A stretch of 64,000 nucleotides of DNA from Sphaerodactylus townsendi (Eukaryota): positions 77,376,001 through 77,440,000 of the forward strand of contig NC_059432.1 in assembly GCF_021028975.2 (NCBI RefSeq), given 5' to 3'. Below are positions 1 to 64,000 of the stretch, one piece after another; positions within the stretch are counted from its first letter, which is position 1; every line of letters begins with the position of its first letter. The notes below the pieces were generated by a model. That model was not told the DNA's origin, did no database searches, and saw nothing but the letters and a program-made list of their open reading frames with translations. The position numbers were made by a program, and so were the translations under genes.

Positions 1-89
1 CCGGGACCGTTCATGCGAACGGTTCCGGGTGTGTGTGTCAGCGTTGTATACGCCGATGCACCCCCCAGCATGGCCGTGCGGAAACGGCC
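1..89. mobile_element. Right end of GC-rich PIF/Harbinger-like MITE (cut by window edge)
   Basis: Ends in ggccgtgcggaaacggcc, essentially the same TIR as 9224-9710 and 50016-50471; internal gaccgttc-atgc-gaacggtt hairpin. Confidence 0.75.
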
Positions 90-90
90 C

Positions 91-200
91 AAGTCTCTCT
101 GCCTAACTTACCTTCCAAGATAGGTCATGAGGAAACATGGTAATGAGATACCATCTTTGCTTTCCTGAATTATTTGGAGCAAGAGTACAAAGAGCATAAA
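91..200 (+). mobile_element. Decayed SINE 3' portion (Squam3-like)
   Basis: tctctctgcctaacttacc...gtcatgagg resembles the body of the SINE at 16010-16230. Confidence 0.35.
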
Positions 201-1059
201 TGGATCATAGTTTGTGCAACCAATGGCACCCAAGCAAAAACAAGGCATGTCACTATAAAGGCACAGCCCTTTGTTATGTGATGCCATATGAAGTGGTTTA
301 AACTTAATGCACTAAAATAAATTAAACTAAATTAAATTATGCTGAGGCAGAGGAGGGGTAAAATGGCCTTTCTTACTCTTTCATGCACACACATCTGCCA
401 GTGCCAACATTCCAGACATGTCCACACCTGAACTTTTAAGAATTGGGGGGTTAGAATGACATTTTCAGTTATTTGATTGTAAACTCAAATTTGTCTTAGG
501 TGGCTAGATTACATTTTGAACACTTGTTTTTCAACAGAGTGGCACTGTTTTTTATACAGATAATTACAAAATTGAAATTTTCTAATAGAAGGGATATCTA
601 TTCCATGAAGGGCTAGTATTTCTTTAACATATATTAATCTAAAGTTAATTTTGGAAAGTAAATTTCATTTAGAATCCATCAGAACATAATAATTGAACAG
701 CAGATTGTTCTAGTTCTTCAAATATTTTTGATGAACTGGCTCATTTTGTTTCAAGTCACGTCCAGAACTGGAAATAACAATTTTGAATTAGTCATTATTA
801 AAGTTTACCTACATTCTAACTAGAAGGAGATTGGGAACAAACCATACTTTGTTCCAAAAGCAGCAAACAGTAACTAGAAAAGATGTGAATCACGATTTTT
901 TTGCAATGAAATCCTTGGAAGAGTTATCACTTTTAGCTTCATAAGAAGCCTATGAATTTAGAAGAGTGTGACTTTGTTTAGGATATATTTGTTTATTAAA
1001 AACCTTTCTATGTCACCTTTCCACTAAGCTTAAGATCCTCAAGGTAGCAACTAGTCTTG

Positions 1060-1480
1060 CAGCCCCATCCAAAGCCCTGACCACAAAACACAATGCCACA
1101 ATGGTGCCACCCAACCACCTCCAAGAAAGCTTTCCAGTGGCACAGGGAGTCAAACAACAAAGAAAAAAACCCGTCACTGGACAGCCCTCCATTGGGCTCC
1201 ATGGACTTATACACCCGAAAGGGTGGTGTAAGTCTGGAAGCCAGAGCCATGCCATCATTGTTGCAAACCCAGGGTGGAAGCCAACTGCCATGCCCTCACT
1301 GCACCAATGTGGGTACCGGCAGCATGGCAGTGCTGCTGTAGAGCTGGGCACTGCATCCAGGCATCACAGGGCACAGAAAAGGCCACCCACCAGCATTTCT
1401 GACTTTCTGTTGGAGTAAGTACCCCAGGGAAGGAAAATCTGCTAGTGTGGGCATGCACTGCATCCACAGTGTGATTCAGG
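1060..1480 (+). mobile_element. Unclassified non-autonomous repeat (cagccc.atcc end); paralog at 46676-47047
   Basis: Shares cctccaaga.agctttccagtgg...caaacaacaaag.aaaaa...ccattgggc...ggactta...ttgttgcaaacc with the reverse complement of 46850-47047. Confidence 0.65.
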
Positions 1481-2456
1481 CCCTACCCTTTGGAAAAGGC
1501 TGAAAACCATTAAAATAAGTTTTGGAAATATATAATACAAAAAAAATGACAAATGAAACACATATACAGTTAGAACACATACACAGGAATAAAGGTCAAT
1601 GAGGAAATGCCAGCTGAAACAGGTTCTACACACTGACAGAAGACAATGATAGAGGGGATAGACAGATCGTCCTCGGGATGGAATTTCATAATTTTGGTAC
1701 TACAAGTGAAATGCTTGAGGGTTCCCTACCATGCAAGTTGGTCTGGTCCAGTGGCCACCACCACACAACTGGGACATAGTTTTCCTAGGTAAAGGCTATT
1801 GGGGGGAATGCTGAAGACAGAGAAGTAGATAAATGTAGGTTGACTGTTGAGCAGGCAAGAAAGAAGGAAGTAGGAAAAAGGGAAAGACTATAAGGCTAGC
1901 ATGAAAGGAAAAGAGGAATATAATGGGGAACAAGGAAATGAGGTTCTTCCCACAAGTCCTCTTGGGTTCCCACTTCTTAATTACCAAATTTGTGCCAAAA
2001 CGTAAACAATGTTTAGCCCATAAATTTGTTGTCAAGATGAGCCCTGGAAGGACTCTATAGAAAATGTAGAAAATGTCTTTCCTCAATTCTGAATAAATGC
2101 AGTCTTTTTAACAATTCAGAAGCAGGTTGTCTGTGGGTAGAAACTGGACAAGATATCCAAACATAAGAGCAGAGCCTGAAGAATTTTTTTTTTAAGGGAA
2201 AACCCTTCTCTTCTGATTTTGTCATTGCTGCTTTTATCTGATTCTAGCCTCTTAAAAAATAAAGTGTTTATAAAATTAACTAAAACAGTGGCAAAATAAT
2301 TTTCATTTCAACATTTTCAGCTACCCAACCCATACAAAACAATTTTAAAATCTGATCCATTTGTGCAAGAAGGCAATGCTGAGGTTACAGAATGTACCAA
2401 ATAATTTCAGATTTCAGGACCCAATGACAGAAATCATCTTTTGGAGTGTTCTCTAT

Positions 2457-2919
2457 GGCTTTTTCCGCACACATACGGAAACACACCTCCACTGGCATGA
2501 GGTATGCCGGTGGAGGCTCAGGGACCGTTCGCACGCTAGCGTGCGCACAGCTCTGACTTCCCCTGCAGCCAGAGAAGTGGTTCCGTGTGGAGCTGCCTCT
2601 CGGTGGTCCCCCTCCGCTCACCTTCTTGTGCAGCATCCCTCTGGAGGATTGCAGAGACCCGTCCACGCCAGAGGTCACAGGGAAGCGTGGGTGGGTCTCT
2701 GCAACCCTCCAGAGGGACGCTGTACAAGAAAGTGAGTGGAGCCAATGGGGAAAGCAACGGCTTCCCGGTGGTGCGGTTTGTACTGTGCCGCCGGGAAGAC
2801 ACTGTTTATCGATAACCTCGCTCAATGTGGTGTTCAGGGGTGGCTTCATGCCACCTGGGGAAAGCCAGGATGTTTTTGCCATCCCTGGGATGCTGTATTT
2901 GGCCCGTGAGGAAAAGGCC
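2457..2919. mobile_element. PIF/Harbinger-like MITE
   Basis: TIRs ggctttttccgcac / gtgaggaaaaggcc; flanks tat / (t)tat; internal inverted repeat ccctctggaggattgcagagaccc / gggtctctgcaaccctccagaggg. Confidence 0.75.
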
Positions 2920-3148
2920 TTATATTGAAAACTCCATACAAAAAGAACTAGCACAGCAAACACCAAATAGGGTTGACTATCAAGAAACTGAGTTCCACTA
3001 TGCAGTTACTTGCCTTTTCATACATTGATTCAGGTTTTATGGCCTACATTAAAATTATAATGGAATTTAACAGTTTTGTACTTGCAATATAGCACAGCCC
3101 TAACCTTTTGAAACTGAGATAAAGGACCAGGTGAAACATGGTTTAAAG

Positions 3149-3630
3149 CAGCGATGGCGAACCTTTTCAAGACCAAGTGCCCAAATTGCAACCCAAAACC
3201 CACTTATTTATCGCAAAGTGCCAACACGGTAATTTAACCTGAATACTCAGGTTTTTGTTTAGAAAAAACGGTTGGCTCCGAGGCGTGCGTTACTCAGTAG
3301 TAAGCTTGGTGTCAATGGCTTTGCTTTGAAGCATCCATGCAACTCTTCCAACGGGTGAATGGCGACCCTAGGAGGGTTTACTCAGAAGCGAGCCCCATTG
3401 CCAGCAACCGAGCTTACTTCCAGGTAAAGGATTGTTCTTTAGTTTAACAGCGCTTAACAAAGTTACCTAAACTACTTCCCCAAAACTAGATCTTAGGTTT
3501 AATGCTAATAATCGAGCCCAGCGGCCCAGGCCAGTCTAGATGTGTGGAGGGGGCACTCTGTTTGTGTGTGCCCACAGAAAGGGCTCTGAGTGCCACCTCT
3601 GGCACCCGTGCCATTGGTTCACTATCACTG
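3149..3630. mobile_element. Non-autonomous hAT (Charlie-group-like) transposon
   Basis: Perfect 8-bp TSD gtttaaag (3141-3148, 3631-3638); TIRs cagcgatggcgaacc / ggttcactatcactg. Confidence 0.9.
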
Positions 3631-3644
3631 GTTTAAAGCTTGAT

Positions 3645-3818
3645 TCCTTAGGCCTTCAAGGTGACTTCAAGGAGCCACCACAGTTCCCCTGAGAAAAGGC
3701 AGTTTTGAATGGCAGATTCTATGCTATCACACCTTTAATGAAATCCTTTTTCTGTGCCCTCCCCAGGAATAACCTCCAAATCTCCAAGGATTTCCCAAGC
3801 CAGAGTAGGCAACCCTAG
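3645..3818 (-). mobile_element. agggttgcc-TIR interspersed repeat
   Basis: Ends ggcaacccta; ctccaaatctccaaggatttccc matches the copies at 4060, 48183, 52883, 53365 and 62000. Confidence 0.65.
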
Positions 3819-4059
3819 CAATAAAAGCAGGAGCCTTTCTCTTTGCTGTGCTTGGATACTTTGTTAGAGTGGCATTTTTTATGTGAAGGAAAACTCAATG
3901 CTGGAACCATAAACTGAAGTCTGAGATGGTATCATCTGTACCACCACTTCAGAGCTCCAACATCTACTTCCAACTTTATTTTGCTGCATGTGTGTACCAG
4001 GCGTAAGGCTTAAAGTTGCTTTTACAGTTAGACAATAATTTGTGTCAATAACTTCAAAT

Positions 4060-4215
4060 AGCATTGGCAGTTTGAGTTGGGAAATTCCTGGAGATTTCAG
4101 GATGGAGCTTGGTGGGGCATGGTTTGGGGAAGAGAGCACCTAAGCACATTATAATGCCACAGAGCCTATCTTTCAAAGCCCTGGGAATGGGTTTCACTTA
4201 TTACCACCTATCCTG
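4060..4215 (+). mobile_element. agggttgcc-TIR interspersed repeat
   Basis: gttgggaaattcctggagattt...ggtttgggga...ataatgccacagag; same family as 48183 and 52883. Confidence 0.6.
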
Positions 4216-5478
4216 GTAATTGTTAGGTGAGGTGGGCATGGACTTCTACCTACTCAAGTTTCTACAGTCTGTATTTCCTATATCCTGGTAAATTAGTTAC
4301 CCATCCTCTTGGGGTTTTCAACCTGGAGGACATTGTGCTATGAAGGAAACTACAACAAATCTCCTTGGTTGGCTCCATCCATCTGCAAAGGCCTTTCAAA
4401 CCTGGTGATGTACCACAGTAATTGTGGTACTGAATTGCATGGCTTTCTCTGACATCTCTGCAGTGCTTGCAGAGGCCCAGCAGAGCTGGAGAGAGGCTTT
4501 TATAGTCTTTGTGAGTGGATGGGGCCACACTGACTACAACAGCTAGTCAATTCTAGCCCAGTAATATTTACTTGCAACCAGACTAGTTGCACCATGGAGC
4601 TGAAGCCTGACCCACATGGCTCCTCTCCCCATCATGATTATTTCTCTTGCCCTTGCAGAAACTAGGTAGCCCAACTGTATGATTTAGGGCTGATTTGGGG
4701 GGGGGGGAATGCAGGGGAAAAAACAGCCAAGAGTTCTATAGTAACTTTTGTTTCCAAGATAAATTGTCCTGTGAAAACTAGTGGTAAATTGGCCCTTCCT
4801 GCGAGTGCTGGTGCTTCTTTGTGGATACTGGGATTCTTTTTCCTTTGAGAACAAAACCTACAAAACTGTTTTCATCTAAAATAGTACTGAAAACTGAAAC
4901 AGGGGAACTCTCCAATTATTTAACCTTTGCACTGGAGGGTTACATTTCCTGTCAAAATGAGATTTCCAGCCTCACATGTAAAGGTTATCACAGGCAGTGA
5001 TAGCCTTTCAAACAATCAGACCACCTGCCAAATACAGGGTGTTCAGAAGTTTGACAGTTGCTGCAGTGATCCTGCTCGTGCATGAAAATGGCTTTATCAG
5101 TCCTGTAATTAGAAATGAAATAGCCTTAACCGGTTTCAATTCAGCTTGACTTTCAAAGAGGTTCCAGTTTCACATAACTTCATATAAACAGAGAACCAGA
5201 AGACAGAACCAGATACCATAGTTCCTGCTTACTAATTGCCATAAAGCAGAGCCATCTGCTTTATACAAAGCCTAGGTCAGGTAAGTCCTCTAAAATATGA
5301 CCTTTGAGACGTAGTGGGACTTGTTTTTGATTAAAGGAAGGTTTGTTAGGAGGCTATTGTGCACTTACTTTGTACAAAAAAGAGGCTTTTTAAAAATGTT
5401 AAGCATTTATTATTTCCCCTCCAACATAAAATATTCTCTACACAGATTTACGCAGTGAGTAGAGGACAAAAACGATTT

Positions 5479-5626
5479 CAGGGGTAGGGAACCTGCGGCT
5501 CTCCAGATGTTCAGGAACTACAATTCCCATCAGCCCCTGCCAGCATGGCCAATTGGCCATGCTGGCAGGGGCTGATGGGAATTGTAGTTCCTGAACATCT
5601 GGAGAGCCGCAGGTTCCCTACCCCAG
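5479..5626. mobile_element. Palindromic hAT-type MITE
   Basis: 5481-5624 is a perfect 144-bp palindrome centred on ggccaattggcc; starts caggggtagggaacct. Confidence 0.85.
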
Positions 5627-5699
5627 GGCTATATGAATATTCATTAGCTGTCCCTAGGAAAGTCATTCTCTTTCAGACTCAGCAATGTTCTCTGCAATA

Positions 5700-5775
5700 C
5701 AGAGCCCTTTGCAGAGCTCTTTGGGGATAGGGCGTGGGCGGTATACCAAATCAAATAAATAAAATAAAAATAAAA
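5700..5775 (+). mobile_element. Short L2-type 3' tail
   Basis: ggggatagggc...ggcggtata followed by (A)nT repeats; same tail motif as 10180-10243. Confidence 0.55.
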
Positions 5776-7199
5776 TATGGATGACAATACTGATCTTTGT
5801 TGTGGAGCTGTTGTAAGGAACACAAGAAAATGGCTCAGAACCTTTGCAAACACTGGCAAAAGTAGACCTCCTCCCCCTTTCCCCAGTGGTGCACTGTGGA
5901 CTTGTTAGTGGCCTTGATGGTGGAGGAGGATGCAGCCTGGCACATTTGGGATTCTTTGCAGAGCCAAGCAACATCTGTTCTCTTTGGAGGACCATTTAGT
6001 CTTTTGTTTAAACTAACATTCAGAGCAAGGGAAGTCTGTGCTACACACACCTATTGCCCGTGTTCCCTCATGAACATGCACAGTTTACTAGGTGCAGGTT
6101 GGAAAACACAGATCTCCATTAAAATGTACCACTTCAGTGTGTCACTTTAGATGTCTTCAGTGCATTAAAAAGAGGCTTTCTTCACTCTGGCAATAAAATA
6201 TTACACACCTAAGTGATTTATGTTAAAGAGATTTTTCCTAAATACAGCTCTAAAATATGAAAAGAACTAATCGTTGAAGAGTTGTTTGATTTTTATGGTA
6301 TGATAGTGTAGTGCTAAGAAAAAGTTCCAGTCAATGTTAGCTTTTTACATTCCTTTCTCACTTCTCCCTCCGACCCCCAGCAAGACTTTGGTGCTTAGGA
6401 TCTTTGATGGCCTCAGTGTACTTTTTTAAAAAATGTAAGCATGCAGTGCAAGATGTTCCTAGATAAATAGTTACTTCAGAAGGAGTGGGGACCCCTTCTT
6501 GTTAAGAATTTTTAATGATAAAAAGTTGCTTGCATTCCTTAAAAAAGTCCAGTGCCTTGACATTTGTACGACTAGTCTCCTTCTTTTTTAAACTTGTATT
6601 TTTCATTCTCGTTTTACCGTGGGCTTCCTCTCCATCTTAGATCTATCCTACTACTAGGCTCTTTGAACATAACAAAATTAAGAATTCGAGGCAATAATTT
6701 AGTGTTACCTTACTTTCCCTGTGTGGTGAATAGCAAGTTGCAATTGTTACTTCCCTTTGTATATAAGCAAAACCTGGGAATCTTCACCCATTATAAGTGT
6801 TAACTGTCTTAATATACAGTATGGCTGGAAGCTTTATGTAATGAAGAATTTCTATCGATTGTTCTTTTCTGTTTTCACTGAATTTTTCCAAAATAACTTT
6901 TATTTTTGTTTGATTGTTTTCCTTTTTTCTCTTCTTTCTCTTCTTTTCTTTTTCTTTTCTTTCTTTTATCTAACTAAAACTGATATGTTTATTGGCATCA
7001 TTGTTATATTTTTCTGTTCTTGTGACTGTGTATTTTAAAGTTTGTCTTTTCTTAAATAAAGATTGTTTTAATTTTAAAAAAATGTATAACTAATGGAAGG
7101 TTTTCATTTTTAAATTGCATTTTGTATTATACTTTGTTCTATACATGTTGTATTTCATAGATCCTCAATGCTTCTGTTTGTTTTCTTCCCATACACCCT

Positions 7200-7312
7200 T
7201 TACATGAAATATCTGCAGTGAGGAATCATTCATTGCATTTGAGAAAATGGGCTCCATAAAAACCTATGCTTGAAATAAGATGTCAAAATTGTCTTTAAGG
7301 TGTCACTAGACC
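7200..7312 (+). mobile_element. Decayed Penelope-like terminal repeat remnant
   Basis: gtctttaaggtgtcactagac matches the end of 27082-27266. Confidence 0.4.
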
Positions 7313-7464
7313 CTAAACAAATAGAATGTTTGTGTTGTTGTTTTTTAATAAAACACATATTGCAGTTTTGAATGCTATTTTACCAAAGGGTCAGAGCTGA
7401 GCTTTGAGTTTCATTATGAACGTTACTTGCTGTTTGTTAGGCTCACATAAATTGTCTTGAACTG

Positions 7465-7630
7465 AGACAGATCTTGGTCTATTAAGGTCCCAACAGTGTG
7501 CTCTGACTGACAGTGGCTCTTTAGGGTCTCAGATAGAGTTCTTCCAACTACTACTACCAACTACTACTTGGAGATTCCAGAAACTGCAACTAGAAACACT
7601 TGCATGCAAAGCAGATACTCTACAAGAAGC
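7465..7630 (-). mobile_element. Decayed tRNA-derived SINE (Squam2-like)
   Basis: tgcatgcaaagcagatactctac and ctctgactgacagtggctct resemble the reverse complement of a squamate tRNA-SINE head and body. Confidence 0.5.
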
Positions 7631-7649
7631 TTGGAGGTTTTTATAAATA

Positions 7650-7845
7650 TGTGAGAGCTAGTTGTAGCGACTTAGTGGAGAGAAATCCTTTGAATATCTT
7701 CTGTATTGCCATGAACTTGCTGGGGTTTGAACCACTGTCTCATCCTCAGATTCTCTTCCCCCTATGATATGAGGATTATAGTGCTGACCTACTTTGCTGG
7801 AGTTCTATAAGAATGGCTAACCAGATGAATGTGAAGTACTTAGAA
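7650..7845 (+). mobile_element. MIR/CORE-like SINE, decayed
   Basis: cctcagattctcttcccctatgatatgaggattatag...acctac...gaatgtgaagtacttagaa follows the MIR core and tail pattern. Confidence 0.5.
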
Positions 7846-8924
7846 GATGAATTCTTTTTGGATATCAGTTGGATGTTCATGTTTGCAGTAAAAGGACGTA
7901 CAAGATTTCAGAGCTCTAGCCAGGATTATAGCAGCACAACAGCAGACAAGTAGTACAATTGATGATAACAGGCAAAAAGAGCATAGCAAAGAACCTGGGA
8001 AGTGGTGCACAGAATCTCAAAGGAATTATATATAAGAGCAAAAGATGGGATGTGGAAGAATTTTGAAAGCCTTAGATAAGAAGACAGCCTGAAAAGAGTG
8101 CTGCCAGGTACAGTCCTATCAAATGGATAGTCCAGTGTTATCTTTTGCAAATTTATTTTGTGCATCTCATTAAAAACCTGTGTATGCAACTGCAAGATTT
8201 CATGTGCACAACTGAGTTCTGAGATCCTGGTTTTGGGAAGCGTTTCAAGGCTCTCAATGAGTCTTCACTCCTTCCAATTGTTGTCAACATTGCACAGGCT
8301 TCAAGTTCTTCGTCTGAAGTCAGAAAAAAAATATTGCAACCCCCCAACAGAAAGTGTCTTTTTAGCATCCTTCTCCCACAATATTGGCATAAAACTGGAA
8401 CAGTACTGGAAAATATATATTAAGAATCTCATGTCCTGAGTCAATTATTCATGCTTCTAAAACCAAACAGATATACCAACCTAAATTAGTTTAATATTTT
8501 ATGTAAATTCTGTTAAAACAATACCTTGATTACACAATACATTTTTCTTGATTTTAAAAAAAATGCTTATTCTTGTGCTAGCCAGAAGAGGTCACTCTTT
8601 CACTTTCATCATCCTGCCCTACTATGCGTCAAGTCATCTACTTTTAAAACAATTCTCTCCTATTGACTGGTTAAATACAGTCTGCTTTCTTCTGACTGTT
8701 CTGTTTAAGGAGTGCACTTTTCTGTGTGGTTTAGTGGCACACTGATGTGTTAACTGAGCCTTTAACTTTTATACTTGTATTGATGGGTCCTGTAGGAAAT
8801 CTGAAGAATGGCTATGATTAGAGCCATGTGATCCATCAAGGAAGTGCCACAAAATACCAAGCATCATAAAGACAATTATACAAATCTGTAATAAGTTAAA
8901 TTTAGAACACCATGCACATTACTG

Positions 8925-9200
8925 TTTGTGTCCCCTTTCAAAAGATACAGTCATAACTGGAAAGGTACACAAAAATGACACAAATATCAGAGCATCTTGC
9001 CTATAAAGAAAGACCAAGAGGTTGGGTATTGTAAGCTCAGAAAGAAAACCCCACAGTGGAAACAATAGCATTAGTATATTCAAATATGCTATAGTTAGAA
9101 ATAGTGATTACTTCTCCTTTATGACATCACAACTTGGAGTTCTCCAGGGAAATTAATTGGCAAGAAATTCAGGATAGGCAAGAGAAAGTTCTTTACATGA
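8925..9200 (+). mobile_element. Decayed CR1 LINE 3' fragment
   Basis: aactggaaaggtacac...gagcatcttgcctataaagaaagac resembles the CR1 ORF2 end (LERVQ...LPYEERL). Confidence 0.5.
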
Positions 9201-9207
9201 TCATGGT

Positions 9208-9862
9208 TTCAGAGAGTAGCTGTGGCTGTTTCCGCACGGCCGCCATGCGCCCCCACGCCGCTAAGAGTTCTGCCGGCGTGGGGGCGCAAGCCCGTTCGCA
9301 CGCAAGCGTGCGAGCAGGCCAAGCAGAGCCCCTCGCGAGGAGAGGCGGCTCCGCGACGGAGTCGCCTCTTCATCACGATGTCTCAGCCAGCCGCCTGCTG
9401 GCCGTGGAAGCCCCGTCCACGCTGCCCTCCGACCCCTAGAGGTTGGAGGACAGTGTGGGCGGGGGTTCCACGGCCAGCAGGCGACGACGGAGACATCGTG
9501 AGTGGGGCGGAGAAGGGAGACAGCGTCTTCCCCCCCAACAACAACCCTTTAAAGGGTTGTTGTTTAGGGCGGCCTGACGCCGCCCTGGGGGGGGAGCGCA
9601 GTCAGGTCGGCGCTGCTGCGTTGCAGCAGCGCCGCCTGTGCGAATGGTGGCCTGGGGGCGGCGTTTTTACCGCCCCCAGGCCGTCGTTTTTGGGCCGTGC
9701 AGAAACGGCCTGTGTTAGTCTGTAGTAGAAAAGCTAGATTTGAATCCAGTGTTACCTTAGGGACCAACATTATTTGGGGGGTATGAAGTTTTGAGAGTCA
9801 AATTTCCCTTAACTCTTGAAAGCTTATAACCTGAAATTCTTGTTGGTCTCTGAGCTGTTGCT
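9208..9862. mobile_element. Fold-back Penelope-like terminal repeat (second family), interrupted by a Harbinger MITE
   Basis: cagagagtagctgt|gttagtctgtagtagaaaagctagatt...ccttagggaccaac, then the inverted arm gttggtctctgag...aatctagctc. Confidence 0.6.
9224..9710. mobile_element. PIF/Harbinger-like MITE
   Basis: TIRs ggctgtttccgcacggcc / ggccgtgcagaaacggcc; 3-bp TSD tgt on both sides; several internal hairpins. Confidence 0.88.
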
Positions 9863-9879
9863 GAACTGGAATCTAGCTC

Positions 9880-10243
9880 TTGACATGATCTTTATTTTAT
9901 CGAGTCACCAACCGGCCGCTGATGGTGCCTCCCCCTTTCATGGCCCTCTGCCTCATGGCCCTCTACATCTGGGACCTGCCATTCCTCCCTCTTGGGGAGA
10001 GGATTTCAAATACGGAGCAGCTGGATGCCATTTATATTTATTATTGTATTTTTATTGTATTATATTTATTATTGTATTTTTATTGTATTTTATTGTATTG
10101 TATTTATAAGACTTAGCTTTTACTGTTTTATCGCAGCTTTTAAAGATTTTGCCATTTTATTATGTTTATTGTTGTACACCGCCCGGAGCCCCTCGGGGAT
10201 AGGGCGGTATAAAAATCTAATAAATAAATAAATAAATAAAAAA
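9880..10243 (+). mobile_element. Young 5'-truncated LINE (L2-type) 3' UTR with (AAAT)n tail
   Basis: cgcccggagccctcggggatagggcgg terminal stem-loop plus aataaataaata tail; CpGs retained. Confidence 0.65.
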
Positions 10244-10339
10244 TACAGTGATGTGTTTTTGCTTTTTTATCAAAAAAGCTTACACCATTCTGTGGAAGAT
10301 GGAAATATAATTGTCAATTTATCATGATATAATATAATC

Positions 10340-10505
10340 ACAGAGTCCCCATGTTCAGCAGTAATACAACACTTATTACCAAAGTGGAAGTGACCATCAC
10401 CATCCTATTCCGTCCTTGCTTCCCAGGGACATCACCTTGGCCACTGCTGGAGGTAAAATGATAGTTTCAATGTCCTTCAGTCAGTAGGGCTATTCTCATG
10501 TTATG
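10340..10505 (+). mobile_element. Decayed CR1 3' UTR
   Basis: ttggccactgctgg...agggctattctcatgttatg resembles the CR1 terminus. Confidence 0.45.
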
Positions 10506-10574
10506 TCCTTACCTCTTCCCAATAACTGGAACCCAGAGAAATTCAAAGTGAGTGGAGTATGCTCTTTCCCCTGG

Positions 10575-11045
10575 CATTTATTTACAATAACCAAGGTTTG
10601 AGGGGTAGTAATGCTGATATGGATGCCTACCAACAATAACAGTAAATTAAAAATAATAAAACTGCAGCAGATAAACTTAATAATTATATCTAACCATAAA
10701 TGATGTCACATTAAAAATATCACCCTGTATTAAAATCAGATAATGACCCTACAGAAAATCCATATAAACTTGCTGTCCTCAACTATGGACCATGTGGAAC
10801 AACTCAGTTTTACAGACTCAAAAGAACTGTACCTTATCTTTAGGAGCTGAGGTCTCCTTTGATTGTGAGCTTCACTAGGCCAGGCCATAGCTGAAAAGGA
10901 TCTGACCTTAGTCAAAGACAGCTAGATGGCCTTCAGGCCAGTGACTACCAGTAAGTTTCCTTCAGATGAGCACAGGGCTCTTTGGAAGGTATTTTGGAGA
11001 AGGCGGTTCCAAAGATATAAAGACCCCAGACCTTTTAGGGAACGG
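10575..11045 (-). mobile_element. Decayed L2 LINE 3' fragment
   Basis: aggcggttccaaagatataaagaccccagaccttttaggg is the reverse complement of the L2 ALxGLGPxYLxxRL region; A-rich reversed UTR. Confidence 0.55.
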
Positions 11046-13611
11046 GTTGGAGCATGAATGAATCAATAATGAAGGTTGAGTGAATGCTTCACTACTTGTT
11101 GGAGAAGGCTGGAGGCTCTAAGATTCTCATCTTATTGTACTGAATCACTTCTAATTATACAGAATATACAGTATGCTTTATTCACACAGTGTGGTTGCGT
11201 ATTCAGCTGATTTAATATGAAGATGCTGGTTGTGAAAACATACCTGGTGTCTCATTCAAACTGGGCCTTCAACTATGCAATGTTAGTACACCAGAGATCC
11301 ATAAACCTGATTTGTGTCATACTGGTGTGTTAACATTAATGGAACAGTGCCAGAATCAGTTAGACACACATCTCATTCAATAGAACATGGGTTATTTCTT
11401 GCCTGTCAGGGTCCCATTTGAAAATGGTTGAAGGTAAATTTTGTAGGTGTGTTGTAGAAGCAACAGCATGTGGCAAAAGTAAGCATTTAGCTCATGCCTT
11501 AATGAAGGAAAGAATAGCATATTTGGCAAAAGCATCCAAGCATCAGCTTAGAGCTCAGAGACTTAATGAATTTTTTGCCAACTGACAAGAGTGGGAGCAA
11601 AATTTGGCTGGTATTATAAATACCTTTGAAAATCTCATGAAAGACATAAGGGAAAAATCATATTAACTTAACGGAAAATGCATTAAGATGCTTTTAGTTT
11701 TAAACTCAGGAATGTAGCTCATGGAAAGCACATTGAGAAGTGAAGCTGGGAAATAAAATTATTACTTGAAATGCCCAGGTTACTTACTCTCTGTGGTACT
11801 CAGTGGATAGATTTGCATGGCATTTTCCAAAGTGACACCAAAAATGTTTTTGGGTTGTTGTTTCTGTTATAAAAAGTCAAAATGCACATCCCATTTTAAA
11901 ATGTAGTTTTGTTTTCTATTTCATATGAACAATATTCACACATACAGACCCCAAAGGGCTTTTGAAATCTAGACTACACAGCTGCAGACCTAAGATGGTT
12001 TAATTATTGCATCTTTTCCCAAGGAACTGCAAGAATGTTAGTGCTGTGAGGAAATCAAGAATTGTTTTTGTTAGAAAACCTTAGGATTTCTTTAAGCAGA
12101 TTTAATATTACTAAAATTTCTTTGGGAAGCCATAACAAGTATGGTTGGGTTTTACCTCTTTCTAGTACCCTTTGTTAAACAGCTCTCTTCACCAGGGCTG
12201 TAACCTTTAAACCACAACTAATGGACAATCCATACTTAGAGCCAAACTACAAATGGCAGACCACCCTTGCCCAATAATGCCATTTTAAAAGCATTTGTGG
12301 GTTTAAAAAAAATTGACACAGTCGGGATTGTAAGTGGAACCAGAAACTCCACTGTGGCTTTTCAGGTACATAAACAGCACATCATAGCTGCTGAAAAGGC
12401 ACTGGCAGGGGGAGAAACAAGACCTCTTGGGGCCTCTGCATGCCTAATCCATATTGGGGCCTCATGGCAATTTTAAAATGTTTTTAAAATGGTGACTGTG
12501 AGCAAAGTATGTACCTGTGCCAGCTGTCATTTGTAGTTGGGTTTTACTTATCAATTTAGGCAAAATTCCAATGATTTTTGCCTTAGGTTGTAAAAAAATG
12601 CACTGTTTCAGAAAAGTTGTGTGTGGTTCATTTTTCCTCCTTTTCATTACCAACCTCAACATAGTCACTAAATTTGATGTCTTCATGTCAAGAACTATAG
12701 TTCTTTTGAGGGCTTAGCCACATATTGTTCTAGGATGTAGACTGTAAACCCAATGTGACTCAGAAATGGCACTGTATGGCTTGATCTCCTTCCCCAGAGT
12801 ATACAACAAGCTATATGACTGGGTGCCTCTACCTTTATGTACATGTGCTCTTGCCAGGCAATCAGTCCATCCTGTTACATAATTCCAATGCTTGCATAGG
12901 ACTATAGGCAACCAAGCACGTCACACATACTGCATACAGAGGAGGATGACGTGTGAAAATATCACTCCTTTCTTTACACACAAAAGACCAACATGTGGGA
13001 ATGTTCACCAGACTGAACCCTATTTTTTATGGAACAGTATAAAAACTTCTTTAACATTATTTGATATTTGTAGTCTGCTTTTCTCATTGAGACTCCCAGG
13101 AGGATTATTAGGCAGTGCAAACAATAGAGTAAAAATATCTGATAAGTGAAGTAATAGGACTAGGGTTACAGAAACCTGAAAACAAAGCATAAGTATTAGA
13201 CATGATATGGTAGTTCTCAAAAGTGGAATTACACAGGCATATAACAATGCAGTGGAATTAGGAAAATACATACAGCAAAGAGATAATGCCATATACAGTT
13301 TGTGTAGCCCATCATCCTATGCCTCTTATTAAAAACTCCTGTAATAATTGAATCATAACTATAGCTTTATTGTCTTTATAAAATGCCTCTTCTGATTCAG
13401 TCATAGAAAACCTTCAGCACTATTATTTAGAACAGCCACATACATTTTTAGAACTATCAAAAAAGTGCCACAAAATACCTTTCAGTAAGACTAACCAAAA
13501 TGATTCAAAACAGTGTACAAGCTTTCACATTATCCAGGAAAAAAACCCTTTCAGGCCATGGTATAAAGGCCATTTTGTGTCTATCCTGCAGGATGTCTGC
13601 AGGGTGCTTAC

Positions 13612-13659
13612 CTGGCTTTTGTGGGCATAGGGTGTGATGTTAGACTGCATCCTGGCAAC
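13612..13659 (-). other. Candidate 48-nt internal exon
   Basis: Minus strand: tttttcatttatttttcccag|GTTGCC...AGCCAG|gtaagc; strong acceptor and donor; product not recognised. Confidence 0.3.
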
Positions 13660-16009
13660 CTGGGAAAAATAAATGAAAAATAAAAACATCATATTGAAAA
13701 TATAAAACATTATGCAATGGATTCATTATAAATGCTACTCTTCCATTTGGACATGACCTAAAATGAAATTTGCCAGCACTTGGAATTTGCCTGTCACTCT
13801 TTCCCCCTGCATGTGCCTCTTGGAGTGTTTAGCAATGTGCTTGTGAACCTTTGCCTGCTGGCAAGTATTTTGCTCCCCACCATAGAAATATGAGCACTGA
13901 AAAGAATCAACACTTGCTTTTAACAAAACCAGGCAGTGGGGTGGGGGGGGGGGGAGGAAAAGAGACCCTATCATTTTTGTTTCTCTACCTTATGGACAAA
14001 TATAACAAAAAAAGGATCTTGTGAGTACTCTGTCATATCAGAATCCCCATAAATTGGAGCTGTGGCAAGCTGTCTGTCTGCCAGAGGTGTGAACAAATGT
14101 GAACAAGTCCCGCTGAACACATAAACCATCTGCTCTTTACCCAATAGGCTCACTCCTCATCATAAAACTTAAAGAAAGAAAGAAAGGAAAAGAAAGAAAA
14201 GAAAAAAAGCCTGTACTGTTATATCCCTTCCTCCCTCCCACTCTCTATTGGGATACATAAAACTTCAGCTTGAGCATCAGAACAGCTCTGCGGAGAGACA
14301 GTGCTCATGAGCGGTGAGTCAGCTTCTTTATTACCCATCGGTAACCTTTCACTCTTTGTTTCCGGCATGCATCTCTGCTCCCCAACATACATACTTTGTT
14401 TTTTGGTCACCCCTGTCAAGCTGTAACTATTCTCTTTTGCTTTGCAGGCCAGAAATAATACAAAGGAGGGATTTGTATGCATTTTTCTGTGGGTTGATCA
14501 TGCACTTTATCAAGGGAGCATCTGTTGGCTGACACTTGATCTTTTTGTTGCTTTAAAAAAATGCTCAACAAAGCTAGTGGAAATATCTCACTTCTTTAAG
14601 TATGGGATCTATCAGAATAGGCTGTTATCTAAACTGAACTTTACCTCCTAAGCCTGTAAGGTTTTCCTGTCATTAGATAAACTACAGAATATATTATGTT
14701 ATCTATACAGTGATTTGCAATGCAGAACCATTTTTTTTACAAATGTAGTTGCTAGCAGTTTACCTGATCTTGCAACATGAGAATAATGGGACATTTTCAA
14801 GACAAGTTTCAATTAAAGTCATCTACAGCTGTTGAAACCACTCAAGTATATCCAAGGAACCTCCATATGATTGATGCGAGGTAAAAGTAATCTAAATTTC
14901 CTGGATTGTACTTCTGCTGTCCACTGGTATCTTACCCAATATAATTGCTAACATGTAAAGCATTGTGACGATAAACCCTCAACCAACAGGCATGCATGCC
15001 CATTGTCCTGCATGCCTATTAGTTCAGGTTTTAGCATTGTGCTGAAAAGACACGGAGAGGCCACCTGGGTGCTCTGGAAAGGAGGTGCCTGCCATGAGCC
15101 TACCTGGACGAGAGTGGCAAGCTGGCCAGCCACTGTGGACAGGAGGTGCCTGCCACAAGGTTGCTTGACCTCCATGGAAAGGAGACAGAGTGGCCACCCA
15201 TCCCCTGCCAGCCAATTCTACCTTCCCAATGATTAAGCTGGCTCCTGTGGAGCACCACCAGTAAACTGCCAAACCGGGGGGGGGGGGAGGAGGCACCGAT
15301 CAAGCCCATTATGGGGGGACATGTTTGCTTTCCCTCCTTGATTAGAGCCCATTGCATTTTCCCTACAATGGGTTGGATGCTGTGCAGAATGGACCTATGT
15401 TTATTTTTCCACCAGATTTATTATGGCAAAGCAGAAATTCAGCTTATGTAGATTCCATATTGCTGAGCTTGTCTTAGTCTGGTATCTAATATCTGCAAGG
15501 AAAAAGTTTCAGTTTTCAAGTAAACTTTTGTTTCACCTGTAAATTTTCTGGCTATGCAGTGACTCAAGTGTGATTTATGAAGGAGAGGGACCGTATGTAA
15601 GCATTTTATGTGTCTCATTTGTATGCATTCAGCATGTTTACTTTCATGTGTCACGTTAGAATGTCAAGGGATGGACCACTAAATTTTGGTGTCGTAATGT
15701 TAAAGGGATATGGACTGATGCACGAGCTAAGGGCATTTACATGTGATGGGGTGCGTACGGAACGCTTATATAAATTGCTAAGTAAATAAACTAAATATCC
15801 CAATGTATTTCTAGGTGGGTTTTGTTTCTTTTTTCCCTTTTCTTTTCTTTCCTCTCCCACTTTTTTGGTGCCCTTTTTGGTGCCCTTTTTTGGCATCTAA
15901 TCCTTACTTGTAAACTGGTACAATCCACAAAATCTGCCCTACATTTCACTCCTTGTATATTTCAACATCTAATGGAAAGACAACACCCCAGTGACAACTA
16001 AGAAAGAAT

Positions 16010-16230
16010 TAATACAGTCTAGTGAAAACTGTTAGATTACAATCTGCAGAGCTCAAAACCCCCTTTTTGGAACAGAAGCTTGCTGATGACCTTGGGACAG
16101 TCACTGTCTCTCAGCCTGCCTAACTCACAGGGCTATTGTTGTGAAGATTACAATGGAAAAGTGCAGAATGAGGTGCTTTCGGTCCCCACTGGGAACAAAA
16201 GTAAGGATAAATATCTAAATAAACAAATGA
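16010..16230 (+). mobile_element. Squam3-like tRNA-derived SINE
   Basis: gaagcttgctgatgaccttgggacagtcactgtctctcagcct...ctcacagggctattgttgtgaagat...ggtccccactggga...aaataaacaaat tail. Confidence 0.7.
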
Positions 16231-16406
16231 TGTGTACTTTCATGTTTTTTAAGCACTTCATACTGAAACTGAAACAGATTCATTTCCCATCAATTATGCT
16301 GCATAAAGTGAGAGGTCATTTATTTTCCTGTTCTAGTATGAAGTGGGGCTGCGGGTATTTTCCCCCCTAAACAAAGTTGTAAGTGGTTGAGGGAGGTAGA
16401 ACTTAC

Positions 16407-16512
16407 CTTCCTCTGTCTTTCCCTTCATTTGGGCCCCTAATTTCACAGACTTCTTTTCTCACCTTCAAAGAGGAGGTGAAAGAGCCAGGCCACCGAAATG
16501 ATGGAAGAAAAA
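16407..16512 (-). other. Candidate 106-nt exon
   Basis: Minus strand: cttttatattttag| ... GAAG|gtaagt; one open frame (FLPSFRWPGSFTSSLKVRKEV...), not recognised. Confidence 0.2.
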
Positions 16513-17703
16513 CTAAAATATAAAAGTAACACATGTCTTTGTTAAAGCTGTTGGCAGCTCTAGATTATACTCCCTAGCAATGGTAGAGTGATGGCTTTGA
16601 CGATCTCTTAGCAACAGTAATTCAGATTTCAGAATTTGGCCTTTGCTTTCTGAATTCTCTTTGTGCTTTGCACATGCTGGAACGTTTGAGCGAAGAGCAT
16701 GTTTCTGGCAGGGACTGCATCATTTGAATCTCAAGTGTGGAATTAACAAGATGCTAACACCCTATACAACACAGATTGCTGAAAGCATGCTCTCTCATAA
16801 ACAACGTGTTGGAGACCCTGTTGTCCTTCCTCTGTTTTCAGACCAGCTGGATCCTCTCATGAAATTTAATGTATTTCGGAAACATCAGGAACTACAAAAG
16901 AGACTTGTGAAGCAGGAACAGTTGCATTGACACTCTCAGAAACAATGGCAGTGCCAACAAAAGCAACTGAGGCACCTGCAGTGAATGCAGTAACATGAGA
17001 TTGAAAGAGTAGAAGGGAATTCACAGCACAGAACCTTGGAACCACAAAGTAGGCACCAGAGTCTAGTAATAAGGCTGGCTGTCTTTATTCTGGAGATGGT
17101 TCTGACAGGAGTACATTAAATGCCTGTTGCAATGCAATTGTGAAGTTTGCATAATTGACGCACCTGCAACCTAGTCCTAATTTGTTGATAAAGACTATCC
17201 ATCATGGCATGATTTGAGGGCTGTGATGTCAGGGCTGTGGTAGGGAGAGTTTCTATCCTGACTTCTGAACTTGTGTTTGGTGCTGTGCTGTGAAAAGTCC
17301 TGGCATTAGGCCACTAGTAGATCATTTTGCCCTTAATTTCCTGATGCAGCCAAAATCTCTGCAGATTGTAGCTAAATTGAGCTGAAATACAGAATTATGT
17401 GAGGTATGTTTTTTATGCTGTTTGGCATTCCACCAAGCAAAGAAAATGGCAGCTTAGATATTCACTTTGAACACATTCTCACAAGGTATTCTGATCTCTT
17501 GGCCACGCAGGTCATAATTCTGTCATCCTAAAGTCTCATTTCAAACCTTTTCGTTTTGTATGACATTTGGCTGTTAATTCTATTATGTGCTAATGATTTT
17601 TTTAAAGTGGCAGCTATTGTTACATTAACTTTTGGGGATTTACTTCGATCAATTTGTGGTGTTATATGTGTGTATATGTAAACCACATTAAGCATGGGAT
17701 TTA

Positions 17704-17885
17704 AATCAATGATAACAATTACATTCATTGCAGAGATTCTTCCACTGTTATATTGTGAATCTTCTCAATTCACCAATGTGCATGGCAGATGATAACAACT
17801 AATCAATGATAACAACTACATTCACTTTAGAGATTCTTCCACTGTAACATTGTGAATCTTCTCAATCCACCAATGTGTGTGGCAA
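17704..17885. repeat. Tandem duplication, 97-bp period, about 2 copies
   Basis: aatcaatgataacaa.tacattca...agagattcttccactgt...caccaatgtg at 17704 and 17801. Confidence 0.9.
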
Positions 17886-18134
17886 ACAAACAGCTGTCTT
17901 GAGCCTCTTGAGTAGAACTGTTGCAAATAAAAAAGACAAACATGACGTTTGTTTTCAAACATATAGAAAAATAAGGCTCAGGAAGCTATACCAGAGCCTA
18001 TAGTACATTTCAGGGTTCCCAGGAGCAACTCCCTAAGATGACACATAGTGAAGGCAGGAATGACATGTATTTTGAAGAACTATACAAGTCTCACCATTCT
18101 GCCTTGAGTTCCAAGAACAATTGTGTAGTATAGA

Positions 18135-18340
18135 TTGGTGGCCGAGGCTATTCCCATCTCAACAGATCTCAGAAGCTAAGCAGGGTCAGCCTTGGTTAGT
18201 ACTTGAATGGGAAATGACCAAGGAAGACAAGAGTTGCTACACAGAGGCAGATTATGAAGAACAACTTCTATTCATCTCTTGCCTTGGAAACCCATAAGTT
18301 CCCATAAACTGGATGCAGCTTGAAAGCACTTTCCATCACC
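18135..18340 (+). mobile_element. 5S rRNA-derived SINE with BovB/Sauria-like tail
   Basis: gatctcagaagctaagcagggtcagccttggttagtacttgaatggga follows the 5S internal promoter region, then non-5S tail tctcttgccttggaaaccc. Confidence 0.8.
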
Positions 18341-19760
18341 AGATCTTTAATAAATAATATGCTTTGTATCAACAGGCACGTATGTGAATACATTCATTAC
18401 ATTAAAAGCCCTCCCTCAAGATCTGTCTGCTGCAATACAAGAAGTATGGAAGAAGGATGTGTGGGAAAGGCTATTTCACATGCAAATTTATGCATACTTC
18501 AATTCGCATAAAATGTGTGATGGAGGGGAAAATGTATGAACCCTTAACTCACTCCCATCTTTCACAGCACAGAGACACAGATGTGGGTGAACTAATATTT
18601 AAGGAAGTAAATGCTTTCACTTAATTTGTGATAAACCCATTGATCAAAACACTGTCACTCAGTACAACAGATGGAGAAGTGAGGATGGTGTACTTGTTTT
18701 CATACACTACACTTAGATTATAAGTAATGTCAATATAAAAAAGGGTCTCCTTTTGATTGTATTCCTTATCAGTAGTATTAACACATGCTCAGAAGGACCA
18801 TGGTTTGCTGGATTTTTAATGTCCCATGAGACAATGTTTTTAGCTCTAGAAATGTTAACAACCCCCCCCCCCCCGCTTCCAGCCCAAGTCAGAAGATGCT
18901 CATGCAACCCATGGCAACTATCTTTTCCTCCCAAGAGAGGCCAAACTTGCACTCTGAGAGTCAGTATGTAAAGATATATGCATGTCATTTCTGACTTTGC
19001 TTCTTCATTTCATAAGTGAGCTGTTCCCATATAATGAGCCATTTCTTTTCTTAAGTCATCTAAACAAAATGAGCAGGACTCTAAATTTCCTATTTAAGGC
19101 TGAGCTACATATTTGAGGGTAGCCACTTCTAGAAGTCTATACCATTCCCAGGCAGAGTGATGTTTTAAAAATTATTGTGGCAACCAATGTGCGATTTGCT
19201 TCTTCATTCCATTAACAGCTATGTGAGGCGCCAGTACTACAATTGGGTCCATATGGTGGGCTGCCTAAATGAGATTGGACTTAAGATGTTAAAAAACCAA
19301 AATAAATATCTGCTTCCAGTGCACAGCTGTTGCCCATTGTGGATAGAGCTGAGGCTAACCAGGGCCTTTTTGATTGTTAGCAATATAATGCTGAATCCTT
19401 AACAAATCCTTGGATTTGTAACCCATGTTCCCGAGAACTTCTTTGCCTCTCAGAAAACGACCTCACTTCCAAACAGCAGGTACCCTTCATATTGCTCTTC
19501 CGTTCAGTTATTTTGGCTATTTTATTTATTAAAAGGATGAGTTTTATAGCAAAGCTTTTAAAATGACAAAATAGATATGATAAAATCCTAAGCCATAGGC
19601 AGGCTCATGCATACATTAACAGTGTCTCAAATACCCCAGTTGGGTGGGAAGGTGGGGGAGAAAAAGATATAGAGAGATTGTCGAAGGCTTTCACAGCCAG
19701 ATTCAACTGGTGGTTGTGGGTTTTCCAGGCTGTGTGGCCGTGGTCTGGTGGAAATGTTGT

Positions 19761-19803
19761 TCCTAACGTTTCACCTGCATCTGTGGATGGCATCTTCAGA
19801 GGT
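19761..19803 (-). ncRNA. Minimal hammerhead ribozyme motif, near-intact
   Basis: Minus strand CCU-CUGAAGA-U-GCC...GGU-GAAAC-GUU-AGG; one C>U change in stem II. Confidence 0.6.
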
Positions 19804-19854
19804 GTATCACAGAGAAAAGTCTGTTTCACACTGTGTCTAGTGAGAAAGGAAAGA

Positions 19855-20121
19855 TACAGAAAACGGACACACACAGACCGGTATCTACATAAAAACTCCA
19901 ATCACCATCCACAACAGAAAAGGGGCATAATCGAAACTCTGACAGATTGTGCAAAATGAATTTGTGAACCTCACCCGCTCCTTAATGAAATCAATCCTCA
20001 AGTCTGGACTCTGCAGGCTAATGGCTACTCCACAACAGAAATCAGAAGATCTTTAAGACCAAGAGAAACCCAGAGGACTGACGAGAAACAGCCCACTACA
20101 GGAAAAATATTTCTACCACAC
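19855..20121 (+). pseudogene. Penelope-like RT C-terminal (thumb/linker) fragment
   Basis: YRKRTHTDRYLHKNSNHHPQQKRGIIETLTDCAK*ICEP...LQANGYS...KIFLPH in one frame; matches PLE YRKPTHTDRYL, NGY and LPY motifs; stop explained by CGA>TGA. Confidence 0.88.
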
Positions 20122-20417
20122 AGTATACAGAAAACCAACACACAGAAACCAGTATCTACATAAAAACTCCAATCACCAGATATAGAGAGAGTTTCTTCAT
20201 TTGAAGTGGAGTGTCTCAAGACAGCAGTAACTAGTGAATGGAATAATGTGCGTTATGTACAACTGCCCATGTGCACCAAAAAGGACCCCACAAACATGCT
20301 TGAGCTACTCCAAGGCAACTTGAACTGCCTGCCAAACTATCATCTTTTAGCTTTTGAAGGCAAACAAGATATGAGCAGAACTGGTTGGTGGTTGAGGATT
20401 CCTAGTTATAATACAAA

Positions 20418-21423
20418 CTAGTGGGGCCCGGCCACGTGTTGCTGTGGCAATTGTCCTTCTCATCACAGTCTGCAACCCACACAGAGGTCCATGAAGGTCC
20501 AATGATCCGCAGCATAGCCTTTTGGGGTGGTCAAATGGAATCTCTCTTTCCCTTTTCAATTCACATTGTTATATGGTGGTGTCTTTTTTTTAGTATAAGG
20601 TAACCCTTTTCATTCCACAACAGAACTGTCCAGAGTGCAAATCCTGCTGTCCATGAGGCTGGTTGACATGCATAGTCCTGGCTTGGGTAAGGCAGAACTG
20701 GGGCAAGGAGGCTATCCCAGTCAGGCAGCAGAGGCAGGGTGGTGAAATGCTCAGATCGAGGCCTGCTCCCTGGGTTCTTAAAAGGCCATGTGCAAAAGAA
20801 GCGGAGCCAGTAGTGTTGGTGCGCCCCCACCCCGCAGATTTTCTTAGAAGAAAAAGGCTAACTCCAGCTTGCTTTTAGTAAAAGAGAGCTGTGGCAAATA
20901 TGGGTCAGGAAGTGGGTAAGTGGTGGTTGGATGTGAGGGAGGGCAGAGTGAGGTGTGTGAGGATGAGCTGGATGTGTGTTGTTTGGTAGCAGTTGGTGAG
21001 ACACAGAGAGTGAAAGTTACCTGCGTGTGAGGGGGGGAACCCCACCTGACGTCTCACACGGCAAAGTGTTTATGTGTTTCACTTCCACTTGTACTACCTA
21101 ACAGTATTACCTATTTACTGTTTTCAATGCTCATCTCTGACCATCTGAGCGAACATTCTAAGGGCATACCAAGCCCTCAGGCCACAGACATGCTGCACGA
21201 ACATTCTAAGGGTGACAGTTAAACACAGCCAGCTTCATGGCCTGGTGCGCCAGGAAAAAGACGTTTTACCTGGCTCAGGTATGGACTTTCGGCGATTTGA
21301 AGGTCTGATTACTTGCCCGCAACAGGGAGGAATGTCATGTGAAAATTTGGGGGCGATCCGTCCAGCCGTTTCGGCGTTAGGGCGTGACTAACAAAGTCAC
21401 TGTTACCTTTTTATATATATAGA
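20418..21423 (-). mobile_element. Non-autonomous Helitron
   Basis: Minus strand: A|TCTATATATATA 5' end, subterminal hairpin gccacagcaacacgtggc, CTAG|T 3' end, no TSD; second copy at 42593-43165. Confidence 0.88.
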
Positions 21424-22237
21424 TAATGAAAATACATAGTGTTTTAAAATAAGAATGAATCTGGGCAAAAGGTACAAACTGCACTCTCTTCTTTTCCCCC
21501 AGAGCTAGTTTACCATTAAGTAGAGGCCACTTTAAATTGTTCCCCAACAGAGTGGTTATCCCATGATGAGACATTCAGATTCAGCCATTAACCAGAGACC
21601 AAGTGAATGAAGTGACCTTTCTTTGGCAATATGGATGGTGCTATTCTGAGACTCTACACACAATCCATACATAAATGGCTTTAGGCACCATATGGAAAAA
21701 TTTAAAACAGTTTTCATGTGGCAGCCATGCATAAATCATGGCAAGAACTGTCTGTAAAAGCCCTTTGTTATAAGAAAAGGCATTTTATCAATGTTCTGTA
21801 GAGGTCCTCTAAGAAACTATGCCTACCTAAAAAAACTTTAATGGCTTTGTGATTTTATATGAGTTACACAGTGCAGTCTGCTTCTGGGAACAATTCAAGG
21901 TGCTGGTGCTAACTCTGAAAGTTCTATATAGTTTAGGACCAGCAGACCTGAAGGACTAGCTACTCCTTTACAAACCTATGAACACTACAGTCATTTTCTT
22001 AGACACAGCTTTGGATGTCCCTACTTTCTCAGATTAGATGGGTGACCTGGGAGAGGCCTTCTCAACTGTGGCACCAAAACGTGTTCCCTGGAGAATTTCT
22101 TCTGTCCCATTGTGTTGCTGTTCTCCACCAGCAGGTGAACACTTTGGTGTTTCATCTGGCATTCCCTCTGTGATCCCTCCTACCTTCCTCATTTTAACTG
22201 TTGTGGTTTTATATGTGTACTTTAGCTTGATTTTATT

Positions 22238-22867
22238 TGCGGGCAGATGTGCAGATCTTTCCTAAGTGAATAGCCACAGGACACATTCTGGATTAAATTG
22301 GGCTGCAGTCCTTTATTAATGCTGAAGCTGGGCAAGCAAGAGGAGTGCATCTTATAGCCGGACAGCATCCCAGGTGACCCAGCAACAACCCCAATCCTTA
22401 TTGGGGAGGACAGAGAGGTACCAGGCCGCTGGGCGTTCACCCCCTTGCATCCCCCTAACTGCTGGGATGTCAGGCTTGCCTGCAGAGGCCTCCGTGGCAT
22501 GCTCCATGAGCCCAACCCACCCCAAGCCTCTGTTGGAGGTCCCCAACCACGGGGAGGTCTGTCATGTGATTTTGGCATCCAGACAAGGATGCTCTCCTCT
22601 GCCCAAGCTGCCAGGACTGTGACTGAATAGCAGCACTGTTGAAAACCCTGTCCCTAAAGAGGGAGGGAAAGTGGGTCAGTTTGCTAAAGGTGCCAAAAGA
22701 GGCTAAAGCAACCGTGTGCTGCCTAATATATATAGGGAGTGTGCTCCACCCATTGCCCATGTGCGTGATGCATGACATTGCCGGGTTGTCAGGCTCCGTC
22801 GTTTGGCTGCCCAGGGTCATGCATGCTCCTTACCCAGAGTTCACCTCGTGCCCTTCCCCCTGTCGCA
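22238..22867 (-). mobile_element. Probable solo LTR
   Basis: Ends tgcgggcag / ctgtcgca (TG..CA); minus-strand TATA near 22725-22735 and AATAAA near 22312; interrupts the L2 UTR; TSD not clean. Confidence 0.55.
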
Positions 22868-23007
22868 ATTATGGACCTTGTTGATTCAAGTGCCATTATT
22901 TGTTTAATGTTTTTTTAATGGTTTGTAAGATGTGTTTTTAGTATGCATATTTTTAATCTATTAGCCACTTTGATGGCCAAGATAAATGCAGAAAGGCTGG
23001 GTATAAA

Positions 23008-23246
23008 CAGGTGTTGTGGGGTTTCCAAACTGTGTGCCCATGTTCTTGTAGTTGCTCCTAACATTTCGCCCACATCTATGGCTGGCATCTTCATTGGTAT
23101 GTCACGGCAAGATGTATGCCACATCTCGCAAGAAACACATCTTGCTGTGGCATGTGGAAAAAACATTAGGAGCAAAAACTACCAGACACAGCCAGAAAAC
23201 ATATGACAGCCAGTTGATTCTGGCCATGAAAAACTTTGACAATGTG
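23008..23246 (+). mobile_element. Fold-back mini Penelope-like element
   Basis: 10-bp TSD tgggtataaa (22998-23007, 23247-23256); inverted pLTR arms; hammerhead core decayed. Confidence 0.82.
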
Positions 23247-24425
23247 TGGGTATAAAGTTTGTAAACAAACAAACAAATAAATAAATGAAATCTCCAGGTA
23301 GTGGAGCCACTAAAACCCATCTTAAACAAGATTCTTGCTGCATGAACATTTGGTAAAGATTTGCTTACTGACCAAGCATCATATTTAAATAGAAGGGTGA
23401 TAAACTAGTCTCAACATTCTGTGCCTTCTGGGCATGCTCAGTCCCTGTCAAGCTCCCCCCACCCCCCGCCCTAGATTCAGTTAATTTACAAAGTATTTTT
23501 AAAAAATTGCTGGAAGACTACTGGATATGTAGAGATTTCTACCTTGTTTGTTACTTTTATGATTGGCATGGGGGTCAGCCATTTAATATTATTAAATACA
23601 ATGTCTGCACATAATTTTTGCATAGTTTGCATGGCCTTTGTGCTCTTGCAAAGCCCATTTGCCTTTTGCATATTTTAATTTATCTTTACAGACTGAACAG
23701 GATATGATGTGTTGTGACTTCTTTTGACTAAATTGCTTGCTGTTTTAAGCATCTACTGCATTTTGCCACCAGAGCAGCTGTGTTTCTGCAAGGAGTGAAG
23801 TCATTCCTACATATTCATTAAGTGACTATATTCTGCTGACATTTCCCCCCATATTAGACCACCATTGCTTCAACCAAGAGGGAAAATTTGTTTGTTTATT
23901 TTTTGAAGCAGTGACTTCCATAGACTCAAAATATCTCGAAGTGCTTCAATTTCTGTGCTTTCTAAATTTTCTAACAGGGTTCAAAAAAACCAAATCCAAA
24001 ATACCAAAAAATGCAGTGACTACTCTGAAAATGTTGATGTGTCAGTAAACTGTGTTTGTATCGCTTGTCCAGGCACAGTTAGAGCAAGCAGAGTCCCAGG
24101 GGTGCCGGAAGCATCTCAAAGGTTTGCCTTGGACTTGGCTGATGAATGAGCAGTTCTGGGAGGTGATGAGAAACATAAACTATGCATGTTGCTGTCTCTC
24201 ACACTGCTAGCCCCAACAGTGTTGCCAGTGATTGAATGCTTGGGCAAGGATCTGGCCCTGGATGCCAAGCAAAACAGTCTGAAGTGCTGCTGTTGGTGTG
24301 CATGCCAGGTGAAACTGAGAGAATATATTAAATCAGGAACTTGAAATCAGGGAAGAAGCTTTATTGTGAACTTCTTGCTATCATGGATGATAGGATTCAA
24401 TTTTGTATGTTTGTTTGGGTCTGTG

Positions 24426-24428
<3 letters not shown>

Positions 24429-24460
<32 letters not shown>
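24429..24460. repeat. (GA)16 microsatellite
   Basis: Direct reading. Confidence 0.97.
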
Positions 24461-24463
<3 letters not shown>

Positions 24464-24483
24464 ATTACATTGTGAAACTCTAT

Positions 24484-25021
24484 GGCTGTTTCCGCACAGG
24501 CAGAAAACAGCACCCTAGGGACAGTAAAACACCATCCTTGGGGCGCTGTTCGCACAGCTGGCGCTACCGTGCTCGCCTCCCTCAAGTGGCGCGAAAATGC
24601 TGCTTTCAAAACTCACTCAATGAGTGAGTTTTTTTTAAAGCAGCGTCTTCCACGCACTGCCATGCAAACAGCAGCAGGTGGAAGGCAGTGTTTCCCCCCT
24701 CCACTTTCTCCCCCCTCTTACCTTCTCTTGGCTGCTGTCCCTGTAGTGAAGCCAGGGGACACACCTCCTGACCTCTTTCCCTACAGGCGTCACCATGGCT
24801 AAGGGGGCGTGTTTCCTGGCCTCTCTACAGCGACGGCAACCAAGAGGAGGTAAGAGGGGGGGGGGAAGCGGCATGCCCCATCCAAAGGTGGCCCTGCTGG
24901 GTCTTCGGGGCTGCTGGGTCACTGAGGCCATTTGCAGAATGGTGTGCAAACGACCTCAGGGGGTGCACCAACTGCAGTTATGTTGGTGCACCCACGCTTG
25001 CTTGCCTGTGCGGAAACAGCC
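24484..25021. mobile_element. PIF/Harbinger-like MITE
   Basis: TIRs ggctgtttccgcacaggca / tgcctgtgcggaaacagcc; flanks tat / tta; internal hairpins. Confidence 0.85.
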
Positions 25022-26544
25022 TTAGTGTTTATCAGACATCTAAATCACTGTGGATTCAGGCAGTAGGGTACAGAGAGCTAAAAGGGCAGTGAAAGTAAAA
25101 CTGAAGTTTGTAGTGACTGAATTTGACTGCGACAAAAGCAAGTTAACCACCAAATGAACTGAACTAAACCAACCCATTTTAACCAAATAGAGGGAGGGTT
25201 GGATCAGCCAGTTTTTTCTTTCATTCTTACCTAACTCCCCTCCTTACTACACCCCAATTGTACCTGCTTTTTGTCCATGGAGATCCCACAATTCCCAGAA
25301 TAATCTTTTTGATTTGCAAAGGGACCATCTCCTCCCTTTTTAAGCAAACAGAAAATCTTTAACAATGTAGTATCCAGTTCATCTTATTAAAAAGCTTGGG
25401 TAAAAACAGAGCACAGGACAAAGAAATCACGAATGCATGCTAGTTGATTGCCATTAGGTTTTCATGAGTTTATAAATATATTGATAATAGATTTTAATGG
25501 CATTGTTTAACTATAAATAACTTTGAAGCCTTTATTCAGGTGGTCTCCGCATGCTGACTTCAGTTTCTGGAAACCGGACAAAGTGCACAATAATTCTCTT
25601 TTGATAAATGTTTTCTAACCTGTGAATTACTGGGTAATTCAATATTGAAGATTATAGAGAAAAAGTGTTTACCTCAATAAGTGCCTTCCAGCCAACCACC
25701 TGTCAGAACAAATAACTGAATGCAACAAAACTGCATTTAATATGAGGCTAAGTGACAGAGTTCTTGACCTTGAAGCCCTGCTTCAAGCATCGAACAATGC
25801 ATGTTACATCTGCACATGAAATTGTGCCGTCTAGAGAGGCTGCTCTGAACGTGATCCTTTTGCAAGACATTCTCATCCATCCGTTGCACCGATGAACTTA
25901 CATGAAAGATTACAAAAATATTTAAACGTGCAGGAAGTGCTTTTTCTGGATATGGGAATATTTGCATAATTTGTTGCTGACACTGAAGTTCTTATCAATA
26001 CGAGATTTTCAGTTCAGATTTTTTTGACATCCGCCTTAGCATTTGGTGGTGGAAAAACAATGTATTACTACAGAAAGTAGTTCCCCGGTCCCAAGTCAAT
26101 TCCAATTTACTTTTTATTTAGCTGTGTTTTGAAACCCGCAATCCAGAAATCACAATGACTGCATTTCATCCACTAATTTACCATAACACAATCATAACAA
26201 TACATAAACATTTGGCTGGCTTATGTGCATTTCTAACTGGTCATGGTTACATTACCAATCAGGAATTAAATTTTGATGTATACTAATGTAGCTTTGGGAT
26301 TGCACAAAACTTCAGCTTCTAGGAAGCGAAAGAAGGAAAGACCCTCATGTACTCATTTCCTCAAACTTTGGGAATGTTCACTTGGTGGAAACCAAACCAC
26401 CTGGTTAATACTTGCATGAAAACTAGCATTATTGAGTTCTGAGCTAAATCTTTAACAGATTAATTATGCATTATATGCAGTTAGATCACTTTCTGACTGT
26501 TTCTGCCCAGCACAAATAAAACATATTAAGACAGGAAAATAAAA

Positions 26545-27081
26545 TATTTTCTGCAGGAATTCCGCAGTTTTTTTTAAGCATAAAACGTTTTGGAAACATT
26601 TTATTTACCCACAAAATATTTTATTTGGATCTGCTAAACTTGTGATTTTTTCCCCCAAAATGTTTTCAAAATGTTTCCTGCCTTCTGTGCAGAGATCAGG
26701 AAACACATGCAGGCCGGCAGGGCCTGGGGAGGGTAAAAGCTGGCCTGTGTGGAGGCCAGGGGGTGGGCTTGGGGGGCAGGGCTGCCTGCCACGAAGCCCT
26801 GTCCCTGGCCTCCATGCAGGCTGAGAACCACCCTCCCAGCCTCTGTTCAGGCCGGCAGGATCTGGGGAGGGCAAAATCTGGCCTGTATGGAGGACGGAGG
26901 GCAGGGTTCAGCAGCAGTGGGTGGCCCAGGTGGGCACCGTGGCTGCCTGCTGCCGAGCCCTGCCCCGCACCTCACTGCAGGCCGGCTCCTCAGCAGGCCT
27001 GCTGGGAGGCAAGGGTAGGGCTTCGTGGCATGCGCCCAGAGACATGGGTGACCCCATGTCCCTATAGTCTGTACACCTCTG
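26545..27081. mobile_element. GC-rich probable DNA-transposon remnant
   Basis: Repeated gcaggcc/ggcctg motifs and an hAT-like end gtacacctctg; left end not defined. Confidence 0.4.
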
Positions 27082-27266
27082 TTGATAGTCATGTTAGTCT
27101 GTCTATAGCAATAGAAAAGACCAAAACTCTAGTAGTAGCCTAAAGATTAACAAAAAATTATGGCAGGGTATGAACTTCCATGAAGTGAGCCATGACTCAC
27201 AAAAGTTCATACTCTGCCAGAAATTTTGTTAGTCTTTAAGGTGCTGCTAGACTCTCACTCTTTTCA
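27082..27266. mobile_element. Fold-back Penelope-like terminal repeat (second family) with decayed hammerhead
   Basis: Arms taaagattaacaaaaaattatggcagggtatgaactt / aagttcatactctgccagaaattttgttagtcttta; central tgaagtgag...ctcacaaaagttc. Confidence 0.65.
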
Positions 27267-28827
27267 GTTGGTGGAAACATTAATTATATTCTTGGATTTT
27301 TCCACACCAAATTCATACAACCTTAAATTGTGCACTACTGCTGCCTCGAAGTTAGTTTGATCGCTTCAGTTAATGGCTGGATCAATTCTCCAAAGTGGTT
27401 AGACGCTTTAGGAAAATTTTTTTCACAAACCAAACACTGATGGAGTTGCAAGAGAAAACAATCAAATAACAGCGTCTCTACATGGCCAGATAGAATGTGC
27501 TTTGAATTTTCTAAGCATTTGGCATCATTTGAATTTCCCCTCAGTTATGAGAAGAAGAATCCTATTCTTCAAGAAATAATGTCCTTTTCAAGATCAGTCC
27601 TCTGGAGATTAATAGGAGAGTGAATGAAGGTATTAGAAGTGAGTCCTTATTTTCAAATAATTGCCAACACAGCTGCTAGAGAAAACATCTATAAAATAAA
27701 GTAAGATCTTCCCATAAACCACTCAATGTCTTGGCACAGCAAGTTATACAAGCAGAGCTGTGCTGTGTTTTGTGGCAACAAATTTTTGAGTCACAGCAAA
27801 GCAGGAAGTTAAAGGTCATAGGGGTAATTTCTGCTTACGGTTACACATTTCAGCAAGTGAACATTCCACACGGAATCTCCTACATGCTTTCCTCTGGATA
27901 CAGAGGATGCCTGCCAGATTGTTTGGAGGGATTTTGGAAGAAAAACAGCAGAAAGTGTGAAGTGACTTAACTGCAGGCTTAGTTCTGCTCTCCAGTACAT
28001 TGATGCAATCCCAAAATGCTTTAGACTGACTTCAGTCCTGCAGAACTGAAGCGAAGTGTGGAATCTGTGCCGTCATCTCCTTTCCAGCTGGTTGTTTGCT
28101 TTCCTGTGTATGGATCTGAAATGAAAACAAATATGCAAATGGCTCAGAATAGAAGACAATTTTCACAACCAAAGGCACATCAGAGACAAGGGTTTATGAA
28201 ATCAGGACATATGAAAAGAACTCTGCCCTTCTCCCCAGTAAGAACTCATAAGGATCATATTTCTTCTTGCCAGAATTCCTTGCATTCTTTTTCACCCAAA
28301 AATCTACTCTTAGGCACACCCCTACTGCCTTTGATGAGTCCCCCTGCCATATTAGCCTTTCCAAGACTCTTTTGCAAGTGGAATACAGAAAACAACTAAG
28401 TTTTTGATTTCAGTTACCCCCATGGGTTTACGTTCTCTTTTTTACTGCATTACACATGAAAAGGAATGAAAAGTATCATTGCAATAGATGTTTAATTGCT
28501 GTGCCCAGTCTTGGATTCCTGAACACAAATCAGGTCTATTTCACCTGAATTTTACCCCTATTACCTTCTCCCCATCTTCCCCACTTGCTTTAACATGCAA
28601 GCCCGGCATGGAGCCTGGAATTGGCAGGCAACCTGAGCAGAGCTGCATGACAGCCTCAGCCAAGGCTGATGTGTTATCTACCACCTTCGATCCTTACATG
28701 GAGCCCAGAGATGGTGGGCAGCCGGAACAGAGCTACATGCTAGTCTTGGCTGAGGTTGGCTAAGGTTGGCTCTGTTGCTCACTATTACTCACTCTGAGGT
28801 TGGCTTTGTTACTCACTGCCTCTGAAC

Positions 28828-28963
28828 CAGTGGTGGGATTCATATAATTTAACAACCGGTTCTGGTGGTGGGATTCAAATAATTTAACAAATGGTTGTTT
28901 ACAAGCATCATTTTAACAACCGGTTCTGCCGAAGTGGTGCAAACCTGCTGAATCCCACCACTG
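28828..28963. mobile_element. hAT MITE, 136 bp
   Basis: Perfect 15-bp TIR cagtggtgggattca; TSD ctctgaac / ctctgagc; internal duplication of the left end. Confidence 0.9.
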
Positions 28964-29172
28964 CTCTGAGCCCCACATGGAGCCTGCAGACAAGGTAAGT
29001 AAGGGAGAGGGGATTTGCCCTCAGTGGTGGCATGCTGAAGCAGCCCCTGAATCATGTCAAAAATTCAGGGATCTCCTTTTTGGTTCTGTTTTAATTGTTG
29101 CCGTTTTGTTTTGGGTGATCCTCCCCATAACAATAAGATATATTGGGTTTTTTTTTCTTCAGTTTGGGTTTT

Positions 29173-29900
29173 GCTGAACACATGGCACACATAACAGAAG
29201 AATGGACCCCACTCTTAGATGAAGTAGAATGCATTCCAGCAGTTGTGCTGCAGCCAAGTGTCAGCTGTGGCTTGTCAGTCTGAGGTCAAGGGAGACAGCA
29301 GTCCCAAGTCAAGGTGGGCACAGACATTGTTGGAAAGTCCAAAGTCAAGGCAGGCACAGATGTGGTCAGGCTGTCCAAGGTCAGGTAGTCCAGAGTTCAG
29401 GCAGGCAAGACTAAGAATGGGGGTTCAAGGCATGGAGCAGGGAACCAGGTGTGTAGAAACACACTTGTTGCATCCCAGAGTGTGTAGAAATACACTTGTT
29501 GCATCCCAGAGAAACACACTTGTTGCACCCAAGCAGAACCAAGCCCAAGTCAGGGTTTCTATAAGATGCCCTTTCTAATAAGGCCCAGATGCTGCATAGT
29601 CTCAGTCCTCCTCTGATGTTGCTACTTCTAGCTCACAGAGCCTTTTGCCATATCAAGCACTTCTATGTAGGCACTTCTTTTATTACAGAGCTGCTGTGCT
29701 ATTTCTTCCTTTGTCTTGTGTGTGCACTGGCTCATCACTTAGTTTCATCTGGGGCTGCTGAATGCTCTCGCTGCTGCACTGCATCTAGCTCAGTCTTAGC
29801 TGTCAGGAATGGGTTTGGCTATATTAGTCGGATCTCCTCTTGAGAAGATAGTTCCCAGTTTATGGTGTCATCTGGCTCTGCATCTGATTCCTTGTATCCT
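29173..29900 (-). mobile_element. Probable decayed LTR
   Basis: Tandem gtcc.a.gtcaagg motifs and a 31-bp tandem (gtgtgtagaaa.acacttgttgcatcccaga); boundaries uncertain. Confidence 0.4.
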
Positions 29901-30365
29901 GGGGGTTTGTTCATTAAAGCAGTTATTTAAAATAATAACTGGAAGTCCAATGCAGTTGAGGGGGGGGGGCAGAATAGCCATAGAAAACTTGGGCTCTCCC
30001 CAATGCAAGGGTGGGGGGTAAAATGGTTCCCAGGCCCTGGAGATGAGCTGTATTTTCAGGGGAACAACAGGTCTCACTTATCTTGGGGAAGTTCTTGTTG
30101 AATATATAATGAAAATACTATTCTACTTTTATTTCAGATCCTGCACTCTTTTGTTTTTGTGTAATGTATTGGCCTTAATCTGTGATGTAAATCCCATTTA
30201 GCTATCCTTCATGATATGTAGGTGTTGCATGTTCAGTGCTCCAGGCCCCTGCTGTCATCCAGCTCATAGAAAGAGATTGACAGAGAAAGTACCTCCATCC
30301 TAAGACAACTTCATCAGCTGGCTGACTGCAACAAGAGGCATACAGGGGTATAAGAGAAAGTGGAT

Positions 30366-31396
30366 ATTTATTTGTTTTATTTATTTATGTATATGCCACC
30401 TTTCTGCCCTCACAAGATCTATCAAGGCAGCGAACAATTAAAATATACATGATAAAATCACATTTTAAAATTTTTAAAATCAACCCTCCCAGTACACATC
30501 ATTAAAACAAATTAAAAGTGGAGTTAAAATATGACATTAAAGACATCAAAACATCAATTAAAACACTGGTCAGGAAGGAGGGGTCACTGAGGGAATGCCA
30601 AACAAAACCAACAGAAACCTCTTCACCTGCTAGCAGAAGATTGCAACAGAATATCCCTGAAGGGAGAGTTCCAGACCTTTGGTGTCATGACTAAGAAGGT
30701 CCTCTCCCAGACCTAACCTTAGAAAATGATCCAGTCAAAACAGGACCCCCAGAAATTAGTACAGTGGTCAAATTGATACATAATGAAATAGGTGGTCCTC
30801 AAGGTATGTTGGACCCAAAACAAATAGGGCTTTGAAGGTCAAGACCAGCATTTTGAATTGTTCCCTGAAACCAACTGGGAGCTAGTGTAGATGAGCCAAG
30901 ATTGAAGTGATACTGTTCCTATCCAGTCAATTCAGTCAATATCTCAGCTGCTGTATTCTGTACTAATAGAAGTTTCTGAACACTTCTCAAGGCCAGCCCC
31001 ACATTGAGTGCATTGAGGCCATACACCACAGCGGCCAAATTTATTTGCCCAGGAAGGGCTGCATATGACTAACCATTCAAAGCTAGTAACAGGTACCGTA
31101 CTCCTAGCCACATTTCCCACCTGCTTATTCAGCAGTAGGCCTGGGTCCAAGAGCACCTCTGATAATTGACCTGTTCCTTCAAGAAGAGTGCAACCCCATC
31201 AAGAGTGGGTGCTACCTTAAATCCCTTGTCAGATCTTCTGTTCACCAGTAGCACTTCTATCTTTTTGAGATTAAGCTTCAGTTTATTAACCCACACCCAC
31301 ACTCCAAACATGCCTTCAAATACCAGTTCAGGATTTCTACATCCTCTTTAGGATCAGCTTTGAGCACAAGATAGAACTGAGCGTCATCTGCATATG
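30366..31396 (-). mobile_element. L2 LINE fragment (RT C-terminus to tail)
   Basis: Minus strand YADDAQFY near 31371-31394 and WVNKLKLNLKKIEVLLV; reversed (TTTA)n tail near 30370. Confidence 0.88.
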
Positions 31397-32115
31397 TTTA
31401 TAAAATCGCTCTGAAAGTGGTTGTGGAAAGTCTTTCTTTAGCTGTTTTTGTTTACATTAATTCTACGGAGAAAGGGAACTGACTAAAATAACTAGATGAA
31501 AAGAAGAAGAAAAATGACTTCTGTACCTGTATAGAAAATATTGTCAAATGAATATAGCTGCATCTACAAAGGGATTAATATATTTTTTAGAATTTGTATT
31601 TTTATAGTGTTTTTTCATTTTTCCCATTTCCATTGTTGGTGCTCCCAATTCACTTTTTTAAAATGATACATTCATGTCATTTTTTGTTATATGGCCTTTG
31701 AACCATTTTTGTGCTGAATATGCATCTGCTGCAGAAACAGACATAAACTATTTCTATTGTATTTTGTTAGCATGTTTAGAAAAGAAGTGCTATCCTGATT
31801 GGAGAGAAACCACGTCAGAAACTGGAATGTTCAAAGACTGAAAGAGAGTGGTTATGAAACCAGGTAGGATTGCTAAGAACTTAGGACGGCTGGTCTCCTT
31901 TGTATAATCCCTTATGAGTAGAAAGTACTGGCAGTTTATGATATTTTTGGTAATATCTTTATTTTTACAAATAAAACTATAGGGCATGGAAAACGGGAAA
32001 CCTTTAAAAAAGCACACTTTTTGCCAAAATGTTAGTGGACGCTTGGATGGTCCCGCCACCCCAGATTACTTTCATTCAGTGCAAACCTCAGGTCTCTCTC
32101 TCTCTCTCTCTCTCT

Positions 32116-32654
32116 GGCTGTTTCCACACAAACTTTTAAAACATTTTGAGACAGGAAAAAATGTTTCCTCCATGGAGTTCCACATTGTTTTTACCCCATT
32201 TGGTTCCCAAAAGGTATTATTTGCAGCCTCAAAATGATTTAAAAGAATGTCCTTTCAAAACTGTCCTTTTGTTGAAATATTTTGAAAACAACTTCAGTTG
32301 CCTGTGCAATCTCTTTAAGACATTTTCCATGCCTATATGCTGTTCCCAGACTTCCTCCTCAGCACCATTTTCTGGGCTTACTCCTTTCTTCCTCATCTGT
32401 TCTTTTGCAGCATTTCTGTTTTTTTAAAAAATGGGGAACCAATTAAATTTTTGAAGTATTGAACATATAAGAAGTAGAAAATTGCAGCATGAAACTTTGA
32501 AGCATTTATTCGACACAGAAATAGAAAAAAGAGAGGAAAAATAATGTAATGGCAGCCATGAATCATTTCGAGGGGATGGACATACATTGTTGTGGGGGGG
32601 GGGGGGTTTGAAAATGTTTTAGAAATGTTTTGGATTATTTGTGTGGAAAGGCCC
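32116..32654. mobile_element. AT-rich Harbinger-like MITE
   Basis: TIRs ggctgtttccacacaaa / tttgtgtggaaaggcc; symmetric aaaacatttt / aaaatgtttt subterminal motifs; abuts (TC)n. Confidence 0.65.
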
Positions 32655-34370
32655 TCCCTTTGCCCTTTGCTACCCAAATTCAATGTGCGCAGGCCATTTT
32701 TCATAGTAGCCACCAAACATTAGTGCTCATTAAAGAAACATCTTGTAGCACTTTAAAAAACCTAAGAATCTTTATGCATAGAAACTCCAACTGACCATTC
32801 ATTTTAATTAGCAAATAGTAATTATACAAAAGATTGCCAACCCATTCTTTGATTCAACGCAATTATATTTCCATCACAGAAAGACATCTGATCTTCTTCC
32901 ATTCTACTGTGAAGTCAATCTTCATTCTTTTATGGCAGAAGGCCTGCGGTAGGCAAGAATACAGCTGTACAATGGATTGCATATCCCTTTTCCTTCCTCC
33001 CAGTAACCAAAGCAGCACCTAATCCTTTTGGCTTTAAAACAAAACAAGAAAAGATTCTCCTCAATCAAATAATCCCCTGCCATTATCAGCGAGACATCCC
33101 TTTCTTGTCTGCGGTATTTTGCAGCTGTGGTGAAGAAGCTCACAAATCATCCCTGAAGGTCAATGAAATTGATAACTTCTGCTTTTGCTTGTAGGGTAGA
33201 GGTTCATCAAAGATCTATCTTCTGAGACATTCCCACTCACTGTTGACAAGCAAGGGGGAGTTGTTGGTGCCAATTGATTTCTCTTTGATTTCTCTGCTGC
33301 ATGGAGCCTTCAACGTGAGAGTCAATTTAGAGTCAAAAGCCCTGAAGTGATTTAATAGCTTCTGTGTGAAGAACAGCAGAATCCAGTAGAGCTTACAAAT
33401 CTTGAGTGTGGCATGTGCTTTGGCATGACTACAGACCAAGGCTACAGATGCTGGGCTCATTTGCCCTATTATCCCTTTCAAAGAGGTGACCTCATAACAA
33501 ACAGAAGGCTAATATTTGAAAACAAGAAATGGCTGTGGGGATTCAGGCACAAAAACAAATCCACTTTTTGTTGTTGTGATTACATAGTCACCACTATTAA
33601 TTCCAGGAAACAGCTATCACAGCAAGTATTTGCTGTAATAGCAGATTAAGATTCCCTTCCAATGAAATGAATGGCAACATGCCCAGTGAATGCAGTATTG
33701 TGCTTTGGGTTCCTAAATATAGTCTCTCTTCCAGTCTTATGAGAGCTGCTTCAAACATCACATCTCTAAATGCACAGCACTTCTATCTAGGAATTAGCAA
33801 ACAACTTCCTCGGTTGATATATTTTCTGCATTTTCCATCACATTGGTATAGTACATTGAATGAAATATTTATGTTTGTGTGAATGTTAGTCACACATGTT
33901 GCTTGGATGCTAATACAAATACTTTCTGTTTAGTAATATTTGAAGCAGCCCCAGTTGGTGGAAATTTTAAGGAAGTGAGAAGAAACACATTTTAAGGAAG
34001 TGATTTATTTTGGGACGTCTTCAATTGGGCTATACATTGACAAAATTATTTTAATTCTGTACCAAGACTTAAGAAAGGAGATGTGTGTTGGTTTTAAGAA
34101 TTCTCAAATATGTTACCATGAGATTCAAATCAGATGTCTTCCTATTGTTCCTATGCATAGAAAATGGCAGATTTTCTTGAGCAGACTTTCACCACCAAAT
34201 TGTATCAAAATATTAGGGAATCTCCCTAATTTTGAAGTATGTTGAACAAAGGGATCTGATTATATAGCACCTTGAATAAAGTATATCCAGCTTTCCTCTC
34301 AGCATGACAGAAGGAACAAAAATGGCTTCCAGTTTTATGGAGCAGTGGGGTTTTTTTTTTACCAAACTTA

Positions 34371-34511
34371 GGCTCATTCTGCACATGCAGAATAATGCAC
34401 TTTCAAACTGCTTTCAGTGCTCTTTGAAGCTGTGCGGAATGGCAAAATCCATTTGCAAACAGTTGTGAAAGTGGTTTGAAAATGCATTATTTTGCGTGTG
34501 CGGAAGGGGCC
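34371..34511. mobile_element. 141-bp Harbinger-like MITE
   Basis: TIRs ggctcattctgcacatgcagaataatgcactttcaaac / gtttgaaaatgcattattttgcgtgtgcggaaggggcc; flanks tta / ttt. Confidence 0.85.
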
Positions 34512-35059
34512 TTTGTTACACCAGAGTGTAGTGTCTGTCAAATAAGATGCCCATCAGCCCCACCATTTGTGTTGTGGAGACGTAGTAGATTTTTTAAATT
34601 GAGGCAAGTTGACGTCACATTGCAGTTGGTTTGCTTGGGGTATAGGAGGGAAGTGGATTGTGAAGTCTGTCTGTGCAGAAGTACATGCTGCAGAAAAGCT
34701 TCATTCTTCTGCCAAACAATGTAGGGGTAACCACATGAGCAGCATGAATGATGTTTTCCTGGACTTTGGGGGTCAAATAATGTGCACACAATAAACAATA
34801 ACAGACAAACTACTTGGAAGCACATTAAAGGGAAGGCATAAGATCAAACAAACCAGAAATTAATCTGCACACAATCCAAAACAACACCAGAAATATTACC
34901 TTTTCCAAACTATCCCAACCCAGTGACCAAATGTCAACTCCTCACTAAATTAATAAATTTGTAAATTAATAATAAAAATGGATCAAATGAGTCTAAGAAA
35001 ATCCTTTTGAGGGTGTGGCCACTTTTGTGGCCACAGGGTGGTGGGGGCAACAACAAAAA

Positions 35060-35196
35060 NNNNNNNNNNNNNNNNNNNNNNNNNNNNNNNNNNNNNNNNN
35101 NNNNNNNNNNNNNNNNNNNNNNNNNNNNNNNNNNNNNNNNNNNNNNNNNNNNNNNNNNNNNNNNNNNNNNNNNNNNNNNNNNNNNNNNNNNNNNNN
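35060..35196. other. Assembly gap (137 N)
   Basis: Run of n. Confidence 1.
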
Positions 35197-37142
35197 GAGG
35201 AGAGATTTAAAAATATACATTGAGAATGATGAGTGAGAGAAAAATAAAACCAACACGATGGTTATTTGAATCTGCACAGATCCAATAACCAACCAGAAGT
35301 CCTGCTGGGCAGAAGACCCACCTGGCATCTCCCACATGCTACCAATATTTGGCAAGTACCAGGAAGGGCAGACTAAAATGACAGACAATGGTCAGAAATT
35401 CTTCCACTTTTGAGGCAATCAGATTAACAAGAAAATTCCTTTATGAGAAGCATAAGTTGGAGGGAGAGGCATAAGGTGAATAAGGTGGAGGGAGGGAGAA
35501 ATGACATCTTAACTATAATGGGAAAAAAGCAAGTTGGACAAAAAATCACAGCTGGCCCATAGAAGAACTGATTGACCAACCCATTCTGTAGCAGGGTCCC
35601 CACCCATTGAGCTCACCATTGTCAGATTGGATCCAACTAGATGGCCTCTCTCAACTTGTTCCCAACCCCAAGATCACAAATGCAACCCCGGATAAGTTCA
35701 GAACTGTTGCTTTTTTACATGTTTACTGAGAATTATTGAGTGAGAAAAATCAGCATGACTGGGATCACCGCAAGTGAAAGAATTTATTGTCTAACCAGTT
35801 GAGAAACTTATGCTGAGACTATTCTACAATTTTTAAGTTATATCCAGGAATAGCATTGCAAATTCAGACAAGTTCTCAAAAGAGGCCTTTGCACCAGGTT
35901 CTACTGTCATTATTAAATTTACACATTCTTGTGTTCCATTTGCCAAGATGATGATCTCTGTTGAAGCATGCAGGAAGCACTTCACCGCAGAATATTCTAA
36001 ATGAGGATATATGTATTAATGTCTACTAATACTGGTTCAGATGTTCAACTCTCTTTGGCTGTATACTTAATAATACTGAAAGATCTAGGCTATCTGCTGT
36101 TTTATTTCTTGTGTATGTTTTGAATTAATCACACAGGATTAATATTTGGTATTAATTATCTTCATAGCTTCAGTTCCTGCAAACCCACCAAGAACAAGGG
36201 CTCCTTTCAACTACACTGTTCAATACAGACCTCCTCTTTCTTGAAAGAGGAGCAATGCAAAGGAGATTGTACATTAGATAACACAGATGACATGCAAGAA
36301 ACACACACATCTGGATAAATACAATAGAACAGGGTCATAGCAACAGGAATGTTATTTTCCCTTTGCTTATGTGGAAAAGGTAAAGGATGTGCGTGGGGAA
36401 TTATTGCATAGCATTTGCTCATCATGACCTGTCGTTAAAGTTCTTCATATATCTTTGCACTTTATGGCCAATCCATTCTATATTATTAGCTTGGATCTAC
36501 CTCACACTGGGCAATAAAAGAAGGCCAACTAGAACTGTGGGAAGTAGACAACCATATGAATTGAATTTCTGTATCATATTTACCCAAAGCAGTACCATCC
36601 AGATATGATCTAGTTTCTGAGCCAGTTGAATAACTGAAAATTTTTGTAACCCATGAATATCTGAAATAATTAAAAAAATGGGAGGGAGGAAGAAATATTT
36701 ATTTTCAGGATTATAGTATGTATAAATAGGTGTACCACCTCCAATCCCCCCATTGTTTTTCTTAGATGACAAATGAAATGGAAGACATTCTCAATTGACA
36801 AGCTCATCATACAGTGACAGTTGCATGACACCTGAATACCCTTTTTTCCTCCTTTCTTTCAAGATCCTTTGTTCTAATGATCTTCAGCAGCAGCCTTTAT
36901 TTCTTTAAGGAAACCATAATGGAGACATATTTGTATTTTTCAGCATCCCTGCCCACATTCCTCAAGGTCTTGCTTCAACTGATGCTCTAGCTGCTGTTCT
37001 TCTTTTGAACTTAAGAGCACATGTTGTCCATTCATTAAAATACTGCTAGCCAAGCTTATACTTAGCTGAACACTGTGTCAGTCTCAGTGATGGGGCATCT
37101 TCTACTGTGCTGTTGCTACACTGTGGCCAAACTCAATTGTTC

Positions 37143-37444
37143 AGTGTACTAGCAAAAGTTTTCATGGTTAGAATCAACTGGATGTCGAGGGTTTTCTGGA
37201 CTGTGTGGCCTTGGTCTGGTAGTTTTTGTTCCTAGATACGGTTTGCCTGTTATCTATGACTGGCATCTTCAGAAGCATCTTTAGAGGCAAGATGTGTTTC
37301 TTTCCTACCACACTATCACTTCACACTGTTCCATAGAGAGAAACACATCTTGCCTCTAAAGATGTCAGCCATAGGTGCAGGTGAAAAGTTAACAGCAAAA
37401 ATCACAAACCACAGCCACACAGTCTAGAGACTCACAAATCCAAA
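37143..37444 (-). mobile_element. Fold-back mini Penelope-like element (older)
   Basis: TSD tcaattgttc / tcaactgttc; inverted arms incl. catctttagaggcaagatgtgtttct / agaaacacatcttgcctctaaagatg. Confidence 0.8.
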
Positions 37445-39679
37445 TCAACTGTTCCTTTCTCACCCTGGTCAAATGGGTGAATCATTATTTCCAGTTGTTT
37501 CTGAGCAGTCTGTGGGTGGGGTGGGAAAGAGGCTACCTCACATTCAACATGGTGTGAAAGACAAATGACAATCATAACACCTATAAATACACTGATGAAA
37601 ATGAAACAACAGTTCTACTTGAAAAGGGGCTGTTGGGTCTCAAAGATTATATCATGGTTTTTCTGTTTTTCCAGCTTCACATGTAAATATTATTGCTGCT
37701 ATTTCCCTATACCCATAGTATACATCAAAAGTTTAGTTATACTTCACAGTGGCATGAGCTTAAAGGAAGACTAGACAGCTTATCCATGTGGGCCTTGATT
37801 AGAACTTCATATTTACCACATCATATTTCCCAGACTTCCCAATTGGTGCCACCTGGTAGCTTCGATAATTCTATTTTAAATAAAGCCTCCCACTCAATCA
37901 CTATGTATTTTCAAAAAGATATGATTGTGTTGGAGTTATATTTGGGTTTTCATACAAGGTATATTTACTTTGAACTTGTATTTAACATTTGCAGCATTTA
38001 ACTCCTCTCTTCCCATTATGTAATTAAATCTGCTTTAAATACATGGCTTGTTATAAAGATAGACCTGGTAAGGATAATTTCCTGCATACCAATCTCTGCT
38101 GCTCCTGTGGCTTAGCTATAAAGCCAAATGGCTCTTCTTTCTCCGGTTTTATGTCAGGGTTATAGATTGTGAAATCTCTATTAAACTCAGATATAAACCT
38201 GTAAGGAAAATAATTAACCACATGAAAAAGGGGTGCTAAGAGGTCTTCATGATTAATTTCCTTAAGAAGTGATTCTGACTCAGACTGACTGAGTAATCCA
38301 GATATATTTTCCTGGCTGTGTATTTTGTGTTGTGGCAAACAATGCACTTACTTTTATCCACAGCTAAAGGACATATTTTTACACATAATATAAATCATAC
38401 CACTATAGCCATCTTTTATAGCAAAGAGCATCTAAATGTGGAACACAGAGTCTTGTATGAATGGTTTGTGATGGAGTTGTTCAGGATAATTCCAATGAGT
38501 TTTGAAAATATATATATATAAAAGGAAGCAATAAGGAGCAGCCCTGATGGGATAATGGTATCCAACCATGTCTAAAAGGATAACCTGAACTGTGAGTTTG
38601 GTCTCTATAACTTACTAAGGCATGAATCCAAAACATGAAGGCAGAATGAAATATAAGACTACCTTATGAAAGGCTCCTGTGCTGATCTGTCCCAATTCTC
38701 TCAAGAGCCAGAATCATTTTCTCAAAAGCTAATGGCATCATGTACCGTTCATGAGTAAATCAGTTCCATACACGATCCTTCCTATATATAGAACTGGCAA
38801 ATAAAATTATTCAGCTCCAGGAGTGGTTGTGCTTTTACTCCCGGACTTCAAATGAGCAAAGAAAAACATTTAAGTTCACAATATCCATTGAAGTGGTTTC
38901 TAAATCTTTGCAGAGATTTGGATACTTTGCACAGATACAACAAATAGGGCCTAGGTAGGATATTTTATACAATATCCACTTTAGAAAGGTGGATGCTTTC
39001 TGTGGGGAAAACAACTTTGTGTGGATATGGTAGGTATGTAACTTTCTGAAGCGTATTTAGAATTGCAAGCAGCTGAATGGCGATCCATTTTAAGAAATTG
39101 TGCTTGGCTGTTAGCTATGGATGTTTTAAAAAATGCTCTAACGATTTGGCTATAGCTACAGTGACTGTCAAACTGATTTAACTGGAACAGTTAAATACTG
39201 TTCAAAGATTATTTGCAAAACACCAGAATAAAATATTTTCTATACTCTTACAGTAACAGCAAGGAAAAGTTAAGCATTTCCATTCTTTTATAGTGATGCT
39301 TCTTGGGAACTGTTAATGTAGACAGTGAGTTAGACTAGCACTGTTGGTTTAGGCATTTCTTTGGAATAAATGAGTGCGTTGAGGACACTGATCCATTAGC
39401 CTTGTACCAGCCTTCCCACATGAAACAAACTTGCTAGGATGAGTCTACCAGAAAATACCTCAGCATGCATGTGATTCAGTGCTCTGAAAAATGGAGGTCT
39501 TCATATGGCATGCATAAGAAATTACTTCTGCCTATGTGTGCATGTAGGATTTCATGCAAATATGACTTTTCAAAGTGTGGAGTTTAGAGTTTGTGAAGAT
39601 CTGTTTGTTTCTACCCAAAGGAACACTGAAGCAGGAACTATGTCATGATGGGTTGTGAAAGTCGTGTCACATAATACTT

Positions 39680-39865
39680 GCGCTGACCTGGATAGCCTAG
39701 GCTAGCCTGATCTTGTCAGATCTCAGAAGCTAAACAGGGTTGACCCTGGCTAGTAGTGGATCATGGAAAATCTCCAAGGAATACCTGGGCAATGTAGCAA
39801 TGGCAAATTACATTTGAATGTCTCTTGTCTTGAAAATTGTACAGGGTTTTCAGCTGTGATTCAAC
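39680..39865 (+). mobile_element. 5S rRNA-derived SINE
   Basis: cctgatcttgtcagatctcagaagctaaacagggtt...ctggctagta; tail tctcttgtcttgaaaa. Confidence 0.75.
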
Positions 39866-39988
39866 AGTAATAAAACAGTGTTAAATGATGAAACCAAATG
39901 GGACAAAACATTCACTATAGTTGTATAATGCACAGAATGTTGGACATGGACTGGAGAGATCTGCATTCAAATTCTGGGTTGGAAAAAA

Positions 39989-40115
39989 TTGGCCACACTC
40001 ATCCATGCACCTCCTCCTCCTCCTCCTCTAATTATATCAAGATTAGACTACTGTAATGTGCTTGATATAAGGGAGCCTTTGAAGATAGTTTATAGGATCT
40101 GGCTAATACGAAATA
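39989..40115 (+). mobile_element. L2 ORF2 fragment
   Basis: LATLIHA(P)nLIISRLDYCNVL matches the L2 SRLDYCN motif; (CCT)n expansion inside. Confidence 0.8.
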
Positions 40116-40495
40116 CTCATGATGCCACAGATTTCACAGCAAACCAGTCAGCAGTAAAACACACCCTGTTCAACACTCACAATCAGATTGAAAGGCTGAA
40201 AGGCAGTCAGACAATTGGTCTGATCAGCTTGCATCAAGCCCATCAAACACTTGTTTGTAGCTGCCTGTTGGTTAGAAGCTGACTCCAAGCTGACTGGGAA
40301 ATCAATTGAGAGTCAGGTTCTGGTTTCCTAGAACTTTGCTGTACTATAATCTTGTCATGCTGGGAAACAGGAAAGCTTCACAGGTAATTGGAAGCTGTCT
40401 TACAACAGATCTGGGATCACCTGGGAATGGGCTTCTGATCTAACCTCCCCTGAAAAATTGCTACACAGTGTCATTGGAGATCAGAAATAATCTCT

Positions 40496-41025
40496 GGCCC
40501 TTTCTGCATGGGCCTCTATGCGCCCTCACACCGGCAAGAATTCTGCAGGTGTGGGGGTGGAGGCCGTTCGCACGCAAGCGTGTGAGCGGCCCCAGCAGAG
40601 GCCGGCGCAGGAGAAGCGGCTCCGCACGGAGCCGCCTCTTCCCCGTCCCTCTCCCACTTACCTCGTCGCTGTTGTTGCCCTGCTGTCCTCCTAAGCCCCA
40701 CCCATGCTGCCCTCCGACCTCCAGGGGTTGGAGGACAGCGAGGGAGAGTTTTAGGAAGACAGCAGGGCGACGACGGTGACGAGGTAAGTGGGAGAGGGAC
40801 GGGGAAACAGCGTGTTCCTGGCGATGCTGTTCGCACCGCGCCGCCGGGAACACGCTGTTTACTCAAAAACTACCCTTTAAATGGCCTGACGCCACCCTGA
40901 GGGAGGGGAAGGGGAGCCAGGTCGGCGCTGCTGCGTTTCAGCAGTGCTGCCTGTGCGAACGGCGGCCTGGGGACGGCGTTTTTGCTGTCCCCAGGCCGCC
41001 GTTTTTGGCCTGTGCGGAAAGGGCC
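40496..41025. mobile_element. PIF/Harbinger-like MITE
   Basis: TIRs ggccctttctgcatgggcc / ggcctgtgcggaaagggcc; TSD tct; right third closely similar to 9570-9710. Confidence 0.88.
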
Positions 41026-41699
41026 TCTGATTTCCAAGCTGCAAAAGAAGATGAGTTCAAGCTCCAAAATTGAGATCTTGAGGTGTATAGAAACGGAGTG
41101 ATCTCTTCCTTTTCTTTATAGTTCAAATTGACATCTGAAGTGCAGAGAAGAGAAATCAGCTGAGCACCTCTCCCAATTTGCTGCATCTCGGAAAGTCTGG
41201 GAGGAAGGTCCTAATTCCCTACTTCTTTTTTTAAAAAATCTTTGCAGTGTACAGAACAAAATTTCCCCAGCAAAATCAATGAGGGTCAGCCTCTGATGGT
41301 TGCAAAGAGCCTAGTCCTGCAAATAATTGAAAACAACTGAAGCTGTTGCCCATCAGTTAATTGTCTGATCACTCCTGGTAAATGAGCTATAAACTGAATT
41401 GACAGATGATTGAGTGGCCCTACAAGATACTGACTCAAGATTGCTGATGGTTACAAATAAAAATAAACTGGCTACCTATGGGATACAATTATAAAACTAT
41501 TTACGTTGTGGGAAAAGGGCTTTTAAGGACTGGCTGCTTTCCTCTGAACCAGCCAGAACAAGTAATCTACTAAACCCCACTCAGTGGGCTCCTACCTTCT
41601 GAGAAAAGGTGATTAGTCACTGAAGATAGTGAATTTACAATTGTGGTATCTCATCTATGGGAACATCCAACCCACTGCTGACCATCTGGCTTTGAAAGG

Positions 41700-41900
41700 A
41701 GAACAGGCCGATTCATGAAAGCTAAATCCATCTATGTCTACTAGTCATTAAGATTAAGGGAACTTTCACCTCCAGAAGCTTCTGAATACCAATGCAGGAA
41801 AGCAACATAAGGGGTGTGCTTTAGTCACTAAACCCTGTTTGTCAGTCCTTCCAGGTGAAGTGGTTGTCCACTGTGAAACAAGATACAAGATTACATGCAC
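41700..41900 (+). mobile_element. Decayed CR1 3' UTR
   Basis: tccatctatgtctactag...cttctgaataccaatgcagg...ggttgtccactgtgaaaca. Confidence 0.55.
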
Positions 41901-42590
41901 AACAAAGCATGCACAACAAAGAACCTTTTTTGTTCTTTTATATGCCTAATTTCAAGCCCCATGTTAAAATCTGGCTAGTTTTGATATGGTTTGCTGGGGT
42001 ATTTCCTCCTTTTTTTCACTGCAGATGTGACTTTTTACTTGATATTATGAATAATAAATGATATTTTAATCCTGCAAATTGACTTTTACTGTCAACTTGG
42101 GAAGGAACGATCAGAAAGTACCCTGAGGCATCAACAGTGATGGATGGTAGGTCTGGAACAGTGTAACACTGGCTGCCCAGCTAGGTGTGGACTGGCAAGG
42201 AGCAGCCCTCATCTGAGCAACATATTTCTGAACCTGATAGTAGCCATGTGATGTATCAGGGGAATGGTGAAGGGCACCTCTCAGCACATTGTGTGCAGGT
42301 GATTATAAATTAGGTAAGCGGAAGTCACAGACTTAGCTCATACCTACCTAGGTTGAAAGTTAACATAGGACAACATATGTGGCATACATTGTGAGAACTT
42401 ATGAGCAGCTCCACATGCTTTTACAACTGAGGTATAATTGAAGGTGCTTGACACTCCTTCTGTGATTGCCTCTTTTTTATTATCTCAAGGAGGTAGAATT
42501 TTCATGTATGTTTTCTTGGAGTCCCACATATTCTCCTTCCCACCAGAAGCTATTTTTGCCAATGGACAATATATATATATATATGATGTT

Positions 42591-42592
<2 letters not shown>

Positions 42593-42642
<50 letters not shown>
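42593..42642. repeat. (TA)25 microsatellite
   Basis: Direct reading; sits at the Helitron 5' end. Confidence 0.97.
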
Positions 42643-42645
<3 letters not shown>

Positions 42646-43165
42646 CTAAATGTGTGTTGGTCCCTGATGGTCTCCCTCAGAAGCTGCTGGACAGATCGCC
42701 ACCAAATTTTCACAGGACGTCCCTCCCTGTTCTGGGCAGGTAATCAGACCTTCAAATCACCGAAAGTCCATACCTGAGCCAGGTAAAATGTCTTTTTCCT
42801 GGCACACCAGGCCATGAATCAGGCTGTGTTTAACTGTCACCCTTAGAATGTCCGTGCAGCATGTCTGTGGCCTGAGGGGTTGGTATGCCCTTAGAATGTT
42901 CGCGCAGATGGCCAGAGATGAGCACTGAAAACAGTAAATAGTTAATACTGGTAAGTAATATGAGTGGAAGTGAAACACATACACACTTTGCCGTGTGAGA
43001 CGTCAGGTGGGGTTCCCCCCCCCTCACATGCAGGTAACTTTCACTCTCTGTGCCTCACCCACTACTACCACACAACACACATTGGACCTGTATGGATATC
43101 TGTGTGGGTTGTGGACTGTGATGAGAAGGACAATTGCCACAGCAATACGTGGCTGGGCCCGCTAG
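42593..43165 (+). mobile_element. Non-autonomous Helitron, internally shorter copy
   Basis: Reverse-complement match to 20975-21370 and 20418-20504; hairpin gccacagcaatacgtggc then CTAG|T at 43162-43166. Confidence 0.85.
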
Positions 43166-45711
43166 TATTATACAAAGACTTAGAAAAACAACCTGTGCTG
43201 AATCATGAATAGCATTCTGAAAATCAGCACAGAAGCAATTTGATTTCTGAGCTGCCTCAACGTAAGTTGTAAGTAAACCTGTTATTTTTATTCTGACATC
43301 ATCACCAATTAAAATAAAAAATGGAGAATGACCAAAAAGAAGTTACAATAATTCTGTAGACTACAAGCTGAAGAGAGCTCTATTATCTCTGTATAAATAG
43401 ACAGATGCTTAATTTTAGAAAGGGTTTTTACTCCTATGCACCATTTGTTTTTGCTTTTGCTTTACTGAGGGAAGGCAGCTTTGCCCCCGCACGTGGCAGG
43501 AGTGGTGGAAATCAAACCTAACTATACCAACATCAGAAACAGATGTGGAAGCCAGGGCTGTGCCAGACCAAACAATTTATTAAAGGCAATCCATTGTGAT
43601 GCCAAGACAAATATATTTCACCCAGATCAGTCATTTCAAGCTCACTGGAACCAACCAGAGCAAATAACCATGAAGAAATAGAAGTTTGGAGGATAATGAT
43701 TCTGTGTGTTGGACTGAAACATACTTCTCCCTAAGGAAGTTATAAGGGGTTTACAATACAATTTGGGGTGGCAGATGAGTACAGTTCTTTACCCAATCAA
43801 TTAGGCTTCCGTGTTGCTATTCCACTTGAGTAGTTATATTGGGACTTGGGATATCCAAAATTGTGCTAGATTGAAATCACTTTGCTCCAGATTTGGCTGC
43901 ACTTGTCTATCTGGTGTTGCCATTGCCACAAAGGATCCAAAGTGTAAAGTCTGAAAATTGGTGCTTCTCATTGTATAGGACAATATATCAACAATTCAGA
44001 AAGCTTTCACTTAAATTAAGTGGATAACAAATAACAAACTTAAATTTTAATTTCTGACATCTGCCTGAATGAAGAAGGAAATAGCATTTGTTTGCACAAA
44101 TGAACACATAATATACATACAACTAAAATCACCCCTTGCTATTGCTCCTAAAGAACAGTACAATTATTTCAGTCTCACTGTTCATGTGGAATTATAAAAT
44201 TCATGAAGAAAACACCCCAAATATTCTTCTCTGAGACTTAACAGGATGCTAGACTAGATGGATTGCTGATCAGATCTAGTAAGGCATCTTTTTTGTTCTT
44301 GTATCAACTAAAATTGAAGTTAAACATTTTGTCAAATTTAGCAAGTTTGTTTGTAACCATGTGTGTTCAGTTTGATCTTATTCCTTATATATACATATTG
44401 TTGTAAAGTATACCTACACACACAGAGAGAGATGTGTGTGTGTCTGTAAAGTTATACCTACACTGGCCATTTCTTATTATACACCTGATGTCCTATTACA
44501 GTGACACTCCACAGCTCCATCTCTGTCATGAGTCCTGCACAGCAAGAAATCTCATAGCTTACCTGTTTTTCTGGCAGCAGTGCTTCAAGATGGGAACCAT
44601 CTGCCAATCACAAGCCCTCCCACTTTGCCTTGCCTACTTTGTTAAAACATAGGCCTGGTGCCATATTGGGGAATGGTGTTTCAAAGAGCCACAACAGGTG
44701 GCACAACAGTCTCACATGGCTTCTGAACCACTGAGTAGCACTATCCTCAAAGCACAATCATAAGACATAGAGAAAACAAAAGAAATGCAGTTTCATTTTT
44801 ATTAAAACTTTGTTTTTAAACATCAAAGGTTTCAGTTAAAATTTTAGAGGAAAGAAGCCTGGTTTTTTAATCAAGAGCAATTGATGGTTCCTATAAATTC
44901 CATAATTTGTACATGTCTGCTTTATTTCTATTTTAACTCATCCCCTCACTTAAATAAAAAACCCTAACAGAGTCCAGGTTGCTTGACTAGAAGAGTTACT
45001 GCCATATGGTCATATGAGTAAAATGTAATAAAAAGATGAATGGACCTGAGATGCTATAATGTATGATCATTAATTTTAATTTCTGCCTGACATCAATTTT
45101 TGATCCATGTCTATTCCTTCCCTTTAGCTAGAATGATCTTCAACTACAATGACTAGAACAAACATTGTTCTTGAATGCAGTGTGCTTTGCTTTAGCTCAA
45201 TGAGCAAAATCTTGACCTGATAGTTTTCCATGAATCCCCTTCCCCTTTAACTGTGGTAAACTGAGAAACTGAGGTACATACAGCTAAAATCTTAATCAAG
45301 GATGTGGTTGGTCTTCATTGAAATTAATATAATTGCACCAAGCAATGTGCTGTATTTATAATTTATACATTATGAAGATTTGCAAAGGGGTCAGAATAGA
45401 AGGACATTGGAAGAATCCAAGAGGACTGGTCCACTTAGTTCCACATAAGACAAAACCTGACCCTATCGTTATCACCCAGCAACTGGAATTCCAAGGTATA
45501 TGGCCTCTAAATATATAAATATAGAACATCCATTCAGCCATCATGACTAAAAATCTTCATTCCTCGAACAAGATACAAAACTAGTGCAAAGCAAAGCAAA
45601 AGCACGAAACAATGTTGCAAGACATTATTGCAATCATCACAATACTGCCCTTGGTTGTTGTTTAACTGGAATGCAGGTGGAGATTCTAATAAAAAGAGAG
45701 ATTAAACATTG

Positions 45712-45922
45712 TATTGTCAAAGGCTTTCATGACCAGAATCACTGGGATGCTGTGTGGTTTCCGGGCTGTATGGCTGTGTTCTAGTAGCATTTTCTCCTGA
45801 CGTTTCGCCTGCATCTGTAGCTGGCATCTTCAGAGGAGATGCCTGCTACAGATGCAGGTGAAACATCAGGACAAAATGCTACTAGAACACGGCCATACAG
45901 CCCGGAAACCACACAACACCCC
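45712..45922 (-). mobile_element. Fold-back mini Penelope-like element
   Basis: Perfect 13-bp TSD agattaaacattg (45699-45711, 45923-45935); about 80-bp inverted arms. Confidence 0.92.
45794..45838 (-). ncRNA. Minimal type-I hammerhead ribozyme (Penelope-associated)
   Basis: Minus strand CUCCU-CUGAAGA-U-GCC(agcuacagaugca)GGC-GAAAC-GUC-AGGAG: full core, 5-bp stem I, GUC site, loopless ACGU stem III. Confidence 0.8.
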
Positions 45923-46675
45923 AGATTAAACATTGCTCTGAAGAGAAGAGTGAGATACAGTGAAATCCAGGGACATATCTGTGGAAAACAGCGCCAAGGG
46001 CAAGCACTGAATGGCCCTTTCCCACCTCCTGCAGCCTGTCCAGGTTCATTGTTAAACTGCATGCACTGCCACCTGACTTTGAAGATGGAGCTTTGCGGGT
46101 GGAACCTGCAATATAAAGCCAGACCAGGCCAGGTGGAGTCCACAGTTCAATACTAGGTCCAGCTAGGTCCCAGTTTTAAACTGCCTTCCAATTCCATGTG
46201 GACTTTGAAGATGGTGCCTGCAGTTTAAAGCTGGACCTGTCAGGGCAGAGTGAAGTTCTTGGCAAGAAGGAGGCTGGGTGAAAAAGCTGCCCTCCCCTTC
46301 CAATGACACCCAAAGCATGCGCCCTGAAGCAAGAAAATGAAAAGCTGGCCCAGGATGGAAATTCCCGGGGTAGAAGTCCAGAACCAAAAAAAACCTAAAG
46401 AGCAGTGTGGATGACGCATGGATTTCCAGGACCAATTTGTTGGGAGGAAATTCAGTGATTCAATAACAATGTGTGTAGAAGTTCCAGTGATTGGTTCTAG
46501 AGTGAAAATGAATATTACTTTAGGTTATAATCCCACAAATTAGAGTCAATTACTCCTGGACATGAGGGAGTTTCTGCAGGCTTAGTGTGTTCTTTAGATC
46601 ATTCCTGCATTCAGGTTGCTCCCGTGCTAGTTCAGGGCTCCTGTAATATCTAATCACTGTTAAAAACTGTTTAAC

Positions 46676-47047
46676 AATCAGATCCAAAGGGGAGGGATCA
46701 CGTTGTGGAAGCAGTGCACACCTGTGCCGGTGGTATTTATCTCAGCAGAGGGGCAGAAATGCCAGTGGGCAGCTGTTGCCATGCCTGGCAGTGCCAGTAT
46801 GTAACACCCAGCATCGTGTCAATGCTCCCATGCCACCACTACCTGCGTTGATGCAATAGGGGCATGGTGGGGGCTGTCCCCCTGGTTTGCAACAATTATG
46901 CTCTTGGACTTATACAACACTTTTGAGTGGTGTAAGTCCACTGTGCCCAATGGACAGCTTTGCAGCAGTGCTTTTTTCCTTTGTTGTTTGCCTCCCCATA
47001 CCACTGGAAAGCTCTCTTGGAGGCAGCAAGGCTCTGGATAGGGCTGT
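46676..47047 (-). mobile_element. Unclassified non-autonomous repeat; paralog of 1060-1480
   Basis: See 1060-1480; ends ggatagggctg. Confidence 0.6.
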
Positions 47048-47059
47048 GAGTTAGTTTCA

Positions 47060-47450
47060 GGAGCCTCAGAGTGCAGAGTGGTGAATTGCAGTACTGCAGT
47101 TAAAACTCTGCTCATGACCTGAGTATGATCCTGGCTGTTGGCTTCAGGCAGTGGCGTAGTGCCAAGGAGGAAGGGGGATGTACCAGGCGCACAGCCCAGC
47201 TGGGGCGTGGAGGAGGCCTGGTGTGGCAGAGACAGATGGGTTGTGGCAGGGGTGCAAGGCGAACACATGCCCTGGGTGCTGTTCTCCCTTGCTCCGCCCC
47301 TGGCTTCAGGTAGCTGGTTCAAGGTTGAATTAGACTTCTATCCTTCCCCAGTTGATAAAATGAGTACCTTGCTAGGGGTAAAGTGTAGATGACTGGGGAA
47401 GGCAATGGCAAACTATTATTTTAACAGTCTGTTCACCCTGAGACTGTGGT
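47060..47450 (+). mobile_element. Sauria SINE interrupted by a hAT MITE
   Basis: Head gtgcagagtggt...gcagtactgcagt; tcaaggttga...aaaatgagtacc; tail gactggggaaggcaatggcaaac. Confidence 0.8.
47149..47302. mobile_element. hAT MITE, 154 bp
   Basis: Perfect 8-bp TSD gcttcagg (47141-47148, 47303-47310); TIRs cagtggcgtag / ctccgcccctg. Confidence 0.9.
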
Positions 47451-48182
47451 AAAGGACAGGAAATAAATGCAAAACCAACAAACAGACATCTAATAAATGT
47501 TGTGATGTGATGTCATACCATGCTTTGTAATGAGCCAGTGCTTGTACAGGAGAGTCACTTTTACCTTTAAAGTTTTATAAGTTACTTGCGTGCTATGTAA
47601 AATGTGTCTGATGTGAATCTCTTGCCTTTCATCTGCATGGCTTGCCCATTCATTCTGATTAGTATTCTTAAATGTGGTATACCCCCAAATTATTTCCAGA
47701 TTCATACTGATTGAGGGATACATATGTGGCTGTGTATTTTCTGAATTTCTGATTTGCATCCAATTTACTAGCTACTGCATTGGCTGATAATAATGGCAGG
47801 TGACAGCAACTGAAGGAACAGCCAACAGGAAAGAGAACAGTGTTCTCTGCTTCCTTCTTTCTTGCCTTCTCCCACTCTTCCTCACTGTTTCAGCAGTGTC
47901 CAAGGCTTTACAGATCAGAATCAAAGAGCAGGTATCTTGAGTGTGTGAGCTGTCCTGTGGATTTCCATAGGGCACAATCTTATACCTTTGCTACTCAGCC
48001 TCTATGTAAAACCTTTAGAAGAAAATATTCATTGCTTCAGAACTGTATGCTATCAATATACTGATGACATCCTACTCTATTTTTTTCTGTAAATCTTCTG
48101 GTGATGAGATATAGGTCTCGAGCCACTGCCTAACTGTTGTTGTCAAATAGCTGCAATCAAACTGAAACTGAACCAAGATGTG

Positions 48183-48370
48183 GGGGTAAGTTTGCCAGGT
48201 AGAGAAACTCCTGGAGATCTTGGGATGGAGCCTGGGGAGGACAAGTACCTCTATGAGACACAATGCCATAGAGTCCACCCTCCAAAGCATCCATTTTCTC
48301 CAGGGGAAATGATTTCTGTAATTTTGGAATAAACTGTAATTCCAGGGAATTCTCAGGCTGGCATCCCTAA
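48183..48370 (+). mobile_element. agggttgcc-TIR interspersed repeat
   Basis: aatgccatagagtccaccctccaaagcatccattttctccaggggaaatgatttctgta...ggcatcccta. Confidence 0.75.
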
Positions 48371-50015
48371 AACTGATCATTATCTTTTCTAATTAAGATG
48401 AAATGTAATAAGGCTAGAATTTCTAGGTGGGTTTTAAGTTTGCAGGGTTTTCAGTTTGACATCTCCTATATAAAAAGGGAGAGAAATATTGTGGCAGATA
48501 GTTTGTCTCCTTCCAGAGAGGTCAATGAGTGAACGACAATGTGAAATCATGAGACTGGTATGCATACAGTTATCAGTGATATTGATTGTTTCTTTGGTTC
48601 TTCCTCCTTTCTATCATTGCTACTATGAATGAATATACAGCTAAGCACGTAGTGCTGCAAGCTGGCTTGCAGCTATCAACCTTAATGCAAATAGAGTGAT
48701 TTACCCAGTACATGTTACTCAGGCTTCTGAGTTTGGTTTTCTCCATTCCTCAAGTCCCCCGAGGAACTAACTCCTCTCTTCAAAGGAACTCAATGCAATT
48801 ACTGTTCTCTTAAACTAAAGCAAATGCAAATACTTCTGCCAGGGCTTGAACATATGACTGTAGCTATCACAGTACAGACTGCTCCAACTTTAAAGAGCTT
48901 TAGAACAAGCTTCAGATCTAATGATGTAATTGAAATGAACACCAGACTCTGGGTTCAATAATTCCTGAAAGATGATTTTAATAATCTTACAAAAATTACA
49001 TTCATAACATGAGTATATTATTTTCCAGATTTTAAATCACTTCCCTCTTGAAGAGATTAGTAATTTGGTAGGATAACTTTTCATTTATCTCGAATGCAGT
49101 CAAAACCATTGACATAATCAGAAAATCACACACACAACAGATCCATTTACATAGCAAATGGCTTATGATTTAGGTAACTAACATAGCCATAAAAATGGCT
49201 TTCAGACAATTGCCCTGATCTAGAGATCCCTTTCAGCCTTGGGAGTTCTGACATATACATGGAACTTTCCTGCCTGCCTACCTGGTCTTTCCCATTCATT
49301 TTGTTGGAAAATATTGGCTGGCAAAGGATATATGGATAAAACTGCCCTCAACATTAATCCAGCCATTCAGTCAAAAGCAAATGAATATGTACTTGGGCAT
49401 TTATCATAGAAAGGTGTAGGATGCTCCTAAATATGCAGGGATCAAAATTATAGATACTATATTGAGCAAATATCAGTTTGATTGGGAGAAGAAAGTTTTA
49501 GACCACTTTCTCCATGAAGAAAATGACATCCAAGGTCACAAATACATTACAGCCTAATACAGAGTGGGCTGAGACTGGGGAAGGAACTCTACTGTGCAAC
49601 TGTACTGCATCCAATGGGCTTCCAGATAGCAAGGCAAGGCAAAATAAGAAAATAAAACCCAGCCGCCAAAATACTCCCATTGGGTAAATTGGATGTATGC
49701 CACTTTTTTTGTGGCATACATCTGACCCAGGGAGAGAGGGCTTGAAGCCTGCAAGTTCCTGGGCTTGAAGCCTGATAGAAGGTGACTAAAGTCAGCTCTA
49801 CCTCTAGGAATACCTCTAGCCCATCCCTGTTGTGTTGATGGGGCTGGCTGCGGTGCTGGAGTGCTGACATGGTGCTCAGCACAGTGTTCATACATCCCAG
49901 AGCCCCACAGCATTCCCCAGCCAGCATTTTTGCCCCTCTACCATGATAAGTGCCCCAGAGAGGGCACATCTACTAGTGTGGCCTCATACTGCATCCAAGA
50001 ATCAATTCACTTTTA

Positions 50016-50471
50016 GCCCTTTCCACAAAAACACTGCCCCTAGGGAGCTGTTTGCATAGGGGGCACAGCTGCATCACAGCCGCGCTGCCCTTGCTCCCCT
50101 CCAGCGGTGCGAAGTCGCTGTTTCTCAACCTTGCTCCCTGAGCAAGGTTTTTGGGAAACAGCGGCTTGGCAGCGGCTGGAATACGCCATTCCCCCCCTTT
50201 CCCAAATGCCTTACCGTGTCCTCCGGCCTCCGGCGCGTTGCACAGGCCAGGGGACATGCCCCCCCGCCCTGCGACTTCTGAGCTGTCGTGCAGGGCAGAG
50301 GGGGCGTGTCCCCTGGCCTGTGTTACGCGCCGGAGGCCGGAGGATACGGTAAGGCGTTTGGAGGATGGCACAGCATGCGTGGAGGCTGCACCATCTTCCC
50401 CAGTGCAACCGGTCCCAGGGGAGTTGAGTCGGCACCGACCCAACCCCCAGCGTGGCCGTGCGGAAATGGCC
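50016..50471. mobile_element. PIF/Harbinger-like MITE
   Basis: Right TIR ggccgtgcggaaatggcc, degenerate left TIR gccctttccac; TSD tta; about 145-bp internal hairpin. Confidence 0.8.
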
Positions 50472-50482
50472 TTAGATTGGTT

Positions 50483-51069
50483 TGTCAGTGTCTCCTTTCA
50501 GGGAAGGTGCTCCAGCTACTTAATTAGGTTGGTTGTTGTTTACTGTACTGTGTTCATAGTTATGATATTATTTATGAGATGACAATTTTCAGAAAAGGGG
50601 GGTTTCTTGTTTAATTGCTTATTTTTTTCTGTTTTCAGTTCTTCGCCTCCCCTTGTAATGAGACACCTGAAGTGATATGAAAACTCATGGCTGTGGATTT
50701 ATCTGTGACTGCTTTGTGGCTGCGGGGCCATGAGCTGAGGTGGAAAAAGACTGCATTTTCTCTGCCAGGGCATTTGGGGCTGTTGTTCTGCTGCAGCAGT
50801 TCTGAAGCCTCCTGGGCAGGGCAGGACAGGACAGGCAGCCTAGTGGCTGGCAAATCACTGGTCACTGGGGCAGGCTTACTTCAGGGCAGAGTTAGGAGCA
50901 GACTTAAGAACCATGAGCTTCATTCTGTTCTGCTTGTACCATACTTAAAGCCTTGCTTCCTGGGCCCAGGTGTTCAATCAGCTCTGGACACTCCTCCTTC
51001 CCTTGCTTGCACGTTGTTTTGTGTGGTTATTTTACTTGTTCTTCTATTCTTGGTCACAACTTTATGACA
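50483..51069 (+). mobile_element. Probable solo LTR
   Basis: tgtca...tgaca termini; near-TSD ggtt / gttt; TATA-like cttaaga. Confidence 0.5.
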
Positions 51070-51080
51070 GTTTCAGGCAC

Positions 51081-51477
51081 TGAGGCAGATCAATTTGGAT
51101 GGGTGGCTGTGCCTGCGTGCCTGCCTTTCCAGGAGAGGATCCCCTTAAGAGGTCTTGGGGGACTGGTCCCCACAGCTGCATGACTGGCTTAGAGGCAATC
51201 AACCAGCTCCACCACCAGGTGGCAAGGTTTCCATAAGAGGCTTGTGCACTTGTGGGACCAATGGCTTGCCATTCCAGGTTGCCCCCAGCATGCAGGCTGG
51301 ACATGAGTTTCACCAGTTGACAGACAGGTTGCCTGATGCCTGAATCCTTGCCCTATGCCACACCAGTGTTTCATCTGCTGTACTCAATAAAGATGTGGCA
51401 TGTTTTATTCCACTTGGGATCTCAGTGTGTGTTGTATTTTGTCTTCCCACCCTTCTCTCCTTCTTGGCTACCTCTCA
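51081..51477 (+). mobile_element. Probable solo LTR
   Basis: tgag...ctca termini; cataaga TATA-like motif; AATAAA near 51386 followed by a GT-rich element. Confidence 0.45.
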
Positions 51478-51818
51478 CTACCCTTAGAACTGCAAATTCA
51501 TTGTTGGCTTCCCTGAGCATTAACACTTGTCAGAGGTTTTTGTTTTGTTTTATGTTACAGCCTTTTATTTTATTAATTATATCAAATAGAGGTATCAGCA
51601 TTGTCAAAGATGATTGTTTTGCCCAGGAATGCTTTTATAGATCCTCTGGCCTACAGATAACCCCATCACCCCCACCCAAATATAATCAAAGTTAAACAAT
51701 TGTATTTACACAACCAAGGACAATTATTCCAGCGTACTGTCGAAGGCTTTCACGGCCAGATTCAACTGGGTCTGGTGGGTTTTCTGGGCTGTGTGGCCGT
51801 GGTCTGGTGGATTTTGTT

Positions 51819-51859
51819 CCTAACGTTTCGCCTGCAGCTGTGGCTGGCATCTTCAGAGG
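51819..51859 (-). ncRNA. Minimal hammerhead ribozyme motif
   Basis: Minus strand CCU-CUGAAGA-U-GCC(agccacagcugca)GGC-GAAAC-GUU-AGG. Confidence 0.7.
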
Positions 51860-51868
51860 TATATCACA

Positions 51869-52150
51869 GGGCCTTTCCCCACTTACCTTAAGCCCTGCGC
51901 TACTCGAGGAGAGTAGCGCGGGGTCCCTTGGCACTCCCCACTGAAAGGGGCGGCGACAGCGCAGCCGCCCCGAAGCTGCTGCTGTCAAGCCCCTCAGCAC
52001 GCAGCATCCCAGGGGCTCTTCTTAACGGCGCCTTTTGATGGCCCCGCGCAGAGCGCGGGGTCGTGGGGACGGCCGGGCGCACGCCTGGGATGCTGCGCGC
52101 TGGGAGCAGCGCGCGGCATAGAGGGGAACGATGAGAGTGGGGAAAGGCCC
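51869..52150. mobile_element. GC-rich Harbinger-like MITE (distinct TIR)
   Basis: Perfect 15-bp TIR gggcctttccccact; TSD aca confirmed by the empty paralogous site tatcACAgagaaaag near 19805-19819. Confidence 0.92.
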
Positions 52151-52882
52151 ACAGAGAAAAGCCCGGAAAACCCACCAGAACCATTCCATTGTACATTTGT
52201 CAGGCTTAACTCGCTCCCCCAAACACAACATGAAAACACACACCTATAATATGTGATGCTAATACTGCACAAGTAGTATCTGCAAGTAAAATTGATGTTT
52301 AAAAGTAGCAGAAGAAAAAGTTATTATGGGATTGTCCAGTGTATTTGGGTATGTTAAGAGTTTTGGTATTTGAAATCTTCCAAACTATGAAAGTAAGCCT
52401 AGTACTGACTTAACAAGGTGAATTTTGGTGACAGTGTTGAATAAAGTAGCACTTGTAAATGCTTGAGTGAGTAACAGAAATTGTTTTCCTGTCCCATAGA
52501 TTATTTGGTATTGATTTTTATAGTGCATGTGTCAAGATACAGTTGCTAGATAGTGTAATAGCATAATAGCAGGCATAGCACTTACATTTAATCAAAACTG
52601 AACCAGTTTTAATAACAGTGAAACTAGAAAAATGAAGACAGAAATGTCAGGGTCCAGATCCACAGTTGTTATAAGTCTAATTCTGAAGTTGATAGAAATC
52701 TTAACAGCTTTTGTTCTAAATATGTACTGGGCAGGGAAATACTTATTAAATAAGTATTTCCATTGTATTTTACATGTTTTTGATTGGGTCTGTGTTTTTT
52801 TTTAATGTTCCCCTTGATCTGGCACCTCTACTCCATTAAATATGTGCTGACAAAAACCATTAAAGTTGGTTAAAACTGAATT

Positions 52883-53111
52883 TAGGGTTGCCAGCTTTGG
52901 GCTGGGAAATTCCACAAGACTTGGAAGTCATATGAAAGGGGCAAGGGAGGGTGGAGATCTCAGCTGCATATAATGCTGCAGAGATTTTTAACCAAACCAG
53001 GCATTGTCTCCAGGGGAAGTGATTTCTGTAGTCTGAAGATCAGTGGTAATTCCAGGAGATCTCAAAGCCCCAAATAAGAATACCATTTCCCATCAAAACT
53101 GATGGTAACCT
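52883..53111 (+). mobile_element. agggttgcc-TIR interspersed repeat
   Basis: tagggttgccagc...ctgggaaattcc...ctccaggggaagtgatttctgtagtc...ggtaacc. Confidence 0.7.
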
Positions 53112-53364
53112 GCTGTCATAATCCTAGGCTTGAGGCTGAGGGGATAGAGCAGCCTATAGGCCTCAAGAAAGTCTTCCTCTCAGACACAGGTTGGGTTCTA
53201 TTTGCCTGCTTAGAAAATAATATCTCCTGCTTATAACAGGAAATCTCCAGCCCAGTTGCAGTCCTTGCCCATTGATGGTCAGCTGATCAGCAGGCAGAAC
53301 ATGAGGTCAAAGAGGGGACATGATTGTCTTGGGGACAAAAAATAAGAAGCAAAATATGGTAAGT

Positions 53365-53590
53365 AAGGCTGCCACCCTTCAGGTGGCAGCTGGAGATTTC
53401 CCACTATTATAACTGATCTTCCAGAGAGAGAATGGCTGGAGATTTCTCACATGTAGAAAATGGCTGCTTTGGAAGGTAGGCTAAATGGAATTATGCCTTA
53501 CTAAAGTCCCTTTCCTCTCTAAACCTCACCCTCCTCAGGCTCCCGCCCCAGTATCCCCAAGTATTTCCCAACCCAGACCTGAAAACCCAA
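53365..53590 (-). mobile_element. agggttgcc-TIR interspersed repeat
   Basis: Reverse copy: aaaatggctgctttggaaggt...gtatttcccaacccagacct. Confidence 0.65.
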
Positions 53591-56500
53591 AAAAATAAGT
53601 TTTGTTTCTATCCTGTGTTAATTTGTTATATGTATTTAACCACTTTCATACTTTATCAGTACAACATTTGGGTACAATATTTCTTTTAAAATTAGTCTTG
53701 TTCATTTAATCTGCCTGAATCATTCACACCTAATATTTGGCCATACAGGCATCCTAGCGCAAACCCTGAAGTGATAATTTCATGATGTTGCTCTAGGGTT
53801 CCACTGAAACATCATATGAAAACTAGATTTTCAGGGGAATCCTAGAACTTTGTGCTCACTCAATACAGTCGCTTCTGGGATTGCAACAGAAGTGATATCA
53901 CAGATTGAAGCTATGGCATTCTTTGCCATTTTCTACCATTGTCTTATTGAGAGATGGTGGAAATTGGGTTGCTGGGTGGGAGGATGCCCAGCAGAGCAGG
54001 ATACCTGACAGCCTTACCTGGAAGGAGAAGGGAGGGTGCTCTGGGCCCTCCCAAATCAAGATCTAGAATCCGAGTGCTTCCAGCCAATTTGCCTTCTCCA
54101 AGGCTGAAGGGGGCAGAAGTGAAGGGGGGAGTATAGGGTGCTGGAGTCCTTGATAGAGACCCCTGTCCACAGTAAAAATTCCCAAATCCTATCCCTTCCT
54201 GCAATACCTGCTACTAACTTGGACAGGAGGATACAGATTTATTTTCTGATATTTTTAATACTATTTTGATGAAAATTTGCAGACCACCTTCAACTGATCA
54301 CTGTCCATATGGATATTGTTTGTTATAATACCGTAGTGGTAATGCATGTATATGTCAGTAGTTAGCATTTATTTGTTTTATAAGGCAGTAGAATTATAGT
54401 CTACTGCAATGTTTACAGTATGCATCACCTTCCTTTTACTGCAACCCTCTTTCTATATTATGGTATTTCATGGCTTAGATAGGTGTTTTGCTCTGTTTAC
54501 AGTTCTATAATCCTTTATCTATTGCTTTATCTTTTGGGTGTCTTATGATGTCTGATTGAATAGCTTTATATTTGTAATCCACCTTGAGTTCCAGAGAAAA
54601 AAGACAGGCTATAAATGAAGTATATACATATAATAAAAACACATTTTCTGAAGTGTGTTCTGTTCACTATTTTAGTGATTCTTGGAGCAGACATGAACAC
54701 CTGGTTACTATTATTACACTCATACTGCAGATGCAGAAAAAAACCCTGTTAAATGGTACCTCTGTGCATCTGCACAGCCATTTAATTTTACAGCATTGTC
54801 AGGATCCAGCACAGAACTTTCAGTGTGTCAAGGATTAAAGCATGCCCAGAGGCAGCAGGGTCTTAATTTTTTTCTTGAAAGTCAGGCCATCATGCCATGC
54901 TATTATTTTTGAAACTTACCTGAATTTCTCAATGACCTTCCTTGTGGAAAGGACTGCTGGTTGAAAGTTCAAAGTCATCTTTTATGGCTTGTTTTTATGT
55001 TGTAGTTTTTATTATTCATTTTCATGCTATTGTAAGATTTTACAGTATTATCTTCTTGTGAGCCACAATGTGCAGTTATGTAGAGAGATGGCATACACAT
55101 TTTCTAAATAAGTACAAAAATAAATTATTTGGGATATGCATTGCTAGACTTATGCTTCTTCTGATTCAAACCTATGTGTTTTCTCCTCCCCTTCAAGAGA
55201 ATTACGTTGTTTTCTGAAAATATTTCTAAATATATCTTGCACTAGAAATTGCCAGAGTTAATTTAAAAGATTAAATAAAAGTTAAATAAAAAGAGTTTAA
55301 ACCAGAATATCTTATCATCTGCAAGCAAGACAAGGATAAATCAAGAATAATTCAAAGAGGTCATAACACCATTAAACTTTCCAACTTTTTAATATGTAAA
55401 ATTGCTTTCAGTTAAAATAGCTCAGACTTAATTCCCCTGCAAATAGATGCTTGAGGAGGAAGCTATCACACTATATGCAACAACTATATAATAATAATCA
55501 TCACAATTGATGAGAAAGCTTCAGGCATCTAGTGATATTTGTTAGATGTGTATAAATGTGTATGGGGGCAGTTTTCTGTTGACAGGCAGAAAGGAGCACA
55601 TGGATACTCTAATACAGAAAAACAAAAACTGCCTAGCCAGCTGTATCAAAAAGCCTTCCATAAAATGAAATAATATAGATGTTTGTGTATTTATTATTTA
55701 TTAACACTTTTCAGCCTGCATTTCTCTTACTCAAGGGGATTACAAAAATATGAAAAGCAATTCTACCAGACAGCAGAGTTCCAGTAAACAATGCAGCAGA
55801 ACTAGGATTATAAACTGGAAAACAAAAAACCTGTCTAAGGTCCATTCTACATAGTCATTGTATCAGGATTGTTGACTAAAAGATAGTTGGACAGAGCCTG
55901 GTTCAAATCTGTTGGGCCTGTGCCAAAATTTTTGCTATGTCCAAAGACCTCTGTGGGTGTTGGTCATAGAGCAAATAGAAGGTCTTTGCCTTGTGAGACT
56001 AGGTCACAGTTCTGGATATGAGGAGGAATGGAAAGTTAATTTGAGATCTCCACAGAAGGGAAACTGACCAAATCACTCACCTCTTGCACCTTCTAGGTGG
56101 AATCCAGGAAATAATTATTATGGAACTTCCTCTTCCCTTTCCTCACAGTTTTTGTTCTGCTTTTCAGTTGAACTTCATTTTGTTATTATTAGTTCTGTTT
56201 AGTTTTACCACTGTTTTCATTTTTATCCCATTCTCTCTTCCTCTTATGTCCTTCCCCCACATACTGTGCTATCTGCCAGGGCTGTGGCTATCACTCCTGC
56301 TGGCCTGGCCAGGTGCATCCTACTCTGGCCAGAGAGAGAGCCTCCTTCCCTTTTTACCAGGCACTAAGACTTACTTTCTGTACCTTCTGAGGCACCATCC
56401 ATAGGTACATATCAGGTACCAGGTTGTCTGATATTATCAGCATCAGTATTAATGTTGGGGACCTGGGACATCATTTCCCTGTGTGCAATGAAACATGGCA

Positions 56501-59500
56501 ACTTGGACCCATCACAATCAGCATCTGAGGCACTGGTAATGTTGAGGGAACTAACTTGCTTGTGCTGGCAACAATCCAAATCCTAACACTGTGTGTGTAG
56601 ATGCGAGTGCGGGGGGGGGGGAGGGGAGAGATGAGTTGTGGAAGAGTGGGGTAAAATGAAAATAATAATGAAAACAAACCCAATATGGGTGGAAAACACT
56701 TTTTAGCCTACTCAACAGCCAACATCTTTGACACATACCTCCAATCCACAAAACTCAGAACTGACTCTGATCAAAAGGAACAGACAGAATTATAGGCCAT
56801 TTCCGTTCACCCTGAGAGATATACTGGCCGGCCTCTGGCATTTAGTCCAGCTGGGACACTGATGTTTGTAATTAATTAAGCTAATTTGTTCACAGTATGT
56901 TGCCAGTCCTCCACCAATAAAGTACAAAGGGAACAAGTGCCCAGTGAGTAGCCTTCTGGTTTTACGCTTTGAAGGGCATAGGTGAGAAATTCCTTTTCAA
57001 TTACAGTCCTCTGTGATGCCTTTCCCTTCCATACTCCCTTTTATTTGCACATCAGTTTGGCTAGATTGGCAATATTAAGCAGCTGTTTAAGGAGACAGGT
57101 TTTTGTATGTTTTAGGGGGCTGCACCATATTGCGGGGGGGGGATGTGCCTTCTGCCCATGCTGTTCCAGTTCTGCTAGATGAAATTTGAGCTATGGAAGC
57201 ATAAGCACTTTCCCCAGCTTTCACTTTTGTTTATATTGTAGAGAAAATTAGTCATTTACAGACATATGTCTGTACATGCATTAATATGTGTATTTTGTGC
57301 TTGAGTATCTATATTATAATCTATCACCTTTTTTTGGTAATCCTGGTACTAACGTCAATATCCAGTATCACACATGTCTTTCTGTTATGAGCGTTAATAA
57401 TTGTTTAGGAATTTCTTAGATTAAAGCAGACCTAGAAAATGACAGCTTTTTACTTTGTATTTAATCTCAATGTTGCTGCACAAATTCTCTGCCAAACTGT
57501 GATTCACAACTCTTGTGAGTGTCTTTATTTAAACTGTCTTCAGCAAACTGTGTTTTCAAGGCTAGTTCTGGTATTCATTTGTTTTCTTTTCCGTGTACTG
57601 GCATAAAAATTCTATTCTACCTTTTAGAAGTTGTTACCTTTTTTTTTCACTTAGCAGATTTATGCCAGATTTATTTAGCTCTATTGCTTTATCTATTGTA
57701 ATATGTTACATACAAGTTATAATCGTGGAGTTGGTTCCAAATTTCTGTGAAGAGAAGAAGTTTGCAAAATATGCCACTTGATGGGGAAAGTTGGGGAATT
57801 CTCCTGAACAAAATGCCATGTTGCACGCAAATAATTAAAAAAAACACCTCTTTTGCTATTGCTCAATGACAACAAGATTGGGTATAAGACTTGCTCCTCA
57901 CACACAAGATGCTGCTAAACAAGTGAAGGTTATGGTGGAATAAATAGATATATATGCTGGAAAGTTTATGCATTTAAGGGGCTTTGGACCTCTCTTTTGT
58001 TTAGCTGCGGGATATAAACATGGCTACCTCTCTAGAACAAGAGAGGGCAGTTTCACTTGTTTTACCCTTTTTTCTGCAGTACTCTCATACACAGGTGATC
58101 CTAGCACTGACTTCTTTGGGATGAAATGGAGATCTGTGGGTGGAAGGGGGAGGAAGGGATCATATACTTGCATCAACTTTTTCTATTCACAGAATTTTGG
58201 CCCGACACATTAACCTCAAAAATGGTCAAGAATATATTTATAGCAGGCAGTTCAAGACTCAGCTTCTTAAGGCCATCCACATGAAGTCTCCCTTAAAATG
58301 AAAAATAAATAGAGAGTGTCTGTTCTAGGGAGTATCTGTCCTTGTGTGGAGTACATGAGAAACTGATGACTATTTTATGTCTAACTAGAATTTCTTTTTA
58401 TCCTTTAACAAATGCTGATGTTTTGCATGCTGAGTTTAGAATTCTGCGCATGTTTTGTTTCCCAGTTCCTGGTAACAATAAGATACAAAGTGCACAGATG
58501 GTCAATATCAGAGCAATAATATCCAAACAGGTATGAATGTTCCTCATTTCCCTATCATATATTCTACTGAAACCTACACATAGATATGATGAATGTTTTT
58601 AAGAATGTTCACTGGTATGTTCCTCACAGGTGCCACAAACAACACATCTTTGTGAGACTTTGGGTTTGAAACAAGCAGTTGTTAAATATGAACAACATGG
58701 TGAGGTCAGAGGTTGAAAGGAAACTGCGGCAAACCAATAGGTAAAAAGAAATCTTGGTAAACTGTCAAAGCTGATGCTATTGTTGTACTAACCTCTCCCT
58801 TGTAACATTCCCACAGAGGTTTATAAAGACTGCTTATACTGACAATTACAGTTTATTACATAGAAGCATTCCCTGGCAGAGGAATAAAGAAACCTGTCTG
58901 GGGCTTTCAGTTAGCCCTAAGGTTCTAAAATTTGGGAGAATAACCGAGAAATTCATCTCTTAGCAACTGGTCCCTGTCCAAAGGTGAGATAAAAGGCTTA
59001 TAAGGAATCCTACATGCTATTTTTAAACAAAAAAGCTGTGATGCTCAAGTGATTGAGCCAGAATTGCGTCTGCATTCAAGTTTTCAGCTCTTGACTCAAA
59101 ACCATTTATATCCACTGAAGAATTAAAAATTAGGGCGTGTGTGGATTATTAAATGTATGGATTGTTTAATCCCCGGGCATCAGGGTATGTGGCAAAATTG
59201 TTAATCACACAAATTACTGTGGTTGAACACTGCCTTGCCTTATTTCACCTTCTCATTGGTGATCAAAAATTAATTTAAATCAGCAGGCCTATTGTGATGT
59301 TAGTTAGACAATGTGTGCATTTCTAACTTCATTTAGTACTGTTAGACAATGTGTGCAAAAGACATTCAGAAAGTGAGAGGGAGGATCAAGATAACTTTTG
59401 CTATAACAACCTTGACCTCCTTATGTTCATGACTCCTATGTGTATGGAGTCTATGTTCATACTTGCATATGCATAAGAGCACTACATGCACATCAAAGGT

Positions 59501-59909
59501 GATTATTTATTTAAACATTTATATCCTGCCTTTCCAAATGGTTCAAGGTGGGGATACAGGGCAGTAGCAGAGCAATCATACATACTTTTCAATCCACACA
59601 AAGAGTATCAGACTGTGTGAATCACCAGCAGAACAGAACTCTAGAAGTGAGCACAGCGCTGCCACTGAGATGCCCTCTTGCAATCTTGATTTGGTATATA
59701 AGCATAAAAAAGGATATTAGCCTGTAATAAATGTAGGATACTAACTCTGTTGTGTATGGGCTGCGAGTTCCATTGCATCCAAGACAATGAAGCTTGAAAA
59801 AATGAGCATAGGTGAAAGGAACTAACAAAATGCTCAGGTAAACAAGAACACACCCACACCCTTTTTTTGTATCTGCTTCACCAAATGCATAACTTTGTTC
59901 AGGGAATGA

Positions 59910-60095
59910 AAATATTGCCCTGATCTGAATAGCTGCAAGCTATCTCAAAAGCAAACCAGGATCGGCCCTAGTTAGTATTTGAATGGACAACCTCCAAGGA
60001 GTATCAGGGTCATGATGTGGAGGCATGCCAAATCACCTCTGAACATCTCTTGCCCTGAAAACCCTACAGGATCAGCATGCAGCTGTGACTTGATG
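59910..60095 (+). mobile_element. 5S rRNA-derived SINE, decayed
   Basis: atctcaaaagcaaaccaggatcggccctagttagtatttgaatgg...ccaagga; tail tctcttgccctgaaaaccctac. Confidence 0.65.
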
Positions 60096-61999
60096 CATGC
60101 AATAACAACAAATGATAATTTCAGTGCCAGCAATGGTAATATTTTCAAATTAACACATTAATTTCCCTATGAATTGGCCACATGGGCTGAATTGGAGTAA
60201 TAGCAAGCTTTCTTTTCTCTGTACTAGCTGTGTTATAAGTAATTCATTGATTTAGTAATTAACTTAAGACTGGTCTACATATTACATTATTCCCTTTTAA
60301 GGATGCTTTAACACCCATCAGTTTGCTCACATTCTGTTCACCAGTTTCAAACAGGAATCCAACATTTAGTTCATTGTTTGGCTGTTTGCAAGCAGTTATA
60401 GCCTATTCATATATTTAACCAACAGAGTACAGATCAGTGAAATCAACAAGGTTTCATTCACGTACATTCTTATACTATCCCTCCTTTGCTGATCGGTCAT
60501 CAGCACTTGCTGCTTGGGAGCAGTCATATAAATAAATAGCAAGTAAATCAGCCTGTGATTATAAATAAATGCCTTCTATTTTTATAAAGTTTTACCATTT
60601 GGAGCTTGTTAAGTCTGTGATTTAGATTATTTTGTGTATGTGTAGTTACATACATGTTTATAGGGGATGTAGTTCCTTCCCTCAGATGATCCATCTGACA
60701 ATTCATGATCCTAGGAGAGAATTGATTTTCTTTTCTACACAGAAGTAAAAGTTCCTGCCAGGGAATGAAATGGCACTCGAACTCCACAAAGGAATGAAAC
60801 TCACAGCAACGGCACAGTTGTAAAGCTGATCAACTTGGACAGCACTAAGGTGAACAGGTTTGAGGCTTGGCTCATGAATGAACACAATTGCCAAGTATGG
60901 CACGTTCACTTGCCAACCTTCACTTCAACAATCTCAGTGTCCCTAATACTCATGGGAAGATGATTCCCTGTGTTGATGCTTCTTACTAAAGTAGTAACAT
61001 CTATAATATCTATCATGGCTTGCCTCAGAAAAATTCAGTTTTGATATCTGTGATCAGTACCCCAGGAACTTTGAATAACACAGGCACAAAAACTGTTCAG
61101 TTCATTCAGAACATCCACATAGCATTGAAGTTGTGTTGAGGAAAATCATTCACTGAAATAACAAATAAGCTTTAACAGGAACTTTTTTGTTCTTAGAATA
61201 CAAAAAGGATAAAATTACAAAAGTTAAAACACACATTTTTCCCCATGTACATCTGATGAATCTGTAACCAACAGCAGTAGAATACTGGCCTTCCGTCCCC
61301 CCCCCCCCCCCCCGTTCTTTGAACTTCTCGTTTCTGCTTAATTTTACCGCACAGCAGTGCATAAATGTCACTGAAGAAAAATATATACTTCTTACTGTAT
61401 TGGAACAATGTGCTATATTACTCCATATGAAGTCAAGTGTGGGTTTGGGAGAGTTCTGATGACAATAAATCAATATTTTCTATTTCAGAGAGCATTCATT
61501 ATAGAGTCTTATTCCTCTCCTTGCCTGGAATGATGCAATCCTGTCCCCAGGAGTAGGATAGTAAAGCAATGTATTTTATTTAAGGCCAGCTGCCACACAT
61601 TTTGGCCTTCTCAGTCATTCAAAATGTGAAAGAATCTCAATGAGATGAAAAAAACAAGAGCTGCAATTAAGGTGCTGGGTTTCAAAAAAAGGAAATGAAT
61701 AAGGGTGTAACTTCTTAACCACTTTTCATTTTTAAAAAATAGCCCCTTTTTTCCAGGTGCAGTGAAGTCATCACAGAGTTTATCAGATTTTATGATTGCA
61801 GAGCAAAATAAGGTGGTAAGAGCTCTGAGCAAGCTTTATTTGTCCTTGGTAATGTGAACTTGTAACCAACCTGGTTGGCTAGCTGCATGGCTAAATCAGT
61901 GTTTGTGTGTGTGTATTCTGATTTATTTAAATTGATTTGAATTATTTATATACTGTTTTTATTGTGTTTTTTGTAAGTCATCTTGAGTTATTTTTGCCA

Positions 62000-62215
62000 T
62001 TTTAAGGTGGGTTCTGGAGATTTCCAAAAATTACGACTGATTTCCAGACTATAGAAAGATCAGTTCCCCTGGATAAAATGACTGCTTGGAAGGACAAAAT
62101 CTATGGCATTATATCCCACTGAGGTCTTGCTCTTGTCCAAGCTCCACCCTCTCCAGGCTTCACCTACAAATCTCCAGGAATTTTCCAGTTGGCAAACTCT
62201 AATTTGGCAAACTCT
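62000..62215 (-). mobile_element. agggttgcc-TIR interspersed repeat
   Basis: ccagactatagaaagatcagttcccctgga...aaatctccaggaattt...ttggcaaactcta (end duplicated). Confidence 0.7.
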
Positions 62216-63465
62216 AATTTGAACAGGTCAAGAGAGGTGGCATAGAAGTTTTCTAAATAAGTAACTATGAAGAAGAATAGCTATATTGCAAACAAAACAA
62301 AATACCTTGTGCTATACCCACAACTAATCATTCATGAATTATCACAATGGAATTCTGCCACTTATGTATAAGGTACTGGGCCACAATCCTCTTGAATGCA
62401 CGTTGGGGTCACTTTCTTTGTGCATACTGACATTAAAAATCACCTTAAAAGTTCCCCTGCCCAAGATTGCCAAATTAGTTGCATTTTATGGTGGCAGAAT
62501 GTGTCCAGTGAATGAGCTCTCCTAATGTTTAGCCCTGCTCTTACATAATTGAAGCAGAGCTCAACTCCCAGTTTACTGTCTCCTATCATTTCTAAACCAT
62601 CACGAAACTGTTAACGATTAAGGCTAATGAAGGCCTGATCAATCTAACCATGATGCATCAATCCAACAACTTCTGGAAGCTCAATTACAATACCACAGTG
62701 TGAGAATGCACCTTTTGTTAATTTGTAAATTGATCAAAGTGTCTTTAAATTGCAGGGCAGACTGCTTGGCTAGCTTTACCTTTTGCAAGGCCTTGGACTT
62801 CTGTAACTTGGTGGTACCAGCTTGTCTGTTGCCATAACTTCATTAATGTAACTGGAACCACTCCAGAGGCAAGTTTGAGCCTGTGCCACAAAAATGGAAT
62901 GGTTGTGCTGGGTGCACTACGTCTTTTGCTTATTTTGAAAGCCTCCTCCAAAGTGACAGATGTATTAAGCCTTAAAGAAACATGCTACTGCAACTGCTAG
63001 AACAAGCAGAGCAATGTCTTTCTCTGTTAGGGATTTTACTAGGAATTAAGCATTATGGGCCCATAATTCACAAATGTATTCTATAAATCTTTGATATTGT
63101 GGCTAAATGCACAGTTTGATTCATATATGTTTGCTGCCTGATCTATGGAATTATTCTACTTCATGCTGTAGATGTGTATTAAGAATAATACCTCAAATGC
63201 TTGTAAAGCGCTCCACATTACAGAATCATCACGTGAAATATGTAGTATTTTGGAAGGGAGATGTGTACAATATTTCAAAGCTCTTGGAGCATATGTTGTG
63301 AATTTATATTCAGGGTAAAACATAACAAAGATGAAATGACCTGGCTTTATGAACCTGTAATGTCTAATTCTCAATTCAGACAAGTATAAATGGGAGAAAA
63401 ACTGAACTGAATGCTGTATCAAAGAAGTTACATCAATATAATTGAGGACAAAGACTAGCTTATGC

Positions 63466-64000
63466 TGTCATAGAGATGGAATGAACATCCATTCCACGCC
63501 ATCTTTGAGATTAGGAGAATCACGTATCGGTAGATATTCTTCCACAAACAGGCTTCCAGCGTAAAGCTTTCCTCGCTATTCATATCATGGGAAGCAGGTA
63601 ATATAGTGATGTTCAGTTACTGTATTATATAATTATTTCAATATGTTTTTTAAAGGATCATGTTTCATTCCATTTCACTGTTGTTGTTGGCTGTCTCTAG
63701 TTGTGGCCAACTTATGTTTCAATAATGATCCGAAATGTTTTGGTACTGGGTACTATGGAATTATTACACTGGAAATGAGGATAAAATTACAATAACTATG
63801 ACAATGGATCATGCCAGACTGGAATTTGATGAAGTGAGTGAGTGGTCTGAATAAGTTGAAAGGCTGGAAAATTTCTTTAAAGCAAACAAGACAGAGGCAT
63901 CAACAGAGAAATGTCAGCTTAGCAGACCAAGGCAATGAAGGAGATGAGGATGACAGTGATGGAGAATATCTACCATACATGTCTTGGGTGATCACCACCA
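63466..64000 (+). mobile_element. Decayed Gypsy LTR retrotransposon 5' end (LTR, PBS, gag start)
   Basis: ...ttattACA|ctggaaatgagga (PBS-like; compare tggcgacgagga), then gag-like peptide; LTR start is a guess. Confidence 0.6.
63798..63938 (+). pseudogene. Gypsy gag N-terminus remnant
   Basis: MTMDHARLEFDEVSEWSE*VERLENFFKANK resembles the FD-x-W-x-YxERLxxFFxAN motif of Gypsy gag. Confidence 0.65.

Follow-up and report, generated by a model that had tools for sequence, protein, structure and literature searches.

A short head-to-head insertion of a Poseidon-type Penelope-like element with a hammerhead motif predicted to be masked, and a family-wide excess of arm ends at the predicted cleavage site

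By its sequence, the 211-bp fold-back at positions 45712-45922 is a short insertion of a Poseidon-type Penelope-like element. It probably arose head to head from an uncut element RNA that was copied twice, carrying its hammerhead along as a passenger that is predicted to be masked. As a locus the copy is ordinary, since thousands of siblings have the same ends and the intact motif recurs in 24 of 100 sampled copies. The wider bearing of the analysis lies in a footprint that the whole family shows at the ribozyme cut site and not in this locus.

Within the window, by which we mean the whole 64 kb stretch of DNA analysed, the element is enclosed by identical 13-mers at 45699-45711 and 45923-45935. 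This is in accordance with the perfect 13-bp target site duplication (TSD) proposed in a sequence-only reading. The last two bases of the left TSD agree with those at the tail end of the element, and the first two of the right TSD likewise agree with the element. The two inverted arms described in that reading were recovered as well. They span 45742-45829 and 45837-45924, measure 88 nt each and are 92% complementary; the fold-back exhibits an MFE of −162.6 kcal/mol (z −24.6), a stability reached by none of 200 shuffled sequences. A 32-nt tail at 45712-45743 (minus strand), unpaired with the other arm, renders the element asymmetric. Counting the A of the AUG as +1 (45827, minus strand), this tail covers +85 to +116. 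The tail-bearing arm (45712-45837, minus strand, −10 to +116) contains the hammerhead together with codons 1-37 of the parent ORF, of which 36 are read before a stop at 45719-45717. The parent start codon at 45825-45827 (minus strand) overlaps the start of stem II, a layout shared with the anole element. The earlier terms 'non-coding' and 'pLTR arms' have to be amended accordingly: the arms represent the 5' end of the parent ORF, whose AUG lies where stem II begins. The inverted arm (45837-45922, plus strand) covers −2 to +84. The head-to-head junction lies at 45830-45839, with one base, 45837, common to both arms. Many siblings have a symmetric junction centred on GATC, compared to which it is shorter by 9 nt. 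In DNA contigs of all four runs (two organism codes, one study) both flanks run into the element; an empty allele was not found among the contig pieces listed, which do not bridge the repetitive middle.

Further repeats were observed in the window. An inverted repeat with 26-nt arms (81%) lies at 46041-46239, 120 bp to the right of the fold-back in moderately repeated DNA. Four more Penelope fragments (19677-19959, 23010-23243, 37153-37386 and 51735-51875) comprise two sister-family single arms, one of them adjoining an inverted ORF piece, as well as two fold-backs that are decayed and have longer loops. CpG-rich stretches at 9001-10000 and 40001-41000 may mark promoters.

The minimal type-I hammerhead occupies 45793-45839 on the minus strand, and its cut is predicted between 45799 and 45798. 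The full minus-arm core claimed from the letters alone was confirmed. CUGANGA, GAAA and UH are present, with C3 at 45833, G12 at 45806 and C17 at 45799, and this motif was the sole match in a generic search for type-I hammerheads on both strands of the 64 kb. An extra U follows A9, the G10.1-C11.1 pair closes stem II and is followed by GAAAC and GUC, and helix I lies within the 4-5 bp class in its native form. Stem III is ACGU, a loopless palindrome at 15.2-16.2, exactly as noted before. For stem I, the previously given 5 bp had to be revised to 6 bp in the fold-back copy, the outer two pairs being made by the junction, and to only 4 bp in the native form, which we read from the upstream sequence in L031 and L049. 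The plus arm starts two bases before the AUG and is devoid of C3-U4-G5-A6; the loss of CUGA at the junction had been recognised correctly, while four further changes had been omitted, namely GUC to AUC, C11.1 to U, one in stem II and one in a stem I strand. Metazoan Penelope minimal hammerheads have the same core, an extra base between 9 and 10.1, the G10.1-C11.1 pair, a helix I of 4-5 bp and the loopless palindromic 15.2-16.2 (PMC4209133). The earlier statement that a minimal type-I motif of this kind needs a dimer agrees with that paper. A comparison with covariance models, suggested in the sequence-only reading, turned out negative: no Rfam hammerhead model matched at E up to 10 in a scan of 45000-46600. 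The same scan gave 12 matches (10 microRNA-precursor, 1 snoRNA, 1 riboswitch), all under the gathering score. We rejected a microRNA-precursor identity, as these below-gathering matches are hairpin artefacts.

A parent was found in L076, where an open ORF of 819 aa opens with the arm peptide (4 of 36 residues differ from the minus-arm reading) and matches RVT_1 with an E of 1e-12. Together with the siblings in the genome, this reverse transcriptase ORF supports the Penelope origin assumed at the outset. Pfam gave no match for a GIY-YIG endonuclease in the L076 ORF; a motif pair in its C-terminal part, seen by eye, is what we take to be GIY-YIG-like. The parental stretch L076:1705-4640 (G000:C3) has the same apex as the 45712-45922 copy, lacks the downstream tail and is flanked on both sides by a diverged duplication of >100 bp. 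In a sister family (L040, L063, L237 and others) the cut site reads GUU and the arms extend ~30 nt further upstream, so that its apex position differs from that of the present family.

The assignment to Poseidon is based on a comparison by eye, in which the arms resemble the anole sequence (PAc) printed in PMC11167929. In PAc the hammerhead overlaps the AUG and the cut falls 26 nt after the start codon; reverse transcription starts inside the ORF near +111-118, and the tail lies between two start sites (PMC11167929). In vitro, both target strands were cut and extended and uncut RNA was the main template, and RNA-seq reads ending at the cut site were not found (PMC11167929). The present family resembles PAc in the hammerhead over the AUG, the predicted cut position, the internal starts of reverse transcription and the tail. 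It differs in that a minority of arms ends at the cut site, whereas the accessible PAc text contains no analysis of short fold-backs (PMC11167929).

The same layout of an inverted pLTR with TSD and an optional tail of 30-40 bp is described for endonuclease-bearing Penelope-like elements, including first codons within the pLTR, TATA and Inr-like signals and palindromes at the junctions (PMC3846280, PMC8557442). The 45712-45922 insertion differs from these in consisting of the two arms alone. Thus the inverted copy, tail and TSD are known (PMC3846280, PMC8557442), as are the minimal hammerhead and the dimer model (PMC4209133). Paired hammerhead motifs on opposite strands, 100-700 bp apart, have also been noted (PMC4209133); in contrast to such pairs, the core is retained in only one arm here, whose pairing partner is its own antisense arm. 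Non-LTR retrozymes are likewise short, hammerhead-bearing and Penelope-derived, but form head-to-tail arrays with one hammerhead per unit (10.64898/2026.07.22.740005), whereas the present copy is a single head-to-head insertion. A retrozyme identity was rejected on account of the one sense hammerhead in the window and the head-to-head arms. Elsewhere in the genome, the tail motif is repeated on one strand at G000:C4:158576340-158576734 (182-bp spacing) and C7:17910201-17910393 (162-bp spacing); these are short head-to-tail arrays, possibly retrozyme-like.

Exact-pattern searches of the genome revealed at least 4,639 apices and at least 11,838 tail-side motifs, with 0 hits for the reversed controls. 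All 40 scored genome matches covered the whole fold-back, and the 30 that were inspected share the same ends with many different apices. For a closer survey the first 100 tail-side matches were taken consecutively. An inverted arm is present in 60 of them. Tail arms end with a peak near +118 and 45 of the 60 inverted arms end at +83 to +86, matching the two internal start sites of reverse transcription that bound the tail (PMC11167929). Among 38 short fold-backs a TSD of 12-13 bp is the commonest (19 cases). Core and stem II of the hammerhead are kept in 28 of the 100 copies, 24 of which also retain the 4-bp stem I. The junctions are varied and show microhomologies and templated inserts (among 50 listed apices and 60 inverted copies), which is why they were likely made anew at each insertion.

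Inner arm ends peak at −12/−13 (17 of 100 tail arms, 11 of 60 inverted arms), and 25 of the 100 tail arms extend past −20, which means that −13 is not the sole 5' end. Both reference copies have an Inr-like motif at −13, and TATA-like runs (−45/−43/−41 in one, −48/−46 in the other) are placed 28-35 nt upstream of it. Taken together, these features point towards a transcription start near −13. The TATA-like box and the predicted start are absent from the 45712-45922 copy. A check for a cap-derived G did not demonstrate one: the base preceding the arm end is mostly explained by microhomology, both at −13 (27 ends: G 10, A 14, T 3) and at −12 (45 ends: G 24, T 19, C 2). A further apparent peak at −43/−44 was discarded as an alignment break within a TA repeat. 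The predicted cut site is crossed by 78 of the 100 tail arms, while 3 of these and 2 of the 60 inverted arms end at +30. Since the 45712-45922 copy also runs across this site, its template was likely uncut RNA.

Position +30 is the first base of the 3' product, next after the scissile bond. A pattern for very short fold-backs retrieved 62 elements, and the 100 arm ends of the first 50 were tallied by hand. Of these ends, 52 lie at +30 (one with a substitution), compared to 8 at +31, 9 at +32, 8 at +33, 7 at +29 and 6 at +28; 2 fall at +27 and 8 at +25 or further. The binomial value for this excess is 1e-17, uncorrected for the pairing of arms within one element. Both arms end at +30 in 17 of the 50 elements, 8 of which are joined bluntly and 9 by linkers of 1-10 nt that are mostly A/T and untemplated. 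The flanks of these 17 are all different, 11 have a TSD of 11-15 bp, and both tail subtypes are represented.

Counted genome-wide, the excess is smaller. Patterns allowing two mismatches gave 219 matches for +30, 114 for +31 and 111 for +33, and inspection of 30 loci each found 27, 18 and 22 true truncations. Scaled accordingly, ~197 truncations are obtained at +30, <=68 at +31 (a high figure, as 5 of the 18 are indels by eye) and ~81 at +33, so that the single-position excess at +30 is only ~2.5-3 fold. A control interval at +33 to +41 contains 112 elements against the 62, and its joins cluster at microhomologies of 2-3 nt; clustering alone therefore proves nothing. By eye, 12 of the first 50 control elements have joins in which three bases (+29 to +31) overlap, so that they are indistinguishable from cut ends, and 1 of the 50 is a symmetric join without microhomology. 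In 100 of 278 fold-backs with one uncut arm, the starts of the other arm are spread over microhomologies with no clear excess at +30. The sister family (50 of 70 elements, 100 arm ends by hand) gave 18 ends at +30, 15 at +29, 5 at +31, 8 at +32 and 15 at +33, besides 24 palindrome joins and 15 others, consistent with a weaker signal that is confounded by native palindromes. In L160 / L192 (G000:C1:7328215-7329437) the two arms, each ending at +30, are separated by a 135-nt piece of another repeat, which may resemble a lizard SINE 5' end.

Ends at +30 could also be produced by reverse transcription stopping at the folded RNA or by later deletion at the centre of longer palindromes, ribozyme cleavage being involved in neither case. 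This explanation, which we consider doubtful, draws on +30 being the base with which the 3' strand of stem I ends, adjoining the dimer helix. It is also in line with 3 of 30 +30 loci joined via stem-I microhomology and with 3 of the 50 short fold-backs that are ACGT-centred palindromes. The latter form a separate class, however: the double-+30 joins lack a native palindrome, and +29/+30 is not palindromic in the family of the 45712-45922 copy. A stop would moreover be expected 3' of the helix at +34, or at +29 before stem III, instead of +30. Symmetric joins at +28, +29, +31, +32 or +33 occur in 0 of the 50 elements, and the short untemplated A/T linkers on many +30 ends also argue against this route. 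From these junctions, the +30 ends probably record hammerhead cleavage in vivo. It is likewise fairly likely that the fold-backs represent a fossil map of Penelope RNA 5' ends, most of them at a capped start near −13 and ~3% of arms at the scissile bond, frequently in both arms of an element, with cleavage in the germ line. No paper on Penelope arm ends at the cut site was found in the literature, of which subscription papers were incompletely covered.

For the insertion itself we propose the following course. The element protein would cut both target strands and copy the 5' end of the element RNA twice, with reverse transcription beginning inside the RNA at the two sites that bound the tail. 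Both cDNAs would reach or approach the RNA 5' end, seen in the peak at −12/−13 some 30 nt behind the TATA-like box, and would then be united by end-joining. If the RNA had already been cut by the hammerhead, the arms would stop at +30, giving a minor class of fold-backs of ~145 bp; the 45712-45922 copy would belong to the uncut class. In the present genome this course is founded on the family, the TSD, the tail, arms made of the first ORF codons, thousands of siblings with varied junctions and the intact parent ORF. Cutting and extension of both strands, the two internal start sites and uncut RNA as main template are carried over from the anole in vitro work.

Alternatively, the inverted arm might stem from self-priming of one strand, i.e. 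a strand folding back as a hairpin, perhaps on the antisense template favoured in PMC3846280. We regard this as unlikely, even though arms are more alike within than between elements. In 89 fold-backs, a set that includes 29 best matches and is biased towards the query copy, 24 rare non-CpG variants are common to both arms of an element compared to ~4 expected, with 191 found in one arm only. In the same set, non-CpG divergence amounts to 0.032 for arms of one element, compared to 0.050 for arms of different elements. Both arms of 45712-45922 have the same uncommon base at +9, and short palindromes occur at many junctions. Such shared variants are compatible with a single RNA serving as template twice, with two RNAs of common source, with conversion and with a hairpin fold-back. 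The blunt +30 joins without loop or overlap (8 of 50) are hard to obtain from a hairpin and would favour two cDNA ends. Furthermore, the inner ends fall on −13 and +30, the 5' ends predicted for the sense RNA, so that the present fold-backs follow sense-RNA features in contrast to the antisense template of PMC3846280, and in vitro both strands were extended (PMC11167929).

It is very unlikely that the fold-backs constitute a non-autonomous MITE-like or SINE-like family whose copies derive from a master fold-back, or that they are microRNA precursors. The outer ends are nearly fixed and the 45712-45922 junction recurs in 4 of the 29 best matches, but these had been picked for likeness. In the 50 listed apices and 60 inverted copies junctions vary widely instead of going back to a single inherited one, and the asymmetric ends match two start sites of reverse transcription. 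The microRNA matches of Rfam, all below the gathering score, reflect the hairpin.

The hammerhead of the copy is best read as a passenger, predicted to be masked by its own antisense arm. If stems I and II are imposed and the core is kept open, the energy penalty amounts to +44.5 kcal/mol for the whole element, +17.5 for a transcript starting at 45857, +6.3 from 45851 and <=1.8 from 45845; according to these calculations only starts within ~10 nt of the apex would unmask the motif. The antisense arm is made first in minus-strand transcription, and folding while the RNA grows would therefore leave the hammerhead no open window. As each transcript carries one sense hammerhead, a dimer in cis is not available. 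A host exon supported by Pfam was not found in 150 of 170 ORFs (>=52 aa, 36-58 kb), a search that short exons can escape and that gave one match, under the cut-off. Masking by a long duplex, as put forward before, hence holds as a calculation; cleavage set by transcript extent as a working feature is unsupported because it requires an apex-proximal start, promoter signals are missing, there is no cis dimer, intact cores are common and no host exon was found. A working ribozyme switch in 45712-45922 is therefore most improbable: an intact core, a stem I that the junction extends to 6 bp, a prediction that sets long transcripts far apart from short ones and the presence of both junctions in all four DNA runs are set against those points, the lack of a second sense hammerhead nearby, and an anole homologue that was cleaved in vitro only with the element's protein (PMC11167929).

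Thousands of self-folding duplexes of 85 bp would be a large source of dsRNA wherever they are read through. For lizard Penelope more than 40,000 A-to-I edited sites are reported, and self-folding repeats are strong ADAR targets (PMC5625713). The accessible text of that study names a frog Harbinger repeat, not Penelope, as palindromic; linking the two, fold-back duplexes may explain the heavy editing of lizard Penelope. The cut-site ends bear on the question of in vivo cleavage by the weak hammerheads that Penelope-like elements carry. Counting junctions in a genome provides a cheap and general test for cleavage that needs no RNA and gives a rough share of cut templates. If the fold-backs are indeed a fossil map of RNA 5' ends, the 5'-OH product would still be reverse-transcribed and inserted, and cleavage, by removing the start codon, would turn the message into a pure template.
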